DNA of 58,666 nucleotides, from NCBI GenBank assembly GCA_010093705.1, contig MU006089.1, positions 880,011 to 938,676 on the forward strand. Reading direction: 5' to 3'. Under the pieces are notes generated by a model. That model searched no databases, was not told the DNA's origin, and worked only from the letters and a program-made list of their open reading frames with translations. Every line of letters begins with the position of its first letter. The stretch's first letter is position 1. Shown here piece by piece: positions 1 through 58,666 of the stretch. Source of the DNA: Patellaria atrata CBS 101060. Taxonomy: Eukaryota. Made by a program: the position numbers and the translations under genes.

Positions 1-153
1 TATTTCTAGATTCATTCCTGTAGCTTGATCAGCACTGTCTTCTTTACTAGTCCTTTGTCAAGAACCAAACACACTCACTACATACTTAACACACTATGCC
101 TTCTGCTCTAACAGAAACCAAAGCTAGTCAAGTGAAGCTGCCGAATTCTCAAG

Positions 154-1434
154 ATGGCGACGGCAGCAACAATACAAGCAGTCCCGGTGTTTTCCATGCA
201 GGATCCATCCTTCCAACCTTCGGTCAAGTCTGTAGCTCCTCATAACGGTACCACTGCCGATACTTCAGTCGAATTCGACCCGGCAAAACATATATTATTC
301 CAGCCACCGTCTAAGATCATCAAGATGACAGACATTGGCTATGCAGAAGACACTGGAGTATCCCCTGTGGCAGTGTCACATCCGTTCCAACTCTTCTCAG
401 AGGACGCTATCGGGGAGATGAGAAAGGAGATATTTAAGAAAGAGGTTTTGGCCAATTGCAAGTACGAAAGCAATATTGCTGCTTGCCAGTTGAGGGGATA
501 CTCTCCAAAGTGCGTTTACCTACCTCTCAACATCTAAGGACAGATGACTGACACACATGAAACAGATATGCGAAATTCATCTACGATGCCTGGAAGCACC
601 CCGATACCCTTTCTATCATCTCGAAGATAGCTGGGGTCGATCTCGTACCGGAAATGGATTTTGAAATTGGGCATGTAAATCTCTCTATTAAGTCAAAGGA
701 ACAGACTGATCAAGAAATCGCGGCTATCTCGAACCAAAAGCGATTTTTTGCTGATGATGAAGGGATTGCTGGCTGTCCATGGGAGGATGATAAACCAATC
801 GTTGGTTGGCACACAGATAGCTATCCATTCGTTTGTGTCCTTATGCTTAGCGATTGTACGAACATGGTCGGTGGCGAGACAGCTCTAAGAACCCCTGACG
901 GTAACATCTTGAAAGTTCGCGGTCCTGGAATGGTAGACTTTCTCTTTTCTTCGCATGGTTTGAACTCTACTAACATTATGTTAGGGTTGCGCAGTTATTC
1001 TTCAAGGGCGTTACATTACACATCAAGCCCTCCGGGCCTTAGGAACCAAGGAGCGTATCACCATGGTCACTTCGTTCCGTCCCAAATCCCCGTTTCTTGC
1101 GGATGATTCGGTACTCCGCACAGTCAGACCAATTTCAGACCTCTCGGAGCTATACTATGATTTCGGGGAGTATCGACTTGAGATCATGGAAGCGCGAATC
1201 AACGCTAGGTTGAAAGTTATACGGGATCGTCGCCGAGCAGGCAAGAGGATCGATACGTCGGCGTTTAAGAAGTTCCTCCAAGAACAGATTGCTTTCCTTG
1301 CTCACACAAACAGCGAAATAGTTGAGGAGGATCAGGTTACTGTAGGTTACATTGAGGAGATGGACATCCCAGACGTTAAGGTTGAAGCTATGGAGGTCCC
1401 AAAGCAGGGTACTAAGAGGGCTCGTACAGATTGA
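154..1434 (+). CDS. Fungal 2OG-Fe(II) dioxygenase-like hypothetical protein (3 exons; introns ~510-565 and ~933-984)
   Basis: Spliced ORFs give GWHTDSYPFVCVLMLSDC...GGET...H.A......RITMVTSFRP, i.e. HxD...H...RxS-like double-stranded beta-helix motifs; the start codon is uncertain. Confidence 0.7.
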
Positions 1435-2942
1435 TCGGATAGCATGATTGCAACTCTAAGTAAGCTTTGAGGGGTGTTGATGATTCGATTATTGCTTTGG
1501 GTGTTCATTTGTCTCGACTACGGGTTCTAGTCTTCTGACTTGACGGTTTTTGCGGTTCCGATGACAAGGGTAGAGCTCTTTATTCCTTGATGAGACCGTT
1601 TTTTTTTTTGAAAAAAACATAATGAAGTCGATTACTAGGCTCTAAGTAGATGAAATCGATTGCTTTGGGTGTACTGATGAAGGTTCCAAGGTTCTGCTGC
1701 ATCGGGCGTGATTGCGAGATGTCGAGATACAGTACAGCCGGAAGCGAGTACGCCATCACCACGACAAGATAAGTCACATTCCCATGTTTTGAAAATAAAT
1801 AATGACAAGATTAGTTGAGTGATGAGCTTGTATATTCTCTTATATAGCGGCGAATGATTTAAGAACTGAGATAAATAGATAGAATAGATATAACTGGTTC
1901 AGGAGAGGAGATATATAAGGTAAGCAAACAAGGAGACACGATGGAATGCTGGTGTAAAAGATGCATGCTACAGTACCTGAGAAGGCGACGAGAGGACAAA
2001 CACCTAAAAATACACTCACTCCCATTGACGATGCCAAATTGTGTCTCTTTGCTGGGAAGATATCGACAACTGTTGTGTCCATATGCCAGTAGTTATCGGG
2101 GGTTACAGTTCTACGTAGGCACGGTAGGTAAGTATGTCGGAGAGTAAAAGCTTGAGGTTCTGTGGCTAGGGTCTCAATAAATAGTACCTAGGCTTTCGTC
2201 TTGGACGTTGGATACGAGCTAACAAACATTATTGGTACTGAGGTGAACCTGTACTGTATAAGTATGATGGGCTGTTATATTGTCGTCTTTCAAAATGTTG
2301 GATTGGTGAAGAGAAAACTGTACTCGGCTTGACGTTTTATACATATTCAGGCGGGATAAGTGAAGGGAGATGGAAGGAAAATATAAAAGGGTGTCAGATG
2401 GTAGAGATCCTTGAATGATGGAGAGGTTGTCTGCTGGGTCCCCGCAATGCTCTCCAATAAAACGAGCAGGTGGTGCAAGAAATTTTAGCGCTGCGGTCGT
2501 TCCTCGTCTTTTCCATCGTGTGGCCATGATTATTCCCTAAAATCCATGAAACGTGAGGCAGTCAATGTGAGTGGATGTCGTTTGTCATCCCACTGCATTT
2601 AGAGTTGTCGCCCTTGTTGCCCTTCCGGGTTGTTGCCCTTGTGTTGCCCGTCGTGCTTTCCCTCCACTCTCCTCCACTCCTACCGAACCTGCAACCTAAC
2701 CCTACCTTACCTCACCCGTCGTGCCTTACTGTACTGCAAATACTGTACGTAGCTTCTTACCTTACCTTAGGTTGCAGCTTCTTCACCACCTTGGAAAGGC
2801 AAAGGCACGCGCTGTCGACCTTTCTTGACGGGAGATTCTCTCCCAACAACCTCTTACTTCCGAACAGTCTTGAATGACTTTGTTCCCGGTGTAATGAGGA
2901 TTACCACATTTGTACATTTAATACGGCCTCTTGCCATTCAAC

Positions 2943-5900
2943 ATGTCAGCCATGGACACACGAGCTTCATCTGCCCCCGCCACGACTTCACGTAATGTCC
3001 GTCAAAAGCCCACAAGCACTTCAGCATCATCAAGTACAGTCATGCCCTCCAATGCCACCTCTCGACCACCTCAGGTGATTCGACCATCACCTTCGGCATC
3101 GTCATCGGCGCCGCGGAGTACGACGGGCTCTACCACCAGCACGCACAAACCTCCCACACAATCATCCATAGAGATCAGAAAAGCTCGTACCTCAAGCAAA
3201 GATAGTCTCACCGCAAAGATGCCCAAGAAGCAGGACGAGGTAGTCAAACCTGATAAGAACGAGGAGGTACTAGATCACCAATCGGTATTCAAATCCTCAC
3301 CCACGAACACCTAGATCTAATGAACATCCGTAGCTATTGAAAGTCTATAAGTCGAGCTTTGATAGCCTTCGCTCGTTGATTACCTGCAAAATCTGCGACC
3401 GACTCCTATACGAACCATATGTCATTTCGTGCGGACATGTTTATTGTTACAGCGTGCGTATCAGCATTGATTCGATAAAAAGATTTAACTAATTTCTTCA
3501 AGTGCCTTTGTCAATGGTTCGTCACCAACAAGAAGAAGAAGACTTGCCCGGACTGCCGTGCACATATCATAGATCCACCTGCTCCATCCTATTTGGTTCG
3601 TCATACCCTTTCCCGAATGGAAGAGATATTCTAACGTTCTACTTGCAGACGAGGGAAATTACGCAGAATTTGATCGCACGAGCTGAGCTTTTGCCTCCCG
3701 GGGAGTCAGCGGAGCAACATACAACATGGCATAAAGAAGAACAAGACCAGATCCAGCAGGATAAGAATAACACGGACAAGCGGACAGGTGGTTTGTTCAA
3801 AGGCGTCTTTAGAAACACCAGGAAACTTCGTGTGTTCGTAGACGAAGAAGACACGGTCGATAGGTGTCCTTACTGCATGTGGGAACTTGTGGATCGCGAA
3901 TGCTCACAATGTGGTCTTCAGGTTGACGAGAACGGTTCAGTCATTTTTCCTAACAGCTTTGGAGGCTTCAGTGACATGGATGAAACCTCGGAACACAATA
4001 TGTCTGGGGAAGATCACGATGCTGAATTGGATATGGAAGACGACGATGCTGAGCTTGGGTTTGAGGAAGATGGCATGGAAGAATGGGGAAACTACCATGA
4101 GGATGATCATCCATATGCTGTCCGCAGATGGCTTGCAAATGGTGCTCTTGGTGCCCCTCCCCACACTTACGCGAGTGCACCGAGACGACGCGCTGCACAT
4201 AGCGCGGCTGGTAGTCGAAGGCGGTCATACAGTGCGAGTATTATATCCGATATTTTCACAGAAGACGCGGAGATGGAGACTCTCGAAGAGGAAGATGACG
4301 AGGATTTGGAAGATGAGGATTCCTCTATGAATGATTTTATAGACGATGAAGTGGAGGAGCAGTCGCAAAGTACGAATTCTACGAGTGGTCAAACTCTTCA
4401 ACCATCTTTCAATGTTAACCAAAGACGAGCGCGGCGGGTCGTTGAATCGGATTCGTCCTCTGTCTCACATATACAAGACCTTGAGGAAGATGACGAGGAT
4501 GAGGGTCCGATACCAAATGGTAGACGTCGCCAGAATCCTGGTGCAACAACGGCTAGATTTGGGCACCGAGGAACTGTTCCACCTTCTGAGAGCACAGAAG
4601 CATCGATAGATCAAGAGTTGAGTGACGATGAGCAAGCTTTGCTGTACGAGAACGCTTGGGCACAGTTGGGGAATGATGGCCAGGACGATGAGATGGATGA
4701 CGGGGAAGGTGATGATAGTGATGGGGGAAGAACGACAATTGGGTGGGAGCCGACAGCGAACTCTAACGATACTTCCCGAATACCTGGTTCTCTAACGCCT
4801 GTCGCAGGTCGTCCTCCCGCCTCGAATCCCCATGCCCCTCGAATAGGTAGTTCTCGCTTCCTGGATGGTTCCCGTGGGCTACGCCGTCGAAGCTCTGTTC
4901 TGTCCGTATCGACAGTGAATTATGAAGATGGTGAGGCGGATGATGATGATTCCGAAGCCGAACAAGGGATTGACCACGATGGTGATATGAACATGAACGG
5001 TTTGCAAATCCGTGCTCGTCGTTCACGTATACGTTTGCGAAATGGTCAAACCCCAAACGTGGGACGCCCCGAATCCAGAATCCTCTCAGTTGGAGATGCT
5101 GTCGATGTAGACACCGATGATAATTCTGATACCTCTGCATACCCTTCTAGGCGTCGACAGCGAATGCACTCAAGGCAACCAGATTATGACCCTAGAATCA
5201 GTTGGATGTTCACTCAGCATCTTAATGATATGCGTGAGATCGGCCAGGTACCCGGTGGTATAAATGAGTACTTAGAGCAGCTTCGCGCAGTAACACCTGT
5301 ATCACGGCCTAGGACGGCTAATAGAAACCGGTTCACGTATTCCCCGGCACCGTTTTCACCTTTGTCTAACGGGTCCCTTCCCCCATTTTCGCCACCGGCA
5401 AATGCGCCAACACGACATAGAACGCCTTCCATTGATGGCTCTTCTGTTGGTGGACGTTTGACGGAAGCGTCGTCTCGCCAGTCACGCAGTAGTTCTACGT
5501 CTGTCCAGTCCAGCTCGACAATTTCCGGAGTTCCAGTCCAGAACACAAGTGTAGGTCAACAACGAGACTCCTCGACTGTTTTGGATAGCACCGCAACTGC
5601 TTCTCAGCTATCTAATTCCATCCAGGCTGCGTCTACTGGGACTAACTCACTCCCTATAGATGCTATGGGAGATATAATTGAACGTCCCATGTCTCGTGTT
5701 AGCTCCCGTCCGCCTTCTGCTGCTGGAAGACGTCCAGCTCCCCCGTTTGGGCCTGCCTATTCCGGCCTATCCATTAATCCTGGTCTAAATTTTGCTGCAC
5801 GCTCCTTCCAAGCAGGGACACGGAACCCATTTGCTTTCTACATCCGACCACGGCCTTCTACGCAGCAATTCAGGGAGCAATCATCCACCGCTACACTACG

Positions 5901-6654
5901 TCCCCGAAATTCTCAAAGCACCATGCGCGTTCGTTCCCAACCGTCACAAATAAATATGCGGGATACTGTCAACCAAGGGCAAGGCCTCCGCCACCAGTCC
6001 TCGAGGGTCTTGCGAGCTCGTCCATCACAACAGCGGTTGCACAATCAGGCGTCGAACAGAACCCTGCGAGCGTCTGACACTACACCACTGCTCCCTCAAA
6101 ATAATCCCCCAAGCTCTCCTACAGCTCGTTCGGGTGCCAACGCACCTTCCGGTCTTTCCGCAGACGAGCGTTCCAGACGTGCTCAGGACTACATCACCCG
6201 TCGCTCCGAGGAGCTGAGGATGCAGGAATCCACCACCAGCGCGAGCAACAACCCGTTCCACGCCGTGCGCAGACAAGCAGCTCCCGCACGAGAAACAATC
6301 AACGCTGGTATATCACCTACCAGTAGCCGGCCCTCTTCAAGTCGAGACGGTGCGCCTATACCAGTCTCTAATCTAGGCTCTTCGGCTACAAGTCCTGGTA
6401 TCGGCCAACAAGGCATTCTCTCCCCTCCTCTTAGACCTGTGGGGGCGTCGCCCAATTTGCAGCGGAGACGAAGCAGTCGTAATATAGGAACCCCACCGGG
6501 AGCTTTTGCCTCGCCTCAGTCGAATGCGCAGTATGGGTTCGCTAGACAGCGCACGGGGTTCACACCTGTCAATGGGGGTATCGGAGCTCCGCCGAACAGC
6601 GCGGGTAGGAGGATGAGTACCGTTCCTTCAGCTACCGAGGCGGGTCAGTACTAG
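2943..6654 (+). CDS. RING-finger E3 ubiquitin ligase, Psh1-like, with long acidic and Ser/Arg-rich disordered C-terminus (4 exons)
   Basis: Splicing 3334-3453 to 3503-3595 gives a C3HC4 RING, CKICDRLLYEPYVISCGHVYCYS/CLCQWF...KTCPDCR. This is followed by DEEDTVDRCPYCMWELVDRECSQCG, the second Cys cluster typical of Psh1-like proteins. Confidence 0.8.
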
Positions 6655-7671
6655 TTTGCGATCGTGTGTCTTTCATTACAGGTCAATCTGCGTGGAGGAT
6701 TTAGCAATAGGTTCACGAGTTATGACATCTTTCAGCATGGCGTTGAGGGTGCCCTCTCTTTTTCCTCTCGACAATGGAGCTTGCGGGACACATATCATGG
6801 GCATTTCTGGCGTCTCAGCGTGTTCTCCTCAGTCTGGGTTTTCTAATTGACGTGATGGCAAGCGGGTAGTGCGAGGTCCTCGGGATTCTTTTTCCAGGTA
6901 AAAGCGAGATCTATCTATCTAGGAGCAATCGAGAGGTGTTGCGTGTATGACTTGCTCCTGTGTATTGATTGCCCTTCATTCGGGTTAGGTTCTCGTGTTC
7001 TGGTCTTGGATGAGTGTGGTCACTTCTTCCACCTTTTGTGGTCTCCCATCAAAGCTCAGTCCCTGAAACTATAAGTGCATTTGCTTCCCCTAAACGCCTT
7101 CACTTAAGTCCTCTCGCGTCCGATAAACCGGAATATAGTCCCCGCGCTGAAATACCGGAGAACGAAATAATTGACACCCTCGATGCCATACCTTAGTAGC
7201 AAAACAAAAGGAGTTGTAGATATAGGAGTAGAAAAATATATAGAAGTAGAAATATCGTACCTTAGAACGAGGAATTACCGAATCAGGAAGGCGGAATCCA
7301 CGAGTCAGCCAGTCTGAGAAAAGCAAGTAGGGAAACAAAGCTAAATCGAACGTCCGACTTTCATTAATCCCCCATCGAAGTAAATCTAAGTAAAGCCTCT
7401 CCACGCAACTGTCACGCAATGGAAGCTCCGATTCCGTGGTTCTGGACGATTGTTCGGAACCGATTTTATTTCAAACCCTTATAGCTAGGTAGAGATCTAT
7501 CATCGATATAATCACAACATCACTCTCTTTATGTCAAAGTTATGGAGAATGATATTCAAAGGGCAACATACATGAATCTAACAGATTTATTTATTGATTA
7601 TTCAAAACGGGGGGTATATAATCTCGTCAACGAGAGTCAGCGTCTCCTTTTTCTCAAGACCACCAACACAT

Positions 7672-7757
7672 TCACTATCCAACCACAACTATGCTAAAAC
7701 GCACACGAGAAACGTCACTATCCAACCACAGCTATGCTAAAACGCACACGAGAAACG
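7672..7757. repeat. 43-bp direct tandem duplication in the PTR2 3' UTR
   Basis: TCACTATCCAACCACA(A/G)CTATGCTAAAACGCACACGAGAAACG at 7672-7714 and 7715-7757, with one mismatch. Confidence 0.95.
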
Positions 7758-7778
7758 GAAAAATGGCGAGCGGACCAA

Positions 7779-9870
7779 TCAAGCCCTGGTTTCCTTCTCA
7801 GGGACCTCCGTATAAGTCGGTGCAGTCTCCTCATCGACGGTCTTCGGGTTCGCGTTCAGATTCTTACCCCTGTAGGAACTCTCGGGGAGCAAGTTCATCT
7901 TCTCTTCCTGGATATCCCAGGATCGGAAGCAGTACCAGAAACCGCAACCGCCGAAGAAGGCGATGATAGCGACGGAGCCATAGTTCCAGACCAGCAGCGG
8001 ATCCTCGGAGAGAGATACGAAGGCTTGTCCGATGGCAGCTGAGATGGCGGAGGTGAAGTGATAGAAACCTGGTTTGCAAATTAGCATCTGTTTGGTGGTC
8101 ATGAGCTAAGAAAGACAGTTAACTTACCGAAAACGAGGGACTTCATGTTCGCGGGTGCCTTGGTATAAGCGTACTCGAGACCGGTGATTGAAGCGAAGAT
8201 CTCAGCGAGACCGACGAGGATGTAAGCACCTGCTTGAGCCCAAACATTGATGGGTGCTCCGGGCCTTCCTCCTCGTTCCTCGCATGTGTTCATGTAATGG
8301 CCGCAATCACCCTTTGCGTAGATCTGAGATTGGATGACCGTGGCCCAGATCATGGCCGAGCAAGCGACGAAGAAACCGGCCGTCATACGCCTGATTGGAG
8401 TGAAGCGGATCTTGTACTTGCGGAGAGCAGGGTAGACAAACTGATCCACGAGTGGAATCATAATGATGATACCGATGGGATTCAGATTGTTGAGGAGATC
8501 GTTGGGAACGCCATGCAACTCCATGGTAGCGGCTTGGGAAACCAAGTTACCATCAATTTGGTTATACGCAAGCCAGAAAAGAGGATAGAATAAGAAGACA
8601 GTGCAAGCCTTCATACCACGGGCAACTTCATCCACCCATGCGTCGTCGAATGTCATCCATTTGGGCTTGGTTTGAACGTTCGACGGCTTGACATCTTCCC
8701 AGAATCTCGGTGACTTGATGTTGTTGACGGTCGTAACAGGGTTGATGGAAGTCTTGCCCTTAAGTGCGTAACTGATAAGCTTCATAGATTTCCCGAGAAC
8801 TGATCCGGTTGGCTCGCGGTGCACGTATCTCTTGTTGAAGATAAAGAGAACCAATGGGCAGAGACCGAACATAACGGTAGGGAGGAGAAATGAGAGCCAG
8901 AATCCTACGTATCGCTCGGCATACACCATGCTGACTTGACCGACGACGGAACCAATGTTAATACAGAGATAGAAGTACATGAAGACCCTCTGAGTCGTGG
9001 CGGCCGGGTCCTCGATGACTCTCTCACCAGAGCGGAGAGTCTTGACGTGCATCTTTCCAGCTTTCAGTTGGTCAACCATGAGCGGTGAGACGTTTGGTTT
9101 GAAACCACCAACACCTTAATGTAGTTAGTACCGACTCTTCATATTTTTGTAAAATCTAAAAACTGACCGGCTCCGAAGAAAACGATACCAACGGAAAGAC
9201 ATCCGAGGGCGCCGTTCGGGTGCTTAATAACCGAGGGGATAGCCGAGATGATCATGATGATATGACCGAACATAGCAACCGCGATAGAGACCTGAATGGT
9301 CATCATGCGGCCCCATTTCGCATCAGCTAGATAACCGCCAACGAGGGGCATGAAATAGGCCCAGAAACGATTGAAGGTAACCAAGCCAGTGGAAGCGCGC
9401 TGGCCCATCCCGAGGGCTAAAGAAGTGTCAGTCGTAGTGGAGGGTACAAGGAGAGCTCTCAACATACCGCCGGGTCTTCCATCAGGATTCGGGTCATTTC
9501 CGGTGGTAGAACCTTCTGGGAGGTTTCTCTGGATAAAATTCACCACTAGTAGAGCAAGTTAGTTGTTTGACCGTCTCCAAAGCGGAACTCCCAGGAACCT
9601 ACAAACAGCAGTGGTGCCATAATAAGCAAAACGTTCGCAGAGCTCGACGAAAGCAACGGTGAAAGCAAGCCATGGGATGCGGCCAGGCACACGCCTCAGG
9701 GCTATGAGTTCCTCTTCGGTGGGGATCGTGTCGTCCGTCCCAGCTATTGAGGGGACATAGTCGCCCTGCTCGAACTGAATCTGCTTCTCCAAGGTGGGTG
9801 TGGCCAGGCCTACCCCCCTAACCTGGGCGGCTGCTATGTCGGATGCGTCGAGGGTTGCGTCGTAAGGCAT
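7779..9870 (-). CDS. PTR2: POT/PTR family di-/tripeptide transporter (5 exons)
   Basis: VELCERFAYYG (ExxERFxYYG) motif, GGYLADAKWGR, FYLCINIGS, LEYAYTKAPANMKS. Confidence 0.93.
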
Positions 9871-10759
9871 GGTGCTGAATGATCAATAATCCAAGACTGT
9901 CTTGAAGAATTGACAGGAGCACAAGAGGCACAAGAGCAGAGGCTGAGGAAGAGGAAACCGGGCCAGATGGAGGAGGGGGATCATATTTAAATTGCACGCG
10001 ACTCTCACCATACTCACGGGTTGCACCGAGGGAGCAGCAGAGGGATATTGTTCGGAACAGATTCCAGATGCTATCGACAGAGCTGATCCTCGTCCCAAGC
10101 TCGTCAAAGCTCGTCAGAGCTCGTCAATCCAAGCTCAATACAGTCGCGGTCCGCAGATAAGACAGCATCTGCTACAAGGGTGGGTTGGGAGAAATGGATG
10201 AATGGGCGATTTCAGAGATCAGGCATCGGCAGTCCATACCATCGTACACTGGAATTGATGCTATCTTATTGGCCATGACAAGGCCTGTAATTGAAACGCA
10301 TTGACTTGAATATCAAAATCGGTGCAGTAGCGGTAGTGGCAGGATGGAGTAGAGAAGATGGAGTGAACATGGGATGAACATGGTGAAGGGGGGGGAAGGG
10401 AGGCCAACTGGTAACTCGTTGACGGTCATTCCGCCAGTAAAGAGGTGCTGTAACTTGTAAAACGGTAGAAAAAGGCTGGGCATGATATACAGATGTAACG
10501 TCCCATGTAACTTCCTGTACGAACTTCCAAGGTGAGCCTGCACGCTCCTTCCAAATAGAGTATCACTCCGCATCTTGGCATCCGACTTGGCTAGATCTTG
10601 GCCAGATAGCAAATGGAAGCTGCCACTCGCCATCAGAATTTCAGGAAAGGACAGTCCCCGTTGCTGTCATTCCGCCCCCTCAGAGCTCGTAAAGGAAACC
10701 GAACTACCTTACCTCCAGATCGCAGGCAACCTAAGAAGGTAAGCAACTGCAAGTTAAAA

Positions 10760-10859
10760 NNNNNNNNNNNNNNNNNNNNNNNNNNNNNNNNNNNNNNNNN
10801 NNNNNNNNNNNNNNNNNNNNNNNNNNNNNNNNNNNNNNNNNNNNNNNNNNNNNNNNNNN
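10760..10859. other. Assembly gap (100 N)
   Basis: Run of N. Confidence 1.
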
Positions 10860-12958
10860 AGGCGCCGTAGAGGGCGCTGAAGGGGGAGCGCTTGACGACT
10901 TGTAGATTTGCTAGAAATCGTTGCCAAGTTGCGGGAAGCTTTCAACCACTTGCGCTTGTGGCTGGCCGCCATCATTTATCAAATGCCCTAGCTATGTCAC
11001 ACCAACTCTTGTCTTTTAACTTAAATCAACTGCAACTTTTACCATCCGCATATTCCCCTTTCAGCCAGTCGCCTTAAGTGCTGCTCATTACACAACCGGT
11101 AGTTGGGTTGCCCTTAAGTCGACTCTTCTCATTATCTTCTTATCAGCGCCGCTTCTATTTGTACCGCAACGCGAAGCTGGAAACTTCGAGGCGTGGCAAA
11201 GAGCTCCTTTGAAGAAGCTGGGTTTGGTCTGGTCGGGTGCGTTGCTGAATTGCCACCCCACGCGCTTCTGGCGTTTGTCTCTTGTCCTCGAGAGATCCTT
11301 GATCCAGGTCTGTAAATCTGGATCGTGAGAATGAGATACGGTCATATCATGACAGGGCTTGCTGTTTTTGATTGACATTCGACAGGGGAGGGAATGTCAA
11401 AAACGCTCATCGCGAGTTAAATCTTCGATTCCTCACTTGATTACATGTGCTGAACTGCAACCAAGGAACCGGGCAGCGATCGCAGGTACCGGACATCAGG
11501 CGTCGTGATAGCTGTTCATGCTTCTTCACCAGAGGCTGCCTTGCATCACTTGATATGAACGCTGCACTATGATTTGAGAAATAATCATAACTTCATATGA
11601 AGGTGCTGTCCCCTCCTATCAATCAATGGCTCGGTTCAATGCCGAGAGCACGTCAACTTCCCAGTACGGAACAGTGAACTCATCTATCTCTTTAACGAGT
11701 TCCTTCTTTACACTCCTTGGTATGGACCGCTGTCTCTCTAACTCACTTCTCCTTCACTTATATGTCCATAAAGCCTGAAACCGAATTATGGTTGTGCCAA
11801 GACGCATCGTTCTTTTCAAGTCAGCACCATGGATACCTATGAGCTCCCGTCGCCGAAGGGGTCTGAGCTTTGAGCTTCTTGAACAAGAAGCGCACAGGAA
11901 CTCTAAGAAAGCTGCAAGCCCGAGGCTTATCGAAAGCCATAACTTGGCGAATCCTTAGGAAACTGATTAGGTAGGTAGTCCGAACACCATGAATTTTTCT
12001 TTTGAACCTCTACTGTGAGTAGTACGAGTGCCGTACGAGTACAGTAAGAATGTTCAACATAATCCTGCGATTCATGCTAAAGTATTTTTGTCCTAACCAC
12101 GCCGGGTCTAAGCGTCAATATCCACTTGAATGTTCTCTTGCTCCCCTGACAGTTAGATCTTGTTAAATATAGTCTGAATTGCCGTACCAGGTTGCGGGAA
12201 CCAGATATCCTTAAGCTCATGTAGTTCATGTTGTCTTTGCTGAGTTAGATGTCATCTGTAAGATCTTATCATTAGTCAATATAGTATCATCATGATAGGC
12301 TGACGGTTTGTGAGACATCGCACGTGAGATGATGATCTGAACTTTGAACATCTCCACCTCGCCTCCTCCCCCATCTTATGGTTGCATGGGAGAGGGGGGA
12401 TGTTGAAAATCCAGTTCCTATTCGCGAAATAGCTTCCGTTGAATCTCCAATTACCTATGCTGCATAAGTGAGCGATCATTGCCACTCCGAGGCTCTCAAA
12501 AATCCCAACGTACATACCTTTATGCACGACTTGGAAACCTTGCTTCGGCCGCAGTTCTAGAAATATCTGGTACAAGGACTCCTGGGGTTGTCTCGGACGC
12601 GACCGAGGGGCTTTGATTGGACTATACCAACTGGACTAGCATGCTTCGATTGGTATTCTCGACTAGAAAATGGGTCTATTTATCTCGGAAATGGTAAGAA
12701 GGTATGTAGCGAATCTCTGCGCGCTTGGACTAAAGTAGAAAGCTTGAAAAAGGTTCATGTGAGGTTCAGTAAATAAGTTTGCAACTAATGTTGTTGTCCT
12801 AGAATTTCTAGTTACAGGAGACCTTAGCCCTACTACGCCCAAGTACAAGTAATTCCTCAAACGCCTTGGAATGCTCAATCGGTAGCAATGCAACATGAAG
12901 ACTTTGCTCTCAGTATCACCATACATTCGAAACCGTTTTGACGCTAAAGGGAAATAGC

Positions 12959-13513
12959 TCACTTGCCCTTTTCGTTACCTGAATCCGTCAACAGATGGAG
13001 AATTGGAAGATTCTTGCTTGACATACCGTAGTGCATCTTGTTGAACGCTTTATCCAATAGAGCTGGCTACAAATCGAAGCTTATTAGTAGTCCCAAAAAC
13101 AGTCTCACGAAATCCGTCCTTACCTCTTCCACTTTTTGATCTGATATATTGTCCTTGAAGTTTTTCGTGTCGACACCTTCTGCGATTCAGTGAATACTCT
13201 CTAAGTAAGGGGACGTAGATCCAGTAGGCTACCTTTGGGATTCTCATGTCTCGGCGTCGCGTCGCTAGGGTCACCTATGAGGGATGTCAGTTTCCATGAA
13301 GGTTTGCGAAAGCAGAGGAGACATAGTCTTGCCTAACTTTGTAGCTGTGGCGGGATATTGGTTTGGAGATCCTCCACCCGCAGTTATCCTAGACTCTATA
13401 TTCTTAACTCCTGGTGTCTTGATGCCCGTGTATGAAACGATGTACGCTCCTGCGCCAGCGGTCGCAGCGCCAAGGATGGCGAGGTTTCGGGGTTTGGAGA
13501 AAAATCCGGACAT
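12959..13513 (-). CDS. Small (~111 aa) hypothetical protein with N-terminal hydrophobic anchor; exons 13513-13333, 13274-13233, 13176-13124, 13066-13027, 12978-12959
   Basis: Manual splicing keeps one open frame: MSGFFSKPRNLAILGAATAGAGAYIV...TPGVKNIESRITAGGGSP...KLG/DPSDATPRHENPK/GVDTKNFKDNISDQKVEE/PALLDKAFNKMHY/GNEKGK*; the introns have plausible branch sites. Confidence 0.7.
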
Positions 13514-14230
13514 TATGGAGAGATGTAGACGGATTCAATTGCAATGAGTTCGGTTTCGATATTGCAGCTGTTCAGGAGGAGAAGAGGTTTGGAACGGAAT
13601 GGAGATGAGCAAATAAGGTAAGGTGATAGAGATTTAAGTAAAAGTGTGCAGTTGCACATAAGGTACCTTACGATTTTAAGGTAGAAGGAAAAGATTATTG
13701 GGTAAAGAGGTTTGTTTACTGCAGTTGCTGCCCACGTACAGTCGTGAATACCTTACCTAAAAGTGAAGTAGTTTAGCAACGGTGATGCGATCGAGAACGT
13801 CATTATTAACCGTGCAACAAGTCATGCCGAGGATAAGTTTGAAGACTGCGAGTGCTACTTCCGGCGTGCCTGAACAAGGGCACGCACATGCAATAACAAA
13901 GAAATTTGTGTGTTCTAATAATGAGGCTCCTCTTAGAAGCAGATCGTTGACTGCTGATGGTGCAAGTACGGAGTAAATACACCAGAATCGGTTCATTATC
14001 TGCAGCTGTCACCCCTAAAGCCGTAGGGCTGATGCGGCTCTGCTCCGCCGCACTTTTATCGCCTGAATTCCCGAAACCCCTGGCTAACGATACACTTCAT
14101 GTCAACGTCGGTTTGAGCTGATGCCTCAACAACGTGATGTAGAACAGGAGCCATAATTTGCATCATTGAATACTCAACCTATTTTCACTTTGCTATTCAT
14201 GTCTCCGTTCCTTTCATCCTGATCGAGCCT

Positions 14231-15645
14231 ATGGATAAAGATCCTGCTGTTGATTCCGAGGTAGACTCGTTCAGTCTCGTGCTCCCTCTTCCCTATCGAG
14301 TCGCCATAATAATTGTGCTGGGGGTATGGGCATGGGGTGCAAATCTACACTATCTCCATGCAATCAAGATTGTAGGCATAACTACCTCCCAATATCATCA
14401 TCTTCCATCCCGCATGTTTAATACTCACCCACCCCTAGGACGTACCAGCACTGATCCGCTATCCTCCCCGCACCTCCCATGCGCACCTCCCCCACCACCT
14501 CTCCACCTACCGCCTCGCAGCTCTCCTCTCACTCCCTCTCTGTGCGTCCCTCCTCCTCTTCTGGACCCTCACCCGCTGCGATCCCGCCCTCGTTCTTTCT
14601 TGGGAAATAATCCCTAATTTCTACCTGCTGCTGCTCGCCCTCGCATTCCTACTCCCCTTCCACAACCTCTCGCGTAATGGACGCGCACGCTTTCTCCATA
14701 CACTGCGCCGTATCAGCATTGGCGGTCTTGCTGAAGCTCAGGATGGCAAGTTCGGAGATATCATTGCTGCAGATGCTTTAACCTCGTACGCCAAAGTCCT
14801 CGGTGATCTCTTCGTTACCCTCTGCATGATGTTCACTCACCGTCACTCCACCGCTCACCCTCATCGCGCGTGCGGTGGGGCGATCGTGGTCCCTCTTATA
14901 ATCGCTATACCCTCCCTTATCCGTCTCCGCCAATGTCTGATTGAATATTTGCGCATCCGGAATGGGAACAAGCGGTCAGGCGCTGTCGGATCTTCAGGGT
15001 GGGGAGGCCAGCATCTTGCCAACGCGCTGAAATACGCCTCGGCTTTTCCGGTAATAACACTGTCTGCTTTACAGCGCGGAGAGGATCCGGCTAAGCTTGG
15101 GATGAGTGAAACTACCCTTTTCCGGCTTTGGCTATTTTTCGTTTTTATTAACTCTTTCTACTCGTTCTACTGGGACGTCGCAAAGGATTGGGACCTGTCC
15201 CTATTCTCTTCCGCGCGGGTGCGCAACTCCCCTGAGCACCCTTGGGGTCTGCGTAGGTACCGTTACTTCCATGCATCAGAGCTATACTACGCCACCATCT
15301 TGGTTGATTTCCTGTTGCGTATGACGTGGAGCTTTAAGTTATCCCCCCATCTCGACCACTTTAATGATTTAGAAGGTGGTATCTTCCTGATAGAGGTGCT
15401 TGAGGTATTTAGGAGGTGGATTTGGATTTTCTTTAGGGTTGAGACCGAATGGGGTGAGTAAAATCATCTGAACTCTTTATTCCTGCAGATATCTGAGACC
15501 AAATACAGAGACCTTCGTGGTTCTCTTTACCCAGGAAGCTATAGTATCAAAATACTGACAAACACAACTAGTGCGAAATAATCGTGGCCCTGCGCCCGAT
15601 GACATACTCCTCGGAGAGTACGGAAAGTACGACGTTGATGATTGA
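14231..15645 (+). CDS. ERD1: EXS-family ER retention protein Erd1 (3 exons)
   Basis: LPLPYRVA..WAWGANL, GKFGDIIAADALTSYAK, RLRQCLIEY, SFYWDVAKDWDL, LEVFRRWIWIFFRVETEW; last exon 15571-15645. Confidence 0.9.
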
Positions 15646-16685
15646 CATTCTTGTTGTTAGAGTTTTCCTAATTAAGACTGTTTTATACTTCTTTGTATCT
15701 ATAACTGAACAACACTATGGCTCACGTTAAGGCATAAAATCAATCAAACACCAGACGGCATGTGCTCGCTTTTCTGTCTTCGCTTTAGTTGTATTCGCTA
15801 CAAATCTTCGTTAACAATATCTGTCCTAATTGATGTCCTTCCACTGCTAATCCGTGATCTTCATAACTTCGTTCACATTTCTACTTTTCAGTCTATAAAA
15901 CAGGAAATCATGTTTCATATCATGAAATAACCCCCCCCCCCCCCCGCGGAGGCCTCCTTGTTCCCCTGACTGGTGACTTTGGTTGCTGCTCCGACCTTGG
16001 TCGATCTTCTCATGACCGATGAACCTGCTAGAAGTTGATTTTTCAGTGCTCTAATACAGGCTCTTGCGTAAGCTTTTCAAAACGGTGTTGGAGATGATAA
16101 GATATCTAAGCATACGATTTCGCATTTTGGTTGCAGGGGAAACACAGGTCGCTCGATTCAAAAGTAGATTTAGGAATAGGGCCTGGATGATATATTGACT
16201 GGATTCTTTACTTCCAACGTACTTGGAAAACCTAGTTCCGGTTTCATTTAGAAATAGAACGTTTAAATTTCTTTTTCATGCGGGAAGGCTGATAAGTTGT
16301 CTAATAAGGTGACTTCTTGCTGATTTTGAAATGAAGTACTGCCAGTGTACCTTTATAGTAGGATCACAAAGGTTTATCTAATCATTGTTGAGTTCTGAGT
16401 TACGGATTTAAACGATGATAAGATAGTTACATTTGGCTCTAGATTCAATTAGATCATTGATATATTGTTGGGAAGAAAATCCATGCTTACCTTTTTACCC
16501 CATGCACCATGATATCCCAAATGAGAGTTTGGGTTGATGTTTGCGCGAGAGTCTCTCTCGGCAACCGTATAAATTTCACCCCACATTCGCGTGCATTATT
16601 TTCGTTGACCTGCAAGTAATTATCTGAACTAACATTACGAGTCCGCGATACCCTCTAGTCGGCCAAATCAAGTAAATTAGACAAA

Positions 16686-19082
16686 ATGGCACCCTCATAC
16701 GATAATCTCGATGCTGAGGAAGAGCTCGACGACATCGAAATTGACTACTCAGATCTCCGTGATGCATACGAAGTCAGATTAGAAGAAGGCCTCGACGCCT
16801 TCGTGGTTATTGATGGTCTCCCTATCGTAAACGAGGAACAGAAGGAAAAGCTCATAAAATTCTTATTGCGAAAGCTCAACTCGGTGGGTAAAGTTAAGGA
16901 GGATGGTGTTTTTATGCCTCTGGGTGACAATGGAAAGAGTGAGGGGTTGGTTGAATTCTTATCGTGATGAGAAAGACTTTCGCTAATATATGCTAGGTTT
17001 GCTTTCGTTGAGTTCGCAGCTGCTGAGCAAGCTGCTGCTGCAGTCAAGCAGCTCCATGGCACACCCCTAGATAAGAGACATACCATTGCAGTAAACAAGC
17101 TCACAGATATTGATCGCTATGGGCGAGAAGGCCGCATTGACGATCACTACGAACCTCCTTATATTGAGCCCTTTCAGGAAAAGGAACACTTGAGATCATG
17201 GCTAGGTGACCCAAGCGCTAGAGATCAATTTTGCATGTACCGCGGCGATAAGGTTGGTGTGTTCTGGAACGAGAAGGAAGACCCTCCGGAGCCTGCAGTT
17301 GATCGGGATCACTGGACCGATTTATTCATACAATGGTCACCTTTAGGAACATATCTTACATCGCTACATAAGCAAGGTGTCCAGCTCTGGGGTGGCAAGT
17401 CGTGGAGTAGGCAAAGTAGGTTCGCACATCCAGGCGTTAGACTCGTGGATTTCTCGCCAAATGAAATGTTCATCACAACATGGTCACCTGAACCGATACA
17501 AGTGAACGAGAACCATCCGGTATTATCGCTCGAGGAGGATGGTAAAAACTACATCATCTGGGACGTCGCAACATGCAAACCTCTAAGATCATTTGTCACC
17601 CTGGATACTCCAGGTCCAACAACAGATGAACACGGCAATCCAATTAGGAAAAAATTACAGTGGCCCGCGTTCAAGTGGTCTGCAGACGATAAATACGTCG
17701 CTCGTATGACTCAAGGCCAATCCATATCCGTTTACGAGCTACCGAAGATGAATCTTCTCGACAAAGCGTCTATCAAGATCGAAGGTGTGATGGACTTCGA
17801 ATGGGCACCCGCATCTCCTCGCCGGGAAGGCAACAGGAACTACGAGCAGATATTCTGCTATTGGACACCTGAGCTAGGTAGCAATCCCGCAAAGGTTGGC
17901 CTTATGAGTATACCTTCCAAAGAGATCATTCGTACCCGGAACCTGTTCAATGTCTCTGACGCGAAGTTACACTGGCAATCAGACGCGAAATTCGTCTGTG
18001 TAAAAGTAGACCGACATTCCAAGTCCAAGAAATCACTTGCCACAAACCTCGAGATCTTCAGAGTGGAAGAAAAAGGTGTGCCCGTTGAAGTCGTGGATTC
18101 GATCAAAGATACCGTCATCAACTTCTCGTGGGAACCAAAAGGCGACCGTTTCGTACTCATCACCACCCCCGAGATTCCTGCAAACACCGCCGTTCCTCCC
18201 AAAACATCAGTCGCCTTTTTCTGTCCCGAGAAAGCAAAGGGCAACGCCGTCGGTAATTTCAAGCACATCAGAACGATCGACAAGAAGAACAGCAACTCGA
18301 TCTACTGGGGACCCAAAGGCCGCTTCGTCGTCGTCGCAACGATACAAAACCAATCCAGCTTCGACCTCGACTTCTGGGACCTAGACTTCGAAGGCGAGCG
18401 CGACGAAAAAGACAAAGATCTCACCGCTAACCTGCAGTTAATGGGCTCTGGCGAACACTACGGCATCACCGACGTAGAGTGGGATCCCACCGGCCGCTAC
18501 CTCATCACTTCCAGCAGTTGGTGGAAACACCAGGTAAGTCCACCCCANNNNNNNNNNNNNNNNNNNNNNNNNNNNNNNNNNNNNNNNNNNNNNNNNNNNN
18601 NNNNNNNNNNNNNNNNNNNNNNNNNNNNNNNNNNNNNNNNNNNNNNNAGACCAAATTCTAATTCAGCATAGATGGAAAACGGCTACCACCTCTACGACTT
18701 CCGCGGCACACTCCTCCGCGAAGAGCACATCGAAGGCTTCAAGCAAATCGCCTGGCGCAAGCGCCCCCCCACCCTCCTCTCCAAGGACCAGCAAAAGGAC
18801 GTCCGCAAGAAACTCCGCGACTACTCCAAGGAGTTCGAGGCCGAGGATCTCGCTAAGAAGAACACGGCCACCAGGGCGGTGGTCGAGCACCGTAGGAGGC
18901 TCCTGGAGGAGTGGAATGCCTGGAGACAGCGCGTCATGGAGGATCTCGAGGATGAGGGTGTCGATCCGGAGGATCTGAGGGGTCCCCAGGACGGTAAGGA
19001 GGGCGAGGAGCCGGAGGAGGGTCAGGTCGTTGAGGAGATCGTCGAGGAGATTATTAAGGAGACTGAGGAGGTTGTTGGGTAG
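16686..19082 (+). CDS. PRT1: Translation initiation factor eIF3 subunit b (3 exons)
   Basis: N-terminal RRM (FVVIDGLP...FAFVEF), beta-propeller ([23 protein letters not shown]) and C-terminal [10 protein letters not shown]. Confidence 0.96.
18548..18647. other. Assembly gap (100 N) inside the last eIF3b intron
   Basis: Run of N between a GTAAGT donor and a CTAAT...TAG acceptor. Confidence 1.
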
Positions 19083-19439
19083 GATGTGCATGAGTAGTGG
19101 TTCTCCTTGACTATAGAAATGTATGAAATCAATCCGAAGGTGATGAGAAAAACTTTACTATGCATGAAGGTCTCGGCCTGTTTCTTTATTTCACTTGTCA
19201 ATATAGCACCGTCACAGACACGGTACGGTCATAGAGCTTGTTTCTCCTGACGACATAATAGAAAATAGACCCGTCAGTCGAATTTGTCTGCATTATGTAA
19301 TACCACGGAATCTGCAACGGGAAACCCCTGTACACGTATGTGAAGCCATCTCCGGGGCTCTTTCCACCCGTTCCATCCATCCAAACCCACAAACGCAAAA
19401 TACAGATCAGACACCACATTCCCGTTCCCGTCCCTCATA

Positions 19440-22400
19440 TCAACATGGCTTTAAAACCTCCCACCCTCTCAACTCCTCCAGCGCACCATCATCATCCATC
19501 AAACCCTGAGCGCTCCTCCTCGGCAACGGTAGCGCCTCCTTATCCCGTCCCTGCACCGGTATTTGTTTCCTCAAGTTGCTATTCCCCGCACCGACATCTC
19601 TCCCAGCGGCACCGATATCTCTACCGCTGAGATTCGTACCCGACCTCCGCGGAGGCGGCGGAAACGGCACTGCCCTCGTCTCCACCGACGACGACGCAGC
19701 CGACGTGTTGACCAGACTGCTCGTGCTCGTACTGCCCAACGTGACCGGCTTCCTCGGTACCGGCGGCGCGGGTTTCTTCCCTGCCACTGAGCGCGTCGAG
19801 GCGGTAGATGGGGATCTGCTGCGCCGCGCGTCGTTGGTGTCGTCGAGAGGTTTTGGCAGGACGTCCGGGAAGTTGGCGGGGTTATAGGGGGGAGGGAGAC
19901 TGCGGGGGCCGTCTGTGGGTTTGCGGGACAAAGGGGGAGTCGGTTCATGTGTGCCGTCTGTGCTGGCGTTTCTGAGGGACGAGGAGGGAGAGGGAGATGG
20001 ATGAGCGATGTTGGAGACGTGCACCCATTCGTTGGTAGGAGAGGAGCTGAAGGGATTGGATGGACGAGCCGGGTTGGGGATGTGGTTGCTATCCGGGGGC
20101 TCTACGCGGGAGCGGGCTGGGAAACCTAGGGGAGGCTCATAAGTTGGCTTTCAGGAATGAGAGAGTTGGAGAGTTACCGTTGTCGAGCCACCACTTTCTG
20201 CGATCCGAGCTCGCGGGCGGTAAGCCTGGCTCGATGGAGTCGTAGCCGATTAGGTCTTCGTCGTCGGTGTCGTCCATGGGGGCGTTGGCTGTGCTATTAC
20301 CGACTACGGCACGTCGGCGCTCGTAGGTCTCATGGCTTAGTTGTTCTTTCTTCTTCTCGTCGATGGCGGAGATGGTGCAATCGAATGTGGCGTAGACGGG
20401 TCTGTGGTCGGAAAATCGGAGGGGTGCGGTGTTGTAGTTGATTTGGCGTAAGATGTCGCCTTTGCGGAGGACGCGGTCACACCATGCTGGTATACGACCT
20501 TTATCCCTGATGACATTAGATGGACATCTTGCATTGAACCGGAGTCACTCACGAAGTGTCGTATTGATCAGTTCCAACGTCATACTTGTACGTAGGCTTG
20601 AAAGTAATTCTAGCTTCTGAGTAATACGGAAATGTAAGACCGGCGACCATTTGTAGGTTTAGCTAATCCTGTCAGTAACTTTCACAGTAGTATTCTTCGA
20701 TTCGAACATACCTGATCGTTTTCATACAAGGTCTCCAAATCACCCATTTGTATGAACCTGCGTACTTTCTCATCCCCTAAGCCTATTCTATAATTAAAAT
20801 CTCCTAACCATATCACAGCATCATGATCATCGATAGATCGATTGCGCTGAAACCTAAGACCATGCGTAGGATGACTGATGGTTTTGTAGTCCCTATTCCT
20901 CTCCTCGTAGTTCGCAAAGCCAGCTGCAAGATGAGCGGTAACGAAACACAATGACGTATTCGCGAATTCCATCCGAATAGCAACAGCGCCTTTGTTTCCA
21001 GCCATACCGGACATACCTGTCTATGTGATGTTAGAGAATGATACTACAGATTGAGATACGACCCACCTTCTTGAGGCTCCCTTCCACATTCTTAATATGT
21101 TTTAAGACGCTAGACTTCACGAAAATCGATAACGATGCTCCAACAAGCTGTCCACCTCGAAGCAAAACATACTCCTCACTCTCATGGCTCCTAGCGTCTT
21201 CGTTGAGCGTCCGCGCCACTGCTGCCTCCCATTTCTGACGCCTAGTCGGGTCCGTCGACATTATCTGCTGTGGACTCAGTTCTACGATCTCCTGAAACCC
21301 GACAGCGACAATCTCAGGGTGTTTCTGAGACAGATCTACCGCTGGACAGAGCCAAGGTGAGAGATCCTCATTGATTCCATCTGTACGTCCATTCAAGTTG
21401 AACGTCCCGACCCAGATATGAATAGTATCAGAAGAAGTATACTCATTGGCCCTTCTGCTCAACTCGCTGCCCACGAAATCGTTGATAGGATCATAGAGAT
21501 GTACGGCAGTCTGTCCCATGAGTCTTCCCAGAAGCATATCGATCGTATTTTGCCGGCCCTTGTCAGCAAAGTTATTGATATACATCCTCGTTGCGCTCTT
21601 ACGCGCATCCGCTAAAGCACCGGCAAGGGACATCTTCCCATGTCTCGTAAATGACGACTTTAGAGCGCCTGTGCCAGCATATATGCGAGAGAGCGCGTCT
21701 CCATTATCTGCCCATAAGCTCCCATGCCTGACCCAGAAGTCTGGTGTCCCGCGCTCCCCACGGTGATCAAGAAAAGCTTCCAATGCCATTCTGCTGATAT
21801 TTGTTTGAACAAGATTTGTTCTGTCTAGACAGTCTAAACAATTCGTTCGAAATACTCCTTCCTGTTGTAGAATCACTACCGGTCTTCTGCTCAATCCATC
21901 TGAGCTTGGTTTGAATTTCGGATTGTCATCAATCTCTTCAGAAAGATAGTAGACAAAGGCATCCGCAGAATTCTGTATGTACTTGCTTATTGCACTGGCG
22001 GCCTCGTAACCCCCAGGGCCACGAGTTTCCGCATGGAAATCGTATTCTGTTGATCTAAGGAGCTCATGACCTTGTTGATTCTTTTCCCCGTTCCCATTAC
22101 TCAGTGAACTGTGACCAACATGGTGACGATATCTCCTAGTCAAATCAAGTTCATGAGGCTTCTCATGACTTAGGAGGTTCACAACGTGAACAGCGCCATA
22201 ACTGGCTTCAAGATTCTCGAAGTGTTTGTCAAAAGCAGGCTGAGTAGCTTCAGGCGATCGAGTGATTGATATCTTCTGTTGACCTGGTAGAAGTCCAGTC
22301 GCTTGCTCCCAAAATATGGGTACGCTACCTCTAATCTGGACATAAGAGAAGCATATACCAGACGGAGTCCAGAATATAGTCTCGGTTTCCACGAAATTAG

Positions 22401-23374
22401 CTACGTTACCATCGTCATCGATGCCACGAGCATTGAATCTTGTCCCTGCCCTCCTACAAGACAAGCGCGAAACAAGAGTAATAGTAGACGGTAAGCCAGA
22501 AGCCCTGGTTCTAGCGGGGGATGATGAAGGGGGGACCGTTAATGTCTGTACGAAACCTCTTATAGCAGAAGTTAGTATTTGTGACGAGTCAAGAGCGTCC
22601 TTTTCGCGCTGAGATAAACGAGAACGGAAGTCGACTAGTGGCTGGATCATGTATGAATTCCACAAGAAGCCCGCTTCCAGACTGTCAATCGCTACAGTAG
22701 CAGCATCGTAGGACCTATCCTGTAGCCTCCGGGTGACATCAAAGTCCGCGCTGTAGTAGAAAGTTCCACTGCTCAATAGCTTTTTCAAGGTCAAACATGG
22801 ATGCTCCAGCACATGCTCGCGCCTACCAGAACCATATCCCATCTCATAACCCTCATCATCAACAGTATCCGTAGGGTAAGGATTGATTTCGTCGTTTAGC
22901 AGGTGATCATAGTCAGATCTGTTTAAACAGTCTATACACAACATTAGCTCCTGAACTCCTAAAAGAGCCAAAAAAAACAACAAAAAGCCCAGGCGAATAC
23001 CCACGAAACTCAACCGACAGAATCCTCTGCACAGTCTCGCCCGGCCGCACAGTAGCAACCTTCGAACTGGCGCTAACAACGCAAAGAAACACATCATTAT
23101 TAACCGTTATAAGCCCCAGCGTGCCATGCACACTCATAGAACTCAGAGACCTATACTCGCTTAGGTCGGTACTCGTTAAAGCTGAGAACTCCACCATACA
23201 ACGGGGAGCGCTCGCTCCAGTGCTGGAGAACGAGGTTTGGGAAGCATTACGAGAGCTGAAAGTATCTAGGTCGGTCGAGGATGGGCTATGGCGGAATATG
23301 AGGACGTGAGAGGAGGTTGCGAGACCTATTGCGCGATGTGGGTGGTCCTTAATGAGGACACGGATGCCAGACAT
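19440..23374 (-). CDS. Synaptojanin-like phosphoinositide phosphatase (Sac1 domain + 5-phosphatase + Pro-rich tail; Inp52/Inp53-like), 5 exons
   Basis: RAGTRFNARGIDDDGNVANFVETE, RTNCLDCLDRTN (CX5R), GNKGAVAIR, WLGDFNYRI, PAWCDRVL, SDHRP. Confidence 0.95.
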
Positions 23375-24037
23375 CTCGTGGACGGGGAACGGAAGATGCA
23401 GTCGTCAATTGTGCTGGCATATTTGGTCTGGTAAACAGTAGGATGCTTTGAGAATGCGGTTTAAGGTAATAGGATCATTATAGGTGCTCATGACTGAGGG
23501 AGCAACGGGAGAGAACTGAACTCATACGGTACGTAACACACAAATAATTTTGTTTTAGCTCCCCAGAATAGTATCTAGACTGGACGGCCTATCATTACTA
23601 TAATAGGGAAGCCGCAGAATGTTCTACCTCTGGATATACAATGTAATCCTATCCATTACATCGCTAGTTTCAAAACTAATTTTATCGTCTGTTACCGACG
23701 CTTAGATTCAACCACTATCCCCTGCCCACCAATTCCCAATTTCTTCATGCTGTGAAATTCAACAGACCTCTGGTTCAAAAATCTGGACAGTGTAGAGTCC
23801 TGTACGGAGCCAAATTTGACAACTTACCGCTTTACGTACAGAAACAGTATAGCGACCGAGTGATGCCGACAGTGACTAAGGAGGAGCTATTAAATCTTAT
23901 GGAGAGTATAGCTAGAACTTAATGATGTACACTGATACGTAGATGCAATAAACACGTCAACTCTATAGTACTTTCCGAGGAGGAGCTGTAAGAAGTTCTC
24001 GTCTTCATATTAGGTCATCCCCTCCTGTGACAGTTTG

Positions 24038-27000
24038 CTATTCCGACACCATGCTCTGGTCGCCCTCCGTTGCCTGATCAGCTTCAGTATTCGTTCCGTC
24101 GCCATCCCCTTCTGTGTTACTCCTCAGTTCTGCTTCCACTTCCGCAGCCTTAGCATTAATAGCTTCCATTCTAGCGATAAATTCCTTCTGCAGCTCCTTC
24201 AACCAGCTCTTCAGAACGTCTCCTTCCAAGGTACCATTCTGCGCCTGAACCAGATGTTCTTTCAGGCTGAGGATCAGTTTTCTACGGCGTTCGTGTATGA
24301 CCGACATGGAATTCTTCTTCTGTCTCTGCATACGACGTTGGAGCGTCTCTGCCACTGTTGTTGCATGTTCGACAACCGCGGGTGGAAGAGGAACAACGTT
24401 CGCGAGCGCGAGACCGTAATGTTCCTCTTTGACCGCACCCTCAGCGATCTTATATAGCATATTGATCCGGTCGCAATCAGTCATTTCAACAGCAAGATGC
24501 AGGTTGACCACGCCATTTCTCTCCGACATGATGGTTGCTAGATCCCGAAAATGGGTTGCAAACCATACCAGAGCCTAAAATGATATTAGCACTGAAGCTT
24601 GAAAGTTAGGACCGCACACGAACCCGACTTCCTACAAGGGCTTCTGCAATAGCCAGTGCAATAGCTAGTCCATCTCTTGTACTGGTACCTCGCCCAAGTT
24701 CATCAACAATTGCCCTAGAAGATATTAGGATCCAGGTTTTATCGATCTGTGAGGAGTACTCACATGCTTCGTTTATCAATATTCCGGAGGATGAATGCAG
24801 CTTCCCTCATCTCCGCGGCGAAAGTTGACACATTCGATTCAACACTATCATCTATGGAAACTCGTGCAAATAATTGATATATAATTGGGAATGCCGCGTA
24901 CTGGGCAGGAACGCTGGGTGCTATTAGGAAAGTTGGCCTCTAAGTGCTTCTAGGTGTTGACAGCTTACAAACTACCTATCTGGGCCATTACAGACATCAA
25001 CGCGATGGACCGAATATATGTACTTTTACCGCTCATATTACATCCGGTAATGATCTGAAATCTGTTTTGCTGAGTCGCGTATACATCGTTAGGTATGTAT
25101 TTGCTCGATTGCACCTTTTCGCGGATAGGATGACGTCCAGACTTGATTGCTAACGTATCTGCAAGCTGGGGTCGAACTATAATCACTCAGTATTTGACGC
25201 CACTTCATATATCTCCTTACGAACCATAGTCCTGACTCGTCACCAATTGGGCGAATGAAGCTAACTGTTCTATGTTAGGTGTGTTGCAAACGTAGATACT
25301 TTCGAAATTCATACCATGTCCAGCATCGCAATGCTTTCACAGATTCTAAATAGAGCTGATATATGTTCTCTTATGGATGCAATGAGATCAAATACAGCTT
25401 GATTACTCATAAGAATTACTTCTTGGTGTGCATCCGTAATCTAGAGAGTCAGTAAGTGAAGATCGTAGCGTATGCGACAATATCACCTTCTGATTCTTCT
25501 TCACAAGGTCTAAGGTCTGACATTCTACGAAATTCTTTTTCCGAAAGACATTGACAAATACTGAAGGTAATACACGCTCTTCTAACTCAGATGCTTGAAC
25601 TCGAATGTAGAACTGGCGATTGCTATCAAATTTCAGGTCCAGTGGTATCTCATGCGTGTCTAGCAAGAACGTCAGTATTATGATTAATGTCAGCCTAGAA
25701 TGTAATGACTTACGGCTCAATTCAGTCACATATTGATATGTGTCTTCCGTAGCCTCCTTATAGGCTTGTCTTGCTACATCTAAAAGACCATTGACCCCCG
25801 ACTTTTAGGAATGTCACTAATAGTATACTGCTGCCAGCTATGAGCCACAAACCTTAACAGCGTAAGTGCGCTGGTTTCTCAAATCCAGGGGCTGATTAGC
25901 GAAAGTAGTGTCTTCGTTGATCACAGTATCAATTAATTCTCGCACCGGATCCACGTTTTGCGGAGCACACAACTGCAGAAGATTAGTTGTATTAGAGGAT
26001 AAAGGGGACAAAACGAACCGCGCGAATATTAACCAATATTGCGCTCCTTACGCTAGTCATCGCTTCGTATATCGGACTAACAGACAGGACAAATTGCTTC
26101 AACATAATGACATTATTGATAGCTTGCTCTGCCTGTTGAATGAACTGGGAAGATGTAGGAGTGGGGATGATAATGAGCTGTTCTGAGATAAGTTTGAGCT
26201 TATCATGAAATGATAGGTCTTAACATACAGCTGTTAGGACCTTGTCAACATCAAAGAGTGCTCTCAAACCTGCTAAATTTTAGAGAAGTCTGCCAATATA
26301 AGTAATAGAACCAACCTTGTCTTGTAGCAAAGAAGAGTTCTTCCTTTGTGGTGAGTTCCTCTAGCGCATCGTATCTATTGTTCAGAGTGTCGGCATCAGT
26401 AAGCGGTTGCAAGATATTACTTCTTAGCAGACGCGATCCCATTGGTGTGAGTGTTGCATTCAGAAGGCCAAAAAGACAATCTTTCGATTTTGGTTTTTGT
26501 AAGTTCTGTATAAGTTCCAAGGAATGAATAGTCGAAACATCAATCATCATTGAACCCTCGGAGGGCTCATACTTAATCCTGAGCGAATGAAAAGGAAACG
26601 TCTTAGACAAACCCAGTTCAATGTACTTGAGAGCCTAAGGGAATATGAGAAAGGATACTAAAACCCTTCATCAGGAATGGAAACATACAGCAGCTATGCA
26701 GCAGACAGCAAAGTAATTCCCACCAATCGAAATCTTGATGGCCTCAACGTCTTCCGCAAAAGCTAGCTGCTGGATGTATTCCAGTCCTGTAGTCTCAGCC
26801 CAATAGCGACGATCCAGCAATTTCATTCTGCTATTAAGAGCTTCTAAGTTCTCCTCAATGATGGAGAAAAGTTTAGACTTGGGATTAGCAGCAGTCGATA
26901 CTATTAGAATCTTAGACGGCCCATAGACCATGAGCTTGTGGATGGTCCGCACATATGTCTGACTGTCACATATTTGGCAAAGAACTGCCTCACCGTTATC

Positions 27001-27261
27001 AAGGTTGACGAAAGCAAGGCCGACAGTAGGTGAAATACCGCGGGATTCACTAACGGCACAGATGATCTGCTGAGATTCGATACCAGCAATGGTGGAGATA
27101 CCTGTCCTTGGTCTACCTGTGCCTGGCCGGCCATTGCTTCTACGTTCTGTTCGCGTACGTGAAGTAGTGGTGGTATATTCATTGTAGGAGTACGATGGAT
27201 AAGACGTGCTCACAGAAGTGTAGGAAGTTGATACATCTGAACGCTTGTTCTTTAAAGGCAT
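24038..27261 (-). CDS. MSH4: Meiotic MutS homolog 4 (multi-exon)
   Basis: [49 protein letters not shown] (Walker A), [24 protein letters not shown]; lacks the mismatch-binding domain I. Confidence 0.93.
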
Positions 27262-28109
27262 GATTTTTGTTTAGCACTTTGGTTAACAATTAGCAAAGGA
27301 ATGATTTAATATGATAATCTAAGATCTCCACAAAAAATCTTGAAGATCCATGTGAGATATGACTTGGATGAGAAGTTCACTTTTGTTGATGAGATGGGAA
27401 AGAACAAGTCGCGAACGTGGAGTGGAGGTCGCGTTGGCAGGACGCATGAGCCATATCTTAACTCTTGGCATAAAATGGTCCAAGGCGAAGCGCCGGGGTA
27501 CCGTACGAAACTCAAGGTTCTTTTTAGTTCTTTGTTAAATACTTAGAATGCAATCAATTCATACTGTTATCTGAGGTCTCGATGAAAAATCTTCAAGATT
27601 CATGTGCGATATGACTCGGATGAAAGTTCAGTTTCTTTTCACGAGATGAGACACGAACGAAAGTCAGCCCAGGTCAATAATACTCAGTTGTGGCCAACAA
27701 TACGTATCGATAAGGTATTGGTATTCTCGGTATTTCATCGGTATTGTATCGAATATTGTAATACCTTAAAAATACTCTTGGCATTCAAGGCTTTTTGATA
27801 CTTTTTAGAATTTATCTAAAATATTCATACATTTTGAAGAATTTTATTGAGATGAAGATGCCTTCGTACGAAGCCATTGCATAGCTATGAGTAATATGTA
27901 CAGTTATTCTAATATGGAAGGCACGAGGGCGTGCCTGCCTTCCCACCTGCCTACCTACCCACCTGCTAGTTTACATAAATATCTCTTCTTTCTAAGCTTT
28001 CTCTTCTTCTCTTCTTCTCTTCTTTTCTCCTCCTTGACCTCTCATTTAGCAACTCGAAATATAAGTGCTCAGCTCAAATCTATCGTACGAAGGCTAATCA
28101 GACTACAGC

Positions 28110-28646
28110 ATGGCAGATATGCAAGTAGTTCTCTACAACCCAGCGATCGCGCTTGCCGCTCAGGCAAACCGCAACCCAGTGCTACTCGTAGCACAGCAGC
28201 AACTGGCTCCGTGATGCCATAGCCCACAGAGTAGAGCACTTCTGGCTGTCGGCGGGGGTGCTGATGTTGAGTTCGTACGGGGCTCCATCACGCCTCAGCA
28301 GATTGGATCTCATAGGCAGTCATATGTCAATAGGATCCTCATCCAATCTCGTGGAGGTGATTTTGATCCTTGTACGGCTTGTGGTACGAAAGGTTTTCGT
28401 CCCTTCCTTAGTTGTCGCCGCGCTGGGGGACACTTTGGCGGAGCATGTGCCAACTGTAAATGGCGTGACCATGCAGCGCGCTGTCCCGTACGAGCTGGTA
28501 GGCCAAATGAGCCTACTTATGGAGACAGGCTGCTTGGACCTGGTCCAGGGGATGACGGAGCTGACGGCAGTGCCCCTGGGAATGCTATCACGCTGGGAGA
28601 TGATGACCAAGGGGCTACTCCCCAAAATGCTAGAATCATTGTCTGA
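28110..28646 (+). pseudogene. DUF3716-like Cys-rich protein gene inside the hAT element (178 codons, one in-frame TGA at 28212)
   Basis: Not in the ORF track. The frame reads MADMQVVLYNP...LAP*CHSP...YVNRILIQSRGGDFDPCTACGTKGFRPFLSCRRAGGHFGGACANCKWRDHAARC..., and IQSRG..CxxC..PFxxC..GACANC is the pattern I recognise as DUF3716. Confidence 0.75.
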
Positions 28647-28782
28647 GCAAAGCTTCGTACGAAACTTTCTTTGGCGTTCTAGCGTTCTAGCTTTTAGGTG
28701 TTCTACTTTACATAGCTACACAGCTATTAATAGCACTTAGACATGATCTGTACCTTTACGTGGTGTCTAAGATTAGTAGCCA

Positions 28783-30250
28783 TTAGGCGAAACTAAATAG
28801 ATCGTACGAACCTTTTAGTAAAATGTTTTGTTTTGCCCAATGCTTAAGACATTTAGTATGTTCTAGCTCTCTTGAATTTAAGCGTGATCTTTCCCATGAT
28901 ACCGTACGACGAGCTGCTGAAAATACTCGTTCTGGTTCATCACTTATAGCTGGAATTGAGAGGCTCTCAACTGAAAGTATAGATGGCCGTGGAAACCGAG
29001 CTCTTTAAGTATCAGTTAACCACCATTTAATAGGTGAAGCGTCCCCAATATCGTACGGACCTTGGTTAATATAATCTTCAAACTCATCACCACTTAAGGG
29101 AGTCTTATTAAACCACTAAATTTGATCAAGAACACGTTCAAAATCAGTTATATTCTCAGATAGAGTCCTCTTTTCTTCGTACGACGCTGATAATGGTACT
29201 AAATAGGTTTTATTCCATTTTTCCAGTATAATTTAGTAAGCTTAATTATCTACTCAGCTTTCCCTCTTTCTTTCCTCTAACCTTCCTTAATAATCTTCTG
29301 TACGATATTAAGGAGTAAAGATTGTCGCAAGAATATAATAAGGTGAGGAAAGAAGTATAGAATAATACTTCTTAAAAAGGTGTAAAGCTTTACAAAGTTA
29401 AGGTTCAAAATCTTTCTTATAGGTATTGTCACGGTTTGGTACTTACACACACACGTCCCGTGATCACGTGGTCTTATCTCATCAGATAAGATCCCTTGGC
29501 GTAATGATCATATCAACGATCCTTCGTAGTTTGTAGATAATCAGTTCTAATATATTCGTTAATACTCAATATTGTTAGTTTATCTACTACGTTGACGTGC
29601 CCTTACAGGTATGTTCATACTTTCTTAAAAGAATATGAAAGCCAAGTATCGTACGAAGTATTATATTAAATGATAGAGAATGGGCTTAATTTACGTTACC
29701 TTATAAAAGGGGCGAAGAATTAAATGGATCGTACGAAGCTTTTTCCAATCTTTATATGAAAGATAATCCTCTTTAAGATCACTATATTATCTCTTAATAT
29801 ATAAATCGATTTCTTCTTCTTTACTTAGTGCAACATCTATCATAATATACTAGCTATTCCATCTTGTACGATTATCAAGTGGAATCATTCTCTCTACTCT
29901 TATAGTAAAGTCTTTTAAGTGATGTGTAGAGCTTCGAATATAAACCACAATATTATAAAGCTTTCCAAGTGACCCTACCGTACAAAAGGCTGACTATCTC
30001 TATCTTCTTAAGTCGGCTTGTCTTATCTTATAATCCTCTATTGATAGTTTATATGTAAGACTACTTAGCCCTTAAGATTTAATTTATTCTTCAGCGTCGT
30101 ACGACTCAATTAAGTTCCAGGGAACGCAAAATCATGGAGAAGCAGCTAAAGTTAAGAATGACATTAACAAAGCTCTTTTGTATAGAGAAGGGGAAAGAAG
30201 TACTCTTCCAGTACCTACATAATACTTAGATCTCAACAGCTAAATGGCTT
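28783..30250 (-). pseudogene. hAT transposase remnant with many stops
   Basis: Minus-strand motifs LGKLYNIVVYIRSS...PLDNRTRWNS*Y (~29850-29970) and the dimerisation domain PIKWW...RFP...LSIPAISDEPERVFSAARRTVSWERSRL...CLKHW (28825-29040). TAA/TAG stops fall where CAA/TGG are expected, which is RIP-like. The 5' boundary is approximate. Confidence 0.88.
29427..29607. mobile_element. Solo LTR (181 bp) nested in the hAT transposase
   Basis: Starts TGTCACGG, ends CCTTACA, flanked by a perfect 5-bp TSD GGTAT (29422-29426 and 29608-29612). Confidence 0.85.
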
Positions 30251-30360
30251 CTACATACAAGAGAAATAAATGAAGAAGAACAAGAAACGTATTAAAAATG
30301 ATAGCATACAGGGGAAAAACTGGATTGAAATATAATGCAGGGAATTGAGGAGCAAAGGAT

Positions 30361-30868
30361 TGTTACAACGGGAGTCTATACTTATCGAGACAGAACTAGA
30401 TAAGTCTAGAACGCGCCTGGCTTCTCACTTAACGTGGTCAACCACAAAGGTAGGTTTGGCAAAGTGATAGGATACGTATAACAAAGGCACTTCAAGTTGT
30501 CGACACAACTTGCTGACTCCTTGACTTCGGGTAATGCTCACNNNNNNNNNNNNNNNNNNNNNNNNNNNNNNNNNNNNNNNNNNNNNNNNNNNNNNNNNNN
30601 NNNNNNNNNNNNNNNNNNNNNNNNNNNNNNNNNNNNNNNNNAAGAATAACTACGAAGAATCTAAATACATGAGGGAAAGACCGTCCTTAAATATTCCTAT
30701 CCTCCATAGTCAATTTGGTGGTGCTCCCACTGCTCCTGTGCTCCCACCTAGGGATCACTGGGAGCATGGGATCACGTCACGTGACCTCCGTGCTCGTTGT
30801 TCCGTTCCGACGTCCTCGTGCTACCATTCCGCTGGTGATGCACTCTCTGTCGTTCTGTGGCCGTAACA
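30361..30868. mobile_element. LTR retrotransposon insertion (solo LTR or collapsed full element) spanning an assembly gap
   Basis: TGTTAC...GTAACA inverted termini, 5-bp TSD AGGAT (30356-30360 and 30869-30873), N gap at 30542-30641. Confidence 0.85.
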
Positions 30869-31847
30869 AGGATATAGTGGAGTTGGTTCACTTTTTCTAA
30901 AAGCTTGACTTGGACTGTAAAGTTTGGACAACTGGAGAGTTTCACTCCTCAGACACTCTCACTAGGCATATTATTGCCCTAGGATAGGGATTTATGTGAA
31001 TAGAAGAGTAGCGCCATAGCCCTAGAGGCTGCATGCGCAGTATTGTAGATAATGCAATGCAATGGATTTAAAAAAAAAATCGATATCGATCTAATACAAT
31101 ACTAATCAGTATTCAATACTATTTAATACCGGAATATTATTGGCTATACTGGCCAGGTCGCGTGTCATGACGCACGGGTCATATTCTCAATCTTGGTACA
31201 AGGACTATTGAACACTTTTTCTTTGAAGAAACTCAAGAATTTTTTTAGCCCTTTGCCTACCGGTTAGCAAAGGCGTGTTGCAGCGTAATTATCTAAGATC
31301 TCAGCAAAAAGTTTCAAAGATCCATGTGCAATATGAAATTTGGAAGGGAAGTTCAGTTTCTCGTCTGGACGTGGTAAGAGGGGTAGATCAAGTCGCGTTC
31401 ACGCACGAGCCATAACCCAAACCTTGGCATATAAATGTCTACCCAAAAGCATCAACACATACTGTAAACGCTTCTTAAAAACTCAAGGAATTTTTAGTCA
31501 TTTGCTTAACGGTTAGTCTAGGAGTAATTTAACACAGATATCTGAGATCTCCGCAAAAAATGTCGACGATCCATATGCGATATAACTTTCGAAGAAAAAT
31601 TCAGTTTCCCTTGATCAGAACGGAAACCCGAGTGAAGTCGTCACCTCAGTCGTCAGTAAAGTCATCACGCCTTTGGGATGCACGTACCACCCACGCGAGT
31701 CATCCGAAATCTTGGCACAAAAAAAGTTCCAAAGACAACACATCACCAGCTGAATATCCACTCACATCTCAACACCTCAACAACCCCTTGACCAAATCGG
31801 TCACCAACAACACCACAACTTGAAAACACCTAGATACTCCCGTCACC

Positions 31848-33398
31848 ATGGCCACACAATACCCACCGCCCTCGAAGCGCCAAAAAACCGCCGCGGCCGC
31901 GCTCGCCAGCAAGCAACAAGAGATAGACCAGATCCCCACCGACCTAGGTAACGTACGCATCCAATTCATAGACCGCGCGACCAACGCGCCCACCGGTCCC
32001 CCCGTTTCCGTCCCCGTCGCCCAATCCACTGTCAAGAACCTCGAGCTCCTTCTCAACTCCCTCCAAGGGCACGACGAAGCCCACGACCGAATCCCCTTCC
32101 GCTTCTTCCACGAGCGAGGCGAAGGCGACGGCGACGCGCTGGCCGATGGCACGGATGTGTACCATGCACTGCTGAAGGAGGGGAAGGCGGGGACGGAGGA
32201 GACGATCACGCTGCATTATGCCCCGCAGGCTGTGTTTAGGGTGAAGGCGGTGAGTAGGTGCTCGGCGGCGATATCGGGGCACGGGGAGCCGATTTTGTGC
32301 GTGCAGTTTTCGCCCACGAGCTCGTCGAGGATGGCGAGCGGGAGTGGGGACAACACGGCAAGGATATGGGACTGCGATACCGGGACGCCGCTGCAGACGC
32401 TGAAGGGGCATACGAGCTGGGTGCTTGCGGTGAGCTGGTCGCCGGACGCGAGTATGATCGCGACGGGGAGTATGGATAATACGGTGAGGTTGTGGGATCC
32501 GGTTACGGGAAAGGCTCTGGGAAGTCCGCTGAAGGGGCATTCGAAGTGGATTACGAGTCTGAGTTGGGAGCCGTATCATATACAAGAGAAAGGGAGACCG
32601 AGGGTTGCTTCGAGTAGCAAGGATGCTACAGTGAGGATATGGGATGCGGTTAATCGGAGAGCGGATATATCACTGAGCGGACACAAAGGCTCGGTGACAT
32701 GCGTGAAGTGGGGAGGTGTGGGCTTCATATACACGGCTTCATATGATAAGACGGTAAAGGTGTGGAATGCCTCAAATGGCACGCTTGCACATACCCTCGC
32801 GTCTCATGCTCATCGGGTCAACCATCTCGCGCTCTCAACAGACTTTGTCTTAAGAACAGCGTACCATGATCATACGGGAATGGTCCCCGATACGGATGAA
32901 GGTAAATTATCTAAGGCAAAAGAAAGGTTCCGCAAGACGGCTATGATCAATAAAAAGGTCGTTGAGCGGCTGGTAACCGCGAGCGATGACTTCACAATAT
33001 ACCTCTGGGAACCTTCCAACAGCACTAAGCCGGTGGCACGATTAATTGGTCATCAAAAGCAGGTCAATCACGTCACTTTCTCTCCAGATGGTCTCTATAT
33101 CGCCTCAACAGGTTTCGATAACCATGTCAAACTTTGGAATGCCCGAGATGGCAATTTCATCTATACTCTAAGAGGACACGTAGGACCAGTATACCAATGC
33201 TGTTTTTCTGCAGACTCAAGACTACTAGTAACAGCAAGCAAGGATACAACACTCAAAGCATGGGATGTCAGAACAGGTAAACTGAGTGTTGACTTACCAG
33301 GGCATGCTGATGAGGTGTATGCCGTTGACTGGAGTCCAGATGGTGAAAGAGTAAGCAGTGCAGGAAAAGACAAGCAAGTCAGGATCTGGAGATATTGA
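31848..33398 (+). CDS. RSA4: Ribosome assembly WD40 protein Rsa4/Notchless (intronless)
   Basis: NLE domain, then YAPQAVFRVKAVSRCS...GH, eight WD repeats, HLALSTDFVLRT, ASDDFTIYLW, DLPGHADEVYAVDWSPDG. Confidence 0.96.
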   Translation: MATQYPPPSKRQKTAAAALASKQQEIDQIPTDLGNVRIQFIDRATNAPTGPPVSVPVAQSTVKNLELLLNSLQGHDEAHDRIPFRFFHERGEGDGDALADGTDVYHALLKEGKAGTEETITLHYAPQAVFRVKAVSRCSAAISGHGEPILCVQFSPTSSSRMASGSGDNTARIWDCDTGTPLQTLKGHTSWVLAVSWSPDASMIATGSMDNTVRLWDPVTGKALGSPLKGHSKWITSLSWEPYHIQEKGRPRVASSSKDATVRIWDAVNRRADISLSGHKGSVTCVKWGGVGFIYTASYDKTVKVWNASNGTLAHTLASHAHRVNHLALSTDFVLRTAYHDHTGMVPDTDEGKLSKAKERFRKTAMINKKVVERLVTASDDFTIYLWEPSNSTKPVARLIGHQKQVNHVTFSPDGLYIASTGFDNHVKLWNARDGNFIYTLRGHVGPVYQCCFSADSRLLVTASKDTTLKAWDVRTGKLSVDLPGHADEVYAVDWSPDGERVSSAGKDKQVRIWRY

Positions 33399-33579
33399 TG
33401 ATGTACTCCCGAAAAAATAATCACTTCGATCAAAGCATCTTTCAGTTACGTTTGACTGATTTTTACTTCTGGGAAGAAGAGTCTATTCTCAAATCATGAG
33501 AGCGTCATAGACAAGAACCCAATATCGTGGGTTCTCACTGTGACGATAGGTGCCTCTCACCGTTCACTAGGTCAATGAT

Positions 33580-34126
33580 CTAGTCGAGGCGGGTATCCTT
33601 GTCCTTGATGGGCATATCGCTACCGGTAGCAGTCTTGTACTGTCCACGGATGAAGTCCGAAATCTTCTCGTCCTTAGCTTGCTCGATAGCAGACTCGTTA
33701 TCTTGGGGTCCCTGGCCCATGACCTTCTCCTGGAACATATCGATACCTGAAGAGCAATTCTTGTCAGTAAAAGTCTGGTAGATTATTTAGAGCAACGACC
33801 AAGCAAAGAAACACATCTCTTCTTTTATTAGGCATGCCAATCCTGCTGAGAGGAAAGGCTCCTGTAATGATGGATGCTATGCTTAGAGGGAACTTGAGGA
33901 TGAAGGTGCTCAGGCCGACATTAAATTAGGATCTCATAGAGAAGTACGTACCCTTATCAAGCATGTCCTCGTTCTTCTCAGACTCTCTGCCACCACCAGC
34001 CGCAGTATTGAACTTCTCACCAAGACCGCTCATGAAGCCACCTTCCTGCTTCTGCTCACCGGTCTGGCTAGTCTCGGTCGACTGTTGCTGCTTGTCACCG
34101 CTAGTAAGGTTCTTAACGAAATCCAT
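33580..34126 (-). CDS. Small hydrophilic conserved fungal protein (family often annotated as DNA damage-responsive/DDR48-like), 2 exons
   Basis: MDFVKNL...AAGGGRESEKNEDMLDKG/IDMFQEKVMGQGPQDNESAIEQAKDEKISDFIRGQYKTATG...DK; intron ~33748-33951. Confidence 0.8.
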
Positions 34127-34799
34127 GATGGTTGTTATAGAGTGAGGTTGATAGGACTGAGGCAAGGTTTAACGCATTAGAACTGTCTATAAACCTGGCC
34201 CGAGAAGCTTACTGATTTGTTCCTTGGATTGATAGAAAGTTGTATGTGAGTCGTGAGGTTGAGTAGATGTAGAAAGTAAGCTGTTGTCTGCTTCTGCTTT
34301 TATGGAGGGGAAAATCCCCCAAGCTCTGCCATGACGTGTAGCGGGGCCTAGTCCCTCTTTCTCTCTCAGCTGAGAGGTGGTGCAAACTTCCAACTTCCCA
34401 GATCTCGCCATCGATGCATCAAGGACGGGAAGCAACTCTGACGGCCTTCTGGGAAGATCATTCCTGCACCGCTGCTATGAAAGCAGCCCATGATGGTGTG
34501 GTTGGCCATCAGCGAATCGCGGCATCTTCTTAATGCGAGCTCCCCTGGTAGCCGATCGTAAATCTGCTATAAGGATCGAGCGTAATTGGTTCACTTATAC
34601 GTATGATACAGTATCAAAAACTACCTTATAAGTAAACCAGTTATAGAGGGGAATCATCGCGGTATCTCATCTTTCTATCCCTTTGATGCTCAACGAGATG
34701 GCATCGGGACATATCCCGCAGGAAAAACAACGAATGAATTCAGCGACAAAAACATGGGAGACTCTAATTCTATGTAGCATTGATATTTCTAAGTTTAAC

Positions 34800-35780
34800 C
34801 AGACCATACAAGACCTAATCATGACAACCTGGCAAAGGGTGCATCTCTAGATACACCGTTCCATGAGCTCCCCTCACCAGGATATCAGTAGAGTGCCGCA
34901 CGTTCATCATCCGCGAACGCTCTCTAAAGCAGAGATATGCTTTTATTCGCCGAACCGGCGTCGCCAACGTCGCGTACAAAGACGGTATGGCGTTATCGAA
35001 GTGTATAAGCTCCTTTAGCTATCTTCATGCGGACTCTAACAAGGTCAAAACAAAACAGGATCCCCGGTACTTCTTAGAATAGTTCTCTTGGTCCGCTCCC
35101 CCGTCTAGTACTTGCGCATATATGGATTTAGTATCCCGCGGAGCCCTCTTCTCGTCCCAGCCGTCCTGTGCAGGATCATAAGGGTATATCTCATCCACCC
35201 ACCAAGTACCATAGCAGCGAATTCGTGGCCACACGTTGCGGTCCTCATCCCCAAAGCGTCATCCAAAAAACCGGTCGTCAAACTATTTGGAAAGACTCAA
35301 TTAGCACCCTCGTTTCCCTCAACCGAAACACTCAACCCACATATATATCCAACCGCATCTCCTCCCACAAGTAGCGGGTATCAATCATCCAGCGCAAAAC
35401 ACCCAAACCAACTCATCGGCCACACTTTTCCCCCCTTCCCCTTCCTCAACGTCGTCGAAAACCCGACCGTTGACCTACACCCATCAGCGCTTTCCTCCAA
35501 CCACACCTATCCCCTCAAACTGCGTGGTGATGGACTCACGCATTATGCCTCTCCCTATCCTTCGCCTTATGATAGCTCTTCCACCTCTGCTCATCAGGCA
35601 GCGCAGCATTCCGCCACGTCTCGACTTTTGCCTTCTTCTGATTCGACTCCTTCGAAAACATTGTATATGTATGCAAAATCTGGATTTGTTTGGGTGGGAT
35701 TGGGTATCGCTGAGCGTCCCGAGGGAATATCGTCGACTTTTGTAGTTCTCAAGACAGGAACCAACAGAGTATCATCCAAG
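34800..35780 (-). pseudogene. Possible decayed gene of unknown family
   Basis: Coding-like fragments in shifting frames with stops, plus intron-like segments (GTGAGT...GCTGAT...TAG at ~35475-35540). Confidence 0.3.
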
Positions 35781-36934
35781 GATCCTCATCCTGAAACAGG
35801 CTCAGCCTTAGACACTAGACACCAACAACCCCTCAGCCTACCTTAAATGATTAACATCCATAAATCTCAAGCCTGGTTATAGACTCGAGCCTCTTGAACG
35901 AAAACCCCCATACTTCCCGTCTGATAAAAGGGCAGTGCATTCTCACAATCCCCTCTCTTAGTATCAACCTCATCCTGCTCATCTACAACCCAGTAAGGTA
36001 AGTTCCATTAGAACGTGACCTCAGCCCCCCTCAACAGCCACCCGGCAGAATTACCGCCAAGCGGTGCCCCGCCTCTAATCTAATTGGCCACCGCCTCGTC
36101 CCAAGACCGCCAAGACCGCGGAGCGCGCTTGCGCCACCCAACTGAGCCTTAGGTCAGGTCGTCGCATATAATCGGCACGGAATTGGGTATGGTGTTCCGT
36201 AGCGTTGTTCGATCGGCGAAGTTAAGGTGCTCCGTAGTTCGTGTCGATAGGTTGCTTAGTCATCGAAATGGGGTCTCAAGCATGAGGTGGTTACGGGTTG
36301 AGGGCCAGCAAGGGAAGTGGTAAAAGAGGGGATGAAGCCGATAGCTCTAACCCGCAGAGAAGAAGATTGTTTAACAAATAAACCATTGATATCCGAAAGG
36401 ACCAAGCAGGAACCTTCGAGAGGAAACTTTTTTGCTATGATGCTAACCCCCTTCAGCCATCTTCTCTGTTCCCTAACCGTTCACCCAGATCAAAAGGGCC
36501 CGCGGGATGAAGAGGAAGAGGCCAAAGGTGCCCTATCTGATCAAACATGTACCGGTCACCGATAAACGAAAAAGAAAGGGATAAATAACTTTCCTACTCC
36601 TTCTTGATGCCCTGGAACTAGAGTGACTCCACCCAGAAAAGTCTACCCAAGAATGTGAGACCCAATATTTCCGATAGGAATAATCAACCTGGCAATACAG
36701 TTTGACCGCGAGGAATGTAATGTTCAACCTTGAAAGCCCGATAACCGTAGGAAAAAAAACCCCGACCACGCCAAAACCTATCACTCTGGTTATTCCGATC
36801 CAGATTCCTCCGAATATGGCAGATGGTCATACTCTGCGTGGATCTGTTGAGGGGATGTTCCTGATCTTATGCGTCGGAATAATTTACTCTGGGATGGCAT
36901 AGAAAGCCGCTTTCGTGTCTTCCCTGTTAGGTAG

Positions 36935-38378
36935 TTAGTCCTCATTGTCAAATTCTTCTTGGTTGGGAACTAGTTTCGGTCCGTCTTTACGAATAGGGAT
37001 TTTAATTCCTTGGCTGGCGAAAGCTTTGCTAAGCGGTGTGCTCTCAATTACACCGGGGAATTTCTTAGCGGAATAGACTTGGAAGGGTTCCGAGTAACAA
37101 GTAGCGAGAACTGGTGCCTTTCCTTGGTTAAGTGTATTGTTGCCTTGGCCACTTCCGACGTCGACAAAATTCATTTTCAACCTAATATCTGTCAGTAAAG
37201 CTCGGTCAGTAACAGCGGAGAGACACACCTGAATGAGCCCTCAGTTCTCACAGAGAGATCCTGCAGCACAAACCAGAATCCAATCTTTTGCTCAGTATCC
37301 GAAAGTCGGAACGCATTGACGGATAAGCTGCCTATCAGGTTCCTCGTGAACATTCCACTAGCCGGGTGTGCAGGGGCTTGAATGGGCATCTGCATCGGCA
37401 TTGCGTAGGGGTTGTTGGTCCCCGGTGGCGGTTGGAATTGTGGAAAATTCGAGCCAGGAGTTACTGGTGTCCCTGGTGTCTGTGAGTAATAGTTTGGTGG
37501 GGGGCCTGGAGGAGGTGGTGGTGCTTGCGGACTGGAATATTGATTCATTGTCGCGGAAGGATGGTGAGTTTGAGCTTGAGGGTAAGCTTGGTATTGCATG
37601 ATCTGGTGGTTCATGTATATCGAAGGCCTCTCAGGAGGAGGTGGATATGAGGTGGTAGTTGATGCCGAGATAGACACTGTTGGTGACCCACCCGAATGAC
37701 GAACCAGGTTGACCTCTTGAGTTCCATCGGCCGACCAGAGGTCCACTGTTAAGACGAAAAAGGTACTATCTACCTCACTGTCAAGTATATCAGTTTAACG
37801 GATCTAGAGATTGGACGAGCGAAAGGTGGGATCAAGGGAAACGGATAGGATTCATAAACGATATGCGGATAAAGACGTACTTAAAATCAATCTCTTTTCC
37901 AGATTTCAGATCGGTAACTATCAGTCTAATACATGGCGGCGGAGTAATAGGTCGACGATCCTATTAGTCACGTATTAGCTCGAGTCTCCGTGGGAGATTA
38001 TTGTCGACTGTTGCAGATATACATACTTTGTCGCCAAAGCCACACATGCGCGCTCGGATGGGCTGTTGCTCAACCACAAGACTAGAGGCATGATTAGTAC
38101 CATCTTTTGGTCGTTCGAGAGAGTCATATCACCGAGACATACGTGAATTGCTTTCCATCTTTCGCCCCAGTTAGCGGAGTCAATGGACCAGATGCGGCCT
38201 GTCCCTGAGGGTGCTGCGGGTGCTGAAGGTGCTGAGAGTGCCCGGGATGAGGTAGCATTGTGTGACTAGATGCAGTTGCGGTTGAAGTGGCAGAGATGGG
38301 ACTATTGTGCTCAACGAGCTGCCTTTGAGGCATAGGCGGTGGTGGCACCTCGTAAGGATGCTCCCGTCGAGGAAACAT
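36935..38378 (-). CDS. velB: Velvet-family regulator VelB (5 exons)
   Basis: [28 protein letters not shown], split velvet domain with a Pro/Gln insert, [57 protein letters not shown]. Confidence 0.92.
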
Positions 38379-40807
38379 GTTGAACCGCGTCGTTTTTTCT
38401 CTGTATAAGGTGCTTTTCAGAAGAACACTAAGGTATCAGAGGTTCACAACCAGGACCTTATTATGTATCAAGTTAAGAAGTGACAAGGAAGCTTGAGGAA
38501 GGGAAAGCTCAATTGAGAGAGGCTAGTACCCGGGGTAGGTACAGTCGCAAGCTAACGAACTACCTAACTAAAGATTCTCCTCTTTAGCTAGATAGAAGTA
38601 ACTTTTATGGGTGGCGGGTTCAATGAATATGTCCAAAGATAGTGAGATAAATGTTGTGGTATGGTTGAAGATCAAATATTCAGTTATGGTGGAGACGTAG
38701 GTTTTACGGTCCCGAATTTGAAGGTGTGCGCGTGTATCATCATCCAGAAAGACAAAGCTGCCGCCCATGCTCCCAAAGCAGGTGATTCGAGATGAAATTT
38801 GACTTATCAAGGCGGTCAGAAAACTCCCGTCGTTTGTGATGTTGTAGAGACAATTGATTGGACGAGAAGGAGGTGGAATGGGAAAGACAGAAAGTATAAA
38901 GAGGGTCGTCGAGGTGTTGGGGGAATTTTGAGTGGAGATGTAGTTCTCAAGGAAGGATCCCCACGAGTTGTCTGGTAATTAAAGTTGCAGTGGAATTCGG
39001 ATTGTGAGTGGTGAAGAAATCCCTTTCGTTTGGTATGGTAGGTCTGGTGCTCTGGTACTGTACAAAGGTCCCCAAAGTTCAAGTCGCTTGGCTGGAGCTG
39101 GATGAACCCGTTGTCGTGCTACCCCACACGGATTTTTCTGTGGGTTGCAAGCGCTGCACTCAACTGTTTTATGTGCCCACGCTGCCCAAAGCTTGGGTGA
39201 CCTGCTGCCCTTGTATGAGCTCCTTGGATGCTGACAAAATTCCCGTGTCTCTTTGCCTCCCGTCGTCCTTTCTGTACCTCCCCAAGTCCCCTTTTGCCTC
39301 CTATGAAAAACTATACTGCCGTTCCAACTGTGCAGTGCGCGTCTTTGGCATGAATTGTCTGATGTACGGTGCGTGGGTGCAAGCCTCACCGGATGGCAAA
39401 ATTTCCACCAAAGCGGACGAAAGACGGCTATGCCCTAAGGTATAGGCAGTAGCAATACGAGACTGAAATAGCCAGAGGGTCAAGTGGAAAGAGAGACTCG
39501 TAGAAAGAGGACAAAGAAGCTCGCAAGCACGTCGTACGAGCACTGAAATAGCACTCCACAAACGATGCGGATGATTGATTTCTATCGTGCAACGAGTGAA
39601 AATGGGTGACTAGGACTGCGACTGCTGATATGACAGATCCAAAGCTACGGAAGTCGGGCTCTTATTAAGTCTTTAAGGTGTGCATCAAGAGACCTGACGG
39701 TTACTCTTCAAGGTGTGAGAAAACCTGTGAACTGTCGCGAACAGGATGCAGGGGAAGGGGACACGGCGCCAGGCATCGCATCGCACAGAGCAGCAAGAGA
39801 CTGAGGTCCCTTTCCTTGAACCTTCTAGTTTCTAACTTTTATACGGAGGTTAAAAGTTACCTCTTCAACCCACGCCCTAGTGGATGGAATAGAGCATCTG
39901 GCCCCTAAATTGCAGTCGAGCCATTACTGCACTCTGCAGTTCCGTCTGCACGCTACTTTGAATCATCCAACCTGAATTTGTCGGAGAAGTCTAATTCCCG
40001 GACAGTGGCAGCATATTTGACGTTTATAAAACTAAGACATGCAGGGAGAAGGGGGAAAAGGGGAATTCTTGTCAAAGAAGTCAGTGCTGGCATGGGGGAA
40101 GATTACTACAATGCACCTGATGGCCGACGGGAAGAGCTATCTGCGAATTAGGGAGCCTGAACGTGTTGTTCTACTACCGTAAGCAAAGTATGAATGGATC
40201 ATTCAGACTTGAGCTCAGCGGGTTCAACCCAGTTCCACGGTCGGCATCAACCAACGTCCTGGCGCTGGATCCCACCAGCCGGAGAGACGAAAAGGCCAAT
40301 TGATCCTCCTTCCAACTCACCTGGGAACGGTGATGACTGTACAGGAGTACATAGGTACTTATGTACATCTTCAGTACAGCTGTACTTTCCGGCCTCTTCA
40401 TCCATCATCCAATTTGGACGGCTCAAGGTCCGCCCTTGGCAATCCTATTCCCGAATCATCCTGTCCTCTTATACTTCTACCTTATGCGTTTCGAACCTTC
40501 CGGAAAAAGTCGAAAGGAATAGGCAGTACGGTAGGGAACATTTCTAGATTACCCTGTCCGCTTCATATTACCTTACATGCAGATCCTGATCGCGGCTGTC
40601 TCACCTTCATCGAAGGTACAGTACAAGATGTGACGACAAACTGTAACATTGAGCGCTTACTGGGCGCCCCAAGCGCTTAGGATTCTATATGTGCGCTTTT
40701 TATATCTTCGACTCCTCAACTCCTCGCTCATATCTTCTGAAATACAATGCACCATGATCATAGATGTTGCAAACACGGGAAGAGCAACTTCAACCCCTAA
40801 AATGCTT

Positions 40808-43352
40808 TTACCCAAAGTGAAACAAGGTCTGCTTCTTATTCTTGTTTCCCTTCTTCTTCTGTCCCGTCGATTGATCAGCCACTGTTTCTGAATCGGCGTC
40901 TCCGACGCCAGCTGTACTGCTAGAAGAAGCACCAACACCAGAACCCCATGGATTGTTTCCTCCTCCACGAGCCGCAGTTTCTCGTCGAACCGCACTTCCT
41001 CCGTATCCAGGGCTGAAAACTGTAGTCGTCGGTTTCGCCGTTGCGGGAAGAGCTGGGAATGCCTCGGTGTTAATCCTCGAAATTCCTTTGCTGGCGTGTT
41101 GCTGCGATGGAGTCCTCGACGGCGTCAGCGAAGGTCGTTGAGATGCAGTAGCTGCTCCCCAAGGGGTTGGTCCAACTCTCCCAGCTCCGGCTCGGTTTGC
41201 CGAGGATGCAACTGCGTGTCTAAGAGCTGGGAACAGATTTTGGTTGCCGGATGCGCCCCAGCTTCCCTGTTTGCTTACCGCAGATCGCGATGACTGTGCC
41301 GTAGAGTTCTTGAGTTTTAGAACTCGTGATCCGCTCGCTGCAGATGCACTGGACGATGCTGAAGCTGCACTCTGGCCCGGCAAGGATGGGTAATCTTCAT
41401 TTATGGCCTTCCAGTCACTCCAAGCCTTGAGCAACCCTTCCCGTTTAGAGACGATTTCGAAAATCTCGGCTAACTCCTTCACTAGCTTACCTAGCTGCTG
41501 AGAGCTAGTATCGAAAAGTGAGAAAAAGGCCTCAATGAGTTCAGAAGCTGTGATTTTAGAACTGCGGTATGATGAAACGCGATTTCGAAATTCCCCCAAT
41601 TTCGTCTGGTCGTTTCTCAGCATGTTAGCTGCTCTTTCGGTCACCGCATTATGTCGAAGTCGTCTGGCCTGCTCCTGAGGCGTCAAATCTGCTGTCGAGG
41701 TCGTTTGAGGCTCTAAATTGAGCGAAGCTAAGTTTGGGAAAGCTTCATTTTCTGGAGCTGTGGGTCTGGGAGCCGTCACTGTCTGTGGCTCCTCAGCCCT
41801 AGGTGGTGGTCGAGCAGCAAATGCATCTCCGGACGTCAGCTGTCCTCCAAAAGTCCTTGTAGATACAGATTGTGCGCTCTGTATGGCCATCTGTCGCTGA
41901 TAGGCAAGTTCATCTCGGCGAAGTGGTTGAGCTGATGATACAGGAATCGGTTCAACGTTTGGATCTCGTCCTCGTCCTCGACCCCTACCCCTACCGTCTC
42001 GTCTCCCACCTCTCTCAGACTCATGTGAAGAGCGATAATTGAAACTTGACATATCAACTCTACGAGCGTCTCGACGAGCATCTTTTGATAATCCATTAGG
42101 ATGACTTTCGAGTTGGTGAGCTTTCAGGTCCATTTCTGAGTCAAACACCACGAATTTCTTTTCCATGCATTCCTGATCAGGGCAAAGGAAGTGATCCTTG
42201 CGAAAATGAAGCTCCAAAGCATTGTAATCGACGAAATATTGCTGTCTGCGGCTGTTATCTCGTCTATCGCAGATGTGACACCTCTCGTGCTTGTCACGAC
42301 AATGTGTATACAGCTCGTCATCACCATAGAATCGTTGGCGGCAAAAACCGCACTCAGGATGCCCTTTGAACCCAGTTTGATCAGAAGCTCCGGGGTTGTC
42401 ATCTCCGAATTTCTCGTGTCTCCTAAGCTCAGCCTGGGTGAATAGCTCATGCTCGTGTGTAAAGACTTTTTTGTTTCTCGTGCATAGATCACTGTGAACG
42501 CCAATTAGAAATGAGAATTACAAATCAATAGAATACATACCACATCACCTTCTGGTGAACACTCTTTACATGTCGATGGAGGTCGGGCCACCCAAGACAT
42601 GCAACATCACATGTCGAGTCAGGGCAGTTGTACCGTAAGAGTAGCAGGGTATCTTCACTTATTTCCGGTTTCTCATACCTTATTCCGAGATTGTCATCAC
42701 TCGATGAGAAATCCTCAGGGGAAAAGTCCTCAAATTTCTTTTCTGGATCATCGGTGAAAATGACGTAGTCTGCATTCATCTTTCACATCAAGTTAGCATC
42801 ATGAGTATAATGTTACATCGTCACACATACTCGACAATGCGCGCAAGCCTTGGTCTTGTATAGTGCCCTTAGTCTTAGAGAACATATATGGCAAGTTCGG
42901 TGATTGCACGGAGCTACTGCATTATGCACAACGGGAGACGCGCATATGAAGCACACTTCCGCGTCTCCATCTTCAGTAGCAGCATCATTTCCCCCTTTCA
43001 CACCCTCCTCGCCTTCAACTTTTGCGGCATCTTCGGTCAGGCGATCACCAAAGGTGCCACCACCCGCGAGAGGAGGAGGAGGAACTGCGGGAGACGGCTG
43101 AGATAGTCCACCTCTGAAACCTCCACGGGCGCCAGTAGATGCTCCAAATCCTCTGTTTCCACGACCTCGATTCCCGCCTCTTCTTTGATTGGTATTGCCG
43201 TTACGTTGATCCGATCGATCTCCAGAATTACCATCATTTCTGCCGCCTCGATACCCTCCTCTTCCTCTGTTGCCTCTCCACTGTGAACTAGGGGCGTCTG
43301 GCTCAGTGTTACCGCCTTGGCTATTGGGTGAATTCTCTGCATTGGAAGCCAT
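40808..43352 (-). CDS. HEL2: Ribosome quality-control E3 ligase Hel2/ZNF598 (3 exons)
   Basis: RGG-rich N-terminus, RING CFICASP...PCNHRTCHICSLRLRALYKTKACAHCR, C2H2 fingers (GHPECGFC...HCRDKH..CHIC), C-terminal KKKGNKNKKQTLFHFG. Confidence 0.9.
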
Positions 43353-44354
43353 CGTGAGACTTGTAGTCGTCTTGGAAGGAATTGATCCTAGAAAAGTTAT
43401 TCGTTCGGTAAGTGAAGCTTACGAGGATGGAAGAGTTGTAGTTCGTGGCGACGGGAAATGAATGACAAATGTGATGGTGGGATTTGCCTCCTGCTAATGC
43501 TGTGTAAGCACACGTCGAGAGTGTTTACTTTTTAGAATTGATTTGCGGCCGCAATTGTAGTATTTGTCTGAGTAACTTGTAAGAAGTAGATACCTTATAA
43601 TATGATTGCGAGTACAATTATAGAAGCTAAGGTATGTCGTAGTGGGGTCGCAAAAAATAATGTCCCACAGTAATGTGCAGGGGAAATTAACCTTCCTGGT
43701 TATGTAAGTTCAAGGTGCCACAATCGGACACCACCCATCGAAAAAGCCACCAGGCGAACCCACCGCTCCGGGGAATTTTGTTTTGCCTCTTCGTTTAGGT
43801 AACCTCACCGAAAGTTTGGTTTACAACATATAATTCTTGAAGATGAAGTGGTTAAAAGTGACATTGTCTGTGGTGAAAGACACAAAGCACTGAGCTCCTT
43901 GGACGGCGTAGAACTAGAATTGTACTTCTGTCCTCATAGGATTAGATCTTATATCCACAGTATCAGTTTATTGCGGTGACCGTATGACTCCCTCGCAGGG
44001 ATACTATACAGGATAACCACTAGGCACGGGTTGAAGAGTCACCATCGCGGAGCACAGAGAGGCAGTGCAATAGAATATCTAAACCGGAGCATTACGACTA
44101 CTCTTCTCAGCATGACGGGTATGTAGCGCGGAGATCTTGACCACATTTATATGCCTAAGACCCTCAGAGTAACCGGCACATGGTTTGAGAACAGCAGTAA
44201 CACTCAAGGAGAAGCTCTAGAACAACCTGGATGCGAAGAACCACAATCTATCTTGATGATCCGTAAATTTTCAGGACTCGTTATATCTGAGACTTCTCTT
44301 TGAGAAGCTGTGCCAGCAAGCCCCTTGATAGATTGACCATGTAGAAATCATATC

Positions 44355-45096
44355 TCATAATCCCTCAATCACTTCCAAGCAGTCCTCCTCTTCATCATAC
44401 TCATCCCCATAATACGTCCTCTTAATGTTCACCATTTGTTCCTTATCACCTCCGACTTGACCCTTAATCCAGTCCTCCATGCTCTGGATATGCTCCGTCC
44501 ATTTCTCCGCATTCCCTTTCAACCTCCTCCCCTGGGCCCTCCTCTTCTCCACTTCCACCGGATCATTATCACTATACGCCGCTAACTCCTTCCTCAAAGT
44601 CTCCACCTCCTTCCCCAACTCTGTATACCTCCTCATCAACCCCTTTCTATCCCCCCCTTTACCATCCCCCAACAACATATCTCCATCCATTTCCTCATAT
44701 TCCCTTTCCGCACCCGCTTCCTCAACCTTCGCCCTCAACTCCTCAACCGTAGTAGCAGCTTTATCCCTCTCCTCCCTCGCCTTCTCCAACACACCCTCCT
44801 TGACCTTCTTCTCCTCGCTCGGGAAACTCCAGTACCAGTTTCCTGAGCCGATCTTCTCGACTCGGATCCTGTTTTCATCGGAAAGTGCTTGCAGGTAGTC
44901 TTTCACCTGCATTCCGTTGATGGAGGCGATGGAGGGGAGTGCTTTTTCGAGGTCTTTGATGCTGTGTGCGACGCCCGATTTCTGGAACCAGGTGAGAATG
45001 AGAGCTTGTTTGGCGACTGGAGGTTGCGATTTCGGTGCCTGAGACGGATTAGTGGAGACTATTGAGGTTGGACGGTAGGAAGTGCGAACATACCAT
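44355..45096 (-). CDS. MND1: Meiotic recombination protein Mnd1 (exon 1 is ATG only; intron 45039-45093)
   Basis: HSIKDLEKALPSIASINGMQVKDYLQALSDENRIRVEKIGSGNWYWSF, coiled coil, DNDP...WTEHI. Confidence 0.92.
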
Positions 45097-45384
45097 GATG
45101 TAGGAGCAGAATAATACCGTAATAGTGAATGAGCCTTTGTGTCTAAGTTTCAAGGCAAGATGGAAGGTGCGCTGAATATTTGTGGTGAGATTGGAGCAGA
45201 GATGAGTTGGGATGATTAACAAAATCTGTTCGGAGTCGCACTTTCTCAAAACGATCATGGAAGGGACGGAAGGATGTAATGTGTTCACCCAACGTGGAAA
45301 CCACGCGGCATTGATTAAAAAACCATTACGAATGTCATTAAACTTCGAACTCTAAAAGATCTATCAAAAGAACGATCGAACTTT

Positions 45385-47055
45385 CTAGACCTCCCGATGC
45401 TCAATAACGGGGTCCTTGCGGTCGGTCGAATCAGTAAGATCCAACTCGTTAGCAAGGTGCCTGCCCTTCTCAGAGGCAGCAGCTCCACCGACAACCGCGG
45501 CATCACCATCGAAATGCTTAGCAATCTCCTCGAGAGGAGTGTTGCGTGTCTCGATGTAGTATTTCCAGACAACGAAAAGCTCAACACCGAGCCAGACGCA
45601 CTAAGGAGTGTTAGAGAATGTAAGTATGAAAGATGGTAGATTTGACTTACGTAGACAATGTAATACTTCCAGTGGATATGGTCAAGAGCAATGGGGTTGA
45701 CGTATTGGTTGAAGAAGAGAGCAATATCAACCATCAAGAACATGACAGTCATTCCCTTAGCACGGATATTGTATGGAAGAATTTCGACGGTATAGCCGAC
45801 TAGCAAACCGGACCAGGCCAAGTTATAGAAGAGATAATAGATGTAGATCATGACGATGACAGCGTTGCCAGCAGCCTTGCTCTTTGTCTCGGCCTGTCTG
45901 GCGGAGCAGATAGTCCAGACGATGAAGGCAACCAACATACCAGCAGTGGAGGTCAAGAAGAGCTTGCGACGACCGATCTTATCGACGAAGAAGCACATGG
46001 TGACGGCAGTGATGAAGTTGATGATTTGAAGGACACCGTTGATGATCAGCTGGGTGTCGGAGTCGGTGACACCTATGTCGTCAAGAACCTTGTTGATGTA
46101 ATAGGAGACCAAGCCGTTGCCAGACCATTGCGAGAAGATACCGGCAGAGATAAGAATGATGAGCCTGTGGCGGTTACCCTTGGTCCTCCACAATTCGGCC
46201 CAAGAGTTACCCTCAAACTCCTTCTCCATCTTGATGGTCTCCTTGATCTCCTGGAATTCGAGTTGTACGACTTCATCTTGTTCTATTGAGAAATTAGTAA
46301 TCGCCCCTAGTTTGTGAACCATCGATATGCTTACCGTTGCCATTTGCGTGAACCTTGGCCAAGATTTGCAATGCCCTCTCTGGCTTGCCCTTGTTGATAT
46401 ACCATCTTGGGGATTCGGGTACGAACCAGATGAAAACGATCTGAAGAAGGGAGGGAAGAGCTTGGACCATGGATGGAACTCTCCAGGACCAATCGTTAGG
46501 AATCTTATTGGTGCCATATGTCAACCAAGCGGCAATGATACTTCCGAAGTACCAGGTGGTGTTGTAAATCGTCGTGAAGATTGCACGATGCTGAGTGTGG
46601 CACAACTCAGTAATGAGCAGAGGGGAAGCACCATGTGCAATGGCGACACCGAAACCAAGGAAGAAACGAGCGGCGATGAACATGCGAAAGTTCGTGCTGA
46701 TACTCTGGAGGACGACACCCATAATCATAATGAGACAACCGATGATGACACCCATTCTTCGACCTAGAATATCGGCGATGTAAGGAACGATAGGGATCGC
46801 AGCAAGAGAACCAACAGACATGATACAACCGAATAGACCGAGAAGAGAGCCCTTAGGATGATTGAAATACTCCTGCCATGGGTCCAATGATTGGAGACCG
46901 TTGACCATAGAGCCATCATAACCGTTGGTAGCACTGGTGAGAACGACGAACATCAAACAGATGTAAGTCCTCCTCAATCCTGGATCTTTGTACCAGGTAA
47001 CACGGGGGAATTCCTTGCCAGCGAGGCGGAAGGTTCCTTTGGTAGATGCCTCCAT
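45385..47055 (-). CDS. MFS sugar porter, lactose permease/cellodextrin transporter-like (3 exons)
   Basis: SATNGYDGSMVNGLQ, ADILGRR, PESPRW, FSQWSGNGLVSYY, VDKIGRR, EILPYNIRAKG, ETRNTPLEEI. Confidence 0.9.
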
Positions 47056-48679
47056 TATGATTGAAGGAGATGTGATTGACTTGGAGAAAAGAACAAATAC
47101 AGTCGATACCAAACGACTGCACAGGAGGCTTGCCTGTTCAACTGATCTTGGAGCAGGGAGTCGACCTTCATATATCTATCCATCAGTGATTTTCACCATC
47201 TACACGCTGTGCTCAGATGGCATGGATGGTTCGATATTCCCATCCGCGTACTCGAATTTAACCGGTACAAACAGCACTAACATGTGGAGTGGGTGTCCAC
47301 GCGCTGGGTACACGGAGCCCGGATCCGGGGTCTAAACATGGGTTTATGGAAAATTGTTGTGTGACTGGCCATCTGAATTCTCTGCCAGCGTCTGCGACGG
47401 TCTATGCCAGATGCATGACAGGTAGAATATCAAGACCCGGTAGGCTGGATGTGTCCAATTAGGCAGGTAACTGTGGTAAGGAACTTAAGGAAGAGTCGAG
47501 AAGGCTTCTAACCTTCTGGCGTACTGGTAAAAATGAATCAAGCGTTCTTGTATGGCTTTGCACATACAGGCTAAATTGAAGTGCCGGGGAGAAATATCTT
47601 CCCCTTGACGACAGCCGATGAAATCAACCAACCCTAACCTCGGTTTGCTGCATGAACAGCATTTTCAATTGGTGGAGAGGGTCGAGAGACGATAATCTCA
47701 CTAGATTCGAGAGGTCAACCCGAAATCTTAAAAGCCGTGAAAGCTTGATCTTCTTGGGATGTGCCTTAGTCGTCTCAGTCACAGCGAGCAGTCGTGGCAG
47801 TTACAGAAACGCCAACGCCTCGCTGCTTATCAGCACGTCATGTTGAAGTCGGCAAATCCATCACTGGCACACGATGGGGAAAGAGTTGCTTTGACGTGTA
47901 GAGGAGTCCACTAGAATACGGGCAAAAGGAACTATGACTTATCCCTCCAAATCCTCCCATACGGATTTTGCCTGAGAGTTATGACCGAGCAGAACCGCCA
48001 CCAACAGTTTTGTGTTGCTACCGCCCGAACAGTGAGAACTTCATCAATTCTTTCAATAATGAATCCAAGACCTTTGAAAAGCAATTTAGCGATAATATGT
48101 ACTTCTACCAAAAGAAGGCTTAACCAGACTTCGCAAGCAATGGTAACCATGATCACAACAGGGACTTGTATGCACAGTCATGACAAGGCCTTGATAGTTT
48201 CTGCTAAATAGATTGCTTGCCACACTATACAGACCGATGGCTACCAGTAATTCATCAAAAGTCGCGTGATATCTCGCGTTTACAAGCAGGGACTGTCAAT
48301 CTCCGCGAGCCCTTGAGAGCCAGGTCAAAATCAGTTTAACAGATTGAGATACTGCAGACGGCTGGATGAAGTGGAGTGTGACTTCCGCTTGTGTGACACC
48401 CCTCGTATTATTACTAGTTAGCACTCCAAATGTAGGTCATTGGAGGATTCGTTTTACAGTCTCCGCTCAAGTGTTATCCAATAATGAGGAGCCTCTGCTG
48501 AGATGGGTCCAATGAGTATGAGGCTCAATACCTAAGTATGAAACATTGCGTTGTAAAAGCCCTCTTTCGAAACTCTGATGAAAGAAAAACGATCTTAGGC
48601 AAAGGTAGAATGGAATATACCGCATCTAGACGGATCAATCTACCATCTTACCGTCCCTCAACGCTATTTTCCGTCACGT

Positions 48680-50242
48680 TTAGTCTACCTTGCGACGAAT
48701 GTTATGCGACTTTCCACTCGCGGATATCCATGCTCTTTTACGACTCTCAATGCTTTTGGGATCGACGATACTCCCGCTGTATTTTGCCAATGCCTTTGGT
48801 CTCCCCTTGAAGACCACGCTTCTGGATCCATAGACCCGAACATTGGGATCTACTAGTGAGCAACCAAATGTATCCTTGTTCTCTCCCTCAACGAAGGCAA
48901 GATGTCCAGTTTCCCCCAATGCTTCCTTAGCGGCTTCCTCCAACAATATACCCATGGCAAGTAATGCTGTTTCGTCTAGACTATTGAAGTGAATGCTTCG
49001 ACGTCTCTGACTGTAAGTGTATGTAGATGCTGTATTAAAATCTGAAACATATACATGTAAAGCTTTCAATAAGTCGGAACTAGGTAGTTCTTGATCATGA
49101 CCAAGCTTTGAATGAGCGAAATATTTATCGTTCTCTTGATACCTGACGGGTGCCCCGTTTCGCCTAAAGAGCACCTCATCAGCGGGAATAGGAACCTGAG
49201 AGGTTTCTGGCCCATCTTGAAAGTCAGATAAGGTGCCTTTTGGACGGATATACCCGTTTACGCACATACGGCCTAGACATAATAGTCAATTTATGAAGCT
49301 CAAATTAACTTTCGTTAGTAATTGCGTATAGGTACAAATGAAAGTCAAATCACTTTCGTCAATGATTATTGAGAATAGGGACAAATGAAATAACAGCTTA
49401 CCCGCTACAGCATCATAGAGTGTACTCTTCTCTTTTCGCAGTTTGTCGTGGCCTGCCACGGGATGTCTAGAGATGGGTTCATCAACTTCATGGCCACTAC
49501 TCTTCGTTCGATCTTGCCTCCTTGCTTTAGACTGATCCAGCTGGCTCTTAATCAGTTTAGACTTTTTGACCCCAAATGGCTTTGCAGTTCTAGTTCGTGT
49601 AGGGAGTTCCATTTGCCCTTTGACTTGGCGGGGGTGCACATTTTGCTGGGCGCTTTCTCCTGCTTGAGATTTGTCTCCATCGTTCCTCAAGTACCCTCCC
49701 TCGGAAGTACTAGACTTCACTGTTTTATTAGCGGCCTCGGATCTCACTCTATCGAGTATGCTCTTTGCGAACTTGCTGAGTGGAGGGTTAATCTTCCCAA
49801 CCCTCTTTCCAGTGAACTTCTTTCTTGAGCCGTTTCGTCCAGTGGTATTTTCATATTTCGGGGCCATCGCATCATTTGTCTTTTTCCTCTTGATTTCTTC
49901 CCTTTTCGCATTCCTAACAGCATCATTGGGTCCCCGCTCACTACTGTCTTGAGTGTCATCAGAATCTTCCCTCGCAATCTGCGTCCCGATATTTTTTTCT
50001 TTGAGTCTCAATCTCTGTCTTTCCCTTCTCTTCTTTCGCGATATCCTCTCCCTATATTCAGTTCTTTCTTTAATGAGGTCAATTGATGATGGTCGAATGT
50101 TGAGTGCTGTGGGCCACCTAAGTCTGGACTTGATACGTTTTCTAGTCCCTTTTCTTCTATCTCTGTTCCTCATTATGTTACGCTTGCGATATCGCAAGCA
50201 GCTTGGATTATGTTGGGAAATGTTCGTTGCAAGATTATGCAT
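48680..50242 (-). CDS. Protein with a C-terminal Rrn10-like (UAF subunit) domain and long basic N-terminus (2+ exons)
   Basis: TLYDAVAG/R...PIPADEVLFRR...LPSSDLLKALHVYVSDF...SLDETALLAMGILLEE resembles the Rrn10 core; the start is uncertain. Confidence 0.6.
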
Positions 50243-50881
50243 AGATCTTGGCAATGCCAAGAACGATCAAATGCGATATCACGTGCGTACGTAACTTTTA
50301 CTTCGCTAGAATCAATTTTTCCCACCGTGGCATCCCGGTCATCCAAAAACATCTCAAGCAGACAATTGCACTTTTTCGTTTCAGTATATTAATCAATTAA
50401 AGTTACGTGATTACTGAGGACTAGACCTTGCTTTCTAAGAGCAGACAACAAAAGGCTATCAAATTCAGCGCTGAATCCACCAGGAATGAGCCGCGAGCAA
50501 CAACCTCTAACTTCTAAGACGCCAACTTCATACAATACAAGCACCGCACATCCGAACACAAACATGATGCTCAACAACTGAACATCTAAACATGACAAGA
50601 AGTACATACAACAAGATACCGGGGCGCACGCTGGAATGGTTTCGCGCTGCCTTCAAGTCATCAAGGGTGAAAAACCGCTTTTCTCCAATCGTGACCCCGG
50701 AACCGCCCAATCTACGCTTACTTCCAACATGGGGGGTATCATCCTCGGCTAATAATGCTCCCACGAGACGGTGAAAACTCTTTTGGTTGGCACCTCCGCA
50801 TGTGCCGTATCGCATGCCGTCATAAATTCCCTAATGAAATCTGAGAAGTCTAGTAACAAAGGAAATCAGAGAGGCTCATTG

Positions 50882-53506
50882 TCACGCAGGCTGAGGAGGA
50901 TAGCCACCGAATAGAGGCGGTGGATGCTGCTGTTGCTGCTGTTGAGCTTGTTGCTGTTGCATATTCTCCAAAAGCCACGTCCAGTCCATGTCGATATCCA
51001 TATTAGGCATGCTCTGCCACGGTCCCGCGTTCATGTTATGCGAAGGATCCGGTATACTAGTCAAGTCCATTGGTTGAGGGTCAAACGACGGATTTGGCAT
51101 ATAAAGTCCATCATATGCAATGAGAGGATCGTCTCCGCTGGCGGCTGCGAAATGATGGTGTGTCATTTGTACTGGTGATGCTGAGCTGCCCGTTCGCGCA
51201 TACGACGCCGGAGTATTCAGAACGGAATTACTCCTACTTGACCTATGGGTGAATTTCTCACCGCGACGGATGGAGATTGTTCCAAAGAAAGGGATTGCGA
51301 CCTTTTGAGGTTGGTCATTACCGTTGCCTTGGTCTTGATCCGGCCAACCGAGCTGTTGGAGTACAGCGTAGCTCTGCGCAGCAACCTTACCACCTTTCTC
51401 AGAGGAAGCACGCCGGAAAATCGCTTTACATTTTTCAATTGCTTGCCAATCCTTCTCGTCTTGCTCTGGATTTTCATCGCTACTTAGTTTTCCGTATCCT
51501 AGAACGCGGAGAATGACGACGATCGATGCAGTGAATGCCAGGAAGTCGATCGATTTGCATTCATACAGGGGTTCCGTAATCTCTGGCTGTCGGAGAAGCT
51601 GGTATAAGCGGAGCATTTCTCTGGCGCTGTCGAAGCACGCGGTTTTGCTGTACTCGAACCGAGCAGTCGACGCAGATTTAAGCATGAAAGGTAGATGTAA
51701 GTAGACCCGGACTTGGTGGTAAGTAATCTGCGTGAGTAGTCTTTCTCTAACCTCTAGGACCGCCGCATCATTATTACTCTCCGCGCTTAAGGATGCGTTG
51801 TTGTTCACATTGTACCAATCCGCTGGCATTAGTGCTAGAACATTGTCGAGTCGCTGGTCTAGATCCAATACGGTAGAGTACGAGTGCTCAATGAAGCCTT
51901 GGGTCCGGTCAATGACTTCGCCGGCAATAACAGAAACCTTGGCCATGAATTCCATCAAACACGATCCCTCCCCTTTTGCGCGAATCTCAAGGTCACAATG
52001 AAGATCATTGATACCATATGGAAGTCCTAGCATCATCGAAAGGAAACGGTCAGAAGTATCTACAATCTTTGTCAGCACACCCGAAGAAAATGCTGTCGAA
52101 ACGTTCAGTTTCTATCCGGTTAACTTACATAATCCCCAGAAAATTGAGTCGCGAGCTGGATCCATTGCGTGATTACGATGCAGTCCCTAGGATCATTAGT
52201 TTCAAGATAATTATCCTTATCTAACCGTCTGTACTTACGGTTAACTGTGCAAATATCAAACCGCGGCGGAATGCTAGCCAAGCTCTTCGTGCTTGACCTA
52301 TATCAGAATAACATTTTCCGGCGAAGAGTATGCACTCCATGCCGTGCAAAGTTGATGCGTATTCATCATCGAATACAATCCATCGATGGACTAGGGCGAG
52401 GTATCTGTCGATATCATCGCCTTGGAGCGCTACTCCTACCGCAAGTGCCAAGGTTCCTAGTTCACTCGGGTTACCACTGGATAGTACGCGAGTCATAAAT
52501 TGGATCAAAGTCTCTCCAGGGGATGTTCCTGGTGTCTTCTCTCGCCACTGCATCCAGAATTCGCCATTCGTCTTTAGAGCTTCTACCATCTGTTCATAAG
52601 GTGGAAATGCCGCAAGAAGTGCTCTTCGAGTGCGATCATCCTTGGCCTTCGTGGATGAAGGCATGTCTTTTGCTAATTCAGGTTGGATTGGCCCTTGAAG
52701 CTGTATTCCATTGGAAGAATACGTACATCTTGGGGGAATCTTTTGCATGGACACCGGGCTATTCGAATGTTTGAAATCCGATGAACCCGGACTCCCAGAT
52801 GTCTGACTCTCTGCCCTACTCAACTACAGATTGCTAAGTCAGCCATATTCTCATTGTAGAGTAATTGATAGTACATACAACTACATTATCGAACATTGAC
52901 AAAAGAGGCGCCGGTTCTGCAGCAGCGGACAAACCAGCATCTTCTGAAATTGGAGTGGGTGGAAATGCTTCCGATCGCAACTTTTTCAGGGCTTCTGCTG
53001 GGTCGTCTGAACCTTCGAGCAGTCCATCTACCAAAGCTTCCAAACGCGCGACACGCTCGCGGAGATTTTTTCGTTGGTCTACAACAATTTCACTGACCGC
53101 GTGCTCCTGGTCGATACATTTTGATCCGCGAGCAAAACATTCTGTGCATACACTGGGATTCTCAGGGGAAAATGTGCACCGGATTTTCCTTCTTCTGCCT
53201 AGATGCAAGTCAGTATCAATTCCTTGCTTTTTGAAAGTTGACAGCGCATAATTGCATAACAAAGACTAGAAAATTGGAGTTAATGACCGTGGGGGATTAT
53301 TGTCTGAATAATCATGATGTTGCAGGTTAATGTAGGTAAGTGATCTCGTGCAGAGCAATTGCGCGCCTCTCCTTCAGCTGTGCCGTAACACGGTAGGTGC
53401 TAGTAAAAACAGACAACGTACATTCGAAGCAGCTGTGAGTTCCTTTCCTCATTTTCTTCCGTAAACCCACGGTCACGCCCAACTCTGAGGTAGTTGAGCG
53501 CGGCAT
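50882..53506 (-). CDS. Zn(II)2Cys6 fungal transcription factor (5 exons)
   Basis: KMRKGTHSCFEC/RRRKIRC...CTECFARGSKC binuclear cluster, coiled coil LRERVARLE, fungal TF middle region (DRFLSMMLGLPYG). Confidence 0.9.
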
Positions 53507-55429
53507 GCTTTCGTCCGTGGTATACGTTCCTTGGGGAGTTAGAATCGCCAGTATGTCGGTTGGCAATGATACCACAAAAAATTAGGAGGAAATGACCAAG
53601 CGGAGCAAGGGAAACGGGCGAGATCAGGACAATATATGATGAATTGGAATTGGGAGAGGAGATCGCGTGTCGAATGTTGCGGTCACTGCGGTTCGTATGA
53701 AGGACGTGTATATACCCGGCCGAAGCTTCGTCCGGATGAGTAATATTACGTTTTCAGGTGTACGAAGGGCTGGAGAAGTCGTTTCAAATATAATTTCAGC
53801 ACGGCGTCTCCTCTTATCCGCAAAGCTGGCTTCTGAAATACCAACTGTCAGCCCTAGTGGATCTACGTCAAGCTTCCTCTCGCAGTGCACGACATCGCCA
53901 AGCGAAAAGCCGCGCGAGTACAAGACAAAGAAAACGACGCACCTTGGAATTTGCGCCTAGTGAGCGAGCTGGGTAGGGTTGAAAAGATGCACGAAACTAC
54001 AATATACAGAAGAATCCTTCAAGTTCTCTGGGGGTGGTGGTGAGAATTGCCTAAAGCTTTCCTAGCATTCTAAAGGGTGACGACCTAAAGGTGTGGCCAG
54101 AGAGTATTATATGTTTGCACATATGTGATTAACCCACAGAACCCGCATCAAGCCGCCCTCTCTGTTATCGCTTGATTCACTTTCCTGCTTCCAATTAACT
54201 CATCGGATAATGCAGGGACCTATGGGATTTATTTGTCTTCAATGGAGGATTGTGACAGGAAGAAATGCATTCCCTTAAACAGCTTGGCCATATGTGCTAT
54301 AGAGTGCGACGTTGCGAACCCCTCCCCTCGTGCCCCTCTGGAGGCGCAACTAGCCAGCTATGGCTTTCTTTGGGATGCTACAGCAACCAATATAATCGAG
54401 GTACGGGCATTGATCAACTGCATTTCGTCAAATACCTTACACCTTTTACCGAATCCTTCACCACGTTTGTTGTTTTGTTGCTCTGACCTCGTCCGTAGCG
54501 TCACCGTTCAAAGCCAGATCGGAGCTTGATCTCATCGTTGCAAAGTTGCTGGAGACTAGCGTACTAATGACCGTACAGTATATGATAGACCGGGCCGACC
54601 ACATCTGAAGCACTGGATGTAGTATTTAGATCCTCCTTCCTCAAAAAGTTTTTCTACGATTAGAACTTCAGACCTTTGGATGCCATAGCTTTCCACTCTG
54701 CACAGACTCGGAAACCATTTCTAGAATCATTTCTGGAGGGATGTCACGAATAACTGTAACAGCTAAACTGAACAGCCGCACCACCACCTGGTCCACCTGG
54801 ACCACCAGCGCCGGAAAGAGCTGAAGCTCGGATTGAGGCAGTCAGACCTAATAGATTTTGTGTCACAAGGAAGTCTCATTACCGACACCCCATCGTGGAC
54901 CATACTGTGCATAGGCAACCCTAGGAATGCAGAGATACATCACCATCACCGGTTATCGCAAGGCGTCGTCAAAGCGGTCACCCCAAGTTCATGCTGGTTC
55001 TACCGACATAGGCATCAGTAAAATCCTACAAACTTACGACTGGGTCATTGATCCAGTAATGGTTGAGCACAATCATCTCAATCGAAGATTAACCATAAGA
55101 ATCGATGATTATCCCTGAGGGAGGCTGGAAGAAGTTGCCCTGTGCTGCAAAGCTCATCTGAAGTGCTGTCCGAATAAGGTTGTTGCAAGCGGTACCGCTT
55201 GGCACACGCGAACCCCTCCCTCTCTTTCACGACATCAAGTGCACCATACCATCATCCACCGCATCCGAGCCGTAGACGGACGAGAAACATAACGATTGCC
55301 CACTGAGCCCAAGGCTATCAGCGTCAGTTAGGCATACGAGGCACAGTCACTTAGTATACCATGCATACTCACCCCTCTAAAATACATGAAACCCGGTTCC
55401 ACCGCTAATTCAACTTATCCACCGACACT

Positions 55430-56193
55430 ATGACACAACCGATCAGATCGCCACACGCGTCGCCACGAAATCGTCTCAAGCCTCACGACGACCCGTTCTT
55501 CAAACTTCCCGTCACGCCGCCGCGCTCGTCTTCCGCGTCCTCATACGCCTCACCCGAGCTCGATGTCGCGACGTTAGATGATCAGCAGGAAGATTCTCTC
55601 CTGACACGTGTACGCCACCCGCCAGATCCCTAATTTAGATCTCAGAAAGCTCTGATCAACATGCTTATATCTCGAGCTTAAAAAAACCTTTATATGTTAA
55701 TCCCCAACCTTGAATAATGTAAAATATGAAATCTTCCAACGAAAAGCTCGAGCTTAAGCTATGGTTTTTTTCCTGATATAGAGAAGAATTCCAGCTGACC
55801 CGCCACTCGCTATAGGTCATAGTGGCTCCTTTTCTCTTCATCTCTTTTCTCGTCTCCCTATTCATCGTTGACCGCAACCACCGTCTGTACCGTGCTTCCT
55901 CTCACCCCAGCAATATCCCACCTAGCAACTCGCTTTGGACGCGAATATCATCGGCCTGGAACCCTGAGCCATACCAGGACCCGGCGAATTCGACATGGAA
56001 TGTACGACAGGATCAAGGATGGTTCGTGCGGAAGAAACACCGCAAGGTCACGAAGCTTCAACTTGACCAGGCACTGGAGATGCGTGGGAGAGTGATGATC
56101 GCGATCGTGGGGATAGTGGTTGTGAGCTTTCTATTGGGCGCTTGGGGCATCAAGTGGACTATATCAACGCTCGGGAGGTATCTCTACAGGTAG
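55430..56193 (+). CDS. Small two-TM conserved hypothetical protein (intron 55610-55814)
   Basis: LLTR/VIVAPFLFISFLVSLFIVDR...PEPYQDP...W.VRKKHRKVTKLQLDQALEMRGRV plus a hydrophobic C-terminus; GTACGC donor and GCTGAC...TAG acceptor. Confidence 0.75.
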
Positions 56194-56546
56194 GAAACTT
56201 TCTGTTAATGGTTTGGAGATGGCGATCTGCGGGTCGGCCCTACCCGTGTCCTTTAAAGAGTCAGTTGAGGATGGCGAGAGCAACAGACTTCATTCATCGG
56301 GTCTCGAAACACGTGGGTTGCGTTGTACAGGTGAGCTTAATTTCACCTTGGCGGCATGGAATATGTGGCGATTTTGGTATGCGTCCTGTTCGTGAGCATG
56401 AGGTTGGGTGGTTGGTGGTGATTCCATCTTTTAAAAACTTCTTTTGCACGTATTAATATGGACTCTGTTGGTGGACTGATGAGATCGTCATCCAAACATT
56501 CCTGGGGTACAAAGAACCGTGAAAAGAATTTTTCTTCTTCCATATC

Positions 56547-56782
56547 AAGGCAAAGGTTCCAGTATCAGGTTCTGAGGAGTTTTCAAGAAAGGACTTTTTT
56601 TTCCTTTGGGTATAAAGGCAAAGGTCCAGTAAGTTATCACGTCCCCGAAAATTTTCAAGCAAAAGGGGTCTTTTTTTTGGGGGGGTTTTTGGATACGAAG
56701 GCAAAGGTTTTGGTATCACACATCCCACAAAAAAATCTTTCCATTCTTTTTCTTTCCCAGGGAAAGACATTGCCAGTATCAC
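56547..56782. repeat. Degenerate ~60-85-bp tandem array (3-4 units)
   Basis: AAGGCAAAGGT at 56547, 56615 and 56698, followed by (G/T)TATCA and a T-tract; a fourth, degenerate unit at ~56759. Confidence 0.7.
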
Positions 56783-58004
56783 AAGCTAAGATATCGATCT
56801 TTCGCCACGGGAAAATATAGTGTCAGTTCCTTCGGGTTGGATACACACTCTACCCGTTTCATAGGATGTGGGCTATTCGATGTAGTCACTCTTGTTAGAT
56901 GGTTATTTCGATTGCCACCTCCCATTAATCGTGCTCTCGGATTTTGTCATTTCATACACTTGGACAATTCGTAAAAACCTAATTTTTCACTCTTCCATTG
57001 TTAAGGCCAGTTAAATTGTACACTGGCAAATATCAAAGCTATCCCGATTTGAGTAAAGTATCTTGGCTCAAGTGTATATGATAAAGTATAAATACAGGTC
57101 GCCGACGCATAAAGACGAGAAGGTCATGGTAGAGTAGATTCAGATAATCTATGTAGCTGTATTTATTCCATGACTGTATTAACATTAAGGTAAAGCTCTG
57201 CTCAGTCAGCTTTGCAGTATCCCAAACAGATGAGTGCCACAAATCAACTCCACTTAAAAAATAGAAAGAGGGAAAAGGAGCTTCTCCAGATTCGCACATA
57301 TACTTTCAGGTGTGTGTACCTCAGATATGAAGAGAGGTGGGTTTGGAGTATACTATATTGTACATAGGCACTCCTCAGCTTTTAATGAACCTTAGCTTAC
57401 TTTCCATTCCGAGCCTGGTGGGACAGCACGAAATACGACATGTCGTATAACCCTGACCACCAGCAGGTCATCCAGCACTTCCCCAAACCAACCAACACTC
57501 AAACCTCACACCTCGCACTTACACTCTCAACATCTTTCAGCCGCATCTGAATCGCATCCCCATCAGCCCAGATCTCCCAGCTCGACTCCTGGGAAAAAAA
57601 ATAAATAAATTCGGGGATACGGGGTCGGGCCCGAATGCGTGTAAGCTGTTTGCGTGAACCTAATGCCGTCAGAGGGGAGATGTAAACTACAGCAGCGACT
57701 CTCTGTTGGGAGAGGGCAGAGATCGGCGCCTTGGTGCTGGGTGGGTTGGGTAGGTTTTCGGTTCGGTTGGTTGGGATAGAAGTGGACGGGCTAGATCAAA
57801 AGCCGTACCGGCTAGGATGGAAGTGTGGAGTTGGTCCAAGGCGAACAGTTGGAAACAAAGAGCGTCGTGTACGGTACATGTACCTAGGTAGCTTATATGA
57901 TGGAAAGTGTGCGGTTGGGACAAGGGTGGACAGCTGGAATAAGAGCGGACAGACAGAATGGATGGAAACGCACGCAAGCGTTATAGCTGGAACAGGAGCG
58001 CACG

Positions 58005-58500
58005 GCATGATCAGACCAAAGCGAATTCTTCGAACGGGGAGCGTACACCTCGAACGGAAGCGTTCGGTACGATCAGCCCCGACGCAAGAGTCTACATATA
58101 CAACGGAGGCATATTGTGTAGTACAGTCTCACCAAAGCGTACCGGCACACCTCGAACCAGAGTCTACGCGCGCGAGAGAAGGATGCTATAGTACAGTCGG
58201 GCATAAAGCATACCCACAACAAAAGCGTCCACCTCGAAAAGAAAGAAAAGAAAAAAAAAAAAAAGAAAGAAAAAAAAAATAAAGGTACCCAAAACGGAAT
58301 TGAACAGAAACCTACAGGAGGGTAACAGCCAGAACGGAAGCACCCCATATAACCAGATCAAAGCGAACTCTCTTCGAAACAAGAATCTACACACGGTTCT
58401 ACAAGAGAGGTATATCGTATGGTACAATCAGACCAAAGCAAAGCCCCTTCGAACAAAGAAGTTCCAAACATACAATACCGCATGGTACGGGGTCCGAACT
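58005..58500. repeat. Degenerate ~70-bp tandem array
   Basis: Recurring GTACA(G/A)TC..ACCAAAGC..C(C/T)TCGAA..AGA(G/A)TCTAC blocks, interrupted by an A-rich tract at 58237-58282. Confidence 0.65.
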
Positions 58501-58666
58501 ATCCACGACAAATAGCCGTACACGTGCAGTAAACACATCGGACGACCTACTATGGTATCCTGTGCTTTTTACGTTATAGATGTGGTTTCTAAATACCGAG
58601 GGGAAATGTATCCTGTCGATTCCTTTTGTCCCGGGGAAGAAGGGGAATTTCTTTTCTTTTTTTTTT

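What the first reader, a model, noticed from the sequence alone, without database searches (positions are those of the whole stretch)
27676..31151. Two-gene hAT transposon carrying a convergent DUF3716-like Cys-rich gene
Seen: between an 8-bp TSD and CAG-starting TIRs lie a minus-strand hAT transposase remnant (ending 28783) and, tail-to-tail with it, a plus-strand 178-codon frame (28110-28646) with CxxC...PFxxC...GACANC...RC. The ORF track misses this frame because of one stop. Established: hAT elements make 8-bp TSDs and usually encode only a transposase; DUF3716 is a fungal domain of unknown function. Inference: the gene may be a dedicated accessory, possibly a Zn-binding DNA-binding regulator or anti-silencing factor, of a hAT subfamily. 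That would give this DUF a mobile-element context. I cannot verify whether this pairing is already described.
Basis: partly seen in the sequence, partly recalled or inferred. Interest (0 to 1): 0.78.

Follow-up and report, generated by a model that had tools for sequence, protein, structure and literature searches.

The report
Two-gene hAT transposon with palindrome array
A decayed fungal hAT jumping gene carries a second, cysteine-rich DUF3716 gene, and relatives of that gene travel in several unrelated kinds of transposon that are all studded with the same short DNA palindrome, which points to a shared protein-plus-docking-site kit of unknown function.

Summary
Window 27676-31151 is one insertion in a 250-bp tandem array, with a 7-of-8 target-site duplication. 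It holds a DUF3716 gene (28110-28646, Pfam 45 bits, one TGG>TGA nonsense codon). Tail-to-tail with it lies a RIP-like-decayed hAT transposase remnant that lacks about 200 N-terminal codons.

The two-gene layout is a family trait. In 75 metagenome loci (50 distinct full-length relatives), 13 lie beside hAT transposases, and two pairs sit inside shared inverted repeats. The gene is not hAT-specific, though. Other relatives lie beside Gypsy, Copia, Crypton, IS3EU and helicase-type genes.

In 41 of 50 relatives CGTACG is the most enriched of 64 palindromic hexamers. It is 20-100 times denser inside elements than outside, spaced about 150 bp apart, and occurs in all codon phases. The window's element holds 12 of the window's 19 sites.

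Best reading: a portable module of a zinc-type protein plus its (T)CGTACG(A) docking sites. Binding and its effect are inferred, not shown.

DUF3716 genes in a transposon are already published (Zymoseptoria REP9). Earlier notes of this scan recorded the palindromes and the DUF3716 cargo separately on other DNA.

The parts
27266..27675 (.). Left part of the host ~250-bp tandem array (units start at 27266 and 27518) into which the element inserted
   Evidence: family D1: four copies with spacings 252, 3722 and 249
27668..27675 (.). Left copy of the target-site duplication (cCCAGGTC)
   Evidence: the word occurs once per uninterrupted array unit
27676..27684 (.). Nine unexplained bases (AATAATACT) between the duplication and the left inverted repeat
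   Evidence: Read; absent from the other array units
27685..27745 (+). Left terminal inverted repeat (starts CAG) followed by four GGTATT subterminal repeats (27714, 27720, 27729, 27740)
27864..30104 (.). Array of 12 CGTACG palindromes, 8 of them TCGTACGA, plus 5 one-mismatch sites. It runs through both genes and the spacers.
28110..28646 (+). DUF3716-family accessory gene: one exon of 178 codons plus stop, a pseudogene through TGA at 28212-28214 where relatives have Trp, Tyr or Phe
28783..30110 (-). hAT transposase remnant. It matches about residues 337-702 of a 706-residue relative, has many stops, 33-35% G+C and RIP-like dinucleotide indices.
30356..30873 (.). LTR-like high-copy insertion TGTTACAAC...GTAACA (30361-30868) with 5-bp duplication AGGAT (30356-30360, 30869-30873). 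It contains the 100-N scaffold gap 30542-30641.
   Evidence: (joint 30354>30868; summed depth up to 136755)
30874..31134 (-). Right subterminal region. Too little room is left for the transposase N-terminus.
   Evidence: 528 bp remain beyond residue 337 here, against 1154 bp in L004
31135..31151 (-). Right terminal inverted repeat (reverse complement starts CAGTATAGCC)
31152..31159 (.). Right copy of the target-site duplication (gCCAGGTC)

Best explanation
Shown: window 27676-31151 is a dead, non-autonomous copy of a two-gene hAT transposon, probably in Patellaria atrata. It keeps the family's layout. Behind the left end sits a 178-codon DUF3716-family gene, and a hAT transposase gene converges on it.

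This copy is broken in four ways:
- a TGG>TGA nonsense codon in the DUF3716 gene;
- RIP-like decay of the transposase;
- loss of about 200 N-terminal transposase codons;
- a later LTR-like insertion.

Also shown: close relatives of the DUF3716 gene ride in unrelated element types (hAT, Ty3/Gypsy, Ty1/Copia, Crypton, IS3EU-like, and a helicase-encoding type). Almost all of these carriers are studded with the palindrome (T)CGTACG(A). Sites fall about every 120-160 bp, run through coding sequence in all three codon phases, and stop at the element's borders.

Inferred: the small Cys/His-rich protein binds this symmetric 8-bp word, probably as a dimer, and so marks or coats the whole DNA of its own element at roughly nucleosome spacing. 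The likeliest effect is to keep the element transcribed or shielded from silencing, working like the VANC proteins of Arabidopsis VANDAL elements. A repressive or copy-number-limiting effect is not excluded. The gene and its sites would then form a portable kit that different transposons have picked up repeatedly.
For: Anatomy of the window's copy.

The gene is real and multicopy:
- Intact paralogues of 178 and 174 aa are 87% and 80% identical, and two further annotated paralogues are frameshifted. All four are named Patellaria atrata.
- The stop aligns with Trp in those four, and with Trp, Tyr or Phe elsewhere.
- A contig from a run of organism A (coded; probably DNA) carries G instead of A at 28214.

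The family is large: 1185 representatives at E<=0.001 and 129 at E<=1e-30. All 64 of 64 aligned members hit PF12511 and no other family, apart from one marginal Agouti hit at E 0.0087.

Transposon context:
- I Pfam-scanned 48 of the 299 ORFs of at least 110 aa in 27 chosen loci and ran tblastn on all 75 loci.
- Of 50 distinct full-length relatives, 13 lie beside hAT, 5 beside the helicase type, 4 Gypsy, 4 Copia, 3 Crypton, 1 IS3EU, 1 is merely adjacent to a pogo gene, and 19 are unassigned, mostly on short contigs.
- Two merged gene models join the domain to a DDE_1 transposase and to a Crypton-type NDC10_II+GCR1_C protein.

Palindromes:
- CGTACG ranks first of 64 palindromic hexamers in 41 of 50 relatives. 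In 40 of 50 there are at least 5 sites at 5 times expectation or more. Examples are L022 with 57 observed against 1.7 expected and L018 with 46 against 1.2.
- Density inside against outside elements: window 3.45 vs 0.127 per kb, L027 6.25 vs 0.061, L036 6.49 vs 0.116.
- Spacing is more even than random in most elements (CV 0.23-0.6). The most frequent gap is 120-160 bp.
- Codon phases are 111/67/95 across 19 long ORFs of unrelated proteins. The flanks are symmetric, T at 67% before the word and A at 65% after it, with nothing conserved further out.
- Other transposon genes on the same contigs lack the array: the pogo ORF of L001 has 1 site in 2073 bp, and only 1 site lies in the 16.3 kb of L027 outside its array, where a Tc1-type ORF sits.

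DNA binding by the domain family: recombinant N. crassa NCU05718 binds double-stranded TTAGGG repeats directly and has no annotated DNA-binding domain (PMC4650311, abstract and passages). Its F. graminearum orthologue PSC58 is described as a DUF3716 protein (PMC10776026, passages).

The word as a positive cis-element: multiplying a 19-bp promoter element that contains TCGTACGA raised Pfcyp51 expression in promoter-swap strains of the Dothideomycete Pseudocercospora fijiensis (PMC6637983, passages).
Against: No binding was tested, and no tool here can test it.

The confident model (pLDDT about 90 for residues 20-120) matches no solved structure: Foldseek gave no hit at E<=0.001, VIA-align gave 0 of 48161 chains at Z>=2, and the profile search gave no PDB sequence hit. 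The fold therefore gives no independent support for DNA binding.

The only DUF3716 protein with biochemistry binds TTAGGG, not CGTACG, and its binding domain was not mapped.

The loci were sampled through the gene. Whether palindrome arrays also exist in elements without the gene was not tested.

Nine of 50 relatives do not have CGTACG on top. L034 and L041 have TGTACA instead, with CpG observed/expected 0.29 in L034, which fits decay. L011, L014, L035, L049, L053, L054 and L055 are weak or differ.

Adjacency on short metagenome contigs does not prove that both genes belong to one element. Neither L002 nor L032 shows a target-site duplication.

CGTACG contains no CpA or TpG, so it survives RIP by its make-up. 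Its persistence in the window's dead copy is therefore no evidence of selection there.
Confidence: 0.55

Rival explanations
1. The palindromes are docking sites for a host factor, for example a transcription factor that the elements exploit as dispersed enhancers. The DUF3716 protein then does something else, such as a protein-protein or chaperone role for transposon products. The two features travel together only because both help the same elements.
For: A TCGTACGA-bearing promoter element acts positively at a host gene of a Dothideomycete with no transposon protein known to be involved (PMC6637983, passages). The model of the protein matches no known DNA-binding fold.
Against: The pairing recurs across at least five unrelated element types, although the gene tree shows repeated exchange between them. 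That is easier to explain if the gene and the sites need each other. Transposon genes on the same contigs that lack the DUF3716 partner also lack the array. A relative of the domain family binds double-stranded DNA directly (PMC4650311).
Confidence: 0.25
2. The word is read in RNA. Because it is a palindrome, it is present in both sense and antisense transcripts of the element. A zinc-knuckle-like DUF3716 protein binds these transcripts, for export, packaging or protection from RNA silencing.
For: In Gypsy, Copia, Crypton and most hAT carriers the gene is antisense or convergent to the main gene, so both strands are probably transcribed. A palindrome serves both transcripts.
Against: Even spacing of 120-160 bp suggests a chromatin-scale reading of DNA and has no obvious meaning in RNA. 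Cut-and-paste elements have no RNA intermediate. The one characterised relative binds double-stranded DNA (PMC4650311).
Confidence: 0.08
3. A chance capture or nested insertion: the DUF3716 gene is a host gene or a piece of another element that happened to land in this one hAT copy.
For: The gene has 55% G+C and no RIP signature, while the neighbouring transposase has 33-35% G+C and a RIP-like signature. The two could therefore have different histories.
Against: The same layout recurs in 13 distinct hAT-linked relatives, and two pairs lie within shared inverted repeats. Intact relatives show the same G+C contrast without RIP: L002 has 62% against 43%, and L015 has 58% against 39%. The palindrome array runs through both genes. 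hAT and DUF3716 identities are correlated.
Confidence: 0.03

Closest known systems
REP9 (ZtREP9), IS3EU-like class II transposon of Zymoseptoria tritici (PMC8232023; passages read)
   Same: A fungal DNA transposon that carries DUF3716 genes (REP9-1 and REP9-2) beside its transposase. It is multicopy, has TIRs and TSDs, and the function of the DUF3716 genes is unknown. One related locus here (L016) also pairs the gene with an IS3EU-type integrase (rva_4).
   Different: REP9 belongs to another superfamily: 7.9 kb, four genes, 6-bp TSD. The word stem 'palindrom' does not occur in the main text of that paper. I could not check its sequence for CGTACG arrays. Homology of REP9-1 and REP9-2 to the window's protein beyond the shared domain was not tested.
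hAT superfamily transposons (Ac, hobo, Tam3; the fungal members Restless and Tfo1 are recalled from memory)
   Same: A target-site duplication of about 8 bp, short inverted repeats starting with CAG, subterminal short repeats, and a C-terminal hAT dimerisation domain.
   Different: Classical hAT elements encode only the transposase, and their repeated protein-binding motifs are confined to the subterminal regions. Here there is a second conserved gene, and a second motif class is spread over the whole element, coding sequence included.
VANC anti-silencing proteins of Arabidopsis VANDAL (Mutator-like) elements (PMC5735166, PMC10398659; search listing and start of abstracts only)
   Same: A transposon-encoded accessory protein, separate from the transposase, that is reported to act sequence-specifically on motifs carried by its own element family. 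This is the best functional analogy.
   Different: No sequence or fold relation was found or tested. By the abstracts, VANC targets lie in non-coding regions of one superfamily. Here the sites run through coding sequence, and the same kit occurs in several superfamilies. Binding and any effect on silencing are not shown here.
brtn, the antisense extra gene of Boty-like Ty3/Gypsy elements of Botrytis cinerea (Zhao et al. 2011; seen only as cited in PMC8365987, passages)
   Same: An extra gene on the strand opposite to pol in a fungal LTR retrotransposon. The Gypsy- and Copia-linked relatives here (L013, L028, L018, L022, L025) have the same orientation relative to pol.
   Different: The window's element is a hAT DNA transposon. 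Whether brtn has a DUF3716 domain was not tested here; earlier notes of this scan only suggest a resemblance.
NCU05718 of Neurospora crassa and PSC58 of Fusarium graminearum (PMC4650311, PMC10776026; passages)
   Same: PSC58 is described as a DUF3716 protein and as the orthologue of NCU05718, and NCU05718 binds double-stranded DNA directly. PSC58 is also a gene with a premature stop codon.
   Different: These are host genes needed in sexual development. The bound word is TTAGGG. The PSC58 stop is repaired by A-to-I RNA editing, whereas editing of the window's TGA would need an A preceded by G, which by my recollection is disfavoured. Similarity to the window's protein was not measured.

Membership tests
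hAT superfamily DNA transposon | C-terminal hAT dimerisation domain (PF05699) | tested here: met
   33.7 bits against a cut-off of 21.4 for minus strand 28783-29004. Intact relatives score 46-58 bits.
hAT superfamily DNA transposon | 8-bp target-site duplication | tested here: met
   cCCAGGTC / gCCAGGTC, 7 of 8 identical, at an insertion point defined independently by the tandem array. Nine extra bases at the left junction are unexplained.
hAT superfamily DNA transposon | Short terminal inverted repeats, typically starting CAG or TAG | tested here: met
   14 of 18 positions match and both repeats start CAG. The relative L004 has a perfect 17-bp repeat starting CAG.
hAT superfamily DNA transposon | RNase-H-like DDE catalytic core and N-terminal BED zinc finger | tested here: inconclusive
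   The window's copy aligns only to about residues 337-702 of intact relatives and lacks the N-terminus. Relatives show zf-BED only marginally, at E 3-4e-4. Catalytic residues were not examined.
DUF3716 (Pfam PF12511) | Match to the family model above the gathering score | tested here: met
   45.4 bits against a cut-off of 22, E 7.6e-12, covering profile positions 2-58 of 59. All 64 of 64 aligned relatives also match.
DUF3716 (Pfam PF12511) | Conserved cysteine pattern CxxC...C...CxNC...C | tested here: met
   In the 64-sequence alignment C88, C102, C113 and C116 are invariant, and C91, C125, H108 and H121 are at least 90% conserved. All are present in the window's frame.
VANC-type sequence-specific anti-silencing system | The accessory protein binds motifs carried by its own element | not testable with these tools
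   Only co-occurrence of the gene and the CGTACG array is shown.
VANC-type sequence-specific anti-silencing system | Expression of the protein removes silencing marks from the element | not testable with these tools
   No chromatin, methylation or RNA data were available.
VANC-type sequence-specific anti-silencing system | Homology to VANC proteins | not tested
   No VANC sequence was available to compare. PF12511 is the only Pfam family matched at the default threshold; one of 64 members also has a marginal Agouti hit, E 0.0087.
Antisense additional ORF of LTR retrotransposons (brtn type) | Extra gene antisense to pol, between pol and the 3' LTR | tested here: inconclusive
   This does not apply to the window's hAT element. 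In relatives L013, L028, L018, L022 and L025 the gene lies antisense at the 3' side of pol, but the LTRs were not delimited.

The most novel reading that the evidence does not exclude
Ascomycete transposons of at least five unrelated superfamilies share one portable self-marking kit. It consists of a DUF3716-family zinc protein and its (T)CGTACG(A) docking sites, written about once per nucleosome through the whole element, genes included. The protein coats its own element's DNA and shields it from heterochromatin or genome defence, or keeps it transcribed. This would be a fungal counterpart of plant VANC systems that moves between transposon superfamilies, and it would give DUF3716 its first function.
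Probability: 0.3. Interest if true: 0.9.

Novelty: new variant of a known kind. Interest (0 to 1): 0.78.

Why it matters
Transposons are usually thought to need only their own transposase or polymerase. Here one small gene of unknown function recurs in cut-and-paste, tyrosine-recombinase and LTR elements, always together with the same evenly spaced palindrome in the carrier's DNA.

If the protein reads these sites, this would be a general way for fungal mobile elements to recognise their own DNA and manage their chromatin. It would also give a testable function to DUF3716, a family with over a thousand 50%-identity clusters related to this protein.

It would further explain a codon-independent sequence constraint inside transposon genes. 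And it would offer a simple sequence signature (CGTACG arrays) for finding such elements.

Tried and rejected
- No whole genome is held for this window. Other copies of the element in the same genome could therefore not be compared.
- Homodimer prediction for the intact paralogue gave no verdict (score 0.00 against a mark of 0.32, alignment not used, fold uncertain). It counts neither for nor against.
- Structure comparisons found nothing: Foldseek against the PDB gave no hit at E<=0.001, VIA-align wide gave 0 of 48161 chains at Z>=2, and the profile search gave no PDB sequence hit. The Atlas gave only DUF3716 clusters.
- Search for sequencing runs: no RNA holder is listed. The two runs found are probably DNA of one sample, so nothing can be said about expression or about editing of the TGA.
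- An intron over the stop was rejected. The only GT...AG that spans it is 19 nt long, and intact paralogues are colinear.
- A scan of viral contigs for three TCGTACGA words 115-145 bp apart found only 3 phage contigs. Their arrays are tandem, with 35-66 bp periods, and they hold no DUF3716 relative. They are unrelated.
- Searches for fused or longer forms found none (weak evidence). The exhaustive search lists a few longer proteins. Two of them look like merged gene models that include transposon genes.
- Other enriched palindromes were set aside as competing marks. GTGCAC in L011 falls by a collagen-like repeat ORF. ATCGAT in L007 and L044 belongs to hAT subterminal repeats. TGTACA in L034 and L041 fits CpG decay of CGTACG.
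- The pogo gene beside the relative in L001 has 1 site in 2073 bp, so it was not counted as a carrier.
- TRF did not report the diverged 250-bp host array. It is seen only with the repeat finder.


Full report
**What is in the window**

The stretch 27676-31151 is a single insertion into a diverged ~250-bp tandem array. That array lies between a MutS-homologue-like frame on the minus strand (26671-27270) and a WD40 gene (31824-33398). Array units start at 27266, 27518, 31240 and 31489. The start-to-start spacing is 3722 bp where about 250 is expected.

The word CCAGGTC, present once per intact unit, flanks the insertion on both sides. This gives a target-site duplication identical at 7 of 8 positions (27668-27675 and 31152-31159). 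The right end stops in CTG directly at the duplication. The left CAG lies 9 nt inside it (27685), and the bases AATAATACT in between are unexplained. From those points the ends match at 14 of 18 positions (three transitions, one indel). Four GGTATT repeats follow the left end.

**The two genes**

The plus-strand frame 28110-28646 has 178 codons with one TGA at 28212-28214. It matches Pfam DUF3716 at 45.4 bits (cut-off 22).

A search of 5.8 billion proteins gave 55 hits at E<=0.001 among 199 candidates. The best four are named Patellaria atrata CBS 101060:
- two intact proteins of 178 and 174 aa, 87% and 80% identical over 99% and 97% of the query;
- two models that switch into another frame.

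The stop aligns with Trp in those four and with Trp, Tyr or Phe in the others. The window's copy is therefore a one-exon gene killed by TGG>TGA.

On the minus strand, 28783-29004 matches the hAT dimerisation domain (33.7 bits). Intact hAT transposases from related loci align from 30110 down to 28813. This corresponds to about residues 337-702 of a 706-residue protein.

This part has 33-35% G+C and RIP-like indices: TpA/ApT 1.12-1.25 and (CpA+TpG)/(ApC+GpT) 0.74-0.77. The DUF3716 frame does not (0.69 and 1.53).

The element contains a 100-N scaffold gap (30542-30641). Two public runs of organism A (coded) hold the stretch; they are probably DNA and come from one sample. Laying their contigs on the window showed:
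- single-copy depth in the flanks, about 300-500;
- 2-7 times that depth over the element, with contigs breaking at 27714 and 31050;
- summed depths up to 136755 around 30340-30973;
- a joint from 30354 to 30868 that skips 513 bases.

The window sequence shows why. TGTTACAAC...GTAACA at 30361-30868 is flanked by AGGAT on both sides. This is an LTR-like high-copy insertion with a 5-bp duplication. Whether it is a solo LTR or a whole element hidden by the gap is open.

Without that insertion, only 528 bp lie beyond transposase residue 337, against 1154 bp in the relative L004. About 200 N-terminal codons are therefore missing. The copy is non-autonomous and dead.

**Is the pairing a family trait?**

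A scan of JGI metagenome contigs with the protein alignment returned 75 loci (259 pattern matches, 75 confirmed). Clustering at 95% protein identity gives 58 distinct relatives, 50 of them full-length.

I Pfam-scanned 48 of the 299 ORFs of at least 110 aa in 27 chosen loci. I then used the identified transposon proteins in tblastn against all loci. The 50 full-length relatives divide as follows:

| Neighbour | Relatives |
|---|---|
| hAT transposase, convergent as in the window | 8 |
| hAT transposase, tandem | 5 |
| 1350-1460-aa OrsD + DEAD-helicase ORF | 5 |
| Ty3/Gypsy pol | 4 |
| Ty1/Copia pol | 4 |
| Crypton-type NDC10_II recombinase | 3 |
| IS3EU-type integrase | 1 |
| pogo gene (adjacent only) | 1 |
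| unassigned, mostly short contigs | 19 |

In L004 a perfect 17-bp inverted repeat starting CAG encloses both genes (1-3336). In L032 an 84% matching repeat does the same. No target-site duplication is visible at L002 or L032.

Among 11 hAT-linked elements with enough sequence, identities of the hAT C-terminal region and of the DUF3716 protein are correlated (Spearman 0.47; permutation p about 0.0025). There are exceptions, such as L032 against L038: 40% for hAT and 64% for the DUF3716 protein.

A maximum-likelihood tree was built from 60 rows. Left out were the fragment loci L062-L075, proteins under 125 aa and exact duplicates. The tree places the window with its two paralogues and the hAT-linked L002 (support 97/91). 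Overall it mixes carrier classes: 29 label changes, where 10 is the minimum and shuffled labels average 35.5.

So the gene is a stable passenger that has also moved between element types.

**The palindrome array**

The window holds 9 TCGTACGA words, where 0.61 are expected and the largest count in 100 shuffles was 3. Eight of them lie between 27864 and 30104. Of 19 CGTACG words, 12 lie in the element, or 3.45 against 0.127 per kb. Five more sites differ by one base, and four of those are CpG transitions.

The same word marks the relatives:
- It ranks first of 64 palindromic hexamers in 41 of 50 full-length relatives. It has at least 5 sites at 5 times expectation or more in 40 of 50.
- Where flanks are available it stops at the element borders: L002 5.15 vs 0.147 per kb, L027 6.25 vs 0.061, L036 6.49 vs 0.116.
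- Gaps peak at 120-160 bp and are more even than random in most elements. L016, L020, L036 and L038 are not.
- In 19 long ORFs of unrelated proteins the sites fall in all codon phases (111/67/95) at 4.6-8.7 per kb. The exception is the pogo ORF of L001, with 0.5 per kb.
- Only the bases next to the core are biased, and symmetrically: T at 67% before it and A at 65% after it.

Exceptions are listed in the Against line. L034 and L041 carry TGTACA, which fits CpG decay.

**Mechanism**

Shown: a conserved small protein, and a symmetric, evenly spaced DNA word, that travel together in unrelated mobile elements.

Inferred: the protein binds the word. Four points favour this:
- the invariant Cys/His pattern;
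- the symmetry of the word;
- the direct binding of double-stranded DNA by NCU05718 (PMC4650311), whose orthologue PSC58 is described as a DUF3716 protein (PMC10776026);
- the recurrence of the pair despite gene exchange between carriers.

A published promoter-swap experiment shows that multiplying a 19-bp element containing TCGTACGA raises expression of a host gene in a Dothideomycete (PMC6637983). This makes an activating or anti-silencing role plausible. It equally fits the rival reading, in which a host factor reads the word.

The protein's model is confident but matches nothing solved.

**Comparison with what is known, and novelty**

DUF3716 genes inside a class II transposon are published for REP9 of Zymoseptoria (PMC8232023). 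Antisense extra genes are known in fungal and plant LTR elements (brtn; cited in PMC8365987). Sequence-specific transposon accessory proteins are known from plants (VANC; PMC5735166, listing only).

My searches found no paper that links DUF3716 with hAT elements or with a palindrome array:
- 'DUF3716' returned 2 papers.
- 'CGTACG' + 'transposon' + 'palindrome' returned 1 unrelated paper.
- 'TCGTACGA' returned 317 papers, of which I saw 15 in the listing and read only the P. fijiensis paper.

Supplements of the REP9 paper were not opened, and they may hold sequence that bears on the array.

Earlier notes of this scan recorded TCGTACGA arrays in another hAT-like element of this genome and in IS3EU and Crypton elements elsewhere. 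They also recorded DUF3716 relics in Gypsy and Copia elements. None of them held both the words CGTACG and DUF3716.

**Verdict**

This is a new variant of a known kind (a transposon accessory gene), and it comes with an undescribed, cross-superfamily link to a palindrome array.

Noticed in passing
window 30356-30873: An LTR-like repeat (TGTTACAAC...GTAACA) with 5-bp duplication AGGAT is inserted in the hAT element and holds the 100-N scaffold gap. Summed contig depth there is up to about 300 times the single-copy flanks. A contig joins 30354 to 30868, which is the empty site in another copy.
   Followed up: partly
window 27266-27675 and 31152-31740: A diverged ~250-bp tandem array of four units, 67-74% alike, lies in the intergenic region between the MutS-homologue-like gene and the WD40 gene. 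TRF does not report it. Its nature is unknown.
   Followed up: no
window 28110-28646 against 28647-30110: RIP-like dinucleotide indices are confined to the transposase part, and the adjacent DUF3716 frame shows none. Intact relatives have the same G+C contrast (56-62% against 39-43%) without RIP, so the gene may simply have escaped, or it was kept longer.
   Followed up: partly
window 27864-30104 and related loci: TCGTACGA contains no CpA or TpG, so it is immune to canonical RIP. Decayed relatives (L034, L041; CpG observed/expected 0.29 in L034) carry TGTACA instead, which is the product of CpG transitions.
   Followed up: partly
window 28273-28280 and 28486-28493; alignment A1: Inside the DUF3716 genes the palindrome is often written over conserved Val-Arg dipeptides with the codons GTA CGN (the motifs EFVRG and CSVR). 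Phase 2 dominates in these genes: 69 of 150 sites.
   Followed up: partly
L020, L026, L030, L045, L052: A large ORF with an OrsD zinc-finger domain and DEAD/Helicase_C domains (up to 1463 aa) lies next to relatives of the gene and carries 20-28 palindromes itself. What kind of mobile element this is was not established.
   Followed up: no
window 27676-27684: Nine bases (AATAATACT) lie between the left target-site duplication and the CAG of the left inverted repeat. They have no counterpart at the right end or in the host array.
   Followed up: no
window 10760-10859 and 18548-18647: Two further 100-N scaffold gaps in the window.
   Followed up: no
L076-L078 (viral contigs): Phage contigs with tandem CGTACG-core arrays of 35-66 bp period. 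They are unrelated to the fungal module and resemble arrays already noted by this scan in actinomycete phages.
   Followed up: no

Follow-up and report, generated by a model that had tools for sequence, protein, structure and literature searches.

A dispersed CGTACG array and its association with DUF3716 cargo genes in a hAT transposon of Patellaria atrata

Why a mobile element should carry the palindrome CGTACG throughout its length, its genes included, and which protein might read it, are the questions raised by a locus in the window (the whole 58,666-nucleotide stretch of Patellaria atrata CBS 101060 DNA analyzed here). An earlier note on this DNA had proposed dispersed binding sites for a protein encoded by the element, either a DUF3716-like protein or the transposase.

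The window element and its array

The element is a hAT DNA transposon, with terminal inverted repeats (TIRs), an 8-bp target site duplication (TSD) and the hAT C-terminal dimerization domain (PF05699), which both the window remnant and the 700-aa transposase frame of an intact copy (L031) contain. The DUF3716-like protein noted beside the transposase is confirmed by Pfam as the product of a DUF3716 cargo gene. The features are as follows.

27668..27675, + strand: probable left TSD CCCAGGTC, 7/8 match to GCCAGGTC at 31152-31159
27685..31151, no strand: hAT DNA transposon copy, decayed and internally deleted (family length ~3.4 kb)
27685..27697, + strand: left TIR CAGTTGTGGCCAA (family form CAGTGTGGCCAA)
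27865..30103, no strand: CGTACG array, 12 perfect palindromes and mutated sites
Perfect CGTACG starts: 27865, 28084, 28274, 28487, 28656, 28803, 28903, 29052, 29178, 29650, 29730, 30098
Mutated array sites: 28371, 28383, 29299, 29865, 29979
28110..28646, + strand: DUF3716 cargo gene (Pfam PF12511, E=7.6e-12)
28786..30115, - strand: hAT transposase gene remnant (PF05699, E=4.8e-08)
29427..29607, no strand: nested solo LTR, TG...CA, 5-bp duplication GGTAT, without the motif
30116..31079, + strand: poly(A)-tailed repeat fragment without the motif, at the site of a ~1.06-kb deletion
30361..30868, no strand: LTR element inside the poly(A)-tailed insert, TG...CA, 5-bp duplication AGGAT, without the motif
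31140..31151, - strand: right TIR TTGGCTATACTG (family form TTGGCCACACTG)

The hAT family has at least 13 copies in the host genome. The TIR pair is present in its family form in 11 copies and is degenerate in the window copy; a perfect, abutting 8-bp TSD is found in 10 of the 11 other copies having both ends, and 9 extra bases (27676-27684) separate the probable left TSD from the TIR in the window. The transposase and DUF3716 genes are convergent. The latter has a single in-frame stop (28212-28214), and the transposase remnant, which corresponds to approximately residues 317-699 of 700, is interrupted by stops and frameshifts. Further copies of the poly(A)-tailed fragment exist in the host genome, and the LTR element nested in it contains an N gap. 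The window copy shares 83% identity with the intact copy (L031:555-4004) and has lost ~1.06 kb from the 5' half of the transposase gene, a stretch that holds 7 further sites in the intact copy. The 12 sites of the window copy are what is left of an array that numbers 21 sites in a hAT transposon of 3.4 kb, and the copy itself is a dead remnant of the tag system proposed below.

The description of the array in the earlier note stands nearly to the letter. All 12 coordinates are correct, the predominant long form TCGTACGA accounts for 8 of the 12 sites, and the consensus YCGTACGR fits every one. Fewer than one site had been expected, and a first-order Markov model gives 0.24 for 27750-30542. One-transition variants occur at 28371, 29299 (given as 29300 in the note), 29865 and 29979, joined by a transversion variant (GGTACG) at 28383; the gaps at the left, estimated at about 100-220 bp, measure 100-219 bp. 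Neither of the nested LTRs, from which the word was said to be absent, has a perfect or one-transition site, nor does the poly(A)-tailed insert including its nested LTR. Sites are found inside both coding regions, as claimed (2 in the DUF3716 frame and 7 in the transposase remnant), with 3 of the 12 in non-coding DNA. The remainder of the window has 7 CGTACG sites in 55,199 bases. Against the genome background, which the note had named as a check, TCGTACGA occurs 422 times in 28.7 Mb, so that 0.03 copies are expected in 2.24 kb compared to the 8 seen.

Selection on the word in coding DNA

The intact transposase frame of L031 carries the word at 14 of the 18 places where it is synonymously possible, distributed 6/4/4 over the three codon phases. 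Codon shuffles of this frame (n=2000) yield a mean of 0.8 sites and a maximum of 4, and each of 17 control palindromes occupies 0-1 of its places. The excess extends to the frames of unrelated elements, including Copia (45 sites vs 6.5 expected), two Gypsy frames (27 vs 3.5 and 28 vs 3.8), a helicase (28 vs 4.9) and, likewise, Crypton-like frames. Coding frames hold 17 of the 21 sites of L031, where the array ends ~180 and ~155 bp inside the element termini and has a gap coefficient of variation of 0.43 vs 0.94 under random placement. Spacing is significantly more even than random in 7 of 14 tested loci and not significantly so in the other 7; no helical (10-11 bp) phasing of the gaps is seen.

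The word is also conserved. In the subfamily comparison, motif bases are 96-97% identical vs 86-88% elsewhere, and in the window copy 25 of 28 motif CpGs are retained vs 41 of 70 others (p=0.004). The conservation in other copies on which the earlier note had made its reading depend thus holds, including between subfamilies. Three sites are common to 8/8 hAT transposase genes of 39-46% protein identity to L031, and one site common to 7/8 lies under differing residues (SYD, AYE). The most frequent other NN-TA-NN hexamer in L031 has 5 copies vs 21 for the word; flanking information is small beyond 1 base, with ATCGTACGAT making up 15 of 608 sites. The array is a lattice of putative protein docking sites, shown to have been put by selection throughout the element, coding DNA included, ~100-170 bp apart. 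Coding sequence is, by the same evidence, capable of being rewritten in three phases to hold a regular putative binding lattice.

An alternative to such a lattice is a mutational or coding by-product, whether an end state of RIP or methylation, codon bias or amino-acid constraint. The word contains neither CpA nor TpG and would therefore be spared by CpA-directed RIP, and the private C>T changes of the window copy are CpA-biased (40/65). However, the densest arrays sit in intact long frames (e.g., a Copia element with 57 sites in 6.5 kb and a 1677-aa frame), sites occur in all codon phases, and the runner-up hexamer falls far short of the word. The RIP-decayed retroelements of the host are depleted of the word (4 sites vs 21.7 expected in 30 reverse-transcriptase loci, 92 kb), which excludes the RIP alternative raised by the note. 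The mutation rate of motif CpGs in dead relatives is 0.50, against 0.31 for the remaining CpGs, and is about that of context-matched CpGs (0.49 vs 0.46; 0.61 vs 0.65); no protection of the motif is seen in 13 such relatives. Motif CpGs are among the most mutable; mutation thus starts from the word and does not lead to it, so that it is no RIP product, and a by-product deserves next to no credence. The host genome has three cytosine methyltransferase genes which, together with the CpA-biased changes of the window copy, indicate that there is silencing to escape.

DUF3716 as candidate reader

The array accompanies a DUF3716 gene well beyond hAT elements. Among the metagenome loci with this DUF3716 clade, 76 of 80 (the best 80 of 341, spread over 43 record prefixes, near-copies being numerous, and limited to a single clade) carry the array or its decay products, as (i) the array itself in 42, (ii) its CpG-deaminated form in 19, and (iii) transition-only descendants at homologous positions in 15. 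No clear array is found in L095, L098, L123 and L135, the first of which has a possible motif variant (TCG-TC/GA-CGA). The elements that partner DUF3716 and array are of six kinds (hAT, Gypsy, Copia, IS3EU-like, Crypton-like and helicase), the gene being assigned in the non-hAT carriers by adjacency and array continuity, not by mapped element ends. The DUF3716 frame lies inside the TIRs. In the host genome, all 13 PF12511 matches fall in this hAT family, while five DUF3716-free loci of a second hAT family have 0, 0, 0, 1 and 0 sites. Thus, the prediction that hATs with DUF3716 carry a family-specific motif that other hATs do not is borne out as to its absence from the DUF3716-free hAT family of the host and fails as to family specificity, as one word serves six element kinds and a pogo family. 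Co-occurrence of the word with DUF3716 across unrelated elements makes DUF3716, rather than the transposase, the candidate reader. Two leads were set aside: a pogo locus (L075), adjacent to a tagged stretch without being part of it, whose TIRs (905-2989) exclude the DUF3716 gene and which has 1 site and serves as a control, and a triple-site pattern in viral contigs, where both loci are CRISPR-like repeat arrays and irrelevant. No DUF3716 relatives were found in viral contigs, prokaryote genomes or phages.

The DUF3716 protein has 174 aa, with a six-cysteine domain and an acidic tail that ends in a hydrophobic motif. The cysteine pattern is found in 147 of 175 relatives, typically as C-x2-C-x9,17-C-x10-C-x2-C-x8-C. 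The AlphaFold model (mean pLDDT 74) has a core of ~90 and a disordered tail; its fold finds no match among solved structures (Foldseek-PDB, VIA-wide and a profile search of solved chains), and an atlas fold search returns DUF3716 clusters and one low-scoring lead at 0.81. Above the Pfam cut-off, the window protein matches DUF3716 alone, with no DUF1985 or DUF287, and Zn_clus is not matched at E<0.5. SUMO-interacting motifs have an hXhh or hhXh core with acidic flanks (PMC8616421, in the text available). Such a core occurs in 62 of 153 tails vs a mean of 45 and a maximum of 62 in shuffles, a marginal enrichment; the narrower motif [NDT][PA][IVF]x[LIV], a pattern picked after viewing the alignment, is present in 70 of the 153 tails, compared to 2.5 in shuffles. 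A SUMO gene is located in the host genome. The lattice reader is most likely DUF3716, a putative zinc-binding and DNA-binding protein, for which co-occurrence is the observation and binding the inference.

The array is not strictly bound to an intact DUF3716 gene in cis. A 1.8-kb pogo family of the host genome (C6:48225-50027) carries 10 perfect and 9 one-step sites (9 in its frame vs 0.65 expected) and no DUF3716 gene. An element can thus gain or keep the tag with no gene in cis, which a host reader explains equally easily. The gene is frameshifted in the 8 youngest hAT copies, with the same deletion in sequencing-run contigs, and is intact in L031 (L031:1059-1583) and L032.

About an even chance is given to the proposal that DUF3716 recognizes YCGTACGR in trans and sustains the activity of tagged elements, free-riders allowed. 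Several unrelated fungal transposon types would have acquired DUF3716 along with the same lattice, and the protein, bound to the palindrome YCG-TA-CGR, would cover every tagged element in trans. Besides the co-occurrence, the DNA binding of a host DUF3716 orthologue, NCU05718 (below), speaks indirectly for this reader. The acidic tail and conserved C-terminal hydrophobic motif may recruit or repel a chromatin factor, and the tagged element may stay transcribed, outside methylation or heterochromatin; these last two are the weakest steps. As the word is identical in all families, one working gene copy would serve every tagged element, which would account for the tagged pogo and the frameshifted young hAT subfamily as free-riders. 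More tentatively, and with the balance somewhat against it, the components may form a portable tag-and-reader system common to both classes of fungal mobile elements, in which DUF3716 hops between superfamilies, its hosts recode with YCGTACGR every 100-170 bp, the protein is a public good against silencing, and gene-less or gene-broken families are cheaters.

Three other readings accept the lattice and assign it differently. It is unlikely that a host factor (an activator of the sterol or hypoxia type, or a protein that opens chromatin) reads the word, transposons having converged on it and DUF3716 being a frequent passenger, cofactor or competitor. The constancy of the word between families, the tagged pogo without DUF3716 and the broken gene of young hAT copies all suit this reading. 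In resistant Pseudocercospora fijiensis isolates, a 19-bp element with TCGTACGA is described as amplified in the promoter of cyp51 (PMC6637983, in the text available), and a protein of the host may thus recognize a word of this type. Yet arrays elsewhere in the host genome are rare. Of its 47 YCGTACGR sites paired at a distance of 90-120 bp, 40 belong to the hAT family, 2 to the tagged pogo and 5 to other places (control 2). Genome-wide, TCGTACGA is no more frequent than its control (422 vs 427), and the array is missing from most other elements of the same host. A sterol regulator is said to prefer ATCGTACGAT, a preference for which no support was found in the literature searched; the rarity of this form and the scant flank information speak against such a reader, which also leaves the tagging of 76/80 DUF3716 carriers unexplained.

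That DUF3716 reads the word for self-restraint or timing, coating and repressing its element or confining activity to one stage, is quite unlikely. The co-occurrence data apply equally to it, a repressive coat suits sites that run through coding DNA, and the subfamily amplified last is the one whose gene is broken, which a lost brake would predict. The conserved tail motif, chosen post hoc, could recruit SUMO-linked repressors, and a host DUF3716 gene is reported as needed for sexual development (PMC10776026, in the text available). By contrast, a gene-less family has no obvious gain from 19 repressor sites, and with intact genes in L031 and L032 a trans-acting brake would still hit the young copies. 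hAT transposases bind short repeated words close to element ends, and some sites are deeply conserved among hATs, so the sites might be subterminal-type repeats bound by the transposase. This is very improbable: the sites fill the interior and stop short of both ends, the same word is found in Gypsy, Copia, Crypton-like and pogo elements, whose enzymes are unrelated, the retrotransposons among them already contradicting this reading, and the second hAT family of the host is without it.

The reading of the lattice by DUF3716 names a candidate reader and an exact candidate site, and bears on how fungal transposons remain active despite RIP and DNA methylation. DUF3716 would gain a function, with the REP9-1 phenotype in Zymoseptoria (below) possibly explained by it. 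The tagged pogo family without the gene is a ready test case for trans action and cheating among transposons. If true, the portable system would amount to an anti-silencing code that works across families in fungi, and would supply a small programmable tool for chromatin. The literature searched describes no fungal protein that counters silencing in a sequence-specific way and has a DNA tag of its own, and no CGTACG array in fungal transposons (figure files and Repbase lay outside that search).

Comparison with known systems

Fungal DNA transposons with DUF3716 cargo are on record. REP9 of Zymoseptoria tritici (IS3EU type) resembles the window element in carrying such genes, REP9-1 and REP9-2, whose function is termed unknown; REP9-1 is expressed and lowers pycnidia formation (Wang et al. 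2021, PMC8232023). The available text of that paper mentions no motif array, and the supplement text is without CGTACG, but also without the element sequence. Styx, annotated with domains other than DUF3716 in the available text of PMC10853768, is probably REP9, judged by size and gene number.

Among host proteins, PSC58 of Fusarium graminearum is a DUF3716 protein required in sexual development and the reported orthologue of Neurospora crassa NCU05718 (PMC10776026), which binds double-stranded DNA directly and sequence-specifically in vitro, with TTAGGG as target (PMC4650311). By the annotation in PMC10776026, the domain family is the same; unlike the transposon proteins, these are host genes, and NCU05718 has a different target and a binding domain that is unmapped in the text available.

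Fungal Zn2Cys6 transcription factors offer a second likeness. The spacing of their binuclear cluster (PF00172) is C-x2-C-x6-C-x5,12-C-x2-C-x6,8-C. DUF3716 similarly has six cysteines laid out as C-x2-C ... C-x2-C-x8-C, and its putative target can be read as two CGR half-sites with 2 bp between them. It differs in a first loop of 9-17 residues instead of 6 and in the lack of a Pfam or structural match.

TET/JBP dioxygenases are cargo of fungal DNA transposons and are proposed to counter methylation silencing (Kojima 2025, PMC12730594). Similarly to DUF3716, this cargo gene has moved among many fungal transposon superfamilies; by contrast, it encodes an enzyme, is described from DNA transposons only and from other fungal lineages, and the available text mentions no element-wide tag.

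A further comparison, already drawn by the earlier note, is to the VANC proteins and motifs that mediate anti-silencing in the VANDAL (Mutator-like) transposons of Arabidopsis (Hosaka et al. 2017, PMC5735166). Both systems, as far as the available text of that paper describes VANC, place an accessory gene next to the transposase along with many copies of a short word, and the derepression in trans of AT9TSD1, an unrelated element with the VANC6 motif, is a precedent for free-riders (PMC5735166). The differences are substantial. VANC motifs are family-specific, non-palindromic, non-coding and grow by tandem repeats, whereas here a single palindrome occurs across elements of class I and class II, in dispersed and evenly spaced copies substituted into coding DNA. 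VANC proteins have DUF1985/DUF287 domains and Mutator-like hosts, compared to the unrelated DUF3716, hAT elements and fungi, and the binding and demethylation demonstrated for VANC are here a proposal. Thus, the array and DUF3716 are at best VANC-like in their working, and are not a member of the VANC/VANDAL system.

The hAT element and its copy in the window

A hAT transposon family with at least 13 copies in the Patellaria atrata genome has ends of the CAGTGTGGCCAA type and a perfect 8-bp target duplication in 10 of the 11 copies, other than that of the window, that retain both ends. Two members are central here:

L031:555-4004, intact copy; 700-aa transposase frame (PF05699) convergent with a 174-aa DUF3716 (PF12511) frame
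Window 27685-31151, copy bearing the CGTACG array

The window copy is dead: its DUF3716 frame has one stop, the transposase remnant has many, ~1.06 kb is deleted, and it has taken up a solo LTR as well as a poly(A)-tailed fragment enclosing a second LTR. Its private C>T changes favor CpA (40 of 65), as RIP would.

Several features accompany the insertion. Nine additional bases (AATAATACT, 27676-27684) separate the probable target duplication from the left TIR and are identical to bases 11-19 of the family's right end in the inward direction, which would fit copying during repair. The same poly(A)-tailed repeat occurs in two hAT copies, at the DUF3716 gene start on contig C17 (L033:1059-1500 region) and in the transposase of the window copy (30116-31079). 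The insertion point is the middle of a region of four ~97-bp imperfect repeats (27266-27614 and 31240-31585; two per transposon flank, ~250 bp apart), which occupy the upstream region common to two genes, one of the MutS family on the minus strand and the other a presumably Rsa4/Notchless-like WD40 gene at 31854-33398. Two further CGTACG sites left of the element (27502-27507 and 27154-27159), one upstream of the MutS-family gene and the other within it, are probably there by chance.

The CGTACG array is selected at the DNA level

All 12 CGTACG sites reported by the earlier note are present in the window copy, and all fit YCGTACGR. Within 27750-30542, CGTACG is the top 6-mer and TCGTACGA the top 8-mer, while a first-order Markov model of this region expects 0.24 sites, in line with the earlier estimate of fewer than one; the nested inserts hold none, an absence already noted for both LTRs. 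The window outside the element region has 7 sites in 55,199 bases, and TCGTACGA is not in excess genome-wide (422 in 28.7 Mb vs 427 for the control).

The intact L031 copy carries 21 sites spanning 183 to 3300 of 3450 bp. Its transposase frame has CGTACG at 14 of 18 synonymously possible places, in all codon phases (6/4/4), compared to a mean of 0.8 and a maximum of 4 in 2000 codon shuffles and to 0 or 1 place filled for each of 17 control palindromes. Conservation in other copies, which the earlier note had made a test of its reading, is borne out by 96-97% identity of motif bases between the two hAT subfamilies of the genome vs 86-88% elsewhere, and the window copy has kept 25 of 28 motif CpGs vs 41 of 70 others (p=0.004). 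A comparison of eight hAT transposase genes, whose proteins are 39-46% identical to that of L031, shows three sites common to all eight, two common to seven, and 12 private ones; at one shared site, some genes encode SYD and others AYE. Thus, a selected, evenly spaced YCGTACGR lattice runs through entire elements. The mean gap in L031 is 156 bp (CV 0.43 vs 0.94 under random placement); spacing is significantly even in 7 of 14 loci, the other seven containing large gaps, and the pooled gaps of the tested loci are most often 120-150 bp long, without a 10-bp periodicity.

Co-occurrence of the array with the DUF3716 gene in different element types

Scanning metagenomes with a DUF3716 alignment gave 341 relatives; the analysis used the best 80 loci, which come from 43 record prefixes and include many near-copies. 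CGTACG is in significant excess in 42 of the 80, CpG-deaminated forms mark 19 (17 being one decayed Gypsy family), and 19 have neither; 15 of the latter are decayed copies in which the motif positions of the intact relative hold almost only transition products. A clear array is lacking in four of the best 80 loci (L095, L098, L123 and L135). In L095:1-2037, which adjoins a frame of unassigned type, TCG-TC/GA-CGA takes the place of TCG-TA-CGA as the most frequent word and occurs four times in a YCG..CGR setting; it may be a variant motif, and the locus is a candidate for changed specificity.

Partners of the DUF3716 gene, assigned by Pfam and tblastn (element ends mapped for hAT only), with in-frame sites, observed vs expected
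hAT
Gypsy: L089, L129, L091; 27 vs 3.5 and 28 vs 3.8
Copia: L101, L117; 45 vs 6.5
Clr5 + integrase, which we take to be IS3EU-like: L099, L141
NDC10_II, presumably Crypton-like: L126
OrsD with or without RecQ-type helicase: L102, L097, L113; helicase 28 vs 4.9

The array thus co-occurs tightly with one DUF3716 clade in six element kinds, all marked by the same word, and the motif is not family-specific, contrary to what the earlier note had envisaged. Within long loci the array can end abruptly (e.g., L076, L078 and L126). In an unrooted tree of 81 DUF3716 rows, from which direction is not inferred, the hAT label changes 14 times (9 forced by well-supported branches) and the Gypsy label 5 times (3 forced), consistent with repeated transfer between element kinds. 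Adjacency alone can mislead on which element carries the gene: the pogo of L075, rejected as a carrier, is not part of the tagged stretch and holds a single site. A large decayed Gypsy family (L111, L115, L118, L122 and related loci) has an antisense DUF3716 gene, a CpG observed/expected of 0.0-0.3, and an array that remains only as TGTACA/CATACA. The predicted proteins P0114 and P0164, which join a DUF3716-like region to DDE_1 transposase or NDC10_II/GCR1_C domains, may be genuine fusions or merged gene models.

The DUF3716 protein and explanations of the array

DUF3716 proteins (1066 clusters at 50% identity) have six near-invariant cysteines, C-x2-C-x9,17-C-x10-C-x2-C-x8-C, a spacing similar to the Zn2Cys6 pattern but not matching it. 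The closest named proteins are from the ascomycete P. atrata, the others being mostly metagenomic, and no relatives were found in viral, phage and prokaryote collections. The structure model is confident for about residues 11-120, disordered beyond, and without a match in a search of solved folds. The acidic tail ends in N/D-P/A-I-x-L in 70 of 153 proteins vs 2.5 in shuffles, a pattern picked after alignment inspection; a canonical SUMO-interacting core (consensus from the available text of PMC8616421) is marginally enriched (62 of 153 tails vs a shuffled mean of 45, maximum 62). In the accessible part of PMC10776026 a Fusarium host DUF3716 protein is termed orthologous to Neurospora NCU05718, which, in that of PMC4650311, directly binds double-stranded TTAGGG; this is the sole experimental hint of DNA binding in the family. 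By this analogy and the co-occurrence, the DUF3716 protein probably binds the CGTACG palindrome.

A strict cis link between gene and array is contradicted by two groups of elements. One is a pogo family of at least four copies, with deleted ones on contigs C5, C8 and C19:

L207:824-2626 (G000:C6:48225-50027), 1803 bp; tagged pogo with a single transposase frame between long inverted ends

Sites in this pogo, 10 of them perfect and 9 one transition away, have a mean gap of 88 bp; 9 of the perfect ones fall in the transposase frame (0.65 expected), and a profile search found no DUF3716. Its ~70%-identity relatives are weakly tagged or untagged; in 20 of 66 DDE_1 matches, such relatives have 3-5 perfect sites and the others 0-4. 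The second group comprises the eight youngest hAT copies (L035-L042), which are identical over 1.3 kb at separate genomic locations, an identity that may be partly an assembly effect. They share a one-base deletion, also seen in sequencing-run contigs, that frameshifts DUF3716 near residue 60-65, and their transposase part is N in all eight; the frame is intact in L031 and L032. Genome-wide, 47 site pairs lie 90-120 bp apart (control 2); the hAT family holds 40 of them and the pogo family 2, the remaining 5 lying outside both. Another hAT family, which lacks DUF3716, is essentially untagged (0, 0, 0, 1 and 0 sites in five loci), as the earlier note had anticipated. Four CGTACG sites with no DUF3716 nearby occur in L230:2308-2888 (contig C1, near 1,876,000), which seems to be host DNA with internal repeats.

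DUF3716 is proposed to work in trans and to spare tagged elements from silencing in a genome that has three cytosine methyltransferase genes; if so, the gene-less pogo and the frameshifted hAT subfamily would be free-riders. Such protection has about an even chance of being correct. A host factor that reads the lattice is unlikely, even with a TCGTACGA-containing element multiplied in a fungal cyp51 promoter (available text of PMC6637983) in its favor, and self-repression by DUF3716 is slightly less likely still. That the sites bind transposase is very improbable, the same word being present in six element kinds.

The chance that the array is a by-product is negligible, and a mutational end state is ruled out by depletion in retroelements and fast motif CpG decay in dead copies. 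Equal enrichment in RIP-decayed repeats, which the earlier note had named as damaging, was not found: the 92 kb of 30 reverse-transcriptase loci (of 78 matches), many of them riddled with stops, contain 4 sites vs 21.7 expected. Alignment of 13 dead metagenome hAT copies with intact relatives shows changes at 0.50 of motif CpGs (422/852) vs 0.31 of other CpGs, and at 0.49 vs 0.46 and 0.61 vs 0.65 in equal four-base contexts. Motif CpGs thus mutate as context-matched CpGs, so that the word decays quickly after selection ends and provides no lasting mutation shield. The array is real and selected; protection in trans is a plausible, unproven mechanism.

Relation to known systems

DUF3716 is already known as transposon cargo in REP9 (PMC8232023), and TET/JBP cargo genes are known to transfer among transposon superfamilies (PMC12730594), as far as the accessible text of each goes. 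No description of the array or of its pairing with DUF3716 was found among the entries listed by searches of the open-licence literature. Of the VANDAL/VANC likeness drawn in the earlier note, a similar way of working may hold at best; compared with Arabidopsis VANC, as presented in the accessible part of PMC5735166, the DUF3716 system differs in domain, host element, family specificity and the non-coding, tandem placement of motifs, and membership fails on these points.
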